This document shows positions 1 through 64,000 of a stretch of DNA of 64,000 nucleotides, in pieces. Source of the stretch: Myxococcota bacterium (GTDB lineage Bacteria > Myxococcota_A > Polyangia > Nannocystales > Nannocystaceae); contig JBCCHT010000006.1 in NCBI GenBank assembly GCA_039028615.1, forward strand, positions 240,985 to 304,984. The letters are read 5' to 3'. The position numbers and the translations under genes are program-made. Within the stretch, counting starts at the first letter, position 1. Each line of letters opens with the position of its first letter. The notes under the pieces are model-generated. The model made no database searches, had not been told where the DNA came from, and saw nothing but the letters and a program-made list of their open reading frames with translations.

Positions 1-82
1 CCCCCGGTACGTACCGATCACTCCAGGCTCGCGGTCGCGCGCTCCCACCTGGGCCTACCGCCCGACCGCGCGACGCGAACGC

Positions 83-838
83 TCAGGTCTTGCGACGACG
101 CAGCAGCTCGGGACGGCCTTCGAGCGCCTTGTTGAGCTCGGCCACCTCTTCGGGCTTCACGTAGCTCAGGCTCGTCGCGCCGGCCAGGTAGAGCTTCACG
201 ATGTGCTGCTCGCCCTCGACCACGGTCTCGAAGGACTCGCAGCGCTCGATGCTCGTCATCAGCCGCCCCATGCGTGGCGACTTGAACTTGTGCGCCTTGA
301 TCTCCCGCTTGTAGCGGAAGACCTTCTTCACCTTGAAGCCCTGCGTGCCCTCGGCGCGGGTGAACGAGTCGACCACGTCGTTGAGCCGCGAGTTCATCGC
401 GTTGTTCTGCTGACGCAGCTCGTTGTGCTCGAGGTCGCTGATGTCGGCATCGTGATGCCCCATCACCGTTTGCTCCTCGAGCTCACCGTTGTCGACGGCC
501 CACTTTCGGCACTCGACCTGAACCCGGCGCCGATGGAAGAGCGACGCCACCGTCTTGAGCACGAGCAGCGGCACTTTCGCCTCGCCTTGGACCAGACGCG
601 CCAGATCGCGAACGATCTGGTCGTCGTGCACGCGGATCGCGAGCACGCCTTCGCCGTTGTCGAGTAGCTCGAGCGCGGTGAGCTTCTCTTCCGGGTCTTC
701 TTCCTCCGGCGGCGCTTTGCCGGAGTAGGTCTTGGCGTAGCCCAGATGCGTGAGGGCCTTGTCCATGGCCTTCTCGAGCTTCGGCATCTTGAGCTCGCCT
801 CGGGCCTCTATGATTCCCAATCCCCAGTGCTGAGCCAT
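83..838 (-). CDS. Hypothetical protein (~251 aa, soluble)
   Basis: C-terminal part of ORF 83..1123. Protein-like composition starts at MAQHWGLG (ATG 838, preceded by GAGGGA); the upstream extension is R/P-rich noise. No family recognised. Confidence 0.75.
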   Translation of the reverse strand: MAQHWGLGIIEARGELKMPKLEKAMDKALTHLGYAKTYSGKAPPEEEDPEEKLTALELLDNGEGVLAIRVHDDQIVRDLARLVQGEAKVPLLVLKTVASLFHRRRVQVECRKWAVDNGELEEQTVMGHHDADISDLEHNELRQQNNAMNSRLNDVVDSFTRAEGTQGFKVKKVFRYKREIKAHKFKSPRMGRLMTSIERCESFETVVEGEQHIVKLYLAGATSLSYVKPEEVAELNKALEGRPELLRRRKT

Positions 839-936
839 GAGTCCCTCGTCGGGCGCCGAGTATGGCACAGGCCCCCTGGTCGGGAAAAATCGCCAAAAAC
901 TGGCCCCTCCACGGGGGGCTACGGCACGGTGGCCGC

Positions 937-1062
937 ATGCCCACCCTCCGACACATCGACGAGCTGCTCGGTAACGCCTGGGCCTGGGACGAGGACGACG
1001 ACGAGCCCGAGGGCCGCGCCACGGACGAAGAGCCCGGCTCCCGGACCGACGACTGCCCCTAA
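937..1062 (+). CDS. Putative small acidic protein (41 aa)
   Basis: MPTLRHIDELLGNAWAWDEDDDEPEGRATDEEPGSRTDDCP; 37 of the 40 codons after the ATG end in G/C; lies in an otherwise empty gap. Confidence 0.45.
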   Translation: MPTLRHIDELLGNAWAWDEDDDEPEGRATDEEPGSRTDDCP

Positions 1063-1182
1063 AAGGCGTTCTACTGCGGTTTCCCGGGGGTTTGGCCCGC
1101 GCGATTCCGCTGACCGCGCGCATCCCGGCTCGCCCCCGTGGCGCGAACGCGTCATCATTGAGGTTCGCCCCGAGGCACGCCC

Positions 1183-1692
1183 ATGGCCAAGGCCCAGCTC
1201 CCCGTCTTCATCACCCCCGAGGGGTACGCCAAGCTCCAAGCCGAGGCGGACCACCTGTGGAAGGTGGAGCGGCCCAAGGTCACACGTGAAGTCGAGGCCG
1301 CGGCCGCCCTGGGCGATCGCTCCGAGAACGCGGAATACAAGTACGGAAAGCGGCGGCTCCGAGAGATCGACAGCCGGATGCTCTTTCTCAAGCGCCGCAT
1401 GGAGAAGCTCAAGGTCATCCATCCCGCGGCTCAAGCCGCCGCGGGCACGGACAAGGCGGGCTTCGGCGCCTGGGTGACCATCGAAGACGACGACGGGGCT
1501 CGGTTCTGCTATCGGCTGGTCGGACCCGACGAGCCCGATCCCGACAACGGGCACATCAGCATCCGCTCGCCGGTCGGTGCCGCCCTGCTGGGCAAGCACA
1601 TCGACGACGAGGTGGAGGTCCGACGCCCGCGCGGCGAGGCCTACTACACCATCGTGTCCGTCGCGTACGGCGAGCGCCCCCCCGACGTCTAG
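1183..1692 (+). CDS. greB: Transcription elongation factor GreB
   Basis: ITPEGYAKL...LWKVERPKVT...AAALGDRSENAEYKYGKRRLREIDSR and ISIRSPVGAALLGK match GreB rather than GreA. Confidence 0.93.
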   Translation: MAKAQLPVFITPEGYAKLQAEADHLWKVERPKVTREVEAAAALGDRSENAEYKYGKRRLREIDSRMLFLKRRMEKLKVIHPAAQAAAGTDKAGFGAWVTIEDDDGARFCYRLVGPDEPDPDNGHISIRSPVGAALLGKHIDDEVEVRRPRGEAYYTIVSVAYGERPPDV

Positions 1693-1707
1693 AGCCCTCG
1701 AGGCCGA

Positions 1708-4700
1708 CTAGAGCGCTTCCGCGAACGCTCGCGCGAACTCCATCGGGTAGGGTCGATCGGCGGGGTTCATGGCCGTCGCCGCGCGCAGCAGCTTGGCGAC
1801 CTCGGTCGGGTAGACCCGCAGCGGGCTGTCGTCCTCGAAGGGGTCGCGCTGCATGTGGGCGAGGATGCGATCGCGGTAGTTCTCGACGTCCTCGAAGAAC
1901 GAGCGCCCGGTGGTGACGTTGAAGATGGTCCCCGCCAGCGCGTAGACGTCGGCGCGCGGGTCGAGCTCGACGGGATCGAGCACCTGCTCGGGAGCGATAT
2001 AGCCCACGGTGCCCGCCACGAAGCGGCCGCCGACATCGGGCGCGACCTTGGCCGCCCGCACCATGCCGAAGTCGATGACCACCGTGGACAGCGGCGCGGC
2101 CACGGCTGGGTCGCGGTGCTTGGCCGGGTCGAAGCGCTCACCGCCTTGCAGCGGCAGCCGCAGCCACAGGTTGGCCGGCTTGATGTCGCGATGGATGAGC
2201 CCCGCGGTGTGCAGCGCCGACAGCCCCGCGCAGGTGTCGAGCACCACCTTGCGCAGCTCGAATAGCGACATCTTGCGCGCCGCCGCGTACTGCTTGAGGT
2301 CGGCCCCGATGAGGTACTCGAGCACGAGATAGGGGGAGCCGTTGGAGACCCCGCGATCGATGATGTTGGCGACGTTGGGGTGATAAAGGCCCGCCAGCGC
2401 GGCCGCCTCTTCCACGAACGAAGCCAAGATGCCCTCGCGTTCGAAGTCCGAGGCGGCCTCGAGCGCCTCGACCTTGGGGATCTTGAGCACGAAGAGCCGA
2501 TCGGCGCCGGGCTTGCGGACGAGCCACACCGTGCCCACGCCGCCTTCGCCGAGCGACTTGACCAGCTCGTACCCCTCGATGACGGTGATCTCTTTTTTCG
2601 CCTTGGGCGGGGGCGGAGGCGTACGCGAGATGGCGCCGCGAATCGCCGCATCGACCAGGGCCGAGACCACCGGGCCGAGCGAGGCCAGCCACACCTCGAC
2701 GATGGAGGGATCGCGGGCGGAGATGGCCCGCGCCACCAAGCTGGCGACACGCGGCGCGTTGGGGGCCGCGTCGCGGGTCAACGAGTCCGGCATCTCGCCG
2801 CCGGGCTCGGCCGTGTGCAGCGCCTTGACGGGGTCGGCCAGGGCACGGACCAGGCGATCGGAGGCGAGCACCAGCTCGACGCACAGCCCCTCGAGGCCCG
2901 CGCTTCGCCCCACCGCCCCGGAGAAGCCTCCGATGGCGCGCGACAGGCCCACCAAGGCCTGCGCGAGCTCGGTCTCGGCGGCGTGCAACGAGTGCAACGC
3001 GGCCTCGGCTTGCAGGATCCAGTCGGGATTGGCCGCCCCCGCCGACACGGCCGTGCGCAGCACCTCGGCCCGATCGCAGCACGAGGCCAGCGCATCGTCG
3101 TCGACCATGGGCAGCGCGTTGGCCAGTCGCCGCAGCACGGCGGGGCGATCGACGACCAGCGCCCACCAAGCGGCAAAGGGCCCCAGCCACTCTTCGTCGT
3201 CGTCATCGATGCCGCGGGTCGTGCCGCGGGTGGTGTCGACCAGCCGCCAGAACACGTCGCTGAGCGCTCGCTCGAGCACGGGCGGGAAGGTCCGCGAGCC
3301 ATCGGACAGCCCCTCGAGCTTACGGAGCCACCGACAGGTGTGGTGCGCCGTCTTGCCGTCGGTGCGATGGTCGGTGGTGCAGGGGTTGGACCCCGCGTCG
3401 AGGGCATAGCCGCCGAGGGTCAGCGCCAGTACTTCGAGCGGAACGTCGACGTGCAGCTCGGCTCCGTCGTCGCGCCGACGCTGCCGTACGACCTCGAGGA
3501 TCTCGGCCGGCATCTGCAAGATGGCCGTGCGGGCGTCCTCGGGCTGCTGCACCTCGACCGCCTCGCCGCGGGGGTTGGTGGCCAACAGCGGCGCCCACAG
3601 CCCGAGCGCGAAGGCCCGCGTACAGGCGACCAACGAGTTCATGGCGGCGGCGCGATGCCGCGGCCGGTCGGTGCTCATCGAGATGCGATGGGTCTCGACG
3701 ATCGCGGGGCCGAGCGCGGCGGCGAAACGAGCCGCCCGGGCGTCCGCCTCCTCGTCGTCGTACTGCGCCGCGATGCGCACCAGGTTGTCCATGCCGCGCT
3801 CGAGATCCAGCGGGTCGCGCTCGGCTCCGTCGAGCACGTCGGTGATCGCGATGACCTCGATCCAGCCTCGCAGGTCCTCGGGGCTCGACGAGGGCGGGAA
3901 GCGAGCGATGTCGCGAAGCGCCCGCAGCGGGCTCGCCACGGGGTCGTTGGTGTTGCCGCCCCGCCACAGCGCCGCCAGACCGCGGGCCAACGAAGCCGCC
4001 GCCAGCGGGCCGCCGTCGCCGTCGAGGATGCGCGTGCACAGCCGCGTCCAGATGTCGTTGCGCTCGTGGAACAGATACGGCGTGGCCGCGGCCGCGGCCG
4101 CCAGGACCCAGGGATCTTCGTCGGGCGACGACACGATGGCGCGCAGCTGCCCCGCCATGAACCCCAGGCGCTCGGCGGGCACCGAGGCCAGCGCGGTGAT
4201 GGCCCGCTGCCGCAGCACCTTGGTCTCGCCGTTGACCCAGTCGAGCAGCATGCCTTGGAGCTGCTCCATCGGCCCGAGCAAGCGCCCGAGCGCCCGAGCG
4301 GCGTGCACCCAGACCATCGGCTCGGGATGCAGCAACAGGGGCTGGAGGGCGGCGAGCGTGGGCGCGAGCGGATCGCTCGGGCCCGACGTGGGCATGCCGC
4401 TCACGCTGATCTCCAGCCCGCGCGCCGCGAGCACGCGTCCCCGCAGCGAGCCGAAGGCCGGGCGCGAGATCATCGTGTCGAAGGTCGACGGCGAGCCCCA
4501 CATCCACGGGCCGAGCTCCGGCACATGCAGCGCGGTGGCCCCGGCCTCCCACACCAGGATCTCGAGCCGGGCACGAACTTGGGCGTGCTCGTCCCGGTCG
4601 ATCTGCGCTCCGTCGCCGAAGAGCGGAGCGCACCGCAGCGCATCGAGCAACGGCCCGGCCACCACGCGATCGCCTGCCGCCGCGGCGACCCGCGGCGCCA

Positions 4701-5022
4701 GCTCGGGGTGCTCGGCCGCCCGCTCGAGCAAGGGCGCGATGCGAGGCTGAGCCCGCCATGCGCTCGCCGAGCACCACGCCAAGATCGTCGACCCGCCCGG
4801 CCCGGCCAAAAGCGGCAGTAGGCCCGCAATGCCATCGTCGGTCTGACTCCGCTCGGGGATCTGTTGCGACAACACCGTCGCCGCCTTGGCCAGGTCACCG
4901 CTCAGCGCTCCCGGGCGCGGCGATGCGGTACGCCACCACGCGCGCACCTCCTCTTCGAGCTGGGGCGAACGAGTGACCGCCTCGGTCAGGGTTTCTACGG
5001 CCGTTTCGAGCTCGCCCACCAT
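1708..5022 (-). CDS. Hanks-type Ser/Thr protein kinase with C-terminal kinase domain and long helical N-terminal region
   Basis: GEGGVGTV, VLKIPK, HRDIKPAN, DFG, GTVGYIAPEQ and DVYALA in the last ~290 aa; N-terminal ~800 aa is Ala/Leu-rich and HEAT-like (HAARALGRL, QRAITALASV). Confidence 0.9.
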   Translation of the reverse strand: MVGELETAVETLTEAVTRSPQLEEEVRAWWRTASPRPGALSGDLAKAATVLSQQIPERSQTDDGIAGLLPLLAGPGGSTILAWCSASAWRAQPRIAPLLERAAEHPELAPRVAAAAGDRVVAGPLLDALRCAPLFGDGAQIDRDEHAQVRARLEILVWEAGATALHVPELGPWMWGSPSTFDTMISRPAFGSLRGRVLAARGLEISVSGMPTSGPSDPLAPTLAALQPLLLHPEPMVWVHAARALGRLLGPMEQLQGMLLDWVNGETKVLRQRAITALASVPAERLGFMAGQLRAIVSSPDEDPWVLAAAAAATPYLFHERNDIWTRLCTRILDGDGGPLAAASLARGLAALWRGGNTNDPVASPLRALRDIARFPPSSSPEDLRGWIEVIAITDVLDGAERDPLDLERGMDNLVRIAAQYDDEEADARAARFAAALGPAIVETHRISMSTDRPRHRAAAMNSLVACTRAFALGLWAPLLATNPRGEAVEVQQPEDARTAILQMPAEILEVVRQRRRDDGAELHVDVPLEVLALTLGGYALDAGSNPCTTDHRTDGKTAHHTCRWLRKLEGLSDGSRTFPPVLERALSDVFWRLVDTTRGTTRGIDDDDEEWLGPFAAWWALVVDRPAVLRRLANALPMVDDDALASCCDRAEVLRTAVSAGAANPDWILQAEAALHSLHAAETELAQALVGLSRAIGGFSGAVGRSAGLEGLCVELVLASDRLVRALADPVKALHTAEPGGEMPDSLTRDAAPNAPRVASLVARAISARDPSIVEVWLASLGPVVSALVDAAIRGAISRTPPPPPKAKKEITVIEGYELVKSLGEGGVGTVWLVRKPGADRLFVLKIPKVEALEAASDFEREGILASFVEEAAALAGLYHPNVANIIDRGVSNGSPYLVLEYLIGADLKQYAAARKMSLFELRKVVLDTCAGLSALHTAGLIHRDIKPANLWLRLPLQGGERFDPAKHRDPAVAAPLSTVVIDFGMVRAAKVAPDVGGRFVAGTVGYIAPEQVLDPVELDPRADVYALAGTIFNVTTGRSFFEDVENYRDRILAHMQRDPFEDDSPLRVYPTEVAKLLRAATAMNPADRPYPMEFARAFAEAL

Positions 5023-5058
5023 GCGTTGGGCGTAGCGTACCCCGAACCGGCGGCCGAA

Positions 5059-7656
5059 TCAGCCGACGATGGCCCGCAACCGGAGTAAGGGCTCGTCGAC
5101 CGCATCGGGCTCGCGCAGGTCGACCTCCGCCTGCACGCGCCACGGCGAGGGCCCTTGGGGGCCCACCAGCGTGTGCTCGACCGACCACCGTCGCTCGCCC
5201 GCCGACTCGATCTTGGTCAGCGCAGGGGCCCGGGCCTCGGCCCCGAAATGCAGCGTTCCTTCTTCCTCGAACACCGGTTCCAGCGCTTTTTCGAGGCGCT
5301 CCACCGTCCACGCGTCGTCGGGATCGACGGCCAGACCGACCAGCGCTTCTTCGTGGTCGCCCATCGCCATCGCCTTGGCCACCGCGTGCAGCTCGGCGCG
5401 AACGCGGGCCGTCAACGCCTTTTTGTCCTTGGCCAGGTCGTAGGGCTCGGGCTCGGCCTCTTCTTCCACCTCGGCGTCCGACTCGCCGGGCTCCGGGCCG
5501 CCCTTCAAGATCCGCTCCCACTCGCTGACCAGGCTCGAGTCCACCCGCGCGAGCATGGCCCGCAAGAACGCGATCACGTCCTCGACCTCTTGGTTGTGAT
5601 AACTGACGGGGACGTTCTGCAGCAGGGTCTTGTAGGTCTGGCTCAGGTAGCGCAGCAGCACGCCTTCGATACGGCCGAGCCCGTACTCCTTGACGTACTC
5701 GTTGAAGCTGGCGAAGCGCTCCTGCATGTCGCGGGCGACCGACTTGGGGGCGACGTTCTCGCCCCGTACCCACGGGTGCCCGGTCCGAAACTCGTCGAAG
5801 GTCCGATAGATGAGGTCGGCCAGCGGCTTGGGGTAGTCCGCCTTCTCGAGCTCGGTCATGCGGTCTTCGTACTCGACGCCTTCTTGCTTGAGGCGCGCCA
5901 CGAGCTCGCCCTTGACGTAGTCGAGCTGGCGCATGAGCACCGCCCGCGGGTTCTCGAGGATCGACTCGACCAGGCTGAGCACGTCGAGCCCGAAGCCCTC
6001 CGACTCGGCGTCGAGCTGCGCCAGCGCCTCGAGCAGGTACAGCGACAGCGTGTGGTGGAGCGAGAAGTCGCGCTGCAGGCCCGGGCTCACCCGCACGCAG
6101 CGTCGCGGCCAGCCCTCGGGGCGCTCGACCTCGATGATCTCGGCCTCCCGCAGGTGTCGAAACAGCATCGCCGCCTGTCGACGATGCCGCTTGCGGGCCC
6201 CCGAGCGCTCGTAGGACCGCCCGATGATCTCGATGATCGTCTTGTACCCGCCGTGGGGCTGATCGACGTTGAACTCGCGATCGAGCACCGTCATCAGCAT
6301 GCCGTGCGTGACCGAGAACCGGGACTCGAGCGCCTCCGGGTCGGACTCGATCAGCTTTTGGAAGGTGTGCTCGTCCCAGGGCACGTAGCCGCGCTCGGGC
6401 GGCTTCTTTCGCACGAAGCGCTTCTTGTTGCCCTTGCCCGCCGCCGCCTTGGCCTCGAGCTTCTTGTTCTCGATGACGTGCTCGGGCGCCTGAGCCAGCA
6501 CCCAGCCGTGATCGTCGAAGCCCTTGCGACCGGCTCGACCCGCGATCTGCTTGAAGTCCCGCACCGCCAAGATGCGCACCTTCTCGCCGTCGAACTTGCA
6601 CAGCTTGGTGAACAGCACGGAGCGAATGGGCACGTTGACGCCCACGCCGAGCGTGTCGGTGCCCGAGATGATCTTGAGCAATCCCTGCTGCGACAGGCGC
6701 TCGACCAAGGTGCGGTACTTGGGCAGCAGGCCCGCGTGGTGCAGGCCGATCCCGTGGTGGAGGAAGCGCTTGATGTCCTTGCCGTAGTGGGTATCGAAGC
6801 GAAAGTTGCCGATCACCTTGGCGATCGCCCGCTTCTCTTCCTTGGTGCACAGGTTCACGCTGGTGAGGTTCTGCGCCTGCTCGGCCGCCTCGCGCTGGGT
6901 GAAGTTCACCACGTACACGGGGGCTCGACCGGCTGCGGCCAAGTCCCCGATGGTCTCGTGGAGCGGCGTCTCGCGGTACTCGAACTCGAGCGGCACCGGG
7001 CGCTGGCGCGAGCGCACCACCGTGACCGGCTTGCCCGTGAACGCCTCGATCTGCCGTTCGAACTCCCCGACGTTGCCCAGCGTCGCCGACATCAACAAGA
7101 AGGTCGCGTGAGGCATGGTCAATAGCGGCAGCTGCCACGCCATGCCCCGATCTGCGTCGCTGTAGTAGTGGAACTCATCCATCACCACGATGTCGGTCGA
7201 GGTGTACGCCCCGTCGCGGAGGGCCTGGTTCGCCAAAATCTCGGCGGTGCAGCACTGCACGGGCGCGCGCGGGTTGATCGACGCGTCACCCGTCATCATT
7301 CCGACGTTTTGCGCCCCGAGCTGTCGGCACAAGTCGAAGAACTTCTCGCTCACCAGCGCCTTGATGGGGCTGGTGTAGGCGCTGCGCTTGCCTTGGCACA
7401 GCGCCTTGAAGTGCAGCGCCAGGGCGACCATCGACTTGCCCGACCCGGTCGGAGTGGCGAGCACCAAGTGCTGCCCGCCCATGAGCTCCAAGATCGCCTC
7501 TTCCTGGGCGTCATAAAGGTCGATCCCCCGCTGGCCTACCCACTCGAGGAAGCGCTCGAGGATTTCGTCTCCGTCGAGCGTGCCTTCGGTCGGGAGGTAC
7601 TGCTCGAGGGTGGCTGCGTCAGCGGAGGGCGGCACAGGGGGCTGAGCGTATCTCAC
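5059..7656 (-). CDS. Ski2-like DEAD/DEAH-box helicase (DUF3516-type C-terminus)
   Basis: [39 protein letters not shown] and QIAGRAGR helicase motifs; exact start uncertain. Confidence 0.9.
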
Positions 7657-7735
7657 AACCCCGCGACGTCGTCATCCGCGAGCCCCCCCGGACTCGCGGA
7701 AGCACCACGGAATTGACGTTGCCTTCGAAAAGGGA

Positions 7736-7980
7736 CTGGGCCCGTCTCGGGGGAGAGACGAGCCCAGGTGGGGATTGAGCCTCGCGTCGGGGGAGATACG
7801 AGGTCTCTTCGGGGATGGCCTCCGAACTCGGGGGAGAGGGAGGAGGCCGGGGTCGAACTCGGGAACCGGGGAGAACCCGAGTCGGACGAAGTGGGGAAGA
7901 CTTGGGGTCGGGCGGCTCACGCGCCCCGGAGGGGAACCGGGGGCGGGGGAAGTAGGGGAAGGCGGAGCCTGCCCGACCCC
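7736..7980. ncRNA. Candidate structured RNA: tandem hairpins with recurring GGGGA (+) / UCCCC (-) motif
   Basis: Hairpins at 7736-7767, 7777-7807, 7817-7848, 7857-7882 and 7889-7903, plus a stem 7904-7918/7965-7980; ten GGGGA motifs, mostly in loops and linkers. Confidence 0.55.
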
Positions 7981-7986
7981 GGCGGA

Positions 7987-8865
7987 CTACTCGAGGTCGT
8001 ACTGCTTGAGCTTGCGGTACAGAGTGGTCTTGCCGATGTGCAGCAGTCGAGCGGCCTTGCGCTTGTTGCCGCGGGCGTAGCTCAGCGCGCGACGGATGGC
8101 TTGCTTCTCGGCCTCTTCGAGGCAGAGCTGACGCTCGGGCGACTCGGCGCGAGTCTGGTGCACGTCGCGAACGCGAAGCTTGGCCGGAAGGTCGCGAAGC
8201 TCGATCTGCTCCGACGCACCGGCTGCGATGGCGTGGACCATGACCTCTTCGAGCTCGTCGACGTTGCCGGGCCAGGGGTAGCTGCGCAGGCAGTCGAGGG
8301 CGTTGTCGGCGATGCCACCGATGGGGCGTCGGGTGGGCGTGCGCCGGATGATGTCCATGGCCAGCAGCTCGAGGTCTTCGATGCGCTCGGCCAAGGTCGG
8401 CACGTCGATGCGAACTCCGCTGGCCCAGCGAACGATCTGCGGGTGAAGGCGGTTGCGGCCTTCCTCGCTCTCGGGGCGAAGCTGAGTGCCGATGACGATG
8501 CGGCCGAGGCCGGTCAGCGCGGGAAGGCGAGCTTGCTCTTCGAGGGGGAGGTCTTCGAGATCGCCGAGGTAGGTGAACCCACCGAGACCAACGAGGCGCG
8601 ACTGCTGGTCGCAGGCGCGGATGACCTCGAGCGCGGGGGACTCACCTCCACTAAAGTGGTGAAGGACCCGGGCGATGGTCTCTCGACCGGTGCCCGTGGC
8701 TCCGACCAACAAAACAGGGAGGTTGCTCCGAACGGCGCGATGCACCAACGCCTGCACACGGCGAGACGCAGGCGCGTGGCCTACGAACACCGGAGGCGGA
8801 GTACGAATCCGCGCCTCGGCAATGTTGTCGGAGAACGATGGGGAGAAATGATCGGCGATTTGCAT
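7987..8865 (-). CDS. Degenerate sigma54-activator-like regulator with C-terminal Fis HTH
   Basis: PVLLVGATGTGRE, YPWPGNVDEL and RGNKRKAARLLHIGKTTLYRKLKQY; no GAFTGA loop and no receiver domain. Start chosen at MQIADH. Confidence 0.85.
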   Translation of the reverse strand: MQIADHFSPSFSDNIAEARIRTPPPVFVGHAPASRRVQALVHRAVRSNLPVLLVGATGTGRETIARVLHHFSGGESPALEVIRACDQQSRLVGLGGFTYLGDLEDLPLEEQARLPALTGLGRIVIGTQLRPESEEGRNRLHPQIVRWASGVRIDVPTLAERIEDLELLAMDIIRRTPTRRPIGGIADNALDCLRSYPWPGNVDELEEVMVHAIAAGASEQIELRDLPAKLRVRDVHQTRAESPERQLCLEEAEKQAIRRALSYARGNKRKAARLLHIGKTTLYRKLKQYDLE

Positions 8866-9230
8866 CGGGGGCTTCCGCTCTCGCGAGGGGTTTCCTGCAA
8901 CCGGCATGCGAGATGCCACTAGGAACGCCGAAGATCCGTATTTTCAACGATTTGCCGGCGATGCGCGACTTTGTCTAGTGTCAAAGTAGTGTTTACCCTT
9001 AGTAAAACCGTCATGATGATGGCGGCTTGGGCCACCAACGACCACCCAAGGCCCAATGTCGGACAAAAAATCGTCAGGGGTTTGGCACCCGAGTTCCCGT
9101 TCGAGCCACGGGACTCTGACGGTCCGCTTTCGGATCGAGATCGTCCCGCATTGAGATCCCGACCACGCGGCTGGCGCCGGCACGGATCGATCGCTTGCGC
9201 CAGGAGCAGGGACCCGGCAAAAGGTGCGTC

Positions 9231-10079
9231 ATGTCGAAGGCCGACGAAGCCGAGCTGAGCACTTTGCGCACCCGCGTCAATGCCGCGTGGGAAGACCGAG
9301 CCTTGCTCGAGGACGACGATCACCGAGCCGCTGTGCGACGGACGATCGCCCTGCTCGACGCCGGCTCGATCCGGGTCGCGTCCCCTCCCGCCGAAGACGG
9401 TGGCGACTGGGCGGTGCACATCTGGATCAAGCAGGCGATCGTTCTCTACTTCATTACTCAGAAGCTGCGGACCGATAACGTCGGCCCCTTCGAGTACTAC
9501 GACAAGATCCCGCTGGGACGAGACTGGGCGCAAGCCGGCGTCCGCGTGGTGCCTCCCGCGACGGCGCGGTATGGCGCGTTCATCGAGTCGGGCTGCGTGC
9601 TCATGCCCAGCTACGTCAACGTCGGTGCCTATATTGGTACGGGCACGATGGTCGACACCTGGGCCACGGTGGGCAGCTGCGCCCAGATCGGTCGCAACGT
9701 GCACCTGTCGGGCGGCGTGGGCATCGGTGGTGTGCTCGAGCCCCCCGGAGCCACCCCGGTCATCATCGAGGACGGCTGTTTCGTGGGCTCCCGCGCCATC
9801 GTGGTCGAGGGCGTCCGCCTCGAGCGTGAGGTGGTCCTCGGCGCCAACGTCGTCATCACCGCGTCCACGCCCATCATCGACGTCACTGGCGAGGAGCCGG
9901 TGACGTACAAGGGCCGAGTGCCCGCGCGAAGCGTGGTCATCCCGGGCACCCGACCCAAGAAGTTCCCCGCGGGGGAGTACCAGGTTGCCTGCGCCCTCAT
10001 CATCGGACGACGCAAAGAGAGCACCGATCAGCGCACCAGCCTCAACGATGCGCTGCGGACCTTCGACGTCCAGGTGTAG
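9231..10079 (+). CDS. dapD: 2,3,4,5-tetrahydropyridine-2,6-dicarboxylate N-succinyltransferase
   Basis: YDKIPL, RVVPPATARYGA, MPSYVNVGAY, MVDTWATVGSCAQIG and HLSGGVGIGGVLEP. Confidence 0.95.
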   Translation: MSKADEAELSTLRTRVNAAWEDRALLEDDDHRAAVRRTIALLDAGSIRVASPPAEDGGDWAVHIWIKQAIVLYFITQKLRTDNVGPFEYYDKIPLGRDWAQAGVRVVPPATARYGAFIESGCVLMPSYVNVGAYIGTGTMVDTWATVGSCAQIGRNVHLSGGVGIGGVLEPPGATPVIIEDGCFVGSRAIVVEGVRLEREVVLGANVVITASTPIIDVTGEEPVTYKGRVPARSVVIPGTRPKKFPAGEYQVACALIIGRRKESTDQRTSLNDALRTFDVQV

Positions 10080-10226
10080 CGACCGGGGCAAAACGCTCGC
10101 AGGGCGGGCGGACGGGGGCCGCATCACGCAACGACACGGGCTGCGGTGCGTCCCCTCTGCTACGATGAACTCACCGTCGATGACTCGCGTTCATCAGCCG
10201 TCCGCATCGCCTCGGGGGACTCGCTC

Positions 10227-11042
10227 ATGAGTCGCCCTCGCGGTCGTCGTCTGCTCGAGCGGGTTCGGCGCAATCGTGTCGGCTCCGGCGGGAGCAACAA
10301 CCAGCGGGGCCCTTCGCCCGGCACTGGTTTCGGTCTCGAAGATGAAGGGCCTCCGCCCGAGTCCGTGCCGGCTGGCGTCGGGTGGGATCACACCGCCCGC
10401 ACCGCCGACGCCTCGTCGCCCAGCGCGGGCATGAGCAGCGACGAACTCCGCTCCGCGTTGCTCAGCTTGCTCGCCGATCCACGCACGAGCTCCGTCACCG
10501 CGTCGGTGGCCGCCAAGACCCTCGGGCTCCCGGCCACCGACATCGAGAACACCCTCGACACCATGGTGCAGGCCGGCGAGCTCCAGCGAGCGGGCGGCGT
10601 GCCCAAGCGCTACCAGCTGCCCGCCGAGCAAAAGGCTCGCCTCGAGAACCTCTTCGTCGAGAGCGCGCGCGAGCTGGGTGAGCACGGGGTGTTGATGCAG
10701 GCGTCGCCCGACGACGCCCTCGCCACCCTCGACGACGAAGCCGAAGAGCCGCGCCTGCCCGTCACCGCGGGCTTGCTCAGCATGTTCTTGCCGGGCACGG
10801 GGCAGCTGCTCAACGGCGACGTGGGCCGAGCCTCGCTCGTGTTCGCGGTGTGGAGCCTGGCCTGGATCACCCAGCTGTCGCCCGTCTGGACCTTCGTGTG
10901 TCTGTACGCGGGCGCCGAGGCGTTCTTCACCGCGAAGATCCGCAGCATGGAGCGCAAGCTCGCCAAAGAGACCGCGCTCGGAAGCGGTGGGGCACCGCCG
11001 CCCTCCCCTCCTCAGCTGCCGCCCAAGCCGTCGACGCCCTGA
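10227..11042 (+). CDS. Hypothetical protein with winged-HTH-like domain and C-terminal membrane region
   Basis: VTASVAAKTLGLPATDIENTLDTMVQAGELQR resembles a wHTH; LLSMFLPGTGQLLNG plus hydrophobic helices resembles TM2/DUF5683-type anchors. Confidence 0.7.
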   Translation: MSRPRGRRLLERVRRNRVGSGGSNNQRGPSPGTGFGLEDEGPPPESVPAGVGWDHTARTADASSPSAGMSSDELRSALLSLLADPRTSSVTASVAAKTLGLPATDIENTLDTMVQAGELQRAGGVPKRYQLPAEQKARLENLFVESARELGEHGVLMQASPDDALATLDDEAEEPRLPVTAGLLSMFLPGTGQLLNGDVGRASLVFAVWSLAWITQLSPVWTFVCLYAGAEAFFTAKIRSMERKLAKETALGSGGAPPPSPPQLPPKPSTP

Positions 11043-11140
11043 TCCCGCTCACTGCTGGAGCGAACGCTTCGGCGCGAAGTCCCGCGAGGCGTTCGGAGTG
11101 CGATGCCGTTCAACCCGTGCTTCCATCGGACTGGGGTGAG

Positions 11141-11815
11141 ATGAAGCTTCGAGACATCGTCCCGTGGGGCCGGTCGCAGACCGAGTACCGCAGCATGTTC
11201 AACCTCTCGGATGCGGACCTCGGCGGCACGCTGCTCGGCTGCGGTGATGGTCCGGCGTCCTTCAACGCAGAGATCACCGCGTCGGGCGGCCGCGTGGTGT
11301 CCGTCGATCCGATCTATCGCTTCGATGCGACGCAGCTGCGGGGGCGGATCGAAGCGGCGTACGAGGAGGTCATGCCCCAGGTCATCGCTCGGCCCGACGA
11401 GTACTCGTGGAAGAGCATCCGTGACCCGGACGAGCTCGGGCGCGTGCGCATGAGAGCGATGGAGACCTTCCTCGGGGACTATGAACGAGGCAAGGCCCAG
11501 GAGCGCTACATCGAAGGCGCCCTGCCCGAGCTGCCCTTCGCCGATGAGCGCTTCGATCTCGCGCTGTGCTCTCACTTCCTGTTTCTGTACAGCGAACGCG
11601 TCTCGCTCGAGCAGCACCTCGCGTCGGTGCGAGAGCTGTGTCGAGTCGCCAAGGAAGCACGCATCTACCCGCTGCTCACGCTCGCGGGCGAGCCTTCTCC
11701 GCACGTGGATCCGCTGCGCGGCATCCTGAACGACACGGGCATCGATACGCGCCTCGTCACCGTGGAGTACGAGTTCCAGAAGGGCGCGACCCAAATGCTG
11801 GTCGCCCGCGCGTAG
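11141..11815 (+). CDS. Class I SAM-dependent methyltransferase-like protein
   Basis: LLGCGDGPASF, VSVDPIY and LPFADERFDLALCSHFLFLY; start MKLRDIVPWGRS. Confidence 0.85.
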   Translation: MKLRDIVPWGRSQTEYRSMFNLSDADLGGTLLGCGDGPASFNAEITASGGRVVSVDPIYRFDATQLRGRIEAAYEEVMPQVIARPDEYSWKSIRDPDELGRVRMRAMETFLGDYERGKAQERYIEGALPELPFADERFDLALCSHFLFLYSERVSLEQHLASVRELCRVAKEARIYPLLTLAGEPSPHVDPLRGILNDTGIDTRLVTVEYEFQKGATQMLVARA

Positions 11816-12184
11816 CCACTACGGGAAGCAACCGGAGGTGTCGAAGGCGCACGACCCGTCGCACGCCAACGCCCCGCCCGAAAATCCACCGTGGGTAGGA
11901 AGTTGCTGACTCTCAACCAACGCTCATGCGTCGAGCACCGCGAATCCGTGGGACTTTTTCTCGACGATTCGACATCGAGAAAAGTCGGCTCGGCGATGTA
12001 ATGCCCGAGCCGATCACGGAAAGGGCAAGTCGTAGAGACGCTATCCGCTGGCCACGATGACCGAGCTTCGGTTCGCCACCCATAGAGTGGACGCGAAGCT
12101 TCGGGTTCGACCTCGGACCTCGGTCGCTCGACGACGAGCCGCGGCCGCACGGATGCGTCGCACCGAGCAAAGGAACGACGAGCC

Positions 12185-12826
12185 ATGAAGAAACTACTGT
12201 CTGTTTCGTGTCTGATGACCATCCTCTTGCCGCTGACGATGGCGAGCGGATGCGATTTCGAGTTCCCGCATCCCGATCTCCCTGGCGGGGACACGGGAGA
12301 ACGAGGCGGTGACGAAGCTGGCGAGGGCGGCGACCTCGAAGCATGTGATGCGGTGTTCGAGGCCTGCCTGGACGAAGGCGCCGACGAAGAAGCGTGTGTC
12401 GAGGTTCTCGAGGCCTGCTGGGACGAGGGCGGTGCCGAAGCCAACGGCGGTGGCGAGGAGCCCCCGATCGACGCGTGCGCGGGGGAGTTCGAGCTGTGCC
12501 TGGAAGAGGGTCACCCGATCGAGCTGTGCGAGGAGATCCTCGACGCATGCGACCCCGACGGCGAAGGCGAGTGCGAGGACCCCGACGGTGACGGCGAGGG
12601 CGAGCCCGACGGCGAGGACCCGGGAGGCGAGGAACCGGACGGGGAGGAGCCCGATGGCGAGGGCGAGCCCGATGGCGAAGACCCGGGAGGCGAGGAACCG
12701 GGCGGTGAGGAGCCCGATGGCGGACCCGCAAGCGAGCACTGCGTAGAGGAACTCGTCGCCTGTCTCGAGGCGGGCGAGCCCGCGTGGGTCTGCGAAGAGC
12801 TGCTCGAGGCCTGCGAACCGATGTAG
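12185..12826 (+). CDS. Acidic Cys-rich lipoprotein with three CX6CX9CX6C modules
   Basis: Signal peptide ending ASGC, AAGGAA RBS, three repeated Cys modules, own terminator. Confidence 0.8.
   Translation: MKKLLSVSCLMTILLPLTMASGCDFEFPHPDLPGGDTGERGGDEAGEGGDLEACDAVFEACLDEGADEEACVEVLEACWDEGGAEANGGGEEPPIDACAGEFELCLEEGHPIELCEEILDACDPDGEGECEDPDGDGEGEPDGEDPGGEEPDGEEPDGEGEPDGEDPGGEEPGGEEPDGGPASEHCVEELVACLEAGEPAWVCEELLEACEPM
12593..12718 (+). repeat. Two near-identical 63-bp in-frame tandem repeats (GEGEPDGEDPGGEEP[D/G]GEEPD)
   Basis: Copies start at 12593 and 12656. Confidence 0.85.
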
Positions 12827-12844
12827 TCCGAGAGCGAGACGGTC

Positions 12845-12880
12845 TGGGGCGCGGCTCCTTCGGGAGTCGCGCCCCATTTT
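12845..12880 (+). terminator. Intrinsic terminator
   Basis: TGGGGCGCGGCTCC-TTCG-GGAGTCGCGCCCCA-TTTT: 14-bp stem, UUCG tetraloop, U tract, just after the stop at 12826. Confidence 0.85.
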
Positions 12881-12939
12881 CCACGGCGCCCAGGCCCACT
12901 CGCGCAGGCCAGCGGCGACCCGGAAGGCGAGCGCGTCGC

Positions 12940-15333
12940 TCAGACCTTCGAGGGGGTCGTCAGCGGCAGGAAGGGCACGCGTTCCTCCGCATCGCCTTCG
13001 CCGTATAGCCACCGATACGCGAGCCAGCGCCCGAGCACGGACTGCGTGTACTTGCGCGTCTCGTCGTAGGGAATCGACTCGATGAACAGGTCGAGATCCC
13101 ACTTGCCCCGCTCGCCCAGCCAGCGATCGACCGAGCCCGCCCCCGCGTTGTAGCTGGGGATCGCCAGGGCCACCGCCCCGTTGCCGCCGCCGTAGCGCGC
13201 GGTGAGGCGGCCGAGGTAGCGCATGCCGAGATCGAGGTTGAGCGCGGGATCGAAGAGCACCCGCTCATTGTCGATGGAGACCCCCGCCGACTTGGCCAGG
13301 CCGCGCGCGGTGGCGGGCATCAGCTGCACCAAGCCCCGCGCCCCTGCGAACGAGGTCACGCCCGGATCGAAGCGACTCTCGGTCTGCATGATCGCGAAGG
13401 TGAGCAGCGAGGGCACCTCGTGGGTCGTCTCGCCGACGCCGATGATCTCGGTGAAGGGCTGCGGATAGGCCCCACGCCAGCGATCGAGGTTGCCGGCCCC
13501 GGGTGCGTCGGCACGCCAGCGCGCGCCGAGATTGGCGATCTCCCGCTGAGCGGCGGGATACAGCCCCGCCTGGTTGAGCACCGCCACCGCGGGCCACCCC
13601 TTGACCTCGGCGTGCCGAAGCTCGGCGCGGGCCTCGGTGCCCAGCCCCAAGCGCGCGAGCACGTCGGCGCGATGCAGCGCGTCGTCGCCCGCCGCCGCAG
13701 GTGCGGACGGCTCTGCGGGTGCACCCCGCAGGCGGTCGAGTCCCTGGGTGAGCAGCTCGGGCCCGCGCTCGCGAAGCCGCGACAGGGCCTGCAGCGAGGG
13801 GTAGTCGAGCGGAGCCGCCTCCACCGCTTCGAGCCAGGCCTGCTCGGCGTCCTCGGGGCGCCCGAGGTGATCGAGCGCCCGCCCACGGAAGTACAGCAGC
13901 TTGGCGCGCTCGGCCGGGTGCGCGATCGAACCTTTGAGCGCGGCATCGATCAGCGCGAGCGCCTGCTTGTGCTTGCCCCCGGCGAAGTGCATCACGAGCA
14001 GCCGGCGTCGGGCCTCGTGGCGCTTGTCGCCGGGGTGCTTTTCGATGGCGCGCACATACGCCTTGGCCGCGCGCGCTTCGTTGCCGTGGGACTCCCACGA
14101 CTCGCCCGCGAGCACCAGCGCATCATCGGCATAGCTGTGCTCGCCGTGATCGGAGGCCAAGGCCTCGAAGCGCTCACCCGCCTTGGAGTACTGACCCGCG
14201 GCATACCACCCGCGCGCGCCCTGGTATCGCGACTTGACGCGTAGGGTCTCGAACTTCTTGCCCGCGGCCTTGCAGTCGCGATCGGCCCGGTCGAAGGCAT
14301 CCCGTGCTTCGGCGCGCTTGCGTTGCTTGAAGATCGACGACCCCTTCACGTACCAGAGCCGACAACGCTGGGCCGCGCTGAGCTTGGACTTGGACTTCAC
14401 GCCGTCGACGGCCTTGACCGCCGAGGCATAGCGATGGCGATCGAGCAGGGCCTCGGCCCGCAATACCGACAGCTCTCGCCTGTGGCTGGCCGCCGCCCCG
14501 CCCTTGCGCAAGGGCCCGAGCTCCCGCTCCAGCTTGGGGATCGTCTTCTTGGCTTCTTGGCCGTAGTCGCTCAGCGGCACCGCGGTGCGCAGACCATCGT
14601 AGAGGGTCAGCCCTTCGCGACGGCGCTCGTCGTCGTCGTCCTCGACCAGCATGCGCGCGAGCTTGGCCCGCACCTCGAAGCGTCGGTCTCCCTTTTTGTG
14701 GTCGGCGAGGTACTGGCGATAGGCCTTCTCCGCCCCGTCGGGATCCTTGGTGCGACGATGCGCGTCACCTTCGATGACCAGCAGATCGCCGCCGACGGCG
14801 GAGGCCGTCCACACCTTGCGGTCGAGGCCTTCGAGCAAGCTCCGTGCGACCTCCGGCTGGCCAGCGTCGAGCCGTGCTTGGGCCTCCCAGCGAACCAACC
14901 AGACCGCCACCGACTCGAGCCCGGGCGCCTTGCGAGCCGCCGCGAACCGATCGGCCGCCTCGGCGTCTTGCCCCTGCTTTTGATGCTCGAGGGCGCGAAG
15001 GAGCTCGGCCGCGCCGCGGTCGTCGGCGCTCAGGCTCTCGTCGGCGAGCAGGCGATCCAAGGCCTCGCGGGCGGCGTCGTGGTCCCGTCGCTCCCGCGCC
15101 ACGATGGCGCTGCGGCCGGGCCCGCTGGCAAACCAGAGTTCACGATCACCGCCGTCGTTGTCGGCGTCGCTCGGCGCCTCGGCTTCCAGCTCGGGCTCGG
15201 CGGCGGTATCCGGCGACTGCGGCGGCGTATCGGCCGGGAGCTGCGCCGCCGGGAGATTGCCATCGTTTCGACAACCGGGCGCCGCAAGCACTCCGAGCAG
15301 CACCAGGGCGAGTCGGGCGCGCGGGCTCACCAT
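12940..15333 (-). CDS. Slt-family lytic transglycosylase lipoprotein with TPR region
   Basis: Lipobox-like LAAPGC; TPR-like helices; AIMQTESRF, GLVQLMPATA, SYNAG and FIESIPYDETRKY. Start MVSPRAR with GGAGG RBS. Confidence 0.9.
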   Translation of the reverse strand: MVSPRARLALVLLGVLAAPGCRNDGNLPAAQLPADTPPQSPDTAAEPELEAEAPSDADNDGGDRELWFASGPGRSAIVARERRDHDAAREALDRLLADESLSADDRGAAELLRALEHQKQGQDAEAADRFAAARKAPGLESVAVWLVRWEAQARLDAGQPEVARSLLEGLDRKVWTASAVGGDLLVIEGDAHRRTKDPDGAEKAYRQYLADHKKGDRRFEVRAKLARMLVEDDDDERRREGLTLYDGLRTAVPLSDYGQEAKKTIPKLERELGPLRKGGAAASHRRELSVLRAEALLDRHRYASAVKAVDGVKSKSKLSAAQRCRLWYVKGSSIFKQRKRAEARDAFDRADRDCKAAGKKFETLRVKSRYQGARGWYAAGQYSKAGERFEALASDHGEHSYADDALVLAGESWESHGNEARAAKAYVRAIEKHPGDKRHEARRRLLVMHFAGGKHKQALALIDAALKGSIAHPAERAKLLYFRGRALDHLGRPEDAEQAWLEAVEAAPLDYPSLQALSRLRERGPELLTQGLDRLRGAPAEPSAPAAAGDDALHRADVLARLGLGTEARAELRHAEVKGWPAVAVLNQAGLYPAAQREIANLGARWRADAPGAGNLDRWRGAYPQPFTEIIGVGETTHEVPSLLTFAIMQTESRFDPGVTSFAGARGLVQLMPATARGLAKSAGVSIDNERVLFDPALNLDLGMRYLGRLTARYGGGNGAVALAIPSYNAGAGSVDRWLGERGKWDLDLFIESIPYDETRKYTQSVLGRWLAYRWLYGEGDAEERVPFLPLTTPSKV

Positions 15334-15346
15334 GACCTCCTCGGCG

Positions 15347-16261
15347 TCAGACCAGGCGAGTGGGTTCGTTTTCGGGGTCGTAGATCTCGACCCGGTTCTT
15401 CCCGCTGCGCTTGGCGAGATACAACGCCGCGTCGGCCGCTTCGACCAACGCCTCGGCCTTGGGCTCGACCAACATCCCCAGGTCGGCCACACCGACGGAA
15501 ACCGTCACTTGGAGGGTCGTGCCTTCGATGTCGAAGGGCTTGCCGCCCACCGTGTCTTTGATCCGATAGGCCGCTCGCGCCGCCCGAATCGCGTCGACGT
15601 CCCGACATATCAGCGCGAACTCCTCGCCCCCGTAGCGCGCGAAGATGTCCTCGCTGCGGGTCGTGCCGAGCACGCGGTGCGCCAGCGACGACAGCACCTG
15701 GTCTCCCGCGGGGTGCCCGTTTTCGTCGTTGATCTTCTTGAAGTTGTCGATGTCGAAGATGACCAGCGACAGCGGCTTGCCGTGCCGCAGCGCGAAGGCG
15801 ACGTCGCTCTCGAGGCGGTTGGAGAAGTAGCCGCGGTTGAAAATGCCCGTGAGGCGGTCGCGCAGCGCCGACTCGTAGAGGTTCCGCTGGAAGTCCTCGT
15901 CGATGTCGTCGTGATACGTGAACTTGAGCACGCTCGACGCACCGATCTGGATCTTGTCGCCCTCCTGGAGCTTGTAGCGATCGACCTTGTTGCCGTTGGC
16001 GAAGGTCCCGTTGGTGGACCCCGCGTCGCTGAGCAAGTAGTCGTCATCCTCTTTTTCGACGACGGCATGGGTACGAGATATTCCCTCGTCGTTGATTCTG
16101 ACGTCGGTCTGCAGCCCGCGACCGATGGTCGTGCGGTCGTTCTTCAGGGGGAACATCTCCCCCATTCGATCGCCAGACAGCACCACCACGAAGGCCCGCT
16201 TCTTGCCGCCACGAATTCGCTCCACGGCATCGGGCTCCAGGCGAATCGTCGACTTCGACAT
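15347..16261 (-). CDS. FHA-domain diguanylate cyclase
   Basis: FHA motifs IGRG, ISRTHA, STNGTF; GGDEF domain DIDNFKKIND, RSED I-site, RYGGEEF. Confidence 0.92.
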   Translation of the reverse strand: MSKSTIRLEPDAVERIRGGKKRAFVVVLSGDRMGEMFPLKNDRTTIGRGLQTDVRINDEGISRTHAVVEKEDDDYLLSDAGSTNGTFANGNKVDRYKLQEGDKIQIGASSVLKFTYHDDIDEDFQRNLYESALRDRLTGIFNRGYFSNRLESDVAFALRHGKPLSLVIFDIDNFKKINDENGHPAGDQVLSSLAHRVLGTTRSEDIFARYGGEEFALICRDVDAIRAARAAYRIKDTVGGKPFDIEGTTLQVTVSVGVADLGMLVEPKAEALVEAADAALYLAKRSGKNRVEIYDPENEPTRLV

Positions 16262-16432
16262 ATCCGGGGCAGGATGCTATCAGGCCTTCGTTTGGGTCGC
16301 TACGGGCGCCGCCACCCGGGTCTCGGGCGCGCCGTCGGTGGACCGGGGTCGTGGCGAGCCGCCCGCCCCCCTTCGGGCCGTAGCAGTGGCCAGGACGGCC
16401 AAACACGGCGTATAGTCGGCATCGGCCGACCC

Positions 16433-17371
16433 GTGAAGTCCTCTCTCCGAGATCATCACCACCGTGGCCTCCCCCCCGTTGCAGGGGCAGGCCACACCGG
16501 GATAGCTCGCGGCCTCGCGGTCGCGCTGACCCTTGCTCTCGTTCAGATCCCGCTATCGGCTCGAGCCCAGGGCGCGGACGAAGCGCAACCCGCGGACGAT
16601 GCCTCGTCGGCAGGTTCTGCCGAGGAGCCGGAGCGAGACGCCAAGCTCGATCAAGCGATGCGGGCCTACAACCGAGGCAAGCAAAACTACAACCTGGCGC
16701 AGTACGAGGCCGCGCTGGCCGACTTCCAGGAAGCGGCGAGCCTCTACGCCTCGCCCGACTTCCAGTACAACATCGGGCTCTGCTACGAGAAGCTCGAGAA
16801 GTACGAGGAAGCCATCTTGGCCTTCGTCACCTATCTCAAGACCAAGCCCGGGGCCGAGGATCGACCCAACGTCGAAAACCGCATCCGTGAGCTTCGCGAA
16901 GAGATCGAAAAGCAGAAGCAAGAAGAGGCCGACGCCAAGGCTCGCGCCGAGCAGGACGCGAAGAACCGCAACCAGCCGGTCCAGCCCACTCCGCCGGTCG
17001 ACGAAGGCCCGGAGAACCCGGGGCGGGGTCTGGTGATCGCGGGCGCGGCCCTCATCGCCGCGGGCGGAGCGGTGGCGCTGGGCGGTGGCGTGGGCTTCGG
17101 CGTGCTCGCCAGCCAGCGCAACAACAGCCTCAACGACGTGCAGACCGGCGGCAACCCGGACATGCTCACTTTCAGCGAAGCCCAGACTCTGGAGTCCGAA
17201 GGCCAGCGCTTCGAGACCATCCAGATCGGCATGGCGGCCGGCGGCGCCGTGGTGGCGGTGACCGGCACCGTCCTCCTCGCGCTCGGCCTCCGCAAGCGCA
17301 AAGCAGCCGTAGAGCCGAGCGCCTGGCTCAGCCCTTCGATGGCCGGCCTGTCCTTCCGCGGCAGGTTTTGA
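16433..17371 (+). CDS. Secreted TPR protein with hydrophobic C-terminal region
   Basis: Signal-like LAVALTLALVQIPLSARA; TPR FQYNIGLCYEKLEKYEEAI; Gly-rich helices; ends LSFRGRF. GTG start uncertain. Confidence 0.8.
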   Translation: MKSSLRDHHHRGLPPVAGAGHTGIARGLAVALTLALVQIPLSARAQGADEAQPADDASSAGSAEEPERDAKLDQAMRAYNRGKQNYNLAQYEAALADFQEAASLYASPDFQYNIGLCYEKLEKYEEAILAFVTYLKTKPGAEDRPNVENRIRELREEIEKQKQEEADAKARAEQDAKNRNQPVQPTPPVDEGPENPGRGLVIAGAALIAAGGAVALGGGVGFGVLASQRNNSLNDVQTGGNPDMLTFSEAQTLESEGQRFETIQIGMAAGGAVVAVTGTVLLALGLRKRKAAVEPSAWLSPSMAGLSFRGRF

Positions 17372-17383
17372 CGGAAGACCGCG

Positions 17384-18358
17384 ATGAACAGATCCATCGG
17401 GACCGCAGCCAGCACCGCGCTGGCATCCCTATTCCTCACGGGTTGTTTCACGACCGAGCTCGACCCCGACCTCGGGGGCGTGTTCGCCTGCACCGTGACC
17501 GAGGGCGAGGATGACTGCCCCGCGGGCCTCAGCTGCGTCAACGAGCGCTGCGAGGCCATCGAGGACCTGCCCTCCCTGGCCATCCCCAACCCCGAAGACG
17601 AAGAGCCGCTGTCCACTCCGGCCGTCGACTTCGTCGACAACGGCGGGGAGACCATCGACATCACGATGACGGTGCAAGGCCAGCTCAACCTGGTCGACTC
17701 GTCCTCGGGTGCCGACCACGTCTTCGGCGAAGGGCACATCGTCGTGTTCGTCGACGGCGTCGAGAATCAGATCATCGACTCGGGGGGCGTCAGCGCACCG
17801 CAGGCGATCACCGTGCAGGTCGACTCGACCCCCGGTCCGCATCGGCTCTCGGTTCAGGCCCGGCGCAACGACGGGATCGACTACGACAACGAGGGCTCGC
17901 TCGCGACTCGGCTCTTTTGGCTGGAGAGCGACTCGAGCGTGAGCCCGCGCCCCTTCGTCGCGATCAAGACCCCGTGGCCCGGCACGACCTATGGCCTCGA
18001 CGCCACCGCGACCGAGGTGACCATCGCCACCCTGAACTTCGACCAGGTGGTCCCGGGCGACACCGCGATCGAAGGCAGCGGGCACTCGCACATCTACTAC
18101 GAGGACGAGTTCCCGGCCTGCGTGGACGATGCGCTCTGCGACGGCGGGTACATCACGGTGTTCCCCGCCTTCGACGACATCACCGTGGCCTCCGAGGGCC
18201 TGCTACCCAGCTCGTCCGAAGGCACGGCCACGCTGACCGCCGTGCTGCGCAACATCAACCACGGGCTCTACGCCATCCCCTTCGGGTGCGAGCGCGGCGT
18301 GGACGACGACTGCGAGCCCGTGCTCGAGACGATCACGCTCAACCGCGTCGCCCAGTAG
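17384..18358 (+). CDS. Cys-containing lipoprotein of unknown function
   Basis: Lipobox LTGC; N-terminal C..DDCPAGLSCVNERC module; two beta-rich repeats with GEGHIVVFVD and GSGHSHIYYED. Confidence 0.8.
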   Translation: MNRSIGTAASTALASLFLTGCFTTELDPDLGGVFACTVTEGEDDCPAGLSCVNERCEAIEDLPSLAIPNPEDEEPLSTPAVDFVDNGGETIDITMTVQGQLNLVDSSSGADHVFGEGHIVVFVDGVENQIIDSGGVSAPQAITVQVDSTPGPHRLSVQARRNDGIDYDNEGSLATRLFWLESDSSVSPRPFVAIKTPWPGTTYGLDATATEVTIATLNFDQVVPGDTAIEGSGHSHIYYEDEFPACVDDALCDGGYITVFPAFDDITVASEGLLPSSSEGTATLTAVLRNINHGLYAIPFGCERGVDDDCEPVLETITLNRVAQ

Positions 18359-18383
18359 GCGACGCGGCCGCAGCGGCTGCGGG

Positions 18384-19235
18384 TCAGTCCTCGATCTCGC
18401 CGGCCATCGCCCGCTTGGCTCGGTCCCCGACCCAGTGCGCGATGCCGCGGAGAGGATCGGCGGCGGGGCCCAGGTCGGCCACCAGCTCGCCACACTCGGC
18501 GACCAGCTCCTCGACGCGCGCGAGCGCCTTTTGGCGGAGCGCGGGCTGGTCGTCGTCGAGCACGTCGTCGGCGTGCTGGAACGCGATGCCGAACGCCAGG
18601 CCGAAGCGGCGCAGCTTGGCCACGAGGTCGTCGTCGGCTCCGGCCAGCAGCGCCCCCATGGCTCCGCCCGCCTGGTACAGACCGCCGGTCTTGAGCGCAT
18701 GGAGCTGCTCGAGCCGCTCGAGGTCGCGAATGTCCTGGCCGTCCTCGAGGTCGATGCCCTGACCGCCGACCATGCCCTTGACGCCCGAGCGCAGCGCGAG
18801 TTCGAGCGCCGCTTCGAGCGGTCGGCCGGGGCCTCCCTTGGCGCCTTCGAAGGCGCTGAAGGCCATGGTCAGCAGCGCGTCGCCCACCAAGATCGCCGCC
18901 GGCTGGCCGAAGGCGACGTGCACGGTCGGCTTGCCGCGACGCTCGGTGTCGTCGTCCATCGCGGGCAGATCGTCGTGCACCAGCGAGTAGGCGTGCACCA
19001 GCTCGACCCCGCAGGCCGCGGGCATGGCTGCCTCCGCGGTCCCGCCCGCCGCCTCGCAGGCGGCGATGGTCAGCAAGGGACGCATCCGCTTGCCGCCGCC
19101 GAGCACCGCGTAGCGCATGGCCTCGTGCAGGCGCAGCGGATCGTCCCCCTCGGGCATCGCCAGCAGAGCGTCCAGCGCTCCGTCGACCTTGGCCCGACGA
19201 TCATCGAAGTACCCCATCAATTCAGCTTCGTTCAT
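18384..19235 (-). CDS. ispA: Polyprenyl (farnesyl) diphosphate synthase
   Basis: GGKRMRP, HAYSLVHDDLPAMDDDTERRGKPT, GQGIDL, KT and FQHADDVLD; follows xseB. Confidence 0.9.
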   Translation of the reverse strand: MNEAELMGYFDDRRAKVDGALDALLAMPEGDDPLRLHEAMRYAVLGGGKRMRPLLTIAACEAAGGTAEAAMPAACGVELVHAYSLVHDDLPAMDDDTERRGKPTVHVAFGQPAAILVGDALLTMAFSAFEGAKGGPGRPLEAALELALRSGVKGMVGGQGIDLEDGQDIRDLERLEQLHALKTGGLYQAGGAMGALLAGADDDLVAKLRRFGLAFGIAFQHADDVLDDDQPALRQKALARVEELVAECGELVADLGPAADPLRGIAHWVGDRAKRAMAGEIED

Positions 19236-19236
19236 C

Positions 19237-19521
19237 TCATTCCCCGTCATCGAACGGCACCGCTTCGTCGCGATCCGCGAGCAACTCCTCGACTCGCTCC
19301 TCGACCGCATCGAGCACGGTGCTCCCCTTGCGCGCCAGCTCGACCCCCTGCTCGAAGCGCTTGAGCGCGTCTTCCAGGGGGAGATCGCCCGCTTCGAGTT
19401 CAGTCACCACCGACTCGAGTCCATCGAGGATCTCGTCGATGCTGAGGCTCGGCTCCTGCGCGGCCTTGCCCTTTTTCCCCCGGCCCCCCGCCGAAGACGA
19501 TGCTTTACTGGTCCGCGCCAC
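19237..19521 (-). CDS. xseB: Exodeoxyribonuclease VII small subunit
   Basis: LESVVTELEAGDLPLEDALKRFEQGVEL; canonical xseB-ispA order; GTG start inferred. Confidence 0.9.
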   Translation of the reverse strand: MARTSKASSSAGGRGKKGKAAQEPSLSIDEILDGLESVVTELEAGDLPLEDALKRFEQGVELARKGSTVLDAVEERVEELLADRDEAVPFDDGE

Positions 19522-19590
19522 GAGCGGCCGGAGTATAGAGGTGGCCTCAACGGGGTGCCAACGGGTACGGACCTTCTGCGGCCACCCCGC

Positions 19591-19619
19591 TTGCGGGGAG
19601 CGAAGGCCCGATATACGGT
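19591..19619 (+). promoter_or_regulatory. Putative sigma70-type promoter for fur (leaderless)
   Basis: TTGCGG (19591-19596), 17-nt spacer, TACGGT (19614-19619), 9 nt before the ATG, with no SD. Confidence 0.45.
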
Positions 19620-19628
19620 ACCGGCACG

Positions 19629-20141
19629 ATGGCTCCACAGGAGCGCGAAGAAAGCAACGTCGAGAGCCTGATGGGCCAGTTTCGGGCCTACCTCACGAAG
19701 AAAGGCCTCAAGTCCACCCGGCAGCGCGACATCATCGCCGAGAGTTTCTTCTCTCATTCGGGTCACCTCAGTATCGAGGACTTGTTGGCGCTGGCTCGCA
19801 ACGACTACCCGCGCCTGGGCTACGCCACCGTCTATCGCACGCTGAAGCTGCTGACGGAGTGTGGCCTCGCCGCGGAGCGCCGTTTTGGCGAAGGGCAGAC
19901 GACCTACGAGGCGGCGGGTGATCTGGAGCACCACGATCACCTCATCTGCCTCGAGTGCAACCACGTGCTCGAATTCCACAACGAGGAAATCGAGCGCGAG
20001 CAGGAGCGAGTGGCGCGGAGCTTCGGCTTCACCGTCATCCGCCACCGCCACGAGCTGTACGGGTTGTGCCCACGCGCCCGCGGGATCAAGGGCGGCTCCT
20101 GCCCCGGCGACGAAGCCCGCGCCGCCAAAGAGCGCGACTAG
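19629..20141 (+). CDS. fur: Fur family transcriptional regulator
   Basis: GLKSTRQR, HLSIEDL, ATVYRTLKLL, HHDHLICLEC and HELYGLC. Confidence 0.9.
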   Translation: MAPQEREESNVESLMGQFRAYLTKKGLKSTRQRDIIAESFFSHSGHLSIEDLLALARNDYPRLGYATVYRTLKLLTECGLAAERRFGEGQTTYEAAGDLEHHDHLICLECNHVLEFHNEEIEREQERVARSFGFTVIRHRHELYGLCPRARGIKGGSCPGDEARAAKERD

Positions 20142-20149
20142 GCGCCCCC

Positions 20150-20344
20150 ATGTCTCCGTTCGCGCAACAGCTCGTGGTCTACGCCGCCATCGCGGTGGCC
20201 ACGGGCTGGCTGCTGCGGCGATGGCTGGGGAACAAACGCAGCGCCAGCGCCAGCGCCAGCGCCTGCGAGCGCTGCGGGTCCAAGGCCACGCGCCGAACCC
20301 CGACGCGGGCCGTCCGCCCGGCGTCGCTGCGCGTACTCCCCTGA
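20150..20344 (+). CDS. Small membrane protein with CxxC (FeoB-associated Cys-rich-like)
   Basis: MSPFAQQLVVYAAIAVATGWLLRRWL...ACERCG; one TM then CxxC; 8 nt after the fur stop. Confidence 0.6.
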   Translation: MSPFAQQLVVYAAIAVATGWLLRRWLGNKRSASASASACERCGSKATRRTPTRAVRPASLRVLP

Positions 20345-20445
20345 GCCCCTCGGCCACGGCGTTCCACCGCTGAAGTCGGGCATTCACACGCGCGGCCGCG
20401 AGCGGTTCGACCTCGCGCCCCGTTTCGCGTCAAGATCGGGTGGCC

Positions 20446-22011
20446 ATGCCGCGTCGGCCCCGGTCCCTTCGGCTCGAGCTCGTAGCCACGTTGACCGTGG
20501 TGCTGATGATGGCCGTGGTCTCGCTGTCGCTCGCGGCCGAGGTGCTCGGACGCTGGCGCTACGAAGCGCAGCAGAACACGCGGCTGGTCGAGCACACCCG
20601 CAGCCTCACCGCGATCATCGAGCCCCTGCTCGACCCCGGTGCGCCCGCCACCTTGCGCGGCGGACCCATCGAGCAGGTCCTGCGCCCCAGCCTGGGCAGC
20701 ATGGGGATCGAGGCGCTCGAGGTTCACCGCATCGATCTCACCCGTGACCGCCCGTCGGTCCTGGTCGCGGTGGGGCTGGCCACCGACCTGCCCCCGCCCG
20801 CCGCCGGAGCCGATGGCCAGCTCGTCGAGGCCGACCCGGGACGCGTGGTCTTGGACCAGAGCCTGCTCGTGTTCGGCCCCGACCGCACCCGCGTGGCCCT
20901 GGTGCTCCGCGTCGTCGCCCGCCCCTCGGTGTGGACACGCCTCGGGGACTGGAGCACCACCCTGCTGCTCGCGTGCGGCGTGGGCTTGGTGTTGGTGTTG
21001 CTCGGCGGCGTGCTGCTCGAGGTCCAGGTGCTCCGCCCTCTGCGAGCGGTGCGACGCGCCGCCGATCTGGTGGCCGACGGTGAACTCGAGACGGAGGTGC
21101 CCAATGAAGGCCCGGCCGAGTTCTCCGCGCTCGCCGACACCTTCAACCGCATGACCGCCTCGCTGCGCCAGCAGATCGAGCGCAACGCCGCCCAGCGCGA
21201 GTCGCTGGCCCGTGCCGAGCAGCTCGCCACCGTGGGGCGCATCTCGGCCGGGGTCGCGCATGAAGTCGGCAACCCGCTCGCGGCGATCTTGGGCTACGTG
21301 GAGCTCCTGCTCGACCCGCGCTCGGAGCCGGCCCTCGACGACGAGCAGCGCATGCTGCTCGAGCGCAGCCGCACCCAAATCGAGCGCATCCAAGCCATGG
21401 TGGGGCAGCTGCTCGACTTCAGCCGGCCGCCCAAGGGCGAGGTCCGAGCGGTCGACCTGCACGCGTCGATCGAGCAGATGCTCGCGCTGCTCAAGCACGA
21501 CGCCCGCTGCCGAGACACCGAGCTGCGCCTCGAAGGCGACGCGTCGCTGCAGGCGTGGGCCGACCCGGCTCGCCTCGATCAAGTCCTGCGCAACCTGCTG
21601 GTCAACGCCTGCCGAGCCGCCCGCGAGGGTGAGGGCCCCGCGCTGGTGGTGCTGCGAGTCGCCGCGGCAGCAGACGACGAGCACGTCGCGATCGAGCTCC
21701 AGGACACAGGCCCGGGCGTGGCCGAGACGCTCCGCCCGCGCCTATTCGATCCCTTCGTCAGCACAGCGCCCGCCGGCGAAGGCACCGGGCTGGGCTTGGC
21801 CATCGGGCGAGGCCTGGTCGAGGGCATGAACGGTCGCCTCGACTGCCTGGAGTCAGGCGCCCGGCCGCCGCTGCGAGACGATGCCTTGCCCGGAGCCGTA
21901 TTTCGCGTCACGCTCCCGCGCGCGAAGGCCGGCGAAGAGGCACCGCAGAATGCGACGCCCCCTGCCGCCGTCCAAGCCGCTACATCCGAGGAAAACGCCG
22001 ATGCGCCGTAG
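20446..22011 (+). CDS. HAMP-domain sensor histidine kinase
   Basis: Two TM segments, HAMP, AHEVGNPL H-box, QVLRNLLVNA, DTGPG, FDPF and GTGLGL. Confidence 0.93.
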   Translation: MPRRPRSLRLELVATLTVVLMMAVVSLSLAAEVLGRWRYEAQQNTRLVEHTRSLTAIIEPLLDPGAPATLRGGPIEQVLRPSLGSMGIEALEVHRIDLTRDRPSVLVAVGLATDLPPPAAGADGQLVEADPGRVVLDQSLLVFGPDRTRVALVLRVVARPSVWTRLGDWSTTLLLACGVGLVLVLLGGVLLEVQVLRPLRAVRRAADLVADGELETEVPNEGPAEFSALADTFNRMTASLRQQIERNAAQRESLARAEQLATVGRISAGVAHEVGNPLAAILGYVELLLDPRSEPALDDEQRMLLERSRTQIERIQAMVGQLLDFSRPPKGEVRAVDLHASIEQMLALLKHDARCRDTELRLEGDASLQAWADPARLDQVLRNLLVNACRAAREGEGPALVVLRVAAAADDEHVAIELQDTGPGVAETLRPRLFDPFVSTAPAGEGTGLGLAIGRGLVEGMNGRLDCLESGARPPLRDDALPGAVFRVTLPRAKAGEEAPQNATPPAAVQAATSEENADAP

Positions 22012-22360
22012 CTTCATTCCGCTCACCTGCCTCTGTGTCGCCACCCTGCTGTCCGCCTGCGCGTCCCCGTACCGAAGCTTCTATCGAGAGACCAACCACA
22101 AGCTGAAGCCCGCGCCCATCCCGGCGGAGCAGGTCAAGCCGGTGCTCTCGGCCGATCACCTGACCACCCCATGGGTCGAGGTCGGTATCTATCGCGGCCA
22201 CGCTCCCACGGTGGAAGAGGCGATGGAGACCGCTCAGGACGCCTGCGGCAAGGCCGGCGCCGACTTCTTCATCCTCAATACCGAGCCCTTCGAGGCCGGC
22301 GGCCTGTGGAAGCTCGACGGCTTCTGCGCCGCCCGCGACGACGGACAGCCCGAAGAGTAG
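22001..22360 (+). CDS. Small lipoprotein
   Basis: MRRSFIPLTCLCVATLLSAC lipobox; overlaps the end of the histidine kinase gene. Confidence 0.75.
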   Translation: MRRSFIPLTCLCVATLLSACASPYRSFYRETNHKLKPAPIPAEQVKPVLSADHLTTPWVEVGIYRGHAPTVEEAMETAQDACGKAGADFFILNTEPFEAGGLWKLDGFCAARDDGQPEE

Positions 22361-22391
22361 CCAGCGGTGAGCCGGGGCCCGCCGCCTCGGC

Positions 22392-23486
22392 TCACATCAC
22401 CGCTTTGGCTTCGTCCTCGCGCCGCGCGTGCTCCATGAGCAGATACGTCAGCGGCGTGGTGGCGTGCTCTTCCGAGCCGGGCGGCAGCGGGGCGTCGGCG
22501 ACGAACTCGAAGTCGCCCTGCGTCCAGCTTAGCAATTGGAACACCCGATCGTGGGGATGGTCGTAGTGGCCGAGCCCCTCGACGAACTCGAGCGTACCCT
22601 GGTCGAGGTAGAGCTTGCAGGTGTCGCTGCCGGCCATGAGCTCGAGGGCGCCGCTGCGGCGCTCGGACTCGAGGAACGCGAGCAAGCTGCCCAGGCGCAC
22701 GTGCTCGAGCCGGCCCCGTAGGCCCCCCTGGCCGGCTCCCATGGTGCCTTCGTTCTGCGGCTCGACGTGACGACGTCGGGCCAGCACCCCTTGGAGCCGA
22801 GCGATGATCTCGTCGGCGGGCATGGTCTTGGGCAGGTAGTCGTCGACGCCGAGCCGATACCCCTTGAGCCGAGACAGGTCGTCGCTCAGGCGGGTGAGGA
22901 ACACGATCGGCACCGTCGCCAGGCTGGGCCGAGCGCGGACGGTGCGGACGAAGGTCCAGCCGTCCATCTCCGGCATCTCGACGTCGGTGAGGATCACGTC
23001 GGGCAGTCGCTTGAGCGCCGCCGACAACGCGACGAGGCCGTTTTCGGCGACGCGTACCCGAAGCCCGCGCTCGCGCAGCGCGTCGCCGAGCTCGAGTCGC
23101 ATGCTGACCGAGTCATCCACCAGCAGGACGTTGAAGCCGAGGACTCCGTCATCCGCGCTGGCAGCGGGCTCCGCCTTGGCGACCTCGTCGACCTGCATCA
23201 GGCCCTGCACGCAGGATTCGAGGATCCCGCGCTGCTCGTCGGTCATCGCGAGGCGAACCGGGGTCGCCCCCGTATCACCGTGCTCGCGGCGCGCCGGAGC
23301 GATGGCCGATCCCAAGAGGTAGAGGACTCGACGATCGGGGAGTTCGACCTTCAGCCGCACCGGAGTTCCGGGGGGGAGCGGCTTGGCCAGCGGCAGCAGG
23401 GCTTGGCCATGCCGCAACCGGTCGGTGTACTCGACCAGGAAGTCGTCTTGAGTCTCGAAGCGAACGCTGTAAGTCGGTACACCCAT
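22392..23486 (-). CDS. Response regulator: PilZ/TIGR02266-like + REC + DUF4388
   Basis: VLLVDD, ILTDVEMPEMDG and DDYLPK (REC); LRGRLEHVRLGSLLAFLE...W.QGDFEF...LLMEHARRED (DUF4388-like); N-terminal PLPPGTPVRLKVELP. Confidence 0.85.
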   Translation of the reverse strand: MGVPTYSVRFETQDDFLVEYTDRLRHGQALLPLAKPLPPGTPVRLKVELPDRRVLYLLGSAIAPARREHGDTGATPVRLAMTDEQRGILESCVQGLMQVDEVAKAEPAASADDGVLGFNVLLVDDSVSMRLELGDALRERGLRVRVAENGLVALSAALKRLPDVILTDVEMPEMDGWTFVRTVRARPSLATVPIVFLTRLSDDLSRLKGYRLGVDDYLPKTMPADEIIARLQGVLARRRHVEPQNEGTMGAGQGGLRGRLEHVRLGSLLAFLESERRSGALELMAGSDTCKLYLDQGTLEFVEGLGHYDHPHDRVFQLLSWTQGDFEFVADAPLPPGSEEHATTPLTYLLMEHARREDEAKAVM

Positions 23487-23755
23487 GGGGCCTGGGGAAA
23501 ACCGTGCTCCATCCTACAGATTTCCTTCCGAGTGATCCAAGGAAACGGAGTTCGCCCTCCGCTTTATTCGGCCTGAAATGGTCCTCTATGGTCGGAAATG
23601 CCCTCCATGTGTTCTCCATCGGGACTGGGTCGATCACCGGATGTGATCCCAAAATTTGATGCGTCGGTGACCGTGATTGCGGGCCCTACGGCGCCGAAAT
23701 CACTCGAATCGGCGCCGGATGCTCCCCTCGAGAACGGTGCTACCATTCGGAATTC

Positions 23756-25066
23756 GTGAGTTCCGCGGCTCCCCGCTCCGCCCCCGGGCCGGATCCGTCG
23801 CCTCGGCCCCGACGTCGCCCTCGGCCCAACAAACCGCGGCCGCAGCGTTCGCGCCGTGGTCATCGGACCACAACGACCGTCAATTCGGTGCTCATGGCCC
23901 TGGCGTGGGTTCTGCTCGGTCTGGGGTCCTTGGCGAGCTTCGTGGTCGCGATGTGGATCGTGGTCTCCATGGCCAGCGCCGCCGCGGCGGCTCGAGCCGG
24001 GTTCACCGCCAGTTCCATCTGGATCTGGTTCGTCGCGCTGAGCATCACGCTCGGCGTGCCCTTCGGCATCGCGGTGTGGAAGCACCAGGGCGACGCGCGT
24101 CGCATCAGCCTCACCATGGCGTGGCTGCCCATGCTGTGGAACGCGGGCGCGGTGCTGCTCACCATGCAGATCGTGCCCGACCTCATGGGCACCGCGCTGC
24201 GCAGTCAGGGCGCGTGGGTGGCCGAGGACCGCTTCGGGGACTCGCACTCGGCCACGCGGGTCATGTCCGCGCTGGGCCACCAAGTCGCCGAGGTCACGGC
24301 CCCCGATACCAGCCCCGACGGGACGAATCCCGGTCGTGGGGTGCTCCCGCTGTGGAACCAAGGCGAGGTCGACCGCAGCAAGGTGCTGTCGGTGCCCTTC
24401 GCCGAGGAAGGCACCGCGATCCTCATGGACGCGACGCTGCACGGGCCCTCGGCGGAACTGACTCTTCCCTACCTGTTCGATACCGGGGCCTCGTACACCA
24501 CGATCAGCACGGCCACCGCGGCCAAGCTGGGCATCGCGGTACCTGCCGACGCGCCCACGCTGACCTTCAATACCGCCAGCGGCCCCCGAGAGAGCCGCAT
24601 GGTGCACTTGCCCGCGGTCCAGCTGGGTCAGGTTCGCATCCCCGGGCTGCTGGTCTCCGTCTGTGACGCCTGCGTCAACGAGCGCACCGAGGGCCTGCTG
24701 GGCCTCAACGTCATGCGCGAGTTCTTCGTGCAGATGGACTACAAAAACCAGCGCATGCAGCTGCTGCCGCGCATCGCCGAGGCGCGCCCCAACCGGGCGT
24801 ACGACATCGAGCCGGTCGTCGAGCTCAAGGTCGAGGGCGCGGCCGAGGTGTGGCTGGGTCGCGTGCGGTGGATGGTCCTCATCCGCAACCGCGGCACCGC
24901 GCCGCTCACCGACGTCGTCCCCGTGGTGAAGTTCACCGACGGCCCCGCGCTGCGCGGCGCCACCGTGGCCGAGATTGCGCCCGGCAAGGTCGGTCGCTCG
25001 CTGGTCGAGGGCAAGACCGACACGAAGGGTCACTACACCCTGGGTCTGGTCGAGGCGTACTGGTGA
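23756..25066 (+). CDS. Membrane-anchored retropepsin-like (clan AA) aspartic protease
   Basis: Three N-terminal TM segments; YLFDTGASYTTIS, FNTASG and GLLGLN; TGCTACCAT extended -10-like box 9 nt before the GTG. Confidence 0.85.
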   Translation: MSSAAPRSAPGPDPSPRPRRRPRPNKPRPQRSRRGHRTTTTVNSVLMALAWVLLGLGSLASFVVAMWIVVSMASAAAAARAGFTASSIWIWFVALSITLGVPFGIAVWKHQGDARRISLTMAWLPMLWNAGAVLLTMQIVPDLMGTALRSQGAWVAEDRFGDSHSATRVMSALGHQVAEVTAPDTSPDGTNPGRGVLPLWNQGEVDRSKVLSVPFAEEGTAILMDATLHGPSAELTLPYLFDTGASYTTISTATAAKLGIAVPADAPTLTFNTASGPRESRMVHLPAVQLGQVRIPGLLVSVCDACVNERTEGLLGLNVMREFFVQMDYKNQRMQLLPRIAEARPNRAYDIEPVVELKVEGAAEVWLGRVRWMVLIRNRGTAPLTDVVPVVKFTDGPALRGATVAEIAPGKVGRSLVEGKTDTKGHYTLGLVEAYW

Positions 25067-25791
25067 TCGCCGCCGCGCTGCACCAGCTGTGGTGGGCCCC
25101 GGGCCAGGCCGCGGGGGACGACAACCCCTTTGCCATGTTCGCCGACTGGGACGCCTCGTCGCTGATGTGGCTGGGCTTGTTGGTCCCGGTCGCGGTGGTG
25201 GTGTTCTTCGTCGGCTCCAAGCGCTTTCGATCGCAGATGGGCGCAGGCGCGATCATCCCGCGCGGCCGCGACCGATTCGTCGGCGGCCGGGTGAAGGGTC
25301 ATGGACCCCAGTGGCGGGCGACCGTCGAGCGGCTCCAGGAACGCCCGCCCACCGCCATCGCCGAGGCCACGCCGGGACCGGTGCGGATCGAGGCCGAGAT
25401 CGTGCGAGCCTCGGGCAATTTGGGGGGCAGCCCCGGGCGCGAGTGTGTCTGGCGCAATCGGGCGGGAGCGGGCCCTCAGACCGCCGTGGGAGCCGATCTG
25501 CTGATCGTGGCCGACGCCACCGGACGCTGCGGGGTCGAAGAGTTCGAAGCGGCGCGGATCAATGCCCCAGTGGAGCGAGCCGGAGCCCACTACGAGAGCG
25601 TTGCGCTCTATGTCGGTGACCGCATCGAGGTCGTCGGCACCTTCGAGGCCGACCGCGTGGGTGAGCACGAGGATCCCGCGATGCTGGTATACGGTACGCT
25701 CGGCACCGACGGCCGGGTGGAGATTCGCGTGCTCGAGCGCCCCGCCCCCGTCGAGACTCCTCCCGAGACCACGGACGACGACGAGCCATGA
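25063..25791 (+). CDS. Hypothetical single-TM protein, possibly GIDE-like beta domain
   Basis: GTGA overlap with the protease stop; TM WLGLLVPVAVVVFFV; IVADATGRCGV and LYVGDRIEVVG. Confidence 0.65.
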   Translation: MIAAALHQLWWAPGQAAGDDNPFAMFADWDASSLMWLGLLVPVAVVVFFVGSKRFRSQMGAGAIIPRGRDRFVGGRVKGHGPQWRATVERLQERPPTAIAEATPGPVRIEAEIVRASGNLGGSPGRECVWRNRAGAGPQTAVGADLLIVADATGRCGVEEFEAARINAPVERAGAHYESVALYVGDRIEVVGTFEADRVGEHEDPAMLVYGTLGTDGRVEIRVLERPAPVETPPETTDDDEP

Positions 25792-26642
25792 CCCGCACTC
25801 TCTCTCCTCTGCTCGCCCTGCTCCTGCTGACCCCCGCGTGCGGCAAGAAACAGCCCGACACCACGAACCCCGAGGACGCGACCGCGGGCGACACCACCGG
25901 TGACCCCACCGCCACCTCGCCCGACGATCCTCCCGCCGAGACGGCGCCGCCCCAAGATCCCGATCCGGCCGAGCTCGCCGAGGGCGTGCACCAGGTGCTG
26001 ACCGGTCACTACGAGGAGGGCATCGCGATCCTCGAGCCCATCCACAGCGGCATGACCGAGCCCAGCCAGTACCGCGCCCGCGGCCTGGCCGGGGGTTGGC
26101 TGGCCGTGGCCCACGCTCAGATCGTGTTCGAGAACGCCGAGGGGCCCGCCAACGTGGCCCTCGAGATGGCCGACAAGCTCCAGGACCCCGAGGTCGACGC
26201 CGTCGCCAAGCTCGGCCGCGGTGCGTTCCTGCTGGCGCAAGAGGACTACGCCGCCGCCAAAGAGGCCTTCCAGGCCGCTTCGACCGCGTCCCCCGAGTCG
26301 GCGCCCGGCATCTACGCCCAGGTCCTGCACGGCGAGGCGCTCATCGGCGCCGCCTTTGGGCAGGCCTCCAACACCCAGCTGGAAAACCCCGCGGACCTCG
26401 ACGAAGCCAAGGTCCACTACGAGGCAGCCGCTGCGGCCGCGGGTGGCTCGGCCGACCCCGAGATCCTCCTGGGCCGGGCCAAAGAAGGCCTCGCCGCCGT
26501 CGCCAAGATCAAGCGCGACCAGGAAGCGCTGTGCAAGAACGCCGTCGAGGCGGTCGGGCACTACCAGGCCGCCAAGGCCTCGACCTTCCTCGTCGACGGC
26601 CCCTCGCGCCTGGCCAGCGACGCCAAGTGCGACAAGAAATAG
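25788..26642 (+). CDS. TPR-like lipoprotein
   Basis: LLLTPAC lipobox, low-complexity linker, Ala-rich helical repeats; ATGA overlap with the previous gene. Confidence 0.8.
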   Translation: MTRTLSPLLALLLLTPACGKKQPDTTNPEDATAGDTTGDPTATSPDDPPAETAPPQDPDPAELAEGVHQVLTGHYEEGIAILEPIHSGMTEPSQYRARGLAGGWLAVAHAQIVFENAEGPANVALEMADKLQDPEVDAVAKLGRGAFLLAQEDYAAAKEAFQAASTASPESAPGIYAQVLHGEALIGAAFGQASNTQLENPADLDEAKVHYEAAAAAAGGSADPEILLGRAKEGLAAVAKIKRDQEALCKNAVEAVGHYQAAKASTFLVDGPSRLASDAKCDKK

Positions 26643-26710
26643 CGACGAGCATAGTCCGCACGCGGGCGGGTCTTGCCAGCACGGGGTGATCTCGGCCAAA
26701 ACGGGGCACC

Positions 26711-28336
26711 ATGTCCAACCGTGATCCGCACCTCAACCACTGGGCCGACCAGGCCGCCGAGCGAACCCTACGGGCGCACCCCGGCGCCAAATCGGTCGCG
26801 GTGGCGGCCGGCATCACTCCGTCGGGCCAAGTCCACATCGGCAACTTCCGCGAGGTCATCACCGTCGACCTCGTCGCGCGTGCACTCCGGGACCGCGGGC
26901 TCCCGGTGCGCTTCATCTACTCGTGGGACGACTTCGACGTCTTCCGCAAGGTGCCCAAGGACGCGCCCCAGCCCGAGATGCTGCAGGAGCAGCTCGGGCG
27001 CAGCATCGCCGACGTGCCCGATCCCTGGGGCGAGCACGACAGCTATGCCTCGCACCACATCGCCGCTTTCGAGCAGAGCCTGACCCCGCTGGGCATCGAG
27101 CCCGAGTTCATCCGGCAGCACCGCATGTACAGGGCGGGCACCTACGCCGAGGGCATTCGCAAGGCGCTGGCCGGCGCCGACCGGATCCGCGGGCTCATCA
27201 ACGACGCCCGCCGCCAAAACGGCGCCCGCACCATGCTGGCCGACGACTGGCTGCCCCTGTCCGGCTTCTGTGACTCCTGCGGCAAGGACGAGCTGAGCTT
27301 CACCTGGGATGGCGAGTGGACCGTGCACTACAAGTGCAGCAACTGCGGTCACGAGCACGACGTCGACCTGCAAAAGGGCGGCAACCTCAAGCTACCCTGG
27401 CGCGTCGACTGGCCCATGCGCTGGGCCCACGAGAGCGTCGCCTTCGAGCCCGGGGGCAAGGACCACAGCTCGGCGGGTGGCAGCTACGACACCGCCAAGG
27501 GCATCGTGGCCGATCTCTACGATTGGACCGCGCCGCAATACGTCGGCTACGACTTCGTGTCGTGCAAGGGCCAGGGCGGCAAGCTCTCCAGCAGCCGGGG
27601 CGGTGTCGTCACCGTCAACGACTGCCTGGAGGTCTACGAGCCCGAGGTCTTGCGCTGGCTCTTCGCTAGCTACCGGCCCAACACCGAGTTCGCGATCTCG
27701 TTCGACCTCGACGTCATCAAGATCTACGAGGACTACGACCGCGCCTACCGGCTCGCCCACGACGCCGACGACGGCGGGCGCAAGGACAAGAAGCGCCAGG
27801 TGGCCCGCCGCACCATGCAGCTGGCCTCCGTCGATCACACCCGCTTTATGCCGGGCAGCGAGGCCACCTTCCTCGCCGGGTTCCGCCACCTGTCGGTCAT
27901 CCTCCAGATCTTCGACGGGGACATCGCAGGCACGCGGGCGCACTATGAGGCGCAGGGTCAGCTCGACGCGCCAGAGGCCAAGCGGCGCTTCGAGCAGCGG
28001 GCCCGCTGCGTGTGGAACTGGATCGAGCAGTACGCGCCCGAGGACTTCCGCTACCGCATCCGCACCGAGCCCGTCGTGCGCACGGTGGAGGGCGAGCACC
28101 TGGTCGCGTTGACTCGGCTGGTCGAGATCCTCGAGGGCAATCCCGAGGCCGACGACGCCGCGCTGGGCAGCGCATTCAAGGGGCTGGCCGGCGAGCTGTC
28201 GATCCCGCTCAAGGAGTTCTACCCGCTGGTCTACGACCTGCTGCTCGGGCGCGACCGCGGGCCCAAGCTCAGCGGGCTGCTGGCCACCATGGGCAGCGCG
28301 CGGGCGCTGCCGCTGCTCAAGCCCTCGCTCGGCTGA
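26711..28336 (+). CDS. lysS: Lysine--tRNA ligase, class I
   Basis: HWAD, GITPSGQVHIGNFRE, two CxxC, KLPWRVDWPMRW, FEPGGKDH, KLSSSRG and GPKL; class I (LysRS1/lysK) signature. Confidence 0.95.
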   Translation: MSNRDPHLNHWADQAAERTLRAHPGAKSVAVAAGITPSGQVHIGNFREVITVDLVARALRDRGLPVRFIYSWDDFDVFRKVPKDAPQPEMLQEQLGRSIADVPDPWGEHDSYASHHIAAFEQSLTPLGIEPEFIRQHRMYRAGTYAEGIRKALAGADRIRGLINDARRQNGARTMLADDWLPLSGFCDSCGKDELSFTWDGEWTVHYKCSNCGHEHDVDLQKGGNLKLPWRVDWPMRWAHESVAFEPGGKDHSSAGGSYDTAKGIVADLYDWTAPQYVGYDFVSCKGQGGKLSSSRGGVVTVNDCLEVYEPEVLRWLFASYRPNTEFAISFDLDVIKIYEDYDRAYRLAHDADDGGRKDKKRQVARRTMQLASVDHTRFMPGSEATFLAGFRHLSVILQIFDGDIAGTRAHYEAQGQLDAPEAKRRFEQRARCVWNWIEQYAPEDFRYRIRTEPVVRTVEGEHLVALTRLVEILEGNPEADDAALGSAFKGLAGELSIPLKEFYPLVYDLLLGRDRGPKLSGLLATMGSARALPLLKPSLG

Positions 28337-28490
28337 TCGAGCGGGGACTCATCCCTCGCCCGCGGTGACGGGGGCGAGGGCCGTCGACTCGGCGACTCAT
28401 CGGCGTCGACCGCTCATCCACGAGCGCAGCCGGGTGCGCCCCGGGCCGCGCTTTGACATGTGGCCGGCATCGGGCGACACCTGCTGCCAG

Positions 28491-30359
28491 ATGGCTCCCA
28501 CGTCCGACTCTTCGCTCGAGCTCTCTCGTCGCCAGCTCCTCGGCGGTCTCGGGGCGAGCGCTTCGCTCCTGGCTCTCGGCTGCAAGCCTTCGGGGAGCGG
28601 GACCACTTCGCCTACGGACGCAACAACCTCTGCGGACGCCTCGGGGTCGGCGCTGCTGGACGAGGTCGCCTACCACTTGCTGCAGCACGAGCCGGAGCGC
28701 GCCACGAACCTCGGTGTCGACACGGGGGACCACGCCGATCTGCGGGCCTGGCTCGAAGACCAGAGCCAAGCGGGACAAGACGCCTACGCGGCCACGCTGC
28801 GAGCGGACCTCGAGCGGATTCGCAGCACCGACACATCCGGGTTCGATGCCGACACGCGCACGAGCTACGAGGTGGTGGCGAGCGCCTATGCGACCGCTCT
28901 CGATGGCTTCGCCCTGCCCTACGGTGATGTGGCGGTGGGCAGCTGGCGCAACGCCCCCTACGTGGTGATTCAGAACGTCGGCAGCTATCTCGACATGCCG
29001 CGGTTCATGGACTCGGTGCACCCGATTCGGGACGAGGCCGACGCGGTCGCGTATCTGGCTCGGATCCAGACCTTCCCCAAGGTGCTCGACGGCGAGCTCG
29101 AGCGCATGCGGGCGGCCACCGACATGGGCGTCGTTCCGCCCGACTTCTTGCTGACCAAGGCGATCGCACAGCTGGAGCGGACCATCACCGACGCCAAGAA
29201 GGCCGAGCTGTTCGTGCCGCAGCTGCGCGAGAACCTGAAGACGGCCAAAATCCCACACAACTGGGCCGACGACGTCGAGATGCACGTGCGCGAGCTCGTG
29301 GCCGAAGCCATGGAGCGCCAGCTCGAGGAACTACGACGGCAGCAGTCCAAGGCCTCGGGCGACCCGGGGATGTGGGCGCGACCGCATGGCGACGAGTGGT
29401 ACGCGTGGGCGCTGCGGGCCAGCACCACGACCACGCGGACCCCCGACGAGGTCCACGAGGGCGGGCTCGAAGAACTGGCCGCCTTGCATGCGCGCATGGA
29501 CCCGATCCTGCGCGAGATCGGCTACACGGAGGGCACGGTCGGCGCCCGCATGCAGGCGCTCAGCCAGGACCCGCGCTACAAGTTCCCCGAAGGCGATCCG
29601 GGGCGGGCCGAGATCATGGCGTTCATCCAGGAGCGCATCGAGTGGATCACCGCGCAGATGCCCCGGGCCTTCAACACGGTGGTCGACCCCAACCTCGAGG
29701 TGCGGCGCCTGCCCCTGGCCGAGGAAGCGGGCGCCCCCGGGGCCTACGGCGGGGCGGGCAGCAAGGACGGCTCGATCCCCGGGCGCATGTGGATCAACCT
29801 GCGGACCACCGATCTGCACCGCAAGTACGACCTGCCCGACCTCACCTTCCACGAGACCATCCCCGGGCACGTGTGGGAGGGCGAGTACTCCAACCGCCTG
29901 CCGCTCATCCGCTCGCTGCTCGCGTTCAATGCCTTCTCCGAGGGCTGGGCGCTGTACGGGGAGCAGCTCGCCGACGAGCTCGGGGCCTACGACGAGTTCA
30001 AGGTGGGGCGCCTGGGCTACCTGCAATCGCTGGCGTTCCGGGCGTGCCGCATGGTCGTGGACACCGGCCTGCACCATAAACGCTGGAACCGAGACCAGGC
30101 GGTCAACTTCTTCGTGGAGCGCAACGGCAGCAAACGTGAAGAGGTCGAGAGCGAGGTCGACCGCTACTGCGCGTGGCCGGGGCAGGCCTGCGGCTACAAG
30201 GTCGGGCACAGCGAGGTCGTCCGGCAGCGCGCCCGGGCGCAACAGCAGCTGGGCGACCGCTACGACCTCAAGGCGTTCAACGATGCGGTGATCCTCGGGG
30301 GCAACGCCCCGCTCGACGTGCTCGCCAAGAACGTCGACCGCTACATCAACGGCGGCTGA
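28491..30359 (+). CDS. DUF885 family protein, Tat-exported lipoprotein
   Basis: SRRQLLGG Tat motif, LALGC, HETIPGH, FSEGWALYGE, RMVVDTGLH and EVDRYCAWPGQACGYKVG; TTGACA at 28453. Confidence 0.9.
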   Translation: MAPTSDSSLELSRRQLLGGLGASASLLALGCKPSGSGTTSPTDATTSADASGSALLDEVAYHLLQHEPERATNLGVDTGDHADLRAWLEDQSQAGQDAYAATLRADLERIRSTDTSGFDADTRTSYEVVASAYATALDGFALPYGDVAVGSWRNAPYVVIQNVGSYLDMPRFMDSVHPIRDEADAVAYLARIQTFPKVLDGELERMRAATDMGVVPPDFLLTKAIAQLERTITDAKKAELFVPQLRENLKTAKIPHNWADDVEMHVRELVAEAMERQLEELRRQQSKASGDPGMWARPHGDEWYAWALRASTTTTRTPDEVHEGGLEELAALHARMDPILREIGYTEGTVGARMQALSQDPRYKFPEGDPGRAEIMAFIQERIEWITAQMPRAFNTVVDPNLEVRRLPLAEEAGAPGAYGGAGSKDGSIPGRMWINLRTTDLHRKYDLPDLTFHETIPGHVWEGEYSNRLPLIRSLLAFNAFSEGWALYGEQLADELGAYDEFKVGRLGYLQSLAFRACRMVVDTGLHHKRWNRDQAVNFFVERNGSKREEVESEVDRYCAWPGQACGYKVGHSEVVRQRARAQQQLGDRYDLKAFNDAVILGGNAPLDVLAKNVDRYINGG

Positions 30360-30383
30360 CCGGTCACGGCCGCGCCCGCGGGC

Positions 30384-32834
30384 TCAGCTCGCGGCGCGGT
30401 GCTCCCCCGAGGGCGTGTCGTCGTAGCGCGAGTGGTAGTACGAGTAGTCGGCGTCGCGCCGCGTGACGCCGTTGAGCACCAAGCCCTTGGCGGCGTCGAC
30501 CCGATGCAAGGCCGCGACGGCGTTGCGCAACGCGGCTCGCTCGACCATGTCGGGTCGGGCCACGAGCAGCACGAGGTCGGCGTGCTGCGCCAATATGGCT
30601 GCGTCCGCGACGAACGCGGGCGGGCCGTCGACGATGACGTCGTCGTAGCGCTCGACCCAGTGGTCGAGCAAACGCCCCAACGACGGGCTCATGAGCGACG
30701 CGAGGGTATCGGGCAGCGGAGTCCCGGCCGAAAGGAGTGCAGGACCATCGTCACCGGGCTGTTGCAGCATGGAGCGGGCGACGTCGGGCGTACCGCCCTG
30801 CCCCACCGCGTCGGAGTAGCCGGGCACGCGACGGGCCGCCCACAGGCGATGCTGCACCGGTCGCCGTAGATCGAGGTCGAGCAGCAACACGCGGCGCCCG
30901 GTGGCCGCGAGGGCGTGCGCCAGGTTGGCGGCGACGGTGCTCTTGCCCTCGCCCGCCTGGCTCGAGGACACCTGCACCACGCGACCGCGCTCGGCTTGCC
31001 CCGGCGACAGGCTCACGCTGACACACAGAGCGCGGAAGGCCTCGGCCGCGGGATGGGTGGCGTCGTCCCACAGCTCGGTGGGGCGAAGCCGCGGCGGCTG
31101 TCCCCGGCCACGACGGATCTTGGGCACGGTGCCGTAGGTGGCCAAGCCGCTGAGGCGCTGGACCTCGTCGGCCGTGCCCACTCGGCGGCGCAGCAGCTGT
31201 CGCAACGACACCGCGATCATGGCGAGCAGCAAGCCGCCCAGGCCCGCGCCGCCGACGAGCTTGAGTCGATTGGGCGTGGCTTGGCGATGGGGCAGGCTCG
31301 CCCGGTCGACGACCCGCTTGTCGGTCGTGCTGGAGGCCTGGAGGATCTCGGCGTCCTGCGACTTCTCGAGCAAGAACGCGTACAGGCGCTGGCTGACCTC
31401 GACGTCGCGCACGAGCCGAGCGAGCTGGAGTTCCTTGTCGGGATAGGCGGCCATCGCCTGGTCGGTCTGCTCGAGGCGACGACCGAGCTCCGCCCGACGG
31501 GCGCGCAGGCTCTTCTTGGCGCTGGAGACCAGCCGCGACACCTCTTTTTGGCGCAGGCCGATCTTGGCGGCGAGCTCGATGACCCGCGGATGATCGGCGG
31601 TCAGGGTGGCCGCGAGCACGGCATGCTGCGTCTCGGCCTCGGTCAGCGAGGCGATGGCCGCTCCCAGCACGGGGTCTTCGACGAGGTTGGCGGTGAGGTG
31701 CGCCCGGCCCTTGCTCCCGCTGCGCGCCAGCCCGGCCGACAGCGTGTCGAGCACGCGGAGCTGCAGGTCGAGCGACAGCTGCTCCGCCCGAATCTCGGCC
31801 GAGCTCTCGATGGTGACCCGGGCCTGGGTATCGAGCTGCACCGCCTGCTGCCCGGACGCGAAATCGCGGAGGCCCTCTTCCTGGCCGGATAGTCGCGTCT
31901 GAGCTTCTTCGAGGCGCTCGCGAATGAAGCTCGCCGCCTGCCCGGCGCCTTGGGTCTGCCAGCGCAGGCTCTGCTCGACGTAGTGGGTCATCACCCCTTC
32001 GACCACCGCCTGCGCCACATAGCGATCGGGGTCGGAGAAGCGGACCTCGACCAAGTTGGTGCGCTCGCGGGCCCGACCCAGGCTGCCCACCGACAGACGC
32101 GGCAGCAGGTCTTCGAGCAAGGCACCGTCGGGCACGACCTCGACCCGCACCGACTCACCCACCGCCAGCGGGTTCCCCCGCAGGTGCAGACGCAGCGCGT
32201 CGGTCTCGAGCGGCTCGCCGACCACCAGCGTGTGCTCGGCCGCCGCCCCCTGGGGATCGGTGAGCACCGCCAGGTGGGTCTCGTCTTCGGCCCGCAGCTC
32301 GACGGTCAGCGGGTTGAAGCGCCCCGCGGGCAGGGTGGCCTCGACCAGCTCCCGACGCAGCGCCAGCAGGCCCGACGCGGTGGGGCGCTCGCCCTCGAGG
32401 GTGATCGAAGTATCGGTGCTGAGCCAGCGTGCCCCGGTCGGATCGACGACGTGCAGCCCCTGGCCCTTGAACACCTCGAGCAAGAAGTCGCGGCGCTGGA
32501 GCACCTGGACCTCGGTGTCCAGCTGGTCGTTGCCGCCGACGCCCGCCATGTCGGCCAGAGGATGGAGGCTGGGCACGGCCGAGCCGCCCACCTGCACCAC
32601 GCCGACCGAGGCGTAGGTCGGCACGGCCAACACCGCGTAGGCCCCCGCCGCCCCCACCACCATCAACCAGACCACGGCCACGAGCACGATGTGCCGACGC
32701 AGATCGCCGAGCCGCCCCAGCACGAACGCATGCAGGCCCGCCGCCTCGGCCGGAGCGACCGGGGGTGGAGCGCTCGGGGCAGCGGGCTGCACCGGAGCCA
32801 GCTCCGGGCGGCGGCGACCTGAACGGTCGGTCAT
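30384..32834 (-). CDS. Wzc-type polysaccharide co-polymerase / tyrosine autokinase
   Basis: Two TM flanking a coiled-coil region; AEAFRAL, SSQAGEGKST, DLDLRRP, IVDGPP and C-terminal Tyr cluster DYSYYHSRY. Confidence 0.9.
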   Translation of the reverse strand: MTDRSGRRRPELAPVQPAAPSAPPPVAPAEAAGLHAFVLGRLGDLRRHIVLVAVVWLMVVGAAGAYAVLAVPTYASVGVVQVGGSAVPSLHPLADMAGVGGNDQLDTEVQVLQRRDFLLEVFKGQGLHVVDPTGARWLSTDTSITLEGERPTASGLLALRRELVEATLPAGRFNPLTVELRAEDETHLAVLTDPQGAAAEHTLVVGEPLETDALRLHLRGNPLAVGESVRVEVVPDGALLEDLLPRLSVGSLGRARERTNLVEVRFSDPDRYVAQAVVEGVMTHYVEQSLRWQTQGAGQAASFIRERLEEAQTRLSGQEEGLRDFASGQQAVQLDTQARVTIESSAEIRAEQLSLDLQLRVLDTLSAGLARSGSKGRAHLTANLVEDPVLGAAIASLTEAETQHAVLAATLTADHPRVIELAAKIGLRQKEVSRLVSSAKKSLRARRAELGRRLEQTDQAMAAYPDKELQLARLVRDVEVSQRLYAFLLEKSQDAEILQASSTTDKRVVDRASLPHRQATPNRLKLVGGAGLGGLLLAMIAVSLRQLLRRRVGTADEVQRLSGLATYGTVPKIRRGRGQPPRLRPTELWDDATHPAAEAFRALCVSVSLSPGQAERGRVVQVSSSQAGEGKSTVAANLAHALAATGRRVLLLDLDLRRPVQHRLWAARRVPGYSDAVGQGGTPDVARSMLQQPGDDGPALLSAGTPLPDTLASLMSPSLGRLLDHWVERYDDVIVDGPPAFVADAAILAQHADLVLLVARPDMVERAALRNAVAALHRVDAAKGLVLNGVTRRDADYSYYHSRYDDTPSGEHRAAS

Positions 32835-34117
32835 GTCGACCTCGGCATGCCCGACCGATTATCCACCCGCGGCAGCAAGGCCACCACCACCATGACTAGC
32901 AGCACCCCATGGGTCAACAGCGAGGTCAGCAGCGCGGAATTGGTCAGGGTGACCGCCGGGACCGCGAACAATGCGGTGGCCAGGCGCGGCGACAAGCCAG
33001 CCGCGGCGTAGTCGTACAGGCGCAAGACGGCGGCGAGCAGCCCAGTGGCCAGCACCATGCCCAGCTCGCCGAAGTTGGCGTAGCCGTCGGCCCACACGTT
33101 GGCGTTGGCGTTCGTCACTGCGACGAAATACTGCCCGCCCACCACCTTGGGCGGCGCGAGGCCGGACGCGTGCGGCACGATGCCCCCGAGTACGCTGTGC
33201 CCCAGCCACGCCTTGTCGTGCACCGCGTAGTAGTCGACATAGAGCCCGGTCAGCTGCCCCGGCACCATGAAGGTCCGCCGCACGAGCACGCCCGAGGCTA
33301 AGCCGCCGTCGCTCCACTGGGACTCGAGCACGCCCAGCACCAACACGCCGAGCGCACCGAGCAAGACCCACGCCCCGAAGCGCCGCCCGCCGTCGCGCAG
33401 GATCACGATGACCAGCACGATGAGCACGGCCGACAGCAGCACCGACTTGAGCCCGGTGAGGCCGAAGATCAGCAGCTGCCCGGCCACGCCCAAGCCCACG
33501 ACCACCGTGCGGCGGCGGGTCGCTCCCCAGGCGATGAGCAGCGGGTTGATGACGTTGGCCACCCAGGGCACCGCGTAGGCCGACAGCCGCCCGCCTTCGC
33601 GGGCCAGATCGCGAAACTCGGCGCGGACGTCATAGATCTCGGAGAGCGACGGCAAAGAGGTCGGCAGACCGAAGCTCGAGATCACGACGACGTAGAGCCC
33701 AGCCGCCACGACGGCGAGACCCAGCCAAAAGCGGGGCTCCGCCTGCGGAGACTCGCGACGAGGCCGCGGGTCGAGGGGTACGGCATAGGACCAGACCAGC
33801 CCGCCCATGCACGCCAGCAGCACGAAGCCGAACTCCAGCCACCGCACGGGCGAGCCCCCCAGGGCCTCCATGGGCACCAGCTGCGAGGGCACATAGACCA
33901 GCAGGTAGATGAACCACAGACCGAGCTGCGACGGTCGGGCCAAGCGACGGGGCATCAGCGCCGACGGAGCGACCGCCAGCGTGCTCAGGACCAGCCGCAA
34001 CCACGGCGCCGGGGCATGGTGCTCGAGGCCGAGATACGCCCAGCGCGGGTGAATGTCGTGGACGTAGGTCCACTGGAAGAGCACGACGTAGGCGAGTGCG
34101 AGCGCGGGAATCGGCAT
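32831..34117 (-). CDS. Polytopic membrane protein, probable Wzy polysaccharide polymerase
   Basis: About 10-11 hydrophobic segments; IYDVR, KS, RR, NANANVWADGYANFG and LLTHG; ATGA overlap with wzc; start uncertain. Confidence 0.7.
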   Translation of the reverse strand: MPIPALALAYVVLFQWTYVHDIHPRWAYLGLEHHAPAPWLRLVLSTLAVAPSALMPRRLARPSQLGLWFIYLLVYVPSQLVPMEALGGSPVRWLEFGFVLLACMGGLVWSYAVPLDPRPRRESPQAEPRFWLGLAVVAAGLYVVVISSFGLPTSLPSLSEIYDVRAEFRDLAREGGRLSAYAVPWVANVINPLLIAWGATRRRTVVVGLGVAGQLLIFGLTGLKSVLLSAVLIVLVIVILRDGGRRFGAWVLLGALGVLVLGVLESQWSDGGLASGVLVRRTFMVPGQLTGLYVDYYAVHDKAWLGHSVLGGIVPHASGLAPPKVVGGQYFVAVTNANANVWADGYANFGELGMVLATGLLAAVLRLYDYAAAGLSPRLATALFAVPAVTLTNSALLTSLLTHGVLLVMVVVALLPRVDNRSGMPRST

Positions 34118-34188
34118 TCGATCGAGCCATCGCCGGGGTGCCGCCTCCACCCGATCGACGGTAGCGGACCGCCTGGGCAGCGCCAAGC

Positions 34189-35373
34189 TCAACGGACCAA
34201 GAAGACCTGCTGCTCCCAGCCGAAGGCCACCCCGCCCCCGGTCTGCACCACGAGACGAACCGAGGTCGGCAGCACCACGGCGGGCGGCAGCCCGGTCAGA
34301 TCGGCATCGGTCAGCCCGGTCGTGCCCGCCACCACGGACGAATCCGCGGCGTGGGACCACAAATAGAAGGCGGACATCGAACCGGCGGCGGGCCAGTCGT
34401 CGGCCCCGCCGCACTCCCCGTTGGTGCCCGGCGACAGCAAGGTCAGGTCGCCCGAGGGGCCACGCACGTAGACCTCGTGCCCGCCCATCATGTCGGTATG
34501 CCAGTCGTTGTTGTCGTCGTCTGCGGTCATCGCCACCATCCGGGTGCTCGGGCTGAGCTCGGAGACGACGCTGCGGAGAGCCTCGACCTGGACGGTGCTG
34601 TAGATCGTGCCGTCGGCGGGGTTTTGGTACGACAGCGCGACTTCCTCGTCGAGGCTCCCGCCCGGGCTGATGTCGGCGGAGATGGTGCCCTCGTCGATCC
34701 ACGCGAAGTAGCCCGCGCCGTCGTCGGCACACTTGTCCCAGGGGTTACCCGCGCTGTCCTGGGCCACGACGACGCCATCGCTGTTCTGGAGCGACAGGCG
34801 GATCCAGCCCCCGCCGTCCGTGGACATGTCACACGAGACCCCCATGGGGTCGACGCCGCCGGGGCCGTCGGGATCGATCATGAACACGCCGTCGAGGGCG
34901 CTCGGGTCGTGCTCGAGCAGCTCGCGGCAGCTGGTCGGGTAGTCGCAGGCCATGTCGCGACAAAAGCCGGTCTCGCAGTCCTCCGGCCCGACGCACTGAC
35001 CTTCGAAGGGACACCCGGGGCAGCTGCCCCCGCAATCCACGTCGGTCTCGCCGCCGCTGAGCAGCCCGTCGTCGCACGAGGGCGGCTGGCACTGACGCGT
35101 GCAGGCATCGGTGTCGTCGTCGTTGCCGTCGTCGCATTGCTCGCCAGGGTCGACCACTCCATCACCGCAGGTCACGGGGATGTTGCCGCTCTCGCCATCG
35201 CTCACCGCGGCCGCGGTCCCGCTACCTTGCGTGTCTGCGCCATCGACTTCGCCCCCGGAGCCCAGGCCCGGAGAGTCGCTCTCGAAGGTGCCCTCTCCCA
35301 GCGCACACCCGTGCATGGCGAGGACGACCGCAATCATCCCGCCACGACTCCCGCCGTTTCCCCCGCGCCGCAC
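34189..35373 (-). CDS. Cys-rich lipoprotein with fibrinogen-like domain
   Basis: CGDGVVDPGEQCDDGN and ETDVDCGGSC myxobacterial Cys repeats; PTSCRELL...IDPDG...CDMSTDGGGW; GTG start 7 nt after TACCAT. Confidence 0.8.
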   Translation of the reverse strand: MRRGGNGGSRGGMIAVVLAMHGCALGEGTFESDSPGLGSGGEVDGADTQGSGTAAAVSDGESGNIPVTCGDGVVDPGEQCDDGNDDDTDACTRQCQPPSCDDGLLSGGETDVDCGGSCPGCPFEGQCVGPEDCETGFCRDMACDYPTSCRELLEHDPSALDGVFMIDPDGPGGVDPMGVSCDMSTDGGGWIRLSLQNSDGVVVAQDSAGNPWDKCADDGAGYFAWIDEGTISADISPGGSLDEEVALSYQNPADGTIYSTVQVEALRSVVSELSPSTRMVAMTADDDNNDWHTDMMGGHEVYVRGPSGDLTLLSPGTNGECGGADDWPAAGSMSAFYLWSHAADSSVVAGTTGLTDADLTGLPPAVVLPTSVRLVVQTGGGVAFGWEQQVFLVR

Positions 35374-35502
35374 CGAGACGATGGTACCGCGAATGGGCCC
35401 GGCTGCACGCGCATGGGGGCCACGCGCCCCGAGGAAACCGGAGCGCGCGGCCAAACGAGCCTCGCCCGCCCCGTGAGGGGCCAGCGTACGTGGGGCTGTG
35501 CC

Positions 35503-36354
35503 CTACTGCGTATCGAAGCAACGCACGTCGAAGTCGTCCGACCCCCAGGGGCTGTCGACCACGAACCAGTCGGTATACGAGGGGCAATTGACGCTGTCGG
35601 ATTCCAGGTTCTCCGAGCACAGCGTGTTGAAGTGATGACCGGTGGCGTGGAAGCTGCGACGGCTCCCCGGGCTCATCACCAGCGGCCCGAAACGCAGGTT
35701 CCAGTCGCAGTCGATGCCCTTGTCCTCACCACGGTAGTCGTGGAAACGCCACGCCTGGTTTGCACCACCGTGACACGGGTAGAGCTGGATCGCCGCCTGG
35801 TTGGTCTTCACCGCCCCCCGTACGTCGAGGCACATGTGCGTGGCCGAGCGCGGCCGAATGGTGGCCGACTGGCTGTCGAACCCGAAGGTACGGAACACCT
35901 GGTTGCTACCGCCATGACAGGGGTACAGCTGCAGCCCCTGGCCGGTGACGTAGTTCGAGCTGGGCACGTCGAGGCACAGATCGTCGTCGTCCTTGGAGTG
36001 GATGGTGAAGCCGCCTCCAGACGCGGGACGGAACAGCCACAGCTGGTTGTCCTTGCCGTGACACTGGTACTGCTGGAACGGGCGCACGGAGCCGCTGGGC
36101 GAGGTATCCCAGCAACCGCCGTTGTCACCGCCGTAGGTGGCCGCGTTCATCGAAGTGACCAGCGTGGGGAAGTCGGGCAGCACGGTCGTCCAGCGGTACT
36201 CGCTGTCGTCGTCGGCACCATCGGAGTCTTCGCTACCGTCGGAGTCGACCACCGGGTCTTGTTCGACGGTCGCGTCGCAGGCGAAGGCAAGGCAAGACAA
36301 CAGCGCAATCGAAGCGGGCACGAGGCCCATGCGAAAGAGGGGGGATTGGGGCAT
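35503..36354 (-). CDS. Ricin-type beta-trefoil lectin lipoprotein
   Basis: LAFAC lipobox; three repeats CWD/CLDV...Q.Y.CHG..NQ.[W/F]. Confidence 0.88.
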   Translation of the reverse strand: MPQSPLFRMGLVPASIALLSCLAFACDATVEQDPVVDSDGSEDSDGADDDSEYRWTTVLPDFPTLVTSMNAATYGGDNGGCWDTSPSGSVRPFQQYQCHGKDNQLWLFRPASGGGFTIHSKDDDDLCLDVPSSNYVTGQGLQLYPCHGGSNQVFRTFGFDSQSATIRPRSATHMCLDVRGAVKTNQAAIQLYPCHGGANQAWRFHDYRGEDKGIDCDWNLRFGPLVMSPGSRRSFHATGHHFNTLCSENLESDSVNCPSYTDWFVVDSPWGSDDFDVRCFDTQ

Positions 36355-36485
36355 GCCCTCCCTATGAGCAAGCCCCGGGCCAACAACGACACGGCCCGCA
36401 ATGTGGCGCATTCACCCCCATTGCGGGCCATTCGGTGCCCCGTCGCCGCACGGCGCCCATGGGACATCCCATGGGTCTGCCCCCC

Positions 36486-37502
36486 TCAGCGTACGTAGCT
36501 GCGGTCGGCGTCGTTCTTGCGCAGCTCGATCCCCGTACGCACCGACGCGGGCACGACTCGCTTGGTCAGCCGGTCGGCCAGCCACAAGCCGAGGCCATAG
36601 CGTTTCAACGCCGCCTGGGCCCGCTTGTAGCGGTTGTCCAGATCCAGGGCGACCCGCTCGGCCACGGTCGGCGTGCGGGGCCCGTGCTCGCTGGGCAGGT
36701 AGTCGCGTGCAGTCAGCATGTCGCCGCAGCGATACTCGACGTTCTGAATCTCCCGCGGGGTGAGGCGGCGGCGCCACTGCTCGACCAACGAGGGATCGGG
36801 CGGGTCGTAGGTGCTGTCGCGCCAGAACTCGAGCATCTCGGGGTCGTACTCGAGGCCGAGGAACTCGCAGACCTCGGACAGCACGGTCTCCGGGTTGCGC
36901 ACCAGCGCCTCGTAGCGGACCTCCATCCACTGGTCGTCACGGATCTCGGCCTTCAGTCGCTCCCAGCGCTTCTCGGCCTCGAGCCAGATCTCGGCGCCGC
37001 GATAGACGTTGCCGACCCAGCCCATGCCGATGCAGGAGCGCGCCACGTCCCGCGGGTCACGGATGACGTGGATGAAGCGAGCGTCGGGCCACAGGTCGGG
37101 ACAACGATCGAAGCGGGAGTGGATGGTGATGCCCGTGACCGCCTCGGGGTGATTGGCGACCCGCTGCTCGAGCAGGTCGCGGACCAGCTCCGGGTAGTCC
37201 AGGTCGGGATCAATCTCGAGCTGCGCGGCCTCGAACTGGCGGCTCGTCGCGAGGTGAGCGTGGAGCTCGGAGACCTCGGGGAAGCCTCGGTTGTCGAGGA
37301 GCTCGACCGCTTCCTCGTACTCGCCGACGTGGACCACGTCGCGGTGATGACCGAGCATGAGGTTGAACAGCGTGGTGCCGGACCGCAGCGCCCCCACCAC
37401 GATGACCGGGGGTCGCGAGGTCTGTTGCCCCACGGGCAGCGGCGCGGCGAGGCACTCGCTGGGGGAAGCAACGGCGGACGACGTGGGAATATCCTGGCAC
37501 AT
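36486..37502 (-). CDS. PAPS-dependent sulfotransferase
   Basis: GALRSGTTL (5'-PSB), IRDPRDVARS (3'-PB) and VRYEALVRNPE...CEFLGL; true start may be downstream. Confidence 0.9.
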   Translation of the reverse strand: MCQDIPTSSAVASPSECLAAPLPVGQQTSRPPVIVVGALRSGTTLFNLMLGHHRDVVHVGEYEEAVELLDNRGFPEVSELHAHLATSRQFEAAQLEIDPDLDYPELVRDLLEQRVANHPEAVTGITIHSRFDRCPDLWPDARFIHVIRDPRDVARSCIGMGWVGNVYRGAEIWLEAEKRWERLKAEIRDDQWMEVRYEALVRNPETVLSEVCEFLGLEYDPEMLEFWRDSTYDPPDPSLVEQWRRRLTPREIQNVEYRCGDMLTARDYLPSEHGPRTPTVAERVALDLDNRYKRAQAALKRYGLGLWLADRLTKRVVPASVRTGIELRKNDADRSYVR

Positions 37503-37773
37503 AGTCTTTCAGCTCTTTCGAGTGAGAAGCCGAAAGCCGCGGCCCGAGTTCGCGTCCCATCCCCGGCCGCAAACGTCGAGTCATCGAGACTCTCTACAAA
37601 GGGAGTACCGATCGGCCCCAATAGTGCTCACCTTCTCCGAAAAAACTTCCGGCCAGATTTGGACCCTGCGAAGACCCCGTCACCACTGGCAGCTTCAGCC
37701 CGCGATGGCTGCCGCTGAAATGCCAGTAGTGCACGCGAAAGATACGGGAAGAGGTGAAATATCGATCGGAGCG

Positions 37774-39929
37774 TCAGCCCTCCGAATTCACCGATTCGAC
37801 CGCGTCCAGCACCCGTAGCGCCGCATTGGTGAGCTCGGTGCCGGGCCCGAAGATTTCAGCGACGCCCATCTGCCGCAACGCATCGTGATCTTGGGGAGGA
37901 ATGACGCCACCGGCCACGACCACGATGTCTTCGCGCCCCTCGTCGGCCAGCGCCTTACGCAGCTCCGGGACCAGGGTCAGGTGCCCGGCCGCCAGTGAGC
38001 TCATGCCGACCACGTGCACGTCATTTTCGACCGCCTGTCGTGCCGTTTCAGCGGGAGTCTGAAATAGCGGACCGATGTCGACATCGAAGCCCATGTCGGC
38101 GAAACCGGTCGCGATCACCTTGGCGCCGCGATCGTGTCCATCCTGGCCCATCTTGGCGACGAGCAGTCGCGGCCGGCGTCCCTCGGCCTCCACGAACGCA
38201 TCGACTCGCTTCAGCACCGCAGCCATCGCGTCGTCGTTGGCTCGTTCCTTGTGATAGACGCCTGCGATCGATCGTTGCGTCGGCATGTATCGCCCCCATG
38301 GTTTCTCGAGCGCGTCCGAGATCTCCCCGACCGTGCCCTTGGCTCGGGCCGCATCGATGCACAGCTCGAGCACGTTGCCTTCGCCCGTCTCCGCGCAGCG
38401 CGTGAGCGCGTCGAGGTGCTGCTTCAGCGCCACCTCGTCCCGCTCGGCCCGAAGCTGACGGAGCCGCGCGAGCTGGGCTTCGCGGACGGCCCGGTTGTCG
38501 ATCTTGAGCACGTCGAGCTCGGGCTCGTCTTCCACGGGCCAGCAGTTGACCCCCACCAGCGGCTGCTGCCCCGCGTCGATCCGGGCCTGCGTGCGGGTGG
38601 CCGCCTCCTCGATGCGCCGCTTGGGCAGGCCTTGCTCGATGGCCTTGGCCATGCCGCCCATCTGCTCGATCTCCTCGATGCGCGCCCAGGCCCGCCGCGC
38701 CAGCGCGTCGGTGAGCCACTCCACGAGTAGCTACCGCCCCACGGATCGATGCTGCGGGTGAGTCCCGCCTCCTGCTGCAGGTACAGCTGCGTGTTGCGAG
38801 CGATGCGGGCGGAGAAATCGGTGGGCAGCGCCAGGGCCTCGTCGAAGGCGTTGGTGTGCAGCGACTGCGTGTGCCCGCCCACCGCCGCCAAGGCCTCCAC
38901 ACAGGTCCGCGCCACATTGTTGTACGGGTCGGCCGCGGCCAGGCTCCAGCCCGAGGTCTGGCAGTGGGTCCGCAGCGCCAGCGACTTGGGATGCTTGGCC
39001 CCCACGCTCTTCATGAGCTTGGCCCACAGGATTCGTGCCGCCCGCAGCTTGGCCACCTCCATCATGGAGTGCATGCCGATGCCGAAGAAGAACGAGATGC
39101 GCGGCACGAAGGCGTCGACCTCCAGCCCCGCTGCGATGCCCGTGCGCACGTACTCGAGACCATCCGCCAGCGTGTAGGCCAGCTCGATGTCGGCCGTCGC
39201 TCCGGCTTCCTGCATGTGGTAGCCGGACACGCTGATGCTGTTCCACTTGGGCATGTGCTCCGCCGTGTAGGCGAAGATGTCCCCGATGATCCGCATGGAG
39301 GGCTCCGGCGGATAGATGAACGTGTTGCGGACCATGAACTCCTTGAGGATGTCGTTCTGGATGGTCCCGGAGAGCTTGTCGGGGCTGACGCCCTGTTCCT
39401 CGGCCGCGAGGATGAACAACGCCATCACGGGCAGCACGGCGCCGTTCATGGTCATCGACACGCTGATGCGATCGAGGGGAATCGAGTCGAACAGGATCCG
39501 CATGTCGAGGATCGAGTCGATGGCCACGCCCGCCATGCCCACGTCACCGACCACGCGCGGGTGATCGGAGTCGTAGCCGCGGTGGGTGGCCAGGTCGAAC
39601 GCGACGCTGAGGCCCTTTTGGCCAGCGGCGAGGTTGCGCTGGTAGAACGCGTTGCTCTGCTCGGCGGTGGAGAAGCCGGCGTACTGCCGGACGGTCCACG
39701 GCCGCTGCACGTACATCGTGGGGTACGGCCCGCGCAGATACGGGGGGAAGCCCGGCATCGCGCCCTCGTGCAGCGCAGTGGGACGCTGCTCGGCGCCGTA
39801 GCGAGCGGCGATGTCGATGCCCTCGGGGGTCGACCAGGGCTCGGCGGCCTCGGGCTGCGATCCCGACGCGGCGGGGCCGGCCAGGAGCGCGTCGTAGTCG
39901 AGCGAGGAGAAATCGGGAAGCTGGCTCAT
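37774..39929 (-). pseudogene. mutB: Methylmalonyl-CoA mutase large subunit, split by a one-base frameshift in this sequence
   Basis: [14 protein letters not shown] and [10 protein letters not shown] in ORF 38424..39929; B12 motif [10 protein letters not shown] in ORF 37774..38724; frames join at 38725-38727. Confidence 0.9.
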
Positions 39930-41755
39930 CGAACGGCCTCGGAGGTGGAAGCGAAGAGGTCGGCTTGCAGCGCGCCGAGCACGGCGACGACGTCTCGCCC
40001 GCGATGGATGAAGTCGTAGACGCCGGCTTCACGCAGCGCGTCGGTGGGGCGCCCAGCGACCAGGACCCGGGCGATGCCCCCGGCGATCAGGCGACGCGCC
40101 CCCGCGGGGCCTTCGGCCTCGAGCGCCTCGGCCGGCCCGCACAAGATGGCGAGCTGAACCTTCTCGGAGAGCGTGGCGTCGGGGGTCATCAGCAGGACCT
40201 CGAAGCCACCGACGTTGGCAAAGCCGCGGGCAAAGTCGATCTGGCCGCGCGCGCGTCGAGGATCGCCGACGGGTACGAGCATCGCCCGGGGGCGTCGACC
40301 CCTGGCCTGGGTGGCCTCGTCGGCGCGATCTCGCAGTGCCTCGAAGGGCTCGGTCAATCGACGGGTCGACAGCGGCAACGCGGTGACGGCCGCGGTCCGG
40401 GTGACGCCGCTGCTCGGTGCGGTCGGGGCCGGTACCTCCAGCTGCGGCTCGTCGAGCGAGGGATAGGCGGTCGTGCCCGTGGCCACCAGCTTGCCCGTGG
40501 CCAGCGCGGTCGAGCGTGCCGCCGCTCGCTCGGCGATCTCGCCCTGCAGCCGTCCCGAGGTGAGGACCTCGCCCATGCCGCCCGCGCCGAGCCACTCGCG
40601 GACCCGCGCCCAGGCGCCCTTGGCCAGGTCGTCGGTCAGCGACTCGAAGGCAAAGCTGCCCGCCGCCGGATCGTCGACCGCCCCGAGGTGCGACTCGCCG
40701 CGCAAGATGTGCTGCGTGTTGATGGCCCAGCGCCGTGCATCGGCCTCGGGCGCGCCCAGGGTCTCGGTGAAGGGCTGCACCGCGAGCACCGAGCATCCGC
40801 CCACAATCGCCGCGAACGCGCCGACCGTGCCGCGCAACAGGTTGACCCACGGGTCTCGAACGGTGGCGTGTCGCCACGAAGTCCGTACCCACAGCGGCGT
40901 GGGTGCCCCCTCGGCCGCGCCTGCGTGCGCACGGACCCTGGCCCACAACCTTCGGACGGCACGGAGCTTGGCCACCTCGACCAGCAGGTCGCCGCCCACC
41001 GCCATCTGCATCACGATGTGGGGCATCACCGTGGCCGCGTCGAGACCGGCTGCCTGCAGGCGCTGCAAGTGCTCGAGCCCGGTCGCGATCGCGACCGCGA
41101 CCTCTTGTTCCGCCGACGCCCCCGCGTCGTGGGCCGGCACCGCATCGATGGCAATGGTGGCCAAGCCGGTACCCGCCTCGATCGCCAGCGTCGTGGTCTG
41201 GGCCAGCTGGGCGTAGGCATCGTCGAGCGAGACCCCGAGTCCGCCCGCGCTCGCCAGCACTGCCAGCGGATCGCAGAGCACGGCGTCGCGCGGCGCCTCT
41301 TTGCCGCGCGCGTCGATCAACGCCCGCGCCAGGTCGGGCGCGGCCAGGCCCGCATCGAGCTGCAACGCAGTGCTCGTCGTCAGGCTCTCGACGAGCGTGG
41401 GAATCGACGCCGCGGTGAGCACCGAGCCCGTCGCGGCGCTCGACACGGCAGCACCCGCTCGAAGCTCACCATGCAGAGTCACCCACGCCGCCTCGAGCCC
41501 TCGACTCACGTCCCGTTTCAGAACTTCATCGAGCGTGCTCACGTCGCCGCATCCGTACTGCTGAGCGATGCGCCAACCGGGCGTTCGCGCCGGAGGGCGA
41601 GGTCCGGCTTCGCCGTCCTGCGCGGTATAGAGCGGCCGAACGGTGAGCCCTTCGACGGTCGGCGTTTCGAGGCCGTCGTCGACCTTGTCGAGCCAACGAT
41701 CGAAGGCAACGGGAGAGAACTCGGGGAGCAGAGGCTTGGCGTCGTCGGTAGACAC
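39926..41755 (-). CDS. mutA: Methylmalonyl-CoA mutase small subunit
   Basis: [34 protein letters not shown] and FEALRD; no B12 DxHxxG; ATGA overlap with mutB; GTG start inferred. Confidence 0.88.
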
Positions 41756-41901
41756 GGGCGCACGAGCGTCCGGAGCCTTCCTCACCGCGATCCGCCGACG
41801 AGCCGAGGCGCCGAGACGTGGGTGCACTCTATCAGGGCGTAGCCACCCCGGGGCCCTCCGCGAATCCGGCGGCTCGTCGTATGCTCACGCCACCGCACGC
41901 C

Positions 41902-43452
41902 ATGAGTCTCAACCTCGCCTCCATCCTCCGCAGTTCGGCCCTCCTGCACCCCGACCAGCCCGCGGTCGCGATCGGCGAACGAAAATTCACGTACGTCCAG
42001 CTGGACACGATGGCCCGTCGTTTCGCGGGCTCACTGCGCGCCCTGGGGCTGCAGCGCGGTCAACACGTGGCGCTGATGCTGCCCAACGTGCCGCAGTTCA
42101 TCATCGCCTACTTCGGGGCCCACTATGCAGGCTGCCCGGTCGTACCGCTGAACGTGCTGCTCACCGGGCCCGAGGTCGCCTATCACCTGCGGGACTCGGA
42201 CGCGGTGGCGCTGGTCGCCTGGGAGGGGTTTGGCGAGCACGCCAAGGCCGGCTTCGACGAGGTCGAGGGTTGCAAGCACCTCGTCATCGCCAAGGCCGAT
42301 CCCACCGACCTGAGCGCGGACGAAGGCACGCTCAACTTCAGCGCCCAAGTCGGCGGCGCGACCCCGGTGGAGGACCTGCCGCCCACCATGCCGGACGACA
42401 CGGCGGTGATCCTCTACACCTCGGGCACCACCGGTCAGCCCAAGGGCGCCGAGCTCACCCACTTCAACCTGTTTTACAACGCCGAGTACTCGCGGGCGAA
42501 GCTCATGGGCATGGACACGGGCACGGTGGGCCTGGTCACCCTGCCCTTGTTCCACAGCTTTGGTCAGACCGTGCTGCAGAACGCGGTGCTGGGCGCGGGG
42601 GGTTGTCTCGTGTTGCTGCCGCGCTTCACCCCCGACGACGCCTTCGCCCTCATGCAGGGACACAAGGTCACGCTCTTCGCGGGCGTGCCCACCATGTACT
42701 TCGCCCTGCTCAACCACCCCGACGCCGACAAGTACGATCTGAGCTCGCTGCAGCTGTGCGTCTCTGGGGGCTCGGCCATGCCGGTCGAGGTCATGAGCGC
42801 CTTCGACGAGAAGTACGGCGTCAACATCCTCGAGGGCTACGGCCTGTCCGAGACCTCGCCCGTCGCCAGCTTCAACGTGCTCGACAAGCCCAAGAAGGCG
42901 GGCAGCATCGGGCTGCCCATCCAGGGCGTCGAGTTCCGGCTCGCCGACGACGATGGCAACGTGATCACCGAGTCGGGCAAGCCGGGCGAGATCTGGATCT
43001 TCGGCCCCAACGTGATGAAGGGCTACTACGGCAAGCCCGAGGCCACCGCGGCCTCCATCGACGAGGCGGGCTGGTTCAAGACCGGCGACATCGCCACCCG
43101 CGACGACGAGGGCTACTACTTCATCGTCGATCGCAAGAAGGACATGATCATCCGCGGCGGCTTCAACGTGTACCCGCGGGAGATCGAAGAAGCCCTCTAC
43201 GCCCACGCGGCGGTGGCCGAGGCGGCCGTGGTCGGCATTCCCCACGAGAGCCACGGCGAGGAGGTCAAGGCCATCGTCGCGCTCAAGCCGGGGCAATCGG
43301 TCGACGAGGCGGGGATCATCGAGCACTGCAAGCAGCGGCTCGCCGCCTACAAGTACCCGCGCATCGTCGAGTTCCGCGACGCCCTGCCCAAGGGCGCAAC
43401 GGGCAAGATCCTCAAGCGGGTGCTCCGCGACGAAGCCCAGGGCAAGGGCTGA
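41902..43452 (+). CDS. Long-chain fatty acid--CoA ligase
   Basis: YTSGTTGQPKG, EGYGLSETSP, WFKTGD, DRKKDMIIRGG and LPKGATGK. Confidence 0.93.
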   Translation: MSLNLASILRSSALLHPDQPAVAIGERKFTYVQLDTMARRFAGSLRALGLQRGQHVALMLPNVPQFIIAYFGAHYAGCPVVPLNVLLTGPEVAYHLRDSDAVALVAWEGFGEHAKAGFDEVEGCKHLVIAKADPTDLSADEGTLNFSAQVGGATPVEDLPPTMPDDTAVILYTSGTTGQPKGAELTHFNLFYNAEYSRAKLMGMDTGTVGLVTLPLFHSFGQTVLQNAVLGAGGCLVLLPRFTPDDAFALMQGHKVTLFAGVPTMYFALLNHPDADKYDLSSLQLCVSGGSAMPVEVMSAFDEKYGVNILEGYGLSETSPVASFNVLDKPKKAGSIGLPIQGVEFRLADDDGNVITESGKPGEIWIFGPNVMKGYYGKPEATAASIDEAGWFKTGDIATRDDEGYYFIVDRKKDMIIRGGFNVYPREIEEALYAHAAVAEAAVVGIPHESHGEEVKAIVALKPGQSVDEAGIIEHCKQRLAAYKYPRIVEFRDALPKGATGKILKRVLRDEAQGKG

Positions 43453-43473
43453 GTCGCGGCCGTCGCATCGACC

Positions 43474-44046
43474 TCAACGACGGTCGGGGTCGATGCCCAG
43501 CGGGCGGAGATAGCGAGCGATGGTGGCCTCGCGATCGCTGGTGCCATCGAGCGACTGATACAGCGAGATGACCTCCTCGCTGATCGCGGGGATGATCGCC
43601 GCGAGGCCCCCGCCCGCGGGCACGGCCGTGTCGGGGCCGAGTGTGTCGTGGACGAACTTGGTCAGCAGCGCCTGCACCTCGGCCTCTTTGCCCGGCTCCA
43701 TGGGCGAGATGATCGCCTTGGTCACGTCCAGCAGGCGCTCGATCCTGGTGGCCGTGGCGGGCAGCCCGGTGGAGAGCTTCTCGGCTCGTCCGGCGAGTTC
43801 GTCGAGCACGGGGAGCATGGGCGCGGCCGTGCCGTTCTTGGCGACCTGGGCCATGATCTCCAGGTAGGCCCGCAGCAGCAGCCGAGCCTCGCGCTTGAGC
43901 GCCTCGGGATCCGCCTTGGTCGTGTCTTCGGTCTTCCCCTTCGACTCCGACTTGGCCTTGCCCTCGGCGGTCGCGGGTTTTTTGTCGTCGCACCCGGTGG
44001 GCAACAGCAGCGCAAGGGTGACGATGACGGCGATTTTCTGGAGCAT
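43474..44046 (-). CDS. Hypothetical lipoprotein
   Basis: MLQKIAVIVTLALLLPTGC lipobox; starts 1 nt after the SGNH gene stop. Confidence 0.75.
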   Translation of the reverse strand: MLQKIAVIVTLALLLPTGCDDKKPATAEGKAKSESKGKTEDTTKADPEALKREARLLLRAYLEIMAQVAKNGTAAPMLPVLDELAGRAEKLSTGLPATATRIERLLDVTKAIISPMEPGKEAEVQALLTKFVHDTLGPDTAVPAGGGLAAIIPAISEEVISLYQSLDGTSDREATIARYLRPLGIDPDRR

Positions 44047-44047
44047 C

Positions 44048-45616
44048 TCAGCCTCCGCCGGCCAGCATGGCCCGGGCGTCGAACCCATACATCAGCGCAT
44101 CACTGAGCGCCATGCCCTTGCGGGCCGCCCCCCGAGCGTTGAAGTGCAGGTAGTCACCCCGCGCGAGCGGAGGATCGGCGTTCACCCACGTCTCCATCGA
44201 AAACTCGCCGCCCATGAAGGCCACGCCGTCCCAGAAGCCGCAGCCCTCCTGGGCCGCGATGTGGCGCTGGACCTCGATGATCTCGTTGAGCTGGGTCCGC
44301 GTCCGCAGCTCGCCGTCTTCCCGAATCGGGAAATCGACCGGGCCGATGATGAGACAGCTGGCCTCGGGCAGCGCCCGCTGGAAGCGATGCAGCTGCGCCC
44401 GCAGGTCCTCGGCGTAGAGCGGAATCGACATTTCCTCGTCGACCGACTCGTTGGTCCCGTACGAAAGCGTGTACAGGTCGGGCGCGCGGCGAGCCAGGTT
44501 GTCGGCCCACAGCGGCTCGTTCCACGCCAGGTGGTTGGGGCCGCGGGTACCATCGATTCCGAGCACGTCGACCACGACGCCCGGGTCGTTGCGCTCGAGC
44601 ACCACCCCGAACACGCGGACCTCGGCCTCGTCGATCGTCTCGACGCGCAGCCGATGCGGCCCCGGCTCGACCTCGAGCGCGTGATACCCCGGCCCGAGTT
44701 CCTCGCCGTCGGTGCTGACGACCACCGCGGGGCCATCGTCGAGGCTGAAGCGAAACGAGCCGCCGCCGGGGTGGCGCAGGAAGAAAAGCTCGACCTTCGC
44801 CAGCTCTTGGCTGGACGTCGATTTTTTCTTGGGCTCGACCGTCGACCACTGCTTCTTCTTGGTCGCCGTGAACGAGGCCCCGAGCAGGCCGTAGTGTCCG
44901 TCGAGACGACCGCTGCGAACCTGCGCGTGCTCTTTTTGCCAGCCCTTGGAGGCCTGGACCTTCACCTCGTTGTGTCGATACCAGCGCGACAGCGGAGCCA
45001 AGGGCACGAAGCCGGGGCCACCGTCCCCGAAGCGGGTCTGCAGGTAGGTTCGGATGTAGCCGACGCCGAGGTCGGCCGCGGTGCCCGACGCCCCGTACAT
45101 CGCCACCCGCACCTTGCCGTCGGGGTCTCGACCCTCGACGAGCGCCTGGAGGGCAGCATGGAAGTGGGCCAGCGCGGGGCCGGAGTCGGGGTCGGTGACC
45201 GGAATGAAGTAGCCGGGCATCGGCGCCGGGCTCGGCTCGGCTTCCGTCTCCGCTTCGGCCTCGGCCTCGGCCTCGGTGACGGCCTCACTCACGTCGGTCG
45301 TCTCGACACCAACCTCCTCCGGCAAAGGCACGGGATGCAGCAGCGGCAAGTGGCCCCCGCGAAGCAGGCGCTCCTGCGCTCGAGCGTGGGCCTCCGCCGT
45401 CTCGACCGTGCGCACCGGTCCCGGCGGTAACGGTGCGGGCTCCGGCTCCGGCTCCGGCTCGGGTTCGACCGGCGGCTCCTCGATGACCGCGACGGGCTCC
45501 GGCTCCGGCTCGACGGGCGTGGAGCCCGCATCGGGCGAGACCGGCTGGCTACAGGCGCTCGCACCCAAACCCACCATCATCAACCAGGCCAGGGTGCGCG
45601 TGGGCATCCCTTTCAT
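44048..45616 (-). CDS. SGNH/GDSL-family lipoprotein (PatB/Ape-like O-acetyltransferase or esterase)
   Basis: GASAC lipobox; YGASGTAAD, FGDGGPGF, GIDG, YGTNE and DYLHF blocks; EP/AE-rich linkers. Confidence 0.82.
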   Translation of the reverse strand: MKGMPTRTLAWLMMVGLGASACSQPVSPDAGSTPVEPEPEPVAVIEEPPVEPEPEPEPEPAPLPPGPVRTVETAEAHARAQERLLRGGHLPLLHPVPLPEEVGVETTDVSEAVTEAEAEAEAETEAEPSPAPMPGYFIPVTDPDSGPALAHFHAALQALVEGRDPDGKVRVAMYGASGTAADLGVGYIRTYLQTRFGDGGPGFVPLAPLSRWYRHNEVKVQASKGWQKEHAQVRSGRLDGHYGLLGASFTATKKKQWSTVEPKKKSTSSQELAKVELFFLRHPGGGSFRFSLDDGPAVVVSTDGEELGPGYHALEVEPGPHRLRVETIDEAEVRVFGVVLERNDPGVVVDVLGIDGTRGPNHLAWNEPLWADNLARRAPDLYTLSYGTNESVDEEMSIPLYAEDLRAQLHRFQRALPEASCLIIGPVDFPIREDGELRTRTQLNEIIEVQRHIAAQEGCGFWDGVAFMGGEFSMETWVNADPPLARGDYLHFNARGAARKGMALSDALMYGFDARAMLAGGG

Positions 45617-45731
45617 CGTTCGCCGTTGTGCGCCGCGGGTCAAATTCCCGGAGCAATGGCGGGTCGATCGCCTCCGACTCCCGCTTCGGCCGATTCGCGT
45701 TCTCGCGCAGTCTTGGGGCATGGTGCGGGCC

Positions 45732-46226
45732 ATGGGAAAGGACAAGACCCCGGTCACCGCGGCCATTCGCGTGCTCCGCAAGCATGGGGTGAAGTTCACG
45801 CCCCGCCTCTACGACTACGAGCCTCGCGGCGGTACCGAGCATAGTGCAGCCTGCCTCGGCGTCGACGAGCACGCGGTCATCAAGACCCTGGTGATGGAAG
45901 ACGACGCCCGCCAGCCGCTGGTGGTGCTCATGCACGGGGACTGCTCCGTGTCGACCAAGGCACTCGCGCGACACCTCGGCGTCAAGACGATCCGTCCTTG
46001 CGAGCCCGCCGTCGCCGATCGCAACAGCGGCTACCAAGTCGGCGGCACCTCCCCCTTCGGTACCCGCAAGGCCATGCCGATCTACATGGAATCCACCATC
46101 GCCGACCTGTCCGAGCTGTACATCAACGGGGGCAAGCGGGGCTTTTTGGTGTCCATGGCTCCGGCCGAGCTCGTGCGCGTGCTGTCACCGACGCTGGTCC
46201 AGGTCGCCATCGCGGCGGGTTCCTGA
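45732..46226 (+). CDS. ybaK: Cys-tRNA(Pro) deacylase
   Basis: IKTLV, GYQVGGTSPFG and INGGKRG. Confidence 0.9.
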   Translation: MGKDKTPVTAAIRVLRKHGVKFTPRLYDYEPRGGTEHSAACLGVDEHAVIKTLVMEDDARQPLVVLMHGDCSVSTKALARHLGVKTIRPCEPAVADRNSGYQVGGTSPFGTRKAMPIYMESTIADLSELYINGGKRGFLVSMAPAELVRVLSPTLVQVAIAAGS

Positions 46227-46247
46227 GCGGGGTGGTAAGACTGCCGC

Positions 46248-47222
46248 ATGAAGCTCACCGTGCTCTCCGAGGCGGTCGTCCGCGAGATCATCACCGTCGA
46301 GCTCGCCTTCGAGGCCGTCGGTGAGGCGCTGAAATCCGTCGCCACCAGGCACGCCAGCATCATGCCCGTGGTGCTCGCCGAGGGCGGCCCGGGCGGAGCG
46401 ATGTTCGGGGTCAAGACGGCCACGCATCTGTCCGCGGGCCTGCTCGGGCTGAAGGTGGGCAGCTACTTCCCCGAAAACCACGCCCGCGGTATTCCCAATC
46501 ACGGTTCGACCACCCTGCTGCTCGACGGTGAGACCGGCCTGCCTCGCGCCATCGTCAGCGCCGGCTACCTCAACGGCCTGCGCACCGCGGCTGCCAACGC
46601 GGTGGCCGTCGATCGACTCGCCCGCGAAGACGCCAGCGTGCTGGGGGTCATCGGCGCCGGGCACCAGGCGGAGTTCGAGGTCCGCGCCGTCGCGGCCCGT
46701 CGCGCCCTGCGGCAAGTGAAGGTCTGGAGCCGCACGCCCACCAGCGCCGCCGATCTATGCCAGCGCCTCGGCGACCTCGACCTCGAAGTCACCGCCGTCG
46801 ACCAGGCCCGCGCCGCCGTGGAAGGAAGCGACATCGTCACCACCGTCACCCCCGCCCGAGCGATTCTCGTGGAAGCGGGCTGGGTCGGCCCCGGGACGCA
46901 CATCTCCGCCATGGGCTCGGACACCGACGGCAAGCAGGAGCTCGACCCGCGGCTCATGGAGCGCGCCACCGCCTTCGCCGACCTGCCCGCGCAGTCCGTA
47001 CGCATCGGCGAGTTCCAGCACGCCGCCGCGGCCCAGCTGCTGACCGCCGACGACATCACCCCGCTCGGCGCCGTCTTGCTCGGTCAACACCCCGGCCGCA
47101 CCACCCCCGACGAGATCACCGTGTTCGACAGCTCGGGCGTCGCCCCCCAAGATCTGCACGTCGCCGCCGCCGTGCTCCGCGAAGCCACCGCCCGCGGCCG
47201 AGCCTCGATCATCGACTTCTAG
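46248..47222 (+). CDS. Ornithine cyclodeaminase / mu-crystallin family protein
   Basis: GLKVG, LRTAAA, IGAGHQA, HISAMGSD, KQELD and VFDSSG. Confidence 0.9.
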   Translation: MKLTVLSEAVVREIITVELAFEAVGEALKSVATRHASIMPVVLAEGGPGGAMFGVKTATHLSAGLLGLKVGSYFPENHARGIPNHGSTTLLLDGETGLPRAIVSAGYLNGLRTAAANAVAVDRLAREDASVLGVIGAGHQAEFEVRAVAARRALRQVKVWSRTPTSAADLCQRLGDLDLEVTAVDQARAAVEGSDIVTTVTPARAILVEAGWVGPGTHISAMGSDTDGKQELDPRLMERATAFADLPAQSVRIGEFQHAAAAQLLTADDITPLGAVLLGQHPGRTTPDEITVFDSSGVAPQDLHVAAAVLREATARGRASIIDF

Positions 47223-47232
47223 GAGCCGCGTC

Positions 47233-48351
47233 ATGTACATCGAGCCCTTTGCCGTCGAACTATGGATGAACGAGTGGGAGACCAAGTGCGACTGGAATCT
47301 CGCCGAGACCTGCGTGCATAGCCTGACCGTCGCCGAGCTGCTCGAGCTGTGCGGCAAGGACCGCGACGCCCTCTCCGAGTTGCTGGGCATGCAGCTCACC
47401 TATGGCGCCATCGAGGGCTCCACCCCGCTACGCCAGGCCATTGCTGCGCTGTACGAGCGCCAGGCGGTGGACAACACCATCGTCACCCACGGGACGATCG
47501 GCGCCAACATGTTGGTGCACAAGACCCTGGTGAGCCGCGGAGACCGAGTCATCTCCGTCGTGCCCACCTACCAGCAGCACTACTCGATCCCCGCCAGCAT
47601 CGGCGCGGAGGTCGTGCCGCTGTGGCTCCGCGAGAACAACGGTTTTTTGCCCGACCTCGACGAGCTGCGCGGGCTCACGGAGTCCGGGGTGCGGCTCATC
47701 GCGATCAACAACCCCAACAACCCCACCGGCTCGCTGATGGATCGGCAGATGCTGCTCGACATCGCCGAGATCGCCCGGGCTCACGGCGCGTGGCTGCTCT
47801 GCGACGAGGTCTATCGGGGGACCGACCAGGTCGGTGACGGCACGTCGCCGTCCATCGCCGATCTGTACGAACAGGGGATCAGCACCGCCAGCATGTCCAA
47901 GGCGTTCTCGCTCGCCGGGCTGCGCTTGGGCTGGGTGGCCGGGCCGAAGTCGCTCATCGAGAACATCATCATCCACCGCGACTACGACACGATCTCGGTG
48001 GGGATGATCGACGACCACCTCGCCACCATGGCCCTGGAGAACGCCGATCGGATTCTCGGGCGCAGCCAGGCGATTACGCGACGCAACGTGGCGATCCTGT
48101 CCGACTGGGTCGACGCCGAACCGGGCATCAGCTGGCACGAGCCGCGCTCGGGGACGACGGCCCTGCTGAAGTACGAGCGAGACATCCCCTCCCGCGACTT
48201 GTGCATCGCGCTGTTGAAGGAGACGGGGGTGATGCTGACGCCCGGGTCGGCCTTGAAGATGGAGGGGTACCTGCGGATCGGGTACGCGAACGCGACCGAG
48301 ATCCTGCGAGAGGGGCTGACGCGGATGTCCGCGTTCCTCCGCGAAGGGTGA
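47233..48351 (+). CDS. PLP-dependent aminotransferase class I/II
   Basis: NNPNNPTG, CDEVY and SMSKAFSLAGLRLGW. Confidence 0.92.
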   Translation: MYIEPFAVELWMNEWETKCDWNLAETCVHSLTVAELLELCGKDRDALSELLGMQLTYGAIEGSTPLRQAIAALYERQAVDNTIVTHGTIGANMLVHKTLVSRGDRVISVVPTYQQHYSIPASIGAEVVPLWLRENNGFLPDLDELRGLTESGVRLIAINNPNNPTGSLMDRQMLLDIAEIARAHGAWLLCDEVYRGTDQVGDGTSPSIADLYEQGISTASMSKAFSLAGLRLGWVAGPKSLIENIIIHRDYDTISVGMIDDHLATMALENADRILGRSQAITRRNVAILSDWVDAEPGISWHEPRSGTTALLKYERDIPSRDLCIALLKETGVMLTPGSALKMEGYLRIGYANATEILREGLTRMSAFLREG

Positions 48352-48366
48352 GAGCACGCGGCCCGA

Positions 48367-50628
48367 CTAGCGGCGCCGCTTGTTCGCGTTCGGGTTGGGC
48401 GGGCGCGGTGCCCCCGACAGATACTGCGGCGCCCACTCGACGCCGTAGTACCCCTGTTCGGCCGCGGCGTGCAGCGTCAGATACGGGTCGGCCAGGTGCG
48501 GTCGGGCGAGGGCACACAAATCCGCGCGCCCCGAGGCCAGGACCGTATTGATGTGGTCCCACCCCGCGATGGCCCCGACCGCGATCGTCGGGATCCCGGC
48601 TTCATGCCGAATGCGGTCGGAGAACGGGGTCTGATACATCCGGCCGTAGCGGGGCTTCTGCTCGGGCACGGTCTGCCCGCTCGAGACGTCGATGATGTCG
48701 GCGCCGTGCTCCTTCAGCGCCCGCGCGATCGCGACCGCATCGTCGGCCTCGATGCCTCCCGGCGTCCAGTCGACGGCGGAGATCCGCACGGAGATGGGCT
48801 TGTCGTCGGGCCAGGCTTCGCGCACGGCGTCGAAGACCTCCAGGGGGAAGCGCATTCGATTCTCGAGGCTCCCGCCGTACTCGTCTTCGCGGCGATTGGT
48901 CAGCGGCGAGATGAAGGTGGCCAGCAGATAGCCGTGGGCCATGTGGACCTCGACCATGTCGAAACCAGCGGCCTCGGCCCGACGCGTGGCGTCGACGTAC
49001 GCGGCCTTGACCTCGTCCATGTCGGCCCGGGTCATGGGGCGGGGGCTCTGGCTGATGCCCTCGTGCAGCGGCACGGCCGACGGCGCGATGAGCTCCCAGT
49101 TCCCCTCGGGCAGCGGCTTGTCGTAATCCTCCCACAGCACGCCCGTGGAGCCCTTGCGCCCGGCGTGGCCGAGCTGGACGGCGATCTTGGCCTTGGAGTG
49201 GCGATGCACGAAGTCGGTGACCCGGCGCCACCCCTCGACGTGCCGATCATCATAGAGACCGGCGCACCCTGGGCTGATGCGTCCGTCGGTGGTCACATTG
49301 GTCATCTCGGTGATGACGAGCCCGGCTCCGCCCACGGCCCGGCTTCCCAGGTGCACGAGGTGCCAATCGTCGGGCATGCCGTCCTCGGCCGAGTACATGC
49401 ACATGGGAGACACCACGACGCGGTTCTCCAGGCGCATGCCCCGTAGCTCGAAGGGGGTGAACATGGGCGGCGGGGGCGGGTCTTGCTTGGCGCAGCCGTT
49501 GGCGTCGGCGAACCAACGGTCGACCTTGGCGATGAAGGCCTCGTCGCGGAGCTTCAGGTTGTCGTGGGTGACCCGCTTGCTGCGGGACATCAGGCTCATG
49601 GTCAGCTGCGGCAGCGGATCGTCCGCGTAGCGCTTCATCTCCTCGAACCACCACTGGCTGGTCTCCGCCGTCTTCTGCAGCTTGGCCGCGTCGACCCAGC
49701 GCACCTCTTCGTAGGCCCGCAGCGCGGTGCGAACGTCCTCGTGCTCTTGCAGGGACTTGACCAGGGTGATGGCGTCTTCCATGGCCATCTTGGTGCCCGA
49801 GCCGATGGAGAAGTGCGCGGTGTGGGCCGCGTCGCCGATCAGCACGACGTTGTCGTGGAACCAGGTCTCGTTGCGGACCCGACGGAAGTTGATCCACGAA
49901 GACTTGTTGGTGAGCAGGCGGTGCCCCTCGAGCTCCTCGGCGAAGATGCGCTCGCAGTAGGCCACGCCCTCGTCCACGCTCATCTTGTCGAGCCCGGCCG
50001 CCTTCCACGACTCTTCGTCGGTCTCGACGATGAAGGTGCTGGTGGTGTCGTTGAAGGGATAGGCGTGGACCTGGAAGAACCCGTGCTCGTTGCTGCACAG
50101 GAAGAACTTGAAGGCGTCGAAGACCTTGGTCGTCCCCAGCCAGATGAACTTGGCCGCGCCGACGCGGATGTCGGGCTTGAAGTGGTCGGCGAGCTGGGTG
50201 CGGGTGCGGCTGTTGATGCCGTCCGCGGCGACGACGAGATCGGAGTCGGCAAAGGCGTCGACGCCCTCGACCTCGGTGGAGAAGTTGAGCTTCACGCCCA
50301 GCTCGGCGCAGCGCCCTTGGAGGATCTGCAGAAGGCGTCGCCGGGCGAAGCCGGAGAACCCGTGGCCGCCCGAGCGCATCATCTCGCCGCGGTAGTGCAC
50401 GTCCACCGCGTCCCAGTGCACGAACTCCTTGGTGATCCGCTCGTGGGTGACGTCGTCGGCGTCGAGGAAGTGCGAGAGCGTCTCGTCGGAGAACACGACG
50501 CCCCAACCAAAGGTGTCGTCGGCTCGGTTGCGCTCGTGGACCTCGATCTCCCAGTCGGGTCGGGCCCTCTTCATGAGCAGGCTGAAGTACAGGCCCCCTG
50601 GGCCGCCGCCGATGACCGAGATCTTCAT
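48367..50628 (-). CDS. Bifunctional salicylyl-CoA 5-hydroxylase / anthraniloyl-CoA monooxygenase-oxidoreductase
   Basis: [19 protein letters not shown] and [16 protein letters not shown] fused to an Old Yellow Enzyme domain ([20 protein letters not shown]). Confidence 0.92.
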
Positions 50629-50775
50629 ATCGACTCCCTCGTGTCGGAGCGCTCGCCGAGACGACCGTCCGCAGCGTGATGGTAGACGGGGCCTGGTGAG
50701 GCAAAAACGGCGCCCCCTCACGCGGGCGCGACAACTCCGGTGAGAAGCTTCACGGTGAGGGTATGCTCCCGGCGC

Positions 50776-53523
50776 ATGACCGGAGCTCGTGATCGCTGGT
50801 TACTGGGCGCGTTCGTACTGTCGGGCGCCGCGGGGCTGGGCTACGAGATCCTCTGGACACGGCTGCTGACCTTGGGCCTGGGCAGCGAGACCCTCGGGGT
50901 GCTCGGAGCGCTGGCGGGGTTCTTCGGCGGCATGGCCCTCGGCGCGGCCGCCCTGCACAACCGCGCTCGTACCTCGGCCGATCCCGTTCGGATGTTCGCC
51001 CGCTTGGAGCTTGCGGCGGCCGGCTTCGCCGTGCTGAGCCCCTGGTGGTTGCACGCGGTGGCCAGCGCCCTGCCGGCGATGATCGGGCCGCAAGCGAGCG
51101 CGCAGGGCAGCACGACCATCGGCGTGTCGATCGCAATCGCGGCCGCCGTGCTGCTGCCGGGCACGTTCTGCCTGGGCGCCACCCTCCCCGCGCTGGTGGA
51201 AGCCCGACGTCGCGCGTGCCCCGACGACCCGGACGGCCGCGGGCTCGGTCGCCTCTATGCCGCCAACACCGTGGGCGCCACCTTCGGCGTGCTGCTCACG
51301 GTGCACGTGCTGCTTCCCCTCGGCGGAGTCATCGGCGGCGCGATCATCTTGGCGGGTCTCGGCGCGGGTGCGGCCGCCATCGCGACCCGGTGGGGCAGGC
51401 AGACATCACTGCCTACTGCGCCGATCGAGACCGGCGACGACGACAGCGGACCCAAGGTCGACGCCAGCAAGGATCCCGACCCCGACGTGGCGAAGGAGCC
51501 GTGGATCCTCCTCGCGCTGCTGGCGGGGACCGGGCTGGCCGGCGTCGGGCTCGAGGTCGTCGCGGTCCAAGTGCTGTCGCAGGTCCTCGAGAACACGATC
51601 TTCACGTTCGCCCACGTGCTCGCGGTCTACCTGCTGGGTACCGCGCTGGGAGCGGCGCTGTACGTCCGCTATGCCGCGGCCGCAGTCGCGGGCCGACCTG
51701 CCACCATCACCGCCGCCCTCGTCATCGCGCACGCCTTGGCCGTGACCTGGGCCGCCTTCGCGCTGTCCAACGGCTACGACTGGCTCACCGGGATCGCGGG
51801 CAAGGACGCGAGCTTCGAGGCCGAGATGCTGGCCGAGGCCATCGTCGCGACCTTGGTGCTCGGGCCCGCCACCCTGCTGATGGGCGCCACCTTCTCGCAC
51901 GTGGCCAGCCTGCTCGCGCCGCGGGGCATCGGCCACGCCTACGCCCTCAACACGCTCGGTGGGGCCATCGCGCCGTTCGTGTACGGGCTGTGGGCGATCG
52001 AGACACTGGGGTATCGCGACGCCCTGTTCGCGGTCGCGTACACCTACCTGCTGCTCTTCGGTGCGTTCTCCTGGTTCCGGCGCTTCCCGCCGCTCCCCAC
52101 CATCGTCGGCATCGTGGCCGCCGTCGCCCTGACCTCGGCCACGCAGCCCCAGCTGATCCTCGTGCCCGAAGACGAGGACTGGGAGGTGCTCGAGACCCGC
52201 GAGACGCTGCTGGGCGCGGTGGTGGTGAGCGAGTACCGACCGGGCGGCGAGCAGCAAAAAGGCATGCCGCTGCGGCGCCTGCAGGTCGGCGAGGAGTTCC
52301 GCATGGGCGGCGCCCTGGCCTTCGGCGAGCGGCGTATGGGTCAGATCCCGCTGCTGCTCCACCCCGAGCCCAAGCGGGCGCTCTTTTTGGGCGTGGGCAC
52401 CGGGGCCACGCTGGGCGCGGTGCGTGACCACGCCTCGCTCGAGCATGTCGATGCGGTCGAGCTGGTCCCCGCCGTGATCGACCAGCTGCACTACTTCAGC
52501 GACATCAACGGCGACATCACCAACGACGAGCGCGTGCAGCTGCATCCCGCCGATGCGCGGCGCTTCGCCGCGGCCAGCCCTCAGACCTACGACGTCGTCG
52601 TCGCCGACCTGTTCCATCCGGGTCGCGATGGTGCGGGCAACCTCTACGCCCTGGAGCACTTCGTCAATGTCCGCGAGCACCTCGCCGAGGGCGGGCTCTT
52701 CGCTCAGTGGCTGCCGCTATACCAGCTCGATCCGCAGTCCCTGCGCCTGCTGCTGCGAACCTTCGGAGAGGCTTTCGGTGAAGTGCACGTGCTGCTGGGC
52801 ATCTACAACGTGCAGACCCCGGCCATCGTGCTCGTGGGACGACGGTCCGCCGACGGCCCCCTCGGCGTCGAGCTGGAATCGCTGGTGCAGCGCCTCGCCG
52901 CCCCCATCTATCGCGAGCTACTGATGGACCCCCGCGACATGCTCGGCGCCTACCTCATGGATCGCGAGGCGATGCTGGCCTTCGCGGGCCCCGGAGACAT
53001 CAGCTCCGACCTCATGCCGCGACTGACGGTGCAGGCCCCTCGCAGCGCGTACGAGGAGAGCAAGACCCGCGGCCGCGACAACCTGATGGAGCTGATGGCC
53101 GCCCGTAGTCCGATACCCGAGGGCTTCGTGCAGGCGAGCACCCCCGAGCGCGACGAGGCCTTTGCCGCCCAGCGCACCCAGTTCGCCGATGCCCTGGCCC
53201 ACTACCTCGGCGGCGAGTCGGCACGATTGGACACCGAAGGCAGCGTCCCCGGGCTGGTCGCCGCGCTGCCTTGGTACACCGATGCCTACAAGGCCGCGCC
53301 ACAGTTCCGGCCCGCCCGCGGCATGCTGCTGCAGGCCGCGAGATCCGGCAACGACCTCGCGGAAGAGATTTTTCCGATGATGCTCGAGCAGACGCCCAAG
53401 GAGCGCATGGTGTGGCAGGGCTACCTCGCGTATCTGCAACGCATCGGTGACACGGAGCGCTACGCCGCCGCGGTACAGCAAGCCACTGAAGCGCTCGATC
53501 TGCCCGCGGCCGCCCACCCCTAG
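50776..53523 (+). CDS. Fused membrane domain / spermidine synthase-like protein
   Basis: Duplicated TM block ([12 protein letters not shown] and [19 protein letters not shown] and AYALNTLG); [29 protein letters not shown] and QWLPLYQ. Confidence 0.88.
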
Positions 53524-53890
53524 TCGCGCTTGGCCATGGCTGGGACTTCGCCCGGCGAGACTCGCATGCAGAGGCGACCTGGCCCGTGCCGATCTCCGCC
53601 CCACGTGCCGCGGGCCAATGAGAGAGTTGCACCCCTGGACTCGGGATGACGCTGACCTCGGTGGCGTCGACATCGCTCGGTGCCCAGCCAGCGGCCTCCC
53701 CTCCCGCCAAATCTCTCTCGATCGGACGCCCACGGGGGCTCCTGCGACGAGCCGGCCGTCGTGTCCGGGCCAAGAGGCCGCATGGTCGCCCGGACACGAC
53801 CCGTCCCGCATGCGGCCCCATTGCCGCCCTCCCCGGGGAATGCGCTCGCGCAGAGCCTGTTAGCCTGCGCGGAACAAGGAGAACACGTCG

Positions 53891-56223
<2,333 letters not shown>

Positions 56224-56236
56224 AGGAGGCCCGGCT

Positions 56237-56259
56237 GAGCCCCCTTTTTCGGGGGGCTC
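56237..56259. terminator. Hairpin between convergent genes, probable terminator
   Basis: GAGCCCCCT-TTTTC-GGGGGGCTC; no clear U tract. Confidence 0.5.
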
Positions 56260-56268
56260 GGCCCACCG

Positions 56269-57276
56269 CTACGGCGGGATATACCCAGCACACGCTGCGG
56301 CGACGCCGGGGACCACCCCGAGCAGGAAGCTGGCGTACTCCTGCTCGCACACGTCCCCGACCGCGCCTTGCGGGAAGGCCCAGGTGAAGTCGATGAGCCG
56401 CGGCGAGTGCTGAGCTCCGGTCACGCCGTCCCAGGGCCCGACGCACGCGTTGGGCTCTTCGATGCCGACCAGCGAGTAGACGACGATGTCGTTGAGCCAG
56501 CCGCCCTTCTTGTCGGCCAGGGTCGTGACCCACGTGGCCGGGTCGCCCATCGAGCCCCACGAGGTGTCGGCTTCGACGTCGTCTTCCTCGTTGGTCACGA
56601 TGACCACCACGAGCAAGGCGTCCTCGCGCAGGAAGCCGTTGTGGAAGCCGTCGGGCGCGAGGTTGTCGTCGTCGAGCGCGGTGAGCAGCATGTCCATGGG
56701 CCGCTCGTTGGGCGAGCCGCCGATCCCCACCGACAGCGCGCACTCGAGCTCCGTGGACAACGCCATGCTCGAAGAGATCATCCAGTTGAGCCCCCCCTCG
56801 TAAGGACCGCAGGGCTCGGCGTTGGCCTGCACCATCTGGTCCTCGTCGGTGGTGATGACCCCGATGTTGATGTTCTCGGTGAGCGTGGGGATGGTGCTCT
56901 GAATCTGCTGGATGAATGCGAGCGCGGTGCCGCGGAGCCGAATCTGCTCCTCGAGCATCGGCTCGGAGTTGTCGACGACGAACAGCACGTCGACGCCCGT
57001 GCACGGCACGGCGGGGGGCAGGTCGTCGGAGGTCGAGCTGTCGGCGTCGCCTCCCGTGTCGGTCCCGCTGCCGCTGGTGGTGACGGCCCCGGTCGGGTCG
57101 GTCGTGCCCCCGCCGCTGGAATCGGCCGTGCCCGACGAGGCGCCAGGGCTGCCGGGGCCGTTGGACTCGGTCGAGAAGTCGAAGCCGTCGTCGCCCCCGT
57201 CCGGGCTGCAGCCGAGCAGGAGCAGCGCTCCGAGCAACCCTCGCCCCACGATCCTCCCGCCTTCGATCCCCGTCAT
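56269..57276 (-). CDS. vWA-like myxobacterial lipoprotein
   Basis: LLLGC lipobox, S/T/G/D linker, DVLFVVDNSEPM, IGVITTD and FLREDALLVVVIVTNEED. Confidence 0.82.
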   Translation of the reverse strand: MTGIEGGRIVGRGLLGALLLLGCSPDGGDDGFDFSTESNGPGSPGASSGTADSSGGGTTDPTGAVTTSGSGTDTGGDADSSTSDDLPPAVPCTGVDVLFVVDNSEPMLEEQIRLRGTALAFIQQIQSTIPTLTENINIGVITTDEDQMVQANAEPCGPYEGGLNWMISSSMALSTELECALSVGIGGSPNERPMDMLLTALDDDNLAPDGFHNGFLREDALLVVVIVTNEEDDVEADTSWGSMGDPATWVTTLADKKGGWLNDIVVYSLVGIEEPNACVGPWDGVTGAQHSPRLIDFTWAFPQGAVGDVCEQEYASFLLGVVPGVAAACAGYIPP

Positions 57277-57304
57277 CGAGGCCCGAGCGTACCAGCTGGG
57301 TGCG

Positions 57305-58639
57305 CTAGTCGTCGGGCGCACCGTAGGAGATCCAAAGGCGGATGATGTCTTGCTCTTCTTCGCTCAGCGGGTTGGCCCCCAGCGGCATCCGCATGCCCGA
57401 GAAGCCATCGCTGGTCAGCTTGGTCATGAGGTAGCTGTTGGTGGGATTGCCCGCGGTCACCAGCGGAATCTCGGGATTCTGGGTGGACTGCTTGAACAGG
57501 TTGTCTCGCGCAAATCCCGCGGTGAGGTCGAGATCGGCAGCGGGGGCCAGCTCGCCGTGGCAGCCCGCGGTGGCACAGCGCGCGCTGAGGATGGGCTGCA
57601 CGTGACCGGAAAAGGTCGCGCCGCTGTCGGGGTCGGGCTCGCCGAACTCGGCCGCGTACGCGCACCCCTCGTAGTCGATGACCGCGTAGGGGCTGTCGCC
57701 GTCGGGCTCGTCGGTGCCTTCGATCCAGCAGGCGATGGCGACGACCTCGGCCGCGGACAGGGGCTGGTTGGCCAGCGGCATGGGGCTGCCGGGCACGTTG
57801 CCCTGCAGCCGCTGCAGCAAGTACGAGCCCCAGGGGTCGCCCGGCTTGATCTCGAAGAAGTGATCGTCGGTCTCCGCCCCGAGCACGCCGTCTTGGTTGG
57901 GGTCGCCCCCGACGATGTCGTCCTCGAGCAGCGTGTGCACGTTGTCGCCGAGCATGTCGAAGCCGACGACCTGGACCGCGTTGACGCCCGCGGCGTAGGT
58001 GACCGCGTTCTCGACGATGCCCACGGTGAGCATGCCGGCGTCGGTGGTGCGCAGGACCTCGAAGCTCTCCGGGGTCATCACGTCGAGCATGGCCGCGGGG
58101 ATGGGGTCGGCGAGATACAGGACGGCCGAGCTCACCACGCCCATGGCGTCGGTGGGGAACTCGACGTGTCCGACCTTCGTCTCCCAGCCGAGGTTGCCGC
58201 CCGTGGTGAAGCGCAGGACGTCGGCCTCGGGCTCACAGCCGCCGTAGGTGTTCAGCGGATCTTCGACGTCGAAGTTGCAGGGCCGCCCCAACGCGGTGAG
58301 CATCGACTGCGGGGTGCGCAGGTCGGGATACTCCTTGTTGTTGTGGCAGACGTTGGCGAAGGGCGTGCACGTGCGGGTGATGACCTTCTCGTGCAGGTCG
58401 AGATAGGTCGGGAACTCGCGCTTGGCCTCTTCGACGAAGGGCGTGCCGTCGTCGGGCGCATCGACGGGCTCGCCTTCGGTCTCGGCCTCGCCCGTGGCCC
58501 CGTCGGTGGCACCCTCGGTATCCCCGTCGTCGCCCACGGCTCCGCCATCGCCGAAGCTCCCTCCACCCCCCTCGCCGACGGTGCAGGCGGCCAAGGGAGC
58601 GATGCAAGCGAGGACGGCGAGGTGGGACAAACGAAGCAC
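57305..58639 (-). CDS. Lipoprotein with two planctomycete-type cytochrome c-like domains
   Basis: LAAC lipobox; CTPFANVCH...PGDPWGSYL...MP...WIEG and CATAGCH...AGNPTNSYL...MP...WISYGA. Confidence 0.78.
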   Translation of the reverse strand: MLRLSHLAVLACIAPLAACTVGEGGGGSFGDGGAVGDDGDTEGATDGATGEAETEGEPVDAPDDGTPFVEEAKREFPTYLDLHEKVITRTCTPFANVCHNNKEYPDLRTPQSMLTALGRPCNFDVEDPLNTYGGCEPEADVLRFTTGGNLGWETKVGHVEFPTDAMGVVSSAVLYLADPIPAAMLDVMTPESFEVLRTTDAGMLTVGIVENAVTYAAGVNAVQVVGFDMLGDNVHTLLEDDIVGGDPNQDGVLGAETDDHFFEIKPGDPWGSYLLQRLQGNVPGSPMPLANQPLSAAEVVAIACWIEGTDEPDGDSPYAVIDYEGCAYAAEFGEPDPDSGATFSGHVQPILSARCATAGCHGELAPAADLDLTAGFARDNLFKQSTQNPEIPLVTAGNPTNSYLMTKLTSDGFSGMRMPLGANPLSEEEQDIIRLWISYGAPDD

Positions 58640-58678
58640 GGGTTCAGACTCCTTCGATGAGCACGAGCGGGGGGCAGC

Positions 58679-60064
58679 TCAGAATATCGCGTTCAGGGGC
58701 GTGACGCTGGGCCAGACTTCTTCGGTGGGCACACCGAGCACGGCCAGGGCCATCGCCAGCTTCTCCACCGTGCCGAAGATGGGCTCGCCCTTCATCGGCT
58801 CCATGGTGTTGGGGTCGGTGAGGCCGAACATGCGACCGCCCTGCTCCGCGACGAGGCCACCGCTGAAGGGCAGCGCCTGATAGCGCGAGCCCGGGCCGCC
58901 GGTGTGGTCGGAGCCACCACCCGAGTTGAAGCCGCCCGACATCAGGTTGTCGCGACCGAACTCGCTGGTGACCATGATGAGGGTGTGATCCCAGTAGGTG
59001 CCGCCCTCGGGGTGGGTCATGCGCTTGAGCGCGAAGTTCAGGCCCGCGAACATCCGGGCGATGCCGTTGGCGCTGGCCGAGTAGGCCGCGGTCTCGGCGG
59101 AGTGGGTGTCCCAGCCGTTGTCGCCCACCATCACCGCGGCGGAGCCGTGCTGGATGAAGCGCAGGGCCAGGGCCATGTTGCGACCGAGCATCTCGGTGCC
59201 GAAGATGGCCGCGAGCTCGGCGTTGGTGAGCTGCTCGCCCGCGGTGGGCTCGGTGGCCACCCGCAGCGAGGGGTCGAGGAAGACCTGGCGGAAGGCCTCG
59301 ACGTTCTGCTTGCCGTTGCTCATGCGCTGGATGAGCTGGCGGTCCCGGGCGCTGCGGCGCGCGGAGGTCGTGCCGTCGAGCCCGGCCTCGAAGGCGCGCG
59401 CCCACTCGGGCTGGCCGCCGCCGTCGTCACCGCTCTGCTCGGCGAACTCGGAGAAGGACGGCACCATCACCGGAGTGATCGAGCCCGACGGGATGCCGAA
59501 GGGCGTGGTCGCGTTGCCAGTGCCGATGACCACGGGCGGGAAGACGAGCCCCGCCGTGCCCTGGTTGTAGTTGTCGTGCAGCTCGTAGATGCGGCTGACC
59601 CAGCTCTCGCGGCCCTCTTCGTAGCCGCTGGAGATGATGTTGCGGGCGGTGCCGTGGGCACCGACGCCGGCCGCCGCTCCCGGGGTGTGGTCGACCGTGC
59701 CCAGCACGCAGATCTCGTTGCTGATCATCGGCAGCGAGGGCATGGCCACGCCGAACAGCGCCTGCGTGTCGGTGTAGGGCGCCGCGTCGAAGACGCCGCC
59801 CACGCCCCACTCGGTGCCGGGCGCTCCGACCTGGGTCCCGTAGGGATTCCAGCGCGGGTCCACGGCGCCGTTGAACATGGGGACCGAGCGCGCGCCACCG
59901 TCGAGGTTGATGACGATGAGGTGGTTGTGCCGGCTGGCGGGGATTCCCAGTCCCGCCTTGCTGATCCGAGGAGTCCAGACCCAGGGGGCCACGGCTCCGG
60001 TGGCAGCGGCACCGAGGCCCAGCTTGAGGAAGCCGCGGCGGTTTTGCTTGGTGATGGTCGACAT
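58679..60064 (-). CDS. DUF1501 family Tat-exported protein
   Basis: NRRGFLK, INLDGG, GWDTH, TLIMVTSEFGR and GSDH. Confidence 0.85.
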   Translation of the reverse strand: MSTITKQNRRGFLKLGLGAAATGAVAPWVWTPRISKAGLGIPASRHNHLIVINLDGGARSVPMFNGAVDPRWNPYGTQVGAPGTEWGVGGVFDAAPYTDTQALFGVAMPSLPMISNEICVLGTVDHTPGAAAGVGAHGTARNIISSGYEEGRESWVSRIYELHDNYNQGTAGLVFPPVVIGTGNATTPFGIPSGSITPVMVPSFSEFAEQSGDDGGGQPEWARAFEAGLDGTTSARRSARDRQLIQRMSNGKQNVEAFRQVFLDPSLRVATEPTAGEQLTNAELAAIFGTEMLGRNMALALRFIQHGSAAVMVGDNGWDTHSAETAAYSASANGIARMFAGLNFALKRMTHPEGGTYWDHTLIMVTSEFGRDNLMSGGFNSGGGSDHTGGPGSRYQALPFSGGLVAEQGGRMFGLTDPNTMEPMKGEPIFGTVEKLAMALAVLGVPTEEVWPSVTPLNAIF

Positions 60065-60097
60065 GGTCTTCGCCTTTCCCTTTCGTCCGCGTGTTTC

Positions 60098-61819
60098 CTA
60101 GTAGAACAAGAAGTCCGCTGCCTTGAGCGTCAGCCGACAGGTCTCGACCGCAAAGTCGGCCGGGGTGCACTCGAGGTCGTCGCGGCAACCGCTGACCCCG
60201 GCCATGAGGGCCTCGTCGGAGACCTCGGGAATGGGACGGACCATCGCCGCCGAGTAGACCTGGTTGGCCGCGGTGCGAAGCGCCGCCTCGGACTTGTCGG
60301 TGGGGTCCTCGATGAACTGGAGCGGGTAGATGGGCGCCTGGACGTCGGCCGCGGCGCACAGCTCGGCGGTGAGCGTCGCCTGGGTCAGCGCCGCGATGAG
60401 GCCGGTTCGTGCCTCACGGAACTGGGTCACGTGGTCGGGGCAGCCCCCGAGCAGCTGGGCCCGGTCGCGGAACTCGTAGTCCGGCGCGCTGCCGCCCCCC
60501 ATGGTGGGGTAGGCGTGCGGGTGCGGGCCCGAGGAGCCCGACTGCACCACCGGGTAGCGATGGTCGCAGCTACCGAGGTCCTGCCCGGTGAGCTTGGCCG
60601 CGGTGCGCAGCCAGTCCTCGGCGTCCATCTGCTTGACCGGCCCGTGCCAGTACGGCGGCGCCCAGTCGTCGGGGTTGGGCGCGTCCTCCTCCTCGAACTC
60701 GTGGCTCGCGGTGTACAGGCCCGAGGTCAGGATCTCGTACTCGACCTCGCGGATGTCACCGCCGTTGGCCTCGAGCATGTCGACCAGAGCCTGGCGCACC
60801 GTGGGCAGCTCGCCGCCCGCGTCATAGCCGAGGTAGCGCTGCAGCGCGCGGTCGACATAGGACTCGTAGAACGTGGGCTGCTCGGTGAGCAGGCGCCCCG
60901 GCAGGCGCAGCTGGTTCCACTGCTCGGGGGTCAGGCTGGACTGGTCGATGACGTTGGGGCCGTCTTCTTCGACGTTGCCCGGCACCGGGGTCGGGATGAT
61001 GAGCGTGTGCTCGCCCCAGTAGTCGCTGTAGCAGTTGGCCTCGTTGGGCACCGCGCAGCGCAGCGTGTTGAGCACGACGTTGCGGGCGTTGCTCTGCATC
61101 GGGTGGGCGACGTCGCGCTCCTCCCACTGGTGCCACAGCGGCTCCAGGGCGATGCGCTCGGCCGGGTTGGCGTCGCGGCCGAGGAAGGCGAGGAAGTTGA
61201 AGCCCACCAGGTCGTTGCCGTCCCAGCGACCCAGGAAGGCGGGATGGGTGACGGCCAGCTCCGCGAACACGTCGTAGGTGATCATGCCGCGGTAGAGTTC
61301 ACCGACCATCGCGTCGAGGTCGGCGATGTACTGGTGGTGAACGATCTCGCTGGTGTAGTGGAAGATGTCGCCCCACATCCGCTGCGACACGAGCACGTAC
61401 TCGGGGCGGTCCATGAAGGTCGCGACGATCTCGTCGGGCTCCGACCACTTGCAGTCGGCCTCGTACTCGATGTCCGTGGGCGACACGCCCAGCAGGTCGA
61501 TATAGGCGCGGCGGCAGAACTCGACCGAGTTGGCGGGCGCGGGGTCGACCCCCATGCCCTGGATGAAGGGGCACGCGGCCTCGTCGATGACGTTGTCGAA
61601 CTCGACGCCGTCGCACAGCGTCAGCTCCCAGCCGTCGTCTCCACCGTCGGAGTCGCCGGCGGGCTCGCCCGTGGACTCGTCCGGGGTCGCGGCATCGTCC
61701 TCGCCTTCGCCGGTCGTGCCATCACCGAAGTCGATGGGGCTGGTCTCGTCGTCGCCCTTGCAGGCCGGTGCGGCGAGAATCAACCCAGCGACCGCACTCC
61801 ATAAAACCGTCCTCTTCAT
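60098..61819 (-). CDS. DUF1549/DUF1553-like lipoprotein
   Basis: AAPAC lipobox; EFCRRAYIDLLGVSPT...DRPEY...WGDIFHY (DUF1549-like); ILTSGLY, KQMDAEDW and DFLFY (DUF1553-like). Confidence 0.75.
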   Translation of the reverse strand: MKRTVLWSAVAGLILAAPACKGDDETSPIDFGDGTTGEGEDDAATPDESTGEPAGDSDGGDDGWELTLCDGVEFDNVIDEAACPFIQGMGVDPAPANSVEFCRRAYIDLLGVSPTDIEYEADCKWSEPDEIVATFMDRPEYVLVSQRMWGDIFHYTSEIVHHQYIADLDAMVGELYRGMITYDVFAELAVTHPAFLGRWDGNDLVGFNFLAFLGRDANPAERIALEPLWHQWEERDVAHPMQSNARNVVLNTLRCAVPNEANCYSDYWGEHTLIIPTPVPGNVEEDGPNVIDQSSLTPEQWNQLRLPGRLLTEQPTFYESYVDRALQRYLGYDAGGELPTVRQALVDMLEANGGDIREVEYEILTSGLYTASHEFEEEDAPNPDDWAPPYWHGPVKQMDAEDWLRTAAKLTGQDLGSCDHRYPVVQSGSSGPHPHAYPTMGGGSAPDYEFRDRAQLLGGCPDHVTQFREARTGLIAALTQATLTAELCAAADVQAPIYPLQFIEDPTDKSEAALRTAANQVYSAAMVRPIPEVSDEALMAGVSGCRDDLECTPADFAVETCRLTLKAADFLFY

Positions 61820-62073
61820 GGCTTCCGCTTCCCCTGTTTAGGTGCGCTCGGGACCACCCACCCCTCGCACCTGCAACTCTTCAGACACACATGTGGGTCT
61901 AGCTTTCCGGCCGTTCACTGAAAATTGTTCACACCAGGCCAAGTTTCTTTGAAAAAGAGAGCTTGGTTACATAATTTTCTCACTTTTTAGCGAAAAACGG
62001 GCGCCTGAGGGCAGTTATGAAAGACCCTCGCAGACGGACCTGATCGGCCGGATCCGCAGGTATCGTGCGCGGC

Positions 62074-64000
62074 ATGCCGCGCACTCTCGCGATCGCAGGC
62101 CTCGTTGCCCTCGGATTGGCCTGCCGCCCATCCGAAAAAGATCTGACACAAGCCCCCAATGGCTCGGTGTCTATTGCCCCCACCGCGACCGATGCGGACG
62201 CAGGGACCCCGACGACCGATACCGGCAAGGGCGAGGCGTGGATCCGCGAACACTACGAAAAGCAGGAAGTACGCATCCCGATGCGCGACGGGGCCAAGCT
62301 CTTCACCTCCATCTATCGCCCCCGCGATCGCAGCCGCGACTACCCCATCCTCTACAAGCGCACGCCTTATAGCCTCAAGCCCTACGGCGACGACCAGTTC
62401 CCCACCAGCCTCGGCCCCAACGAGGCGCTGATGGAGCGCGGCTACATCTATGTCTACCAGGACGTCCGCGGTGCATTCATGTCCGAGGGGCAGTTCGTCA
62501 ACATGCGACCGCATCGCAGCACGACGCCGGGCACCGAGATCGACGAGAGCACCGACACCTACGACACCATCGACTGGCTGGTGAACAACGTCGAGGGCAA
62601 CAACGGCCGCGTGGGCATGTACGGCATCTCGTATCCGGGCTTCTACGCCGCCGCGGGCATGATCGACGCGCACCCGGCCCTGAAGGCCGTCTCGCCGCAG
62701 GCCCCCATCGCCGACTGGTACTTCGACGACTTCCACCACCACGGCGCGTTCTTCCTGCCGCATACCTTCAACTTCTTCGCGGTGTTCGGGTACCCGCGCC
62801 CCGAGCTGAAGAAGGAATGGCGCGAGCGCTTCGACCACGGCACACAAGATGGTTACGACTTCTTCCTGCGGATGGGCTCGCTGGCCAACGCGAACGCGCA
62901 GTACCTGAAGGGTGAGGTGCCCTTCTGGAACGAGATCGTCGCCCACCCCGACTACGACGAGTTCTGGCAGGCGCGGGACCTGCTGCCGCACCTGAACAAT
63001 GTGGCCCCCGCGGTGATGACCGTGGGCGGGCTCTTCGATGCCGAGGACCTCTACGGCCCGCTCCACATCTATCGCAGCGTGGAGGACAAGAACCCCGAGG
63101 CGTTCAACATGCTGGTCATGGGCCCGTGGATGCACGGGGGCTGGCGGCGAAGCGATGGCGACCACCTGGGCAACGTGTCGTTCGGCGACAAGCAGTCGCT
63201 GTTTTATCGGGCGGAGATCGAGACCCGCTTCTTCTCCCACTACCTCGAGTCCGAGCCGAAAGACGCCGTGGAGCTACCCGAGGCCTACGTGTTCGAGACG
63301 GGCGCCAATCACTGGCGCAGCTTCGATCAGTGGCCGCCCGCCGGGAAGCCTCGCTCCTTTTGGATGGGCGCCGACCATCGCCTGAGCGACGCCGCGGCCA
63401 CCGAGCGCAAGGCCTTCGACGAGTTCATCAGCGACCCCGCGACGCCCGTGCCCTTCACCGAAGAGGTGGCGACGGGCATGACCCGCGAGTACATGACCGA
63501 CGACCAGCGCTTCGCCTCGCGCCGCCCCGACGTCCTCCACTGGTCGAGCGAACCGCTGACACAGGCGCTGACCGTAGCCGGACCGGTCACCGCCAAGCTG
63601 TGGGTCTCCACCAGCGAGGCCGACGCGGACTGGGTGGTCAAGATTATCGACGTGTTCCCCGGTGACGCCGAGGACCACGCCCACCTCGACCGGGGCAAGC
63701 ACATGAGCGGCTACCAGATGATGGTCCGCAGCGAGATCATCCGCGGCCGCTACCGCGACAGCTACGAGAAGCCCGAGCCCTTCGCCTCGGGGCGCCCTAC
63801 CCTGGTCGAGCTACCGCTGCAGGACGTGCTGCATACCTTCGAGCCCGGGCACCGCGTGATGATCCAGGTGCAGAGCACGTGGTTCCCGCTCGTCGATCGC
63901 AACCCGCAGAAGTGGGTGGACAACATCTTCGAAGCCAAGGACGACGACTTCGTGAGCGCGACGCACCGGGTCTACCGCGATGCGAAGCACCCCTCACGGA
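62074..64000 (+). CDS. CocE/NonD family hydrolase lipoprotein (3' end beyond the window)
   Basis: Absent from the ORF track because there is no stop. Read manually: MPRTLAIAGLVALGLAC, IPMRDG, RTPYS, YQDVRG, GISYPGFY, MGPWMHG and QSTWFPLVDRNPQ. Confidence 0.92.
   Translation, partial: MPRTLAIAGLVALGLACRPSEKDLTQAPNGSVSIAPTATDADAGTPTTDTGKGEAWIREHYEKQEVRIPMRDGAKLFTSIYRPRDRSRDYPILYKRTPYSLKPYGDDQFPTSLGPNEALMERGYIYVYQDVRGAFMSEGQFVNMRPHRSTTPGTEIDESTDTYDTIDWLVNNVEGNNGRVGMYGISYPGFYAAAGMIDAHPALKAVSPQAPIADWYFDDFHHHGAFFLPHTFNFFAVFGYPRPELKKEWRERFDHGTQDGYDFFLRMGSLANANAQYLKGEVPFWNEIVAHPDYDEFWQARDLLPHLNNVAPAVMTVGGLFDAEDLYGPLHIYRSVEDKNPEAFNMLVMGPWMHGGWRRSDGDHLGNVSFGDKQSLFYRAEIETRFFSHYLESEPKDAVELPEAYVFETGANHWRSFDQWPPAGKPRSFWMGADHRLSDAAATERKAFDEFISDPATPVPFTEEVATGMTREYMTDDQRFASRRPDVLHWSSEPLTQALTVAGPVTAKLWVSTSEADADWVVKIIDVFPGDAEDHAHLDRGKHMSGYQMMVRSEIIRGRYRDSYEKPEPFASGRPTLVELPLQDVLHTFEPGHRVMIQVQSTWFPLVDRNPQKWVDNIFEAKDDDFVSATHRVYRDAKHPSR

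Follow-up and report, generated by a model that had tools for sequence, protein, structure and literature searches.

The array at 7736 to 7980 is, judged by its sequence and that of its relatives, a real, selected and previously undescribed RNA element of the multi-hairpin, C-loop regulator kind. It lies in the window (the whole 64,000-nt stretch of DNA analysed here, from genome G000) and is no free-standing intergenic gene: it begins 6 nt past the stop codon of its host gene and fills the 3' UTR. It is probably a new regulatory RNA that pairs with G-rich mRNAs. A base-pairing regulator is favoured because the feature under selection is the exposed C runs, and because the design matches that of the cuckoo and 6C RNAs, which pair through their loops. 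The best single explanation, which is advanced tentatively, is a 3'-UTR-derived, Hfq-independent base-pairing RNA that grew by duplication of a terminator hairpin. No prior description of the array or of Nannocystaceae small RNAs was found in the open-licence literature, in which Pxr was the only characterised myxobacterial sRNA work found.

The array and its predicted fold

On the - strand a long stem domain comes first and four hairpins follow it, the last of them terminator-like; runs of C4-5 occupy both loops and linkers. Its parts, 5' to 3' on that strand, are:

7904..7980, - strand: D1, long 5' stem with three exposed C runs inside (folds; kept in congeners G004 and G002)
7888..7903, - strand: linker, single-stranded or weakly paired, with one C4 run (unpaired probability 0.99)
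7852..7887, - strand: hairpin H1, C4 loop (fold)
7817..7848, - strand: hairpin H2, C5 loop (fold)
7808..7816, - strand: linker with AUCCCC (same linker motif in G004)
7777..7807, - strand: hairpin H3, C5 loop (fold)
7768..7776, - strand: linker with AUCCCC (same linker motif in G004)
7736..7767, - strand: hairpin H4, terminator-like, 13 bp with a C5 loop (homologous by position to the lone terminator found in most orthologues)
7728..7735, - strand: short pyrimidine/U tail after H4 (absent in G004)

The hairpins, apex motif, linkers and tail described in the sequence-only reading were all recovered, with folds at 7736-7767, 7777-7807, 7817-7848, 7852-7887 and 7904-7980. The apex TCGGGGGAGA occurs exactly three times in the 64,000-nt window (at 7747, 7787 and 7828), against a chance expectation of 0.36 +/- 0.59 copies per window, and three copies were reached in one of 100 shuffles. 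The ten copies of GGGGA (UCCCC on the - strand) were likewise confirmed, and at 10 per 250 nt they form the densest cluster of the 12.3-Mb genome, the runner-up locus having 7. With 13 C4+ runs the array ranks first among 2036 gene 3' flanks of G000, which are generally without C skew. It is present as a single copy in G000 by blastn and by two models, so it is not REP/BIME-like, the mark of such elements being many genomic copies, and no tandem repeat was called at the array at a score of 30. Two details were revised. The mini-hairpin at 7889-7903 is weak, being present in the MFE structure and open in the centroid, and the outer stems are not unrelated as had been claimed: three of the four hairpins have a common CUCG...CGAG/CGGG core, also seen in a congener, and the units therefore look like diverged duplicates.

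The array folds stably on both strands, with z-scores of -6.9 to -8.2 on the - strand and -3.3 to -3.6 on the + strand of G000, a gap that is in part an effect of composition; the sense values are -5.3 (G004) and -4.8 (G002), and the antisense values -3.3 and -1.5, respectively. Folding strength of this order is not unique, as 8 and 14 of 244 sampled 3' flanks (from 1472) match the two focal 200-nt windows, whose folding is in the top 3-6% of the sample. The C runs of the - strand are predicted to be open in all three species, those C4+ runs with an unpaired probability above 0.75 numbering 11 of 13 in G000, 9 of 12 in G004 and 6 of 6 in G002, and the + strand of G004 refolds. The initial, weak preference for the - strand is thereby supported: the only terminator-like site at the array, the conserved fold and the one-sided changes in H4 (below) are all on it. 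An internal promoter was looked for at the array and none was found.

The host gene and its neighbourhood

Transcription would run on the - strand from the promoter of the host gene and end at H4. The features around the array are:

5059..7635, - strand: DEAD/DEAH helicase with DUF3516, start at 7635 or 7656, downstream
7645..7650, - strand: possible -10 hexamer of a separate helicase promoter
7987..8865, - strand: host gene, 292-aa degenerate sigma54-activator-like protein (Pfam; alignments)
8896..9121, - strand: conserved region upstream of the host gene (kept in 6/6 congeners)
8896-8911: GCAYG-N4-YYGCA element upstream of the host gene, sigma54-promoter-like minus the first G
9009-9023 and 9072-9086: two GCCA-N6-TGACG units upstream of the host gene
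9117-9121: CGTCA upstream of the host gene
9231..10079, + strand: dapD-type succinyltransferase gene, divergent, a synteny marker

The host protein consists of an AAA+ remnant, a lid and a Fis-type HTH. Compared with a canonical activator of G000, the GAFTGA-loop region is deleted and the acidic pair of Walker B is lost; as a receiver domain is also missing, the protein is probably not an ATP-driven activator. It is restricted to the family and is 72-90% identical across several genera. Orthologues were present in 45 of 73 family genomes, none was found in 6 of the 17 genera, and 16 genomes of other families gave only weak matches to paralogues. Scans of the genome collection with this protein returned mostly unrelated activators among the matches listed. 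The GC3 of the gene is low (0.80), within the lowest 3% of genes.

The transcript that includes the array is probably driven by the conserved region at 8896..9121, whose 8896-8911 element resembles the sigma54 promoter consensus. The operator-like repeats between dapD and the regulator are possibly a site of autoregulation.

The helicase gene is a conserved neighbour and is not specific to the array. A similar -35/-10 spacing precedes it in 4 of 5 helicase-bearing congeners, 0 of 19 loci from other genera and 1 of 17 control windows, for a pattern that was picked after inspection. Between the terminator and this putative promoter there is a G7-run hairpin (7678-7701, - strand), which is not conserved in this form, and a G7 run precedes only 0.3% of genes; in a read-through RNA it could pair with the C loops of the array. 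Directly behind the helicase, 1708-5022 encodes a protein of 1104 aa that has a Ser/Thr kinase domain at its C-terminus and whose long N-terminal part is unannotated. Elsewhere in the window are a Fur-family regulator (19629-20141), for which a link to the array was not found, and an acidic Gly/Glu/Pro/Asp repeat tract (12551-12722) in a probable cysteine-rich exported protein.

Distribution, selection and termination

The comparison covered 47 distinct 3' regions behind orthologues of the host gene. The full architecture (D1, four C-loop hairpins and AUCCCC-type linkers) is found in G000 and G004, and in G002 a partial array with D1 and C runs extends to the contig end. D1 plus C-loop units thus occur in 3 of the 6 species of the genus, and the model built on D1 (R2) matched in these three of the 73 family genomes only. 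The array is missing from the other 44 of the 47 regions, each of which has at most two UCCCC, and most of these carry a single terminator hairpin in the sense of the gene. Two carry small C-loop versions: G005 has three small C-loop units ahead of its terminator, and in G085, from another genus, the same gene is followed by an exact CCUCCUCCC loop, a linker containing a C run, and a terminator that has a C loop and a U tract. G001 has a long stem and a terminator without C loops. Trees of two genes did not resolve the order of G000, G004, G002 and G001, and the aconitase tree joins G001 with G002 (97/97); since G001 groups with a carrier yet is without C loops, either loss or repeated gain has happened. 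This, together with its absence from 44 of 47 regions, means that the module is dispensable or labile.

The module model R1 gave weak matches to the terminators of G001 and G005, and it found no second array in G000 or the 73 family genomes, where the best 60-150 candidates per genome were scored and weak copies could be missed. The 21 top other matches that were inspected are single terminators or coding DNA. A gapped C-motif pattern matched in 122 of 401 genomes, mostly at low-complexity tracts among the matches listed, and the conserved block had no viral match.

Fourfold-degenerate sites of the host gene differ by 41-57% between congeners, so that neutral sequence would not stay recognisable at this distance. 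In D1, all three substitutions in the 3' arm of G002 are compensated by changes in their partners; one or two D1 pairs are also lost in each of G002 and G004. In H4, 8 of 11 pairs are the same in G000 and G004, two have changed on one side via G-U and one on both sides; both one-sided changes keep the pairing on the - strand only, and changes of this type point to RNA. Among the six modules, a double change is seen at 9 of 11 pairs, a level reached by 0 of 500 shuffles, in a test for which the structure was set by the author and the rows are related, and the covariation set consists of two complete sequences and one partial one. Taken together it is very probable that some RNA structure is under selection. 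The congener comparison also bears out the earlier claim that loops were kept while stems diverged.

The same changes bear on an element that would act as DNA, by a G-quadruplex on the + strand, an i-motif or cruciforms that affect transcription or supercoiling. G4Hunter maxima reach 2.0-2.4, and G000 and G004 each have one canonical G4 pattern, but the part available from G002 has none and, with G4 allowed in the folding, only G000 forms one. As the G-U-type changes keep pairing on one strand, which indicates RNA, we regard a DNA-level role as highly improbable. Neutral slippage, a dispersed repeat or a read-through extension of the protein is also very improbable. Unstructured C-rich tracts do occur elsewhere in intergenic DNA, and the frame past the host stop codon is open for 104 codons with the conserved block in frame in three species. 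The extension peptides are however unlike beyond a short block, changes within the block are mostly non-synonymous and the stop codon is TAG or TAA, and these readings also have to contend with the single copy, the lack of a tandem repeat at score 30 and the compensated stems. The single copy and compensated stems agree with the original proposal of a functional multivalent RNA that is neither a dispersed repeat nor a plain duplication.

Termination offers two further explanations. Sites of Rho utilisation are C-rich, G-poor single-stranded runs, and runs of this kind lie here downstream of a stop codon. No rho gene was however found in any of the 73 family genomes, of which 42 are 90% complete or better (the control matched 8 of 14), and no Rho RNA-binding domain in G000, so the Rho-loading reading fails and its probability is close to nil. 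A literature search on the absence of rho found nothing relevant. Given this absence, the lineage seems, from its gene content, to rely on intrinsic termination.

The other explanation is a tandem intrinsic terminator with a barrier to 3' exonucleases, in which the C loops would be left over from a duplicated C-loop terminator. In the available text of PMC3013805 a U-shaped (tandem) terminator is more than one hairpin less than 50 nt apart, and the array has this form behind the stop codon, termination itself being predicted. It would suit the start 6 nt after the stop, the position of H4 as the terminator, the lack of rho in the family, the weak or missing U tail in G000, G004 and G005, and a helicase that seemingly has its own promoter. 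It would however leave unexplained why C runs in the loops, in the linkers and inside D1 are kept across near-saturated neutral divergence. C tails are also poor release tracts. Only 8 of 300 U-tailed hairpins of G000 have a C4+ loop, and the rarity of C loops in ordinary terminators argues against a purely terminating role, which we consider unlikely. H4 may still terminate under the base-pairing reading.

Known RNAs, targets and mode of action

By membership tests the array is not a Pxr, cuckoo or 6C RNA, but it appears similarly built; across the whole window no Rfam family matched at the gathering level. Cuckoo RNAs, as far as the available text of PMC4615179 and PMC8034643 describes them, consist of neighbouring hairpins whose C-rich loop is constant and whose stems vary with compensation; they are cut out of the 3' UTR of a small regulator gene and end in a terminator. 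The Alphaproteobacterial cuckoo RNAs (CcsR/RSs0680, ar14 RF02344 and NfeR) are like the array in their adjacent hairpins, C loops, compensated stems, 3' UTR location and end terminator, and the four hairpins of the array are within the two to four with variable stems that are typical of the group. In contrast to these, its loops are mostly CUCUCCCCC-like rather than CCUCCUCCC, C runs are also present in the linkers and there is an extra long 5' domain; the host is a degenerate AAA+/Fis regulator in the Myxococcota, not DUF1127. Neither Hfq nor DUF1127, which in the CIN1 subgroup is encoded next to the RNA, was found in G000. CCUCCUCCC is not found in each loop: its only exact copy in the window is at 7838-7846, in the 5' arm of H2, and is largely predicted to be paired, and near copies are present in two loops of G004. 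H2-H4 of G004 align with the ar14 model over its full length at 22.1 bits (cut-off 58.8), and this model had no match in G000 and none above the cut-off in the 73 family genomes. The main text of PMC4615179 gave no match to 'Myxo' or 'deltaproteobacteria'.

The 6C RNA (RF01066, Actinobacteria) also has C-run loops and belongs to a high-GC organism without Hfq, and in the available text of PMC6486639 it pairs unaided with G-rich RBS regions. It has two hairpins with at least six C, whereas the array has four hairpins plus D1, with C4-5 runs, in a 3' UTR. It is the only Rfam family to match the array in G000 (H4 and tail, 22.5 bits, E 5.9), and as the cut-off is 47 the array is not a member.

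Pxr of Myxococcus and its relatives is a myxobacterial multi-hairpin RNA downstream of a gene of the sigma54-activator family, and a link to it had been drawn in the sequence-only reading. According to the accessible parts of PMC5684412 and PMC5568312, Pxr is found only in the Cystobacterineae, where a spacer of about 260 nt separates it from pxrR/nla19 and a sigma54 promoter of its own drives it. The array, by contrast, follows its host stop codon by 6 nt, and the host encodes a degenerate protein that has no receiver domain, in a genome of Nannocystaceae type (compared also with PMC11928866, in part). The end of the host gene has no Pxr-type sigma54 promoter motif, no Rfam match pointed to Pxr, and no C-rich loop of Pxr turned up in the accessible portions of the Pxr literature. 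The link is therefore not retained, as there is no 260-nt promoter-bearing spacer and the upstream gene does not encode a receiver-domain response regulator.

CsrB and RsmZ repeat a motif over many hairpins and linkers as the array does, with the GGA of the array on the opposite strand. The consensus for CsrA sites is ANGGA. A CsrA sponge of this type, transcribed from the + strand, would draw on 18 GGA, of which 13 are predicted to be accessible in G000, and csrA is present in G000 and in 63 of 73 family genomes. The many accessible ANGGA on a conserved strand were however not found, there being only 2, 1 and 1 in G000, G004 and G002; in G004 only 4 of 11 GGA are accessible and the + strand refolds, and no + strand promoter or terminator was found at the array. 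The csrA gene of G000 adjoins fliW and has the N55 extension, which marks the FliW-controlled type in the available text of PMC13407953. G004 (88% complete) carries the array and has a clean deletion of csrA-fliW (G004:C23:647503-647626), the flanking genes being 123 bp apart on one contig compared with 792 bp in G000, so that array and csrA do not always occur together. With the GGA on the wrong strand and csrA-fliW lost from one array-bearing genome, the CsrA reading fails and is highly unlikely to be right. The original choice between a sponge and an anti-SD regulator is thus narrowed: the CsrB/RsmZ-type sponge falls away, and pairing of the anti-SD kind stays the best reading. In G000 the csrA-fliW pair stands behind a sigma54 activator (L031:1043-1655).

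The Firmicute sRNAs RsaE, IsrR, FsrA and LhrC carry several UCCC sites in loops or single strands that act against SD regions. The array differs from such C-rich-motif sRNAs in that there is no sequence match and no enrichment of iron-protein targets. RNAIII also presents UCCC sites in loops or single strands against SD regions (PMC4615179, available text).

Candidate targets were sought at gene starts, which came from a simple caller of our own that adds noise. GGGAG is enriched at starts (118 vs 21). GGGGA is at 53 vs 29 only and the dominant SD words are AGGAG/GGAGG, so most loops of the array would be imperfect anti-SD sequences. GGGGGAG near starts was not enriched (67 vs 60 for the reversed motif; about 60 candidate leaders), and neither were Fe-S genes as targets (1 of 127 vs 64 of 8978, p 0.6). 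An iron-sparing role, suggested by aconitase, IlvD, ferredoxin and Rieske among the roughly 60 GGGGGAG leaders, was dropped as this unbiased test was null. G002 does not retain the IlvD site. For aconitase, the site reads GGGAG in four congeners that have C loops and CGGAG in two that lack them, which is too weak to use. Heme-motif genes had a lower duplex energy (p 0.003), which is confounded by their larger number of candidate starts. Self-pairing with the leader of the host gene was also considered; this leader is G-rich in G004 and G002 and not in G000. Pairing with the helicase leader, which has G5+ in G000 and G004, was rejected as the runs are in or before the putative helicase promoter. 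A possible family-wide pyrimidine-rich 3' seed was looked for as well: six genera are at 0.62-0.70 against 0.515 +/- 0.09, with genera g1, g14, g6 and g13 at 0.40-0.53. The assembly does not include the 3' end of the 16S rRNA.

Under the base-pairing reading, the terminator hairpin of the host gene would have been duplicated to give the array, and selection would hold the stems only as scaffolds, with the single-stranded C4-5 runs as the working part. The RNA may act from the full mRNA, or RNase E/G may free a stable piece of some 150-250 nt by cutting either behind the stop codon or within the 7888-7903 linker, a candidate endonuclease entry site. RNase E/G is present in 5 of 6 congeners, G000 among them. 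Cuckoo RNAs are processed by RNase E out of a stress-induced UTR, and CcsR is cut at ACUUC/CUCUUC (PMC8034643, available text). The loops and linkers would form G-C pairs with G-rich translation-initiation regions (GGGAG/GGGGAG) and so repress other mRNAs without Hfq, and some 11 exposed sites could provide avidity or serve several targets.

Alternatively the array could offer many binding sites to a protein that recognises C runs in single-stranded RNA, such as KhpA/KhpB or another factor, and would affect the stability of its own mRNA in cis or act as a sponge in trans. What stays invariant in the loops, and in the linkers too, is a run of C4-6 and less so any set anti-SD word; many identical sites are the signature of a sponge; no target enrichment was seen; and KhpA/B-family genes occur in 6 of 6 congeners, G000 included. 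They occur equally in congeners without the array, however, no C-specific partner was identified, DUF1127 was not found in G000, and the exact anti-SD loops of G004 and G085 suit base pairing better; we judge such a platform to be rather unlikely.

More speculatively, and with considerable doubt, the locus may be a new myxobacterial sRNA family at its birth, in which duplication of the terminator of an ATPase-dead sigma54-activator gene gave a C-run RNA with 11 sites that resembles cuckoo and 6C RNAs by convergence. Relatives would hold the intermediates (plain terminator, one or two C loops, mini-array and full array), and in a lineage that has neither Hfq nor Rho the gene and its RNA would together be a single regulator with two outputs, possibly via a C-run-binding protein. 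If confirmed, the element would show that the multi-hairpin C-loop design has arisen independently a third time, here where Hfq and Rho are both missing, and would provide rare natural intermediates for a 3'-UTR sRNA growing from a terminator. The array also draws attention to an uncharacterised and strongly conserved pseudo-activator gene. As it occurs in just 3 of the 6 species of a single genus, its general weight is limited.

Other C-rich or repeated intergenic elements were seen during the scans. At G000:C3:131567-131614 and in 14 more blast matches there is a repeat of about 50 bp, dispersed and often next to unstructured C-rich tracts. In L227 (G070) an inverted repeat, nested and very long, lies in the first 330 nt past the orthologue stop codon and resembles a small mobile element. 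In genus g10, related intergenic elements (L343:1500-1625 in G087 and L348:1495-1615 in G084) have two CCUCC-rich stretches, a hairpin and a terminator. They match the ar14 model weakly (30.8 and 23.3 bits, respectively), with folds that disagree on how open the stretches are, and are a candidate second C-rich RNA at another locus.
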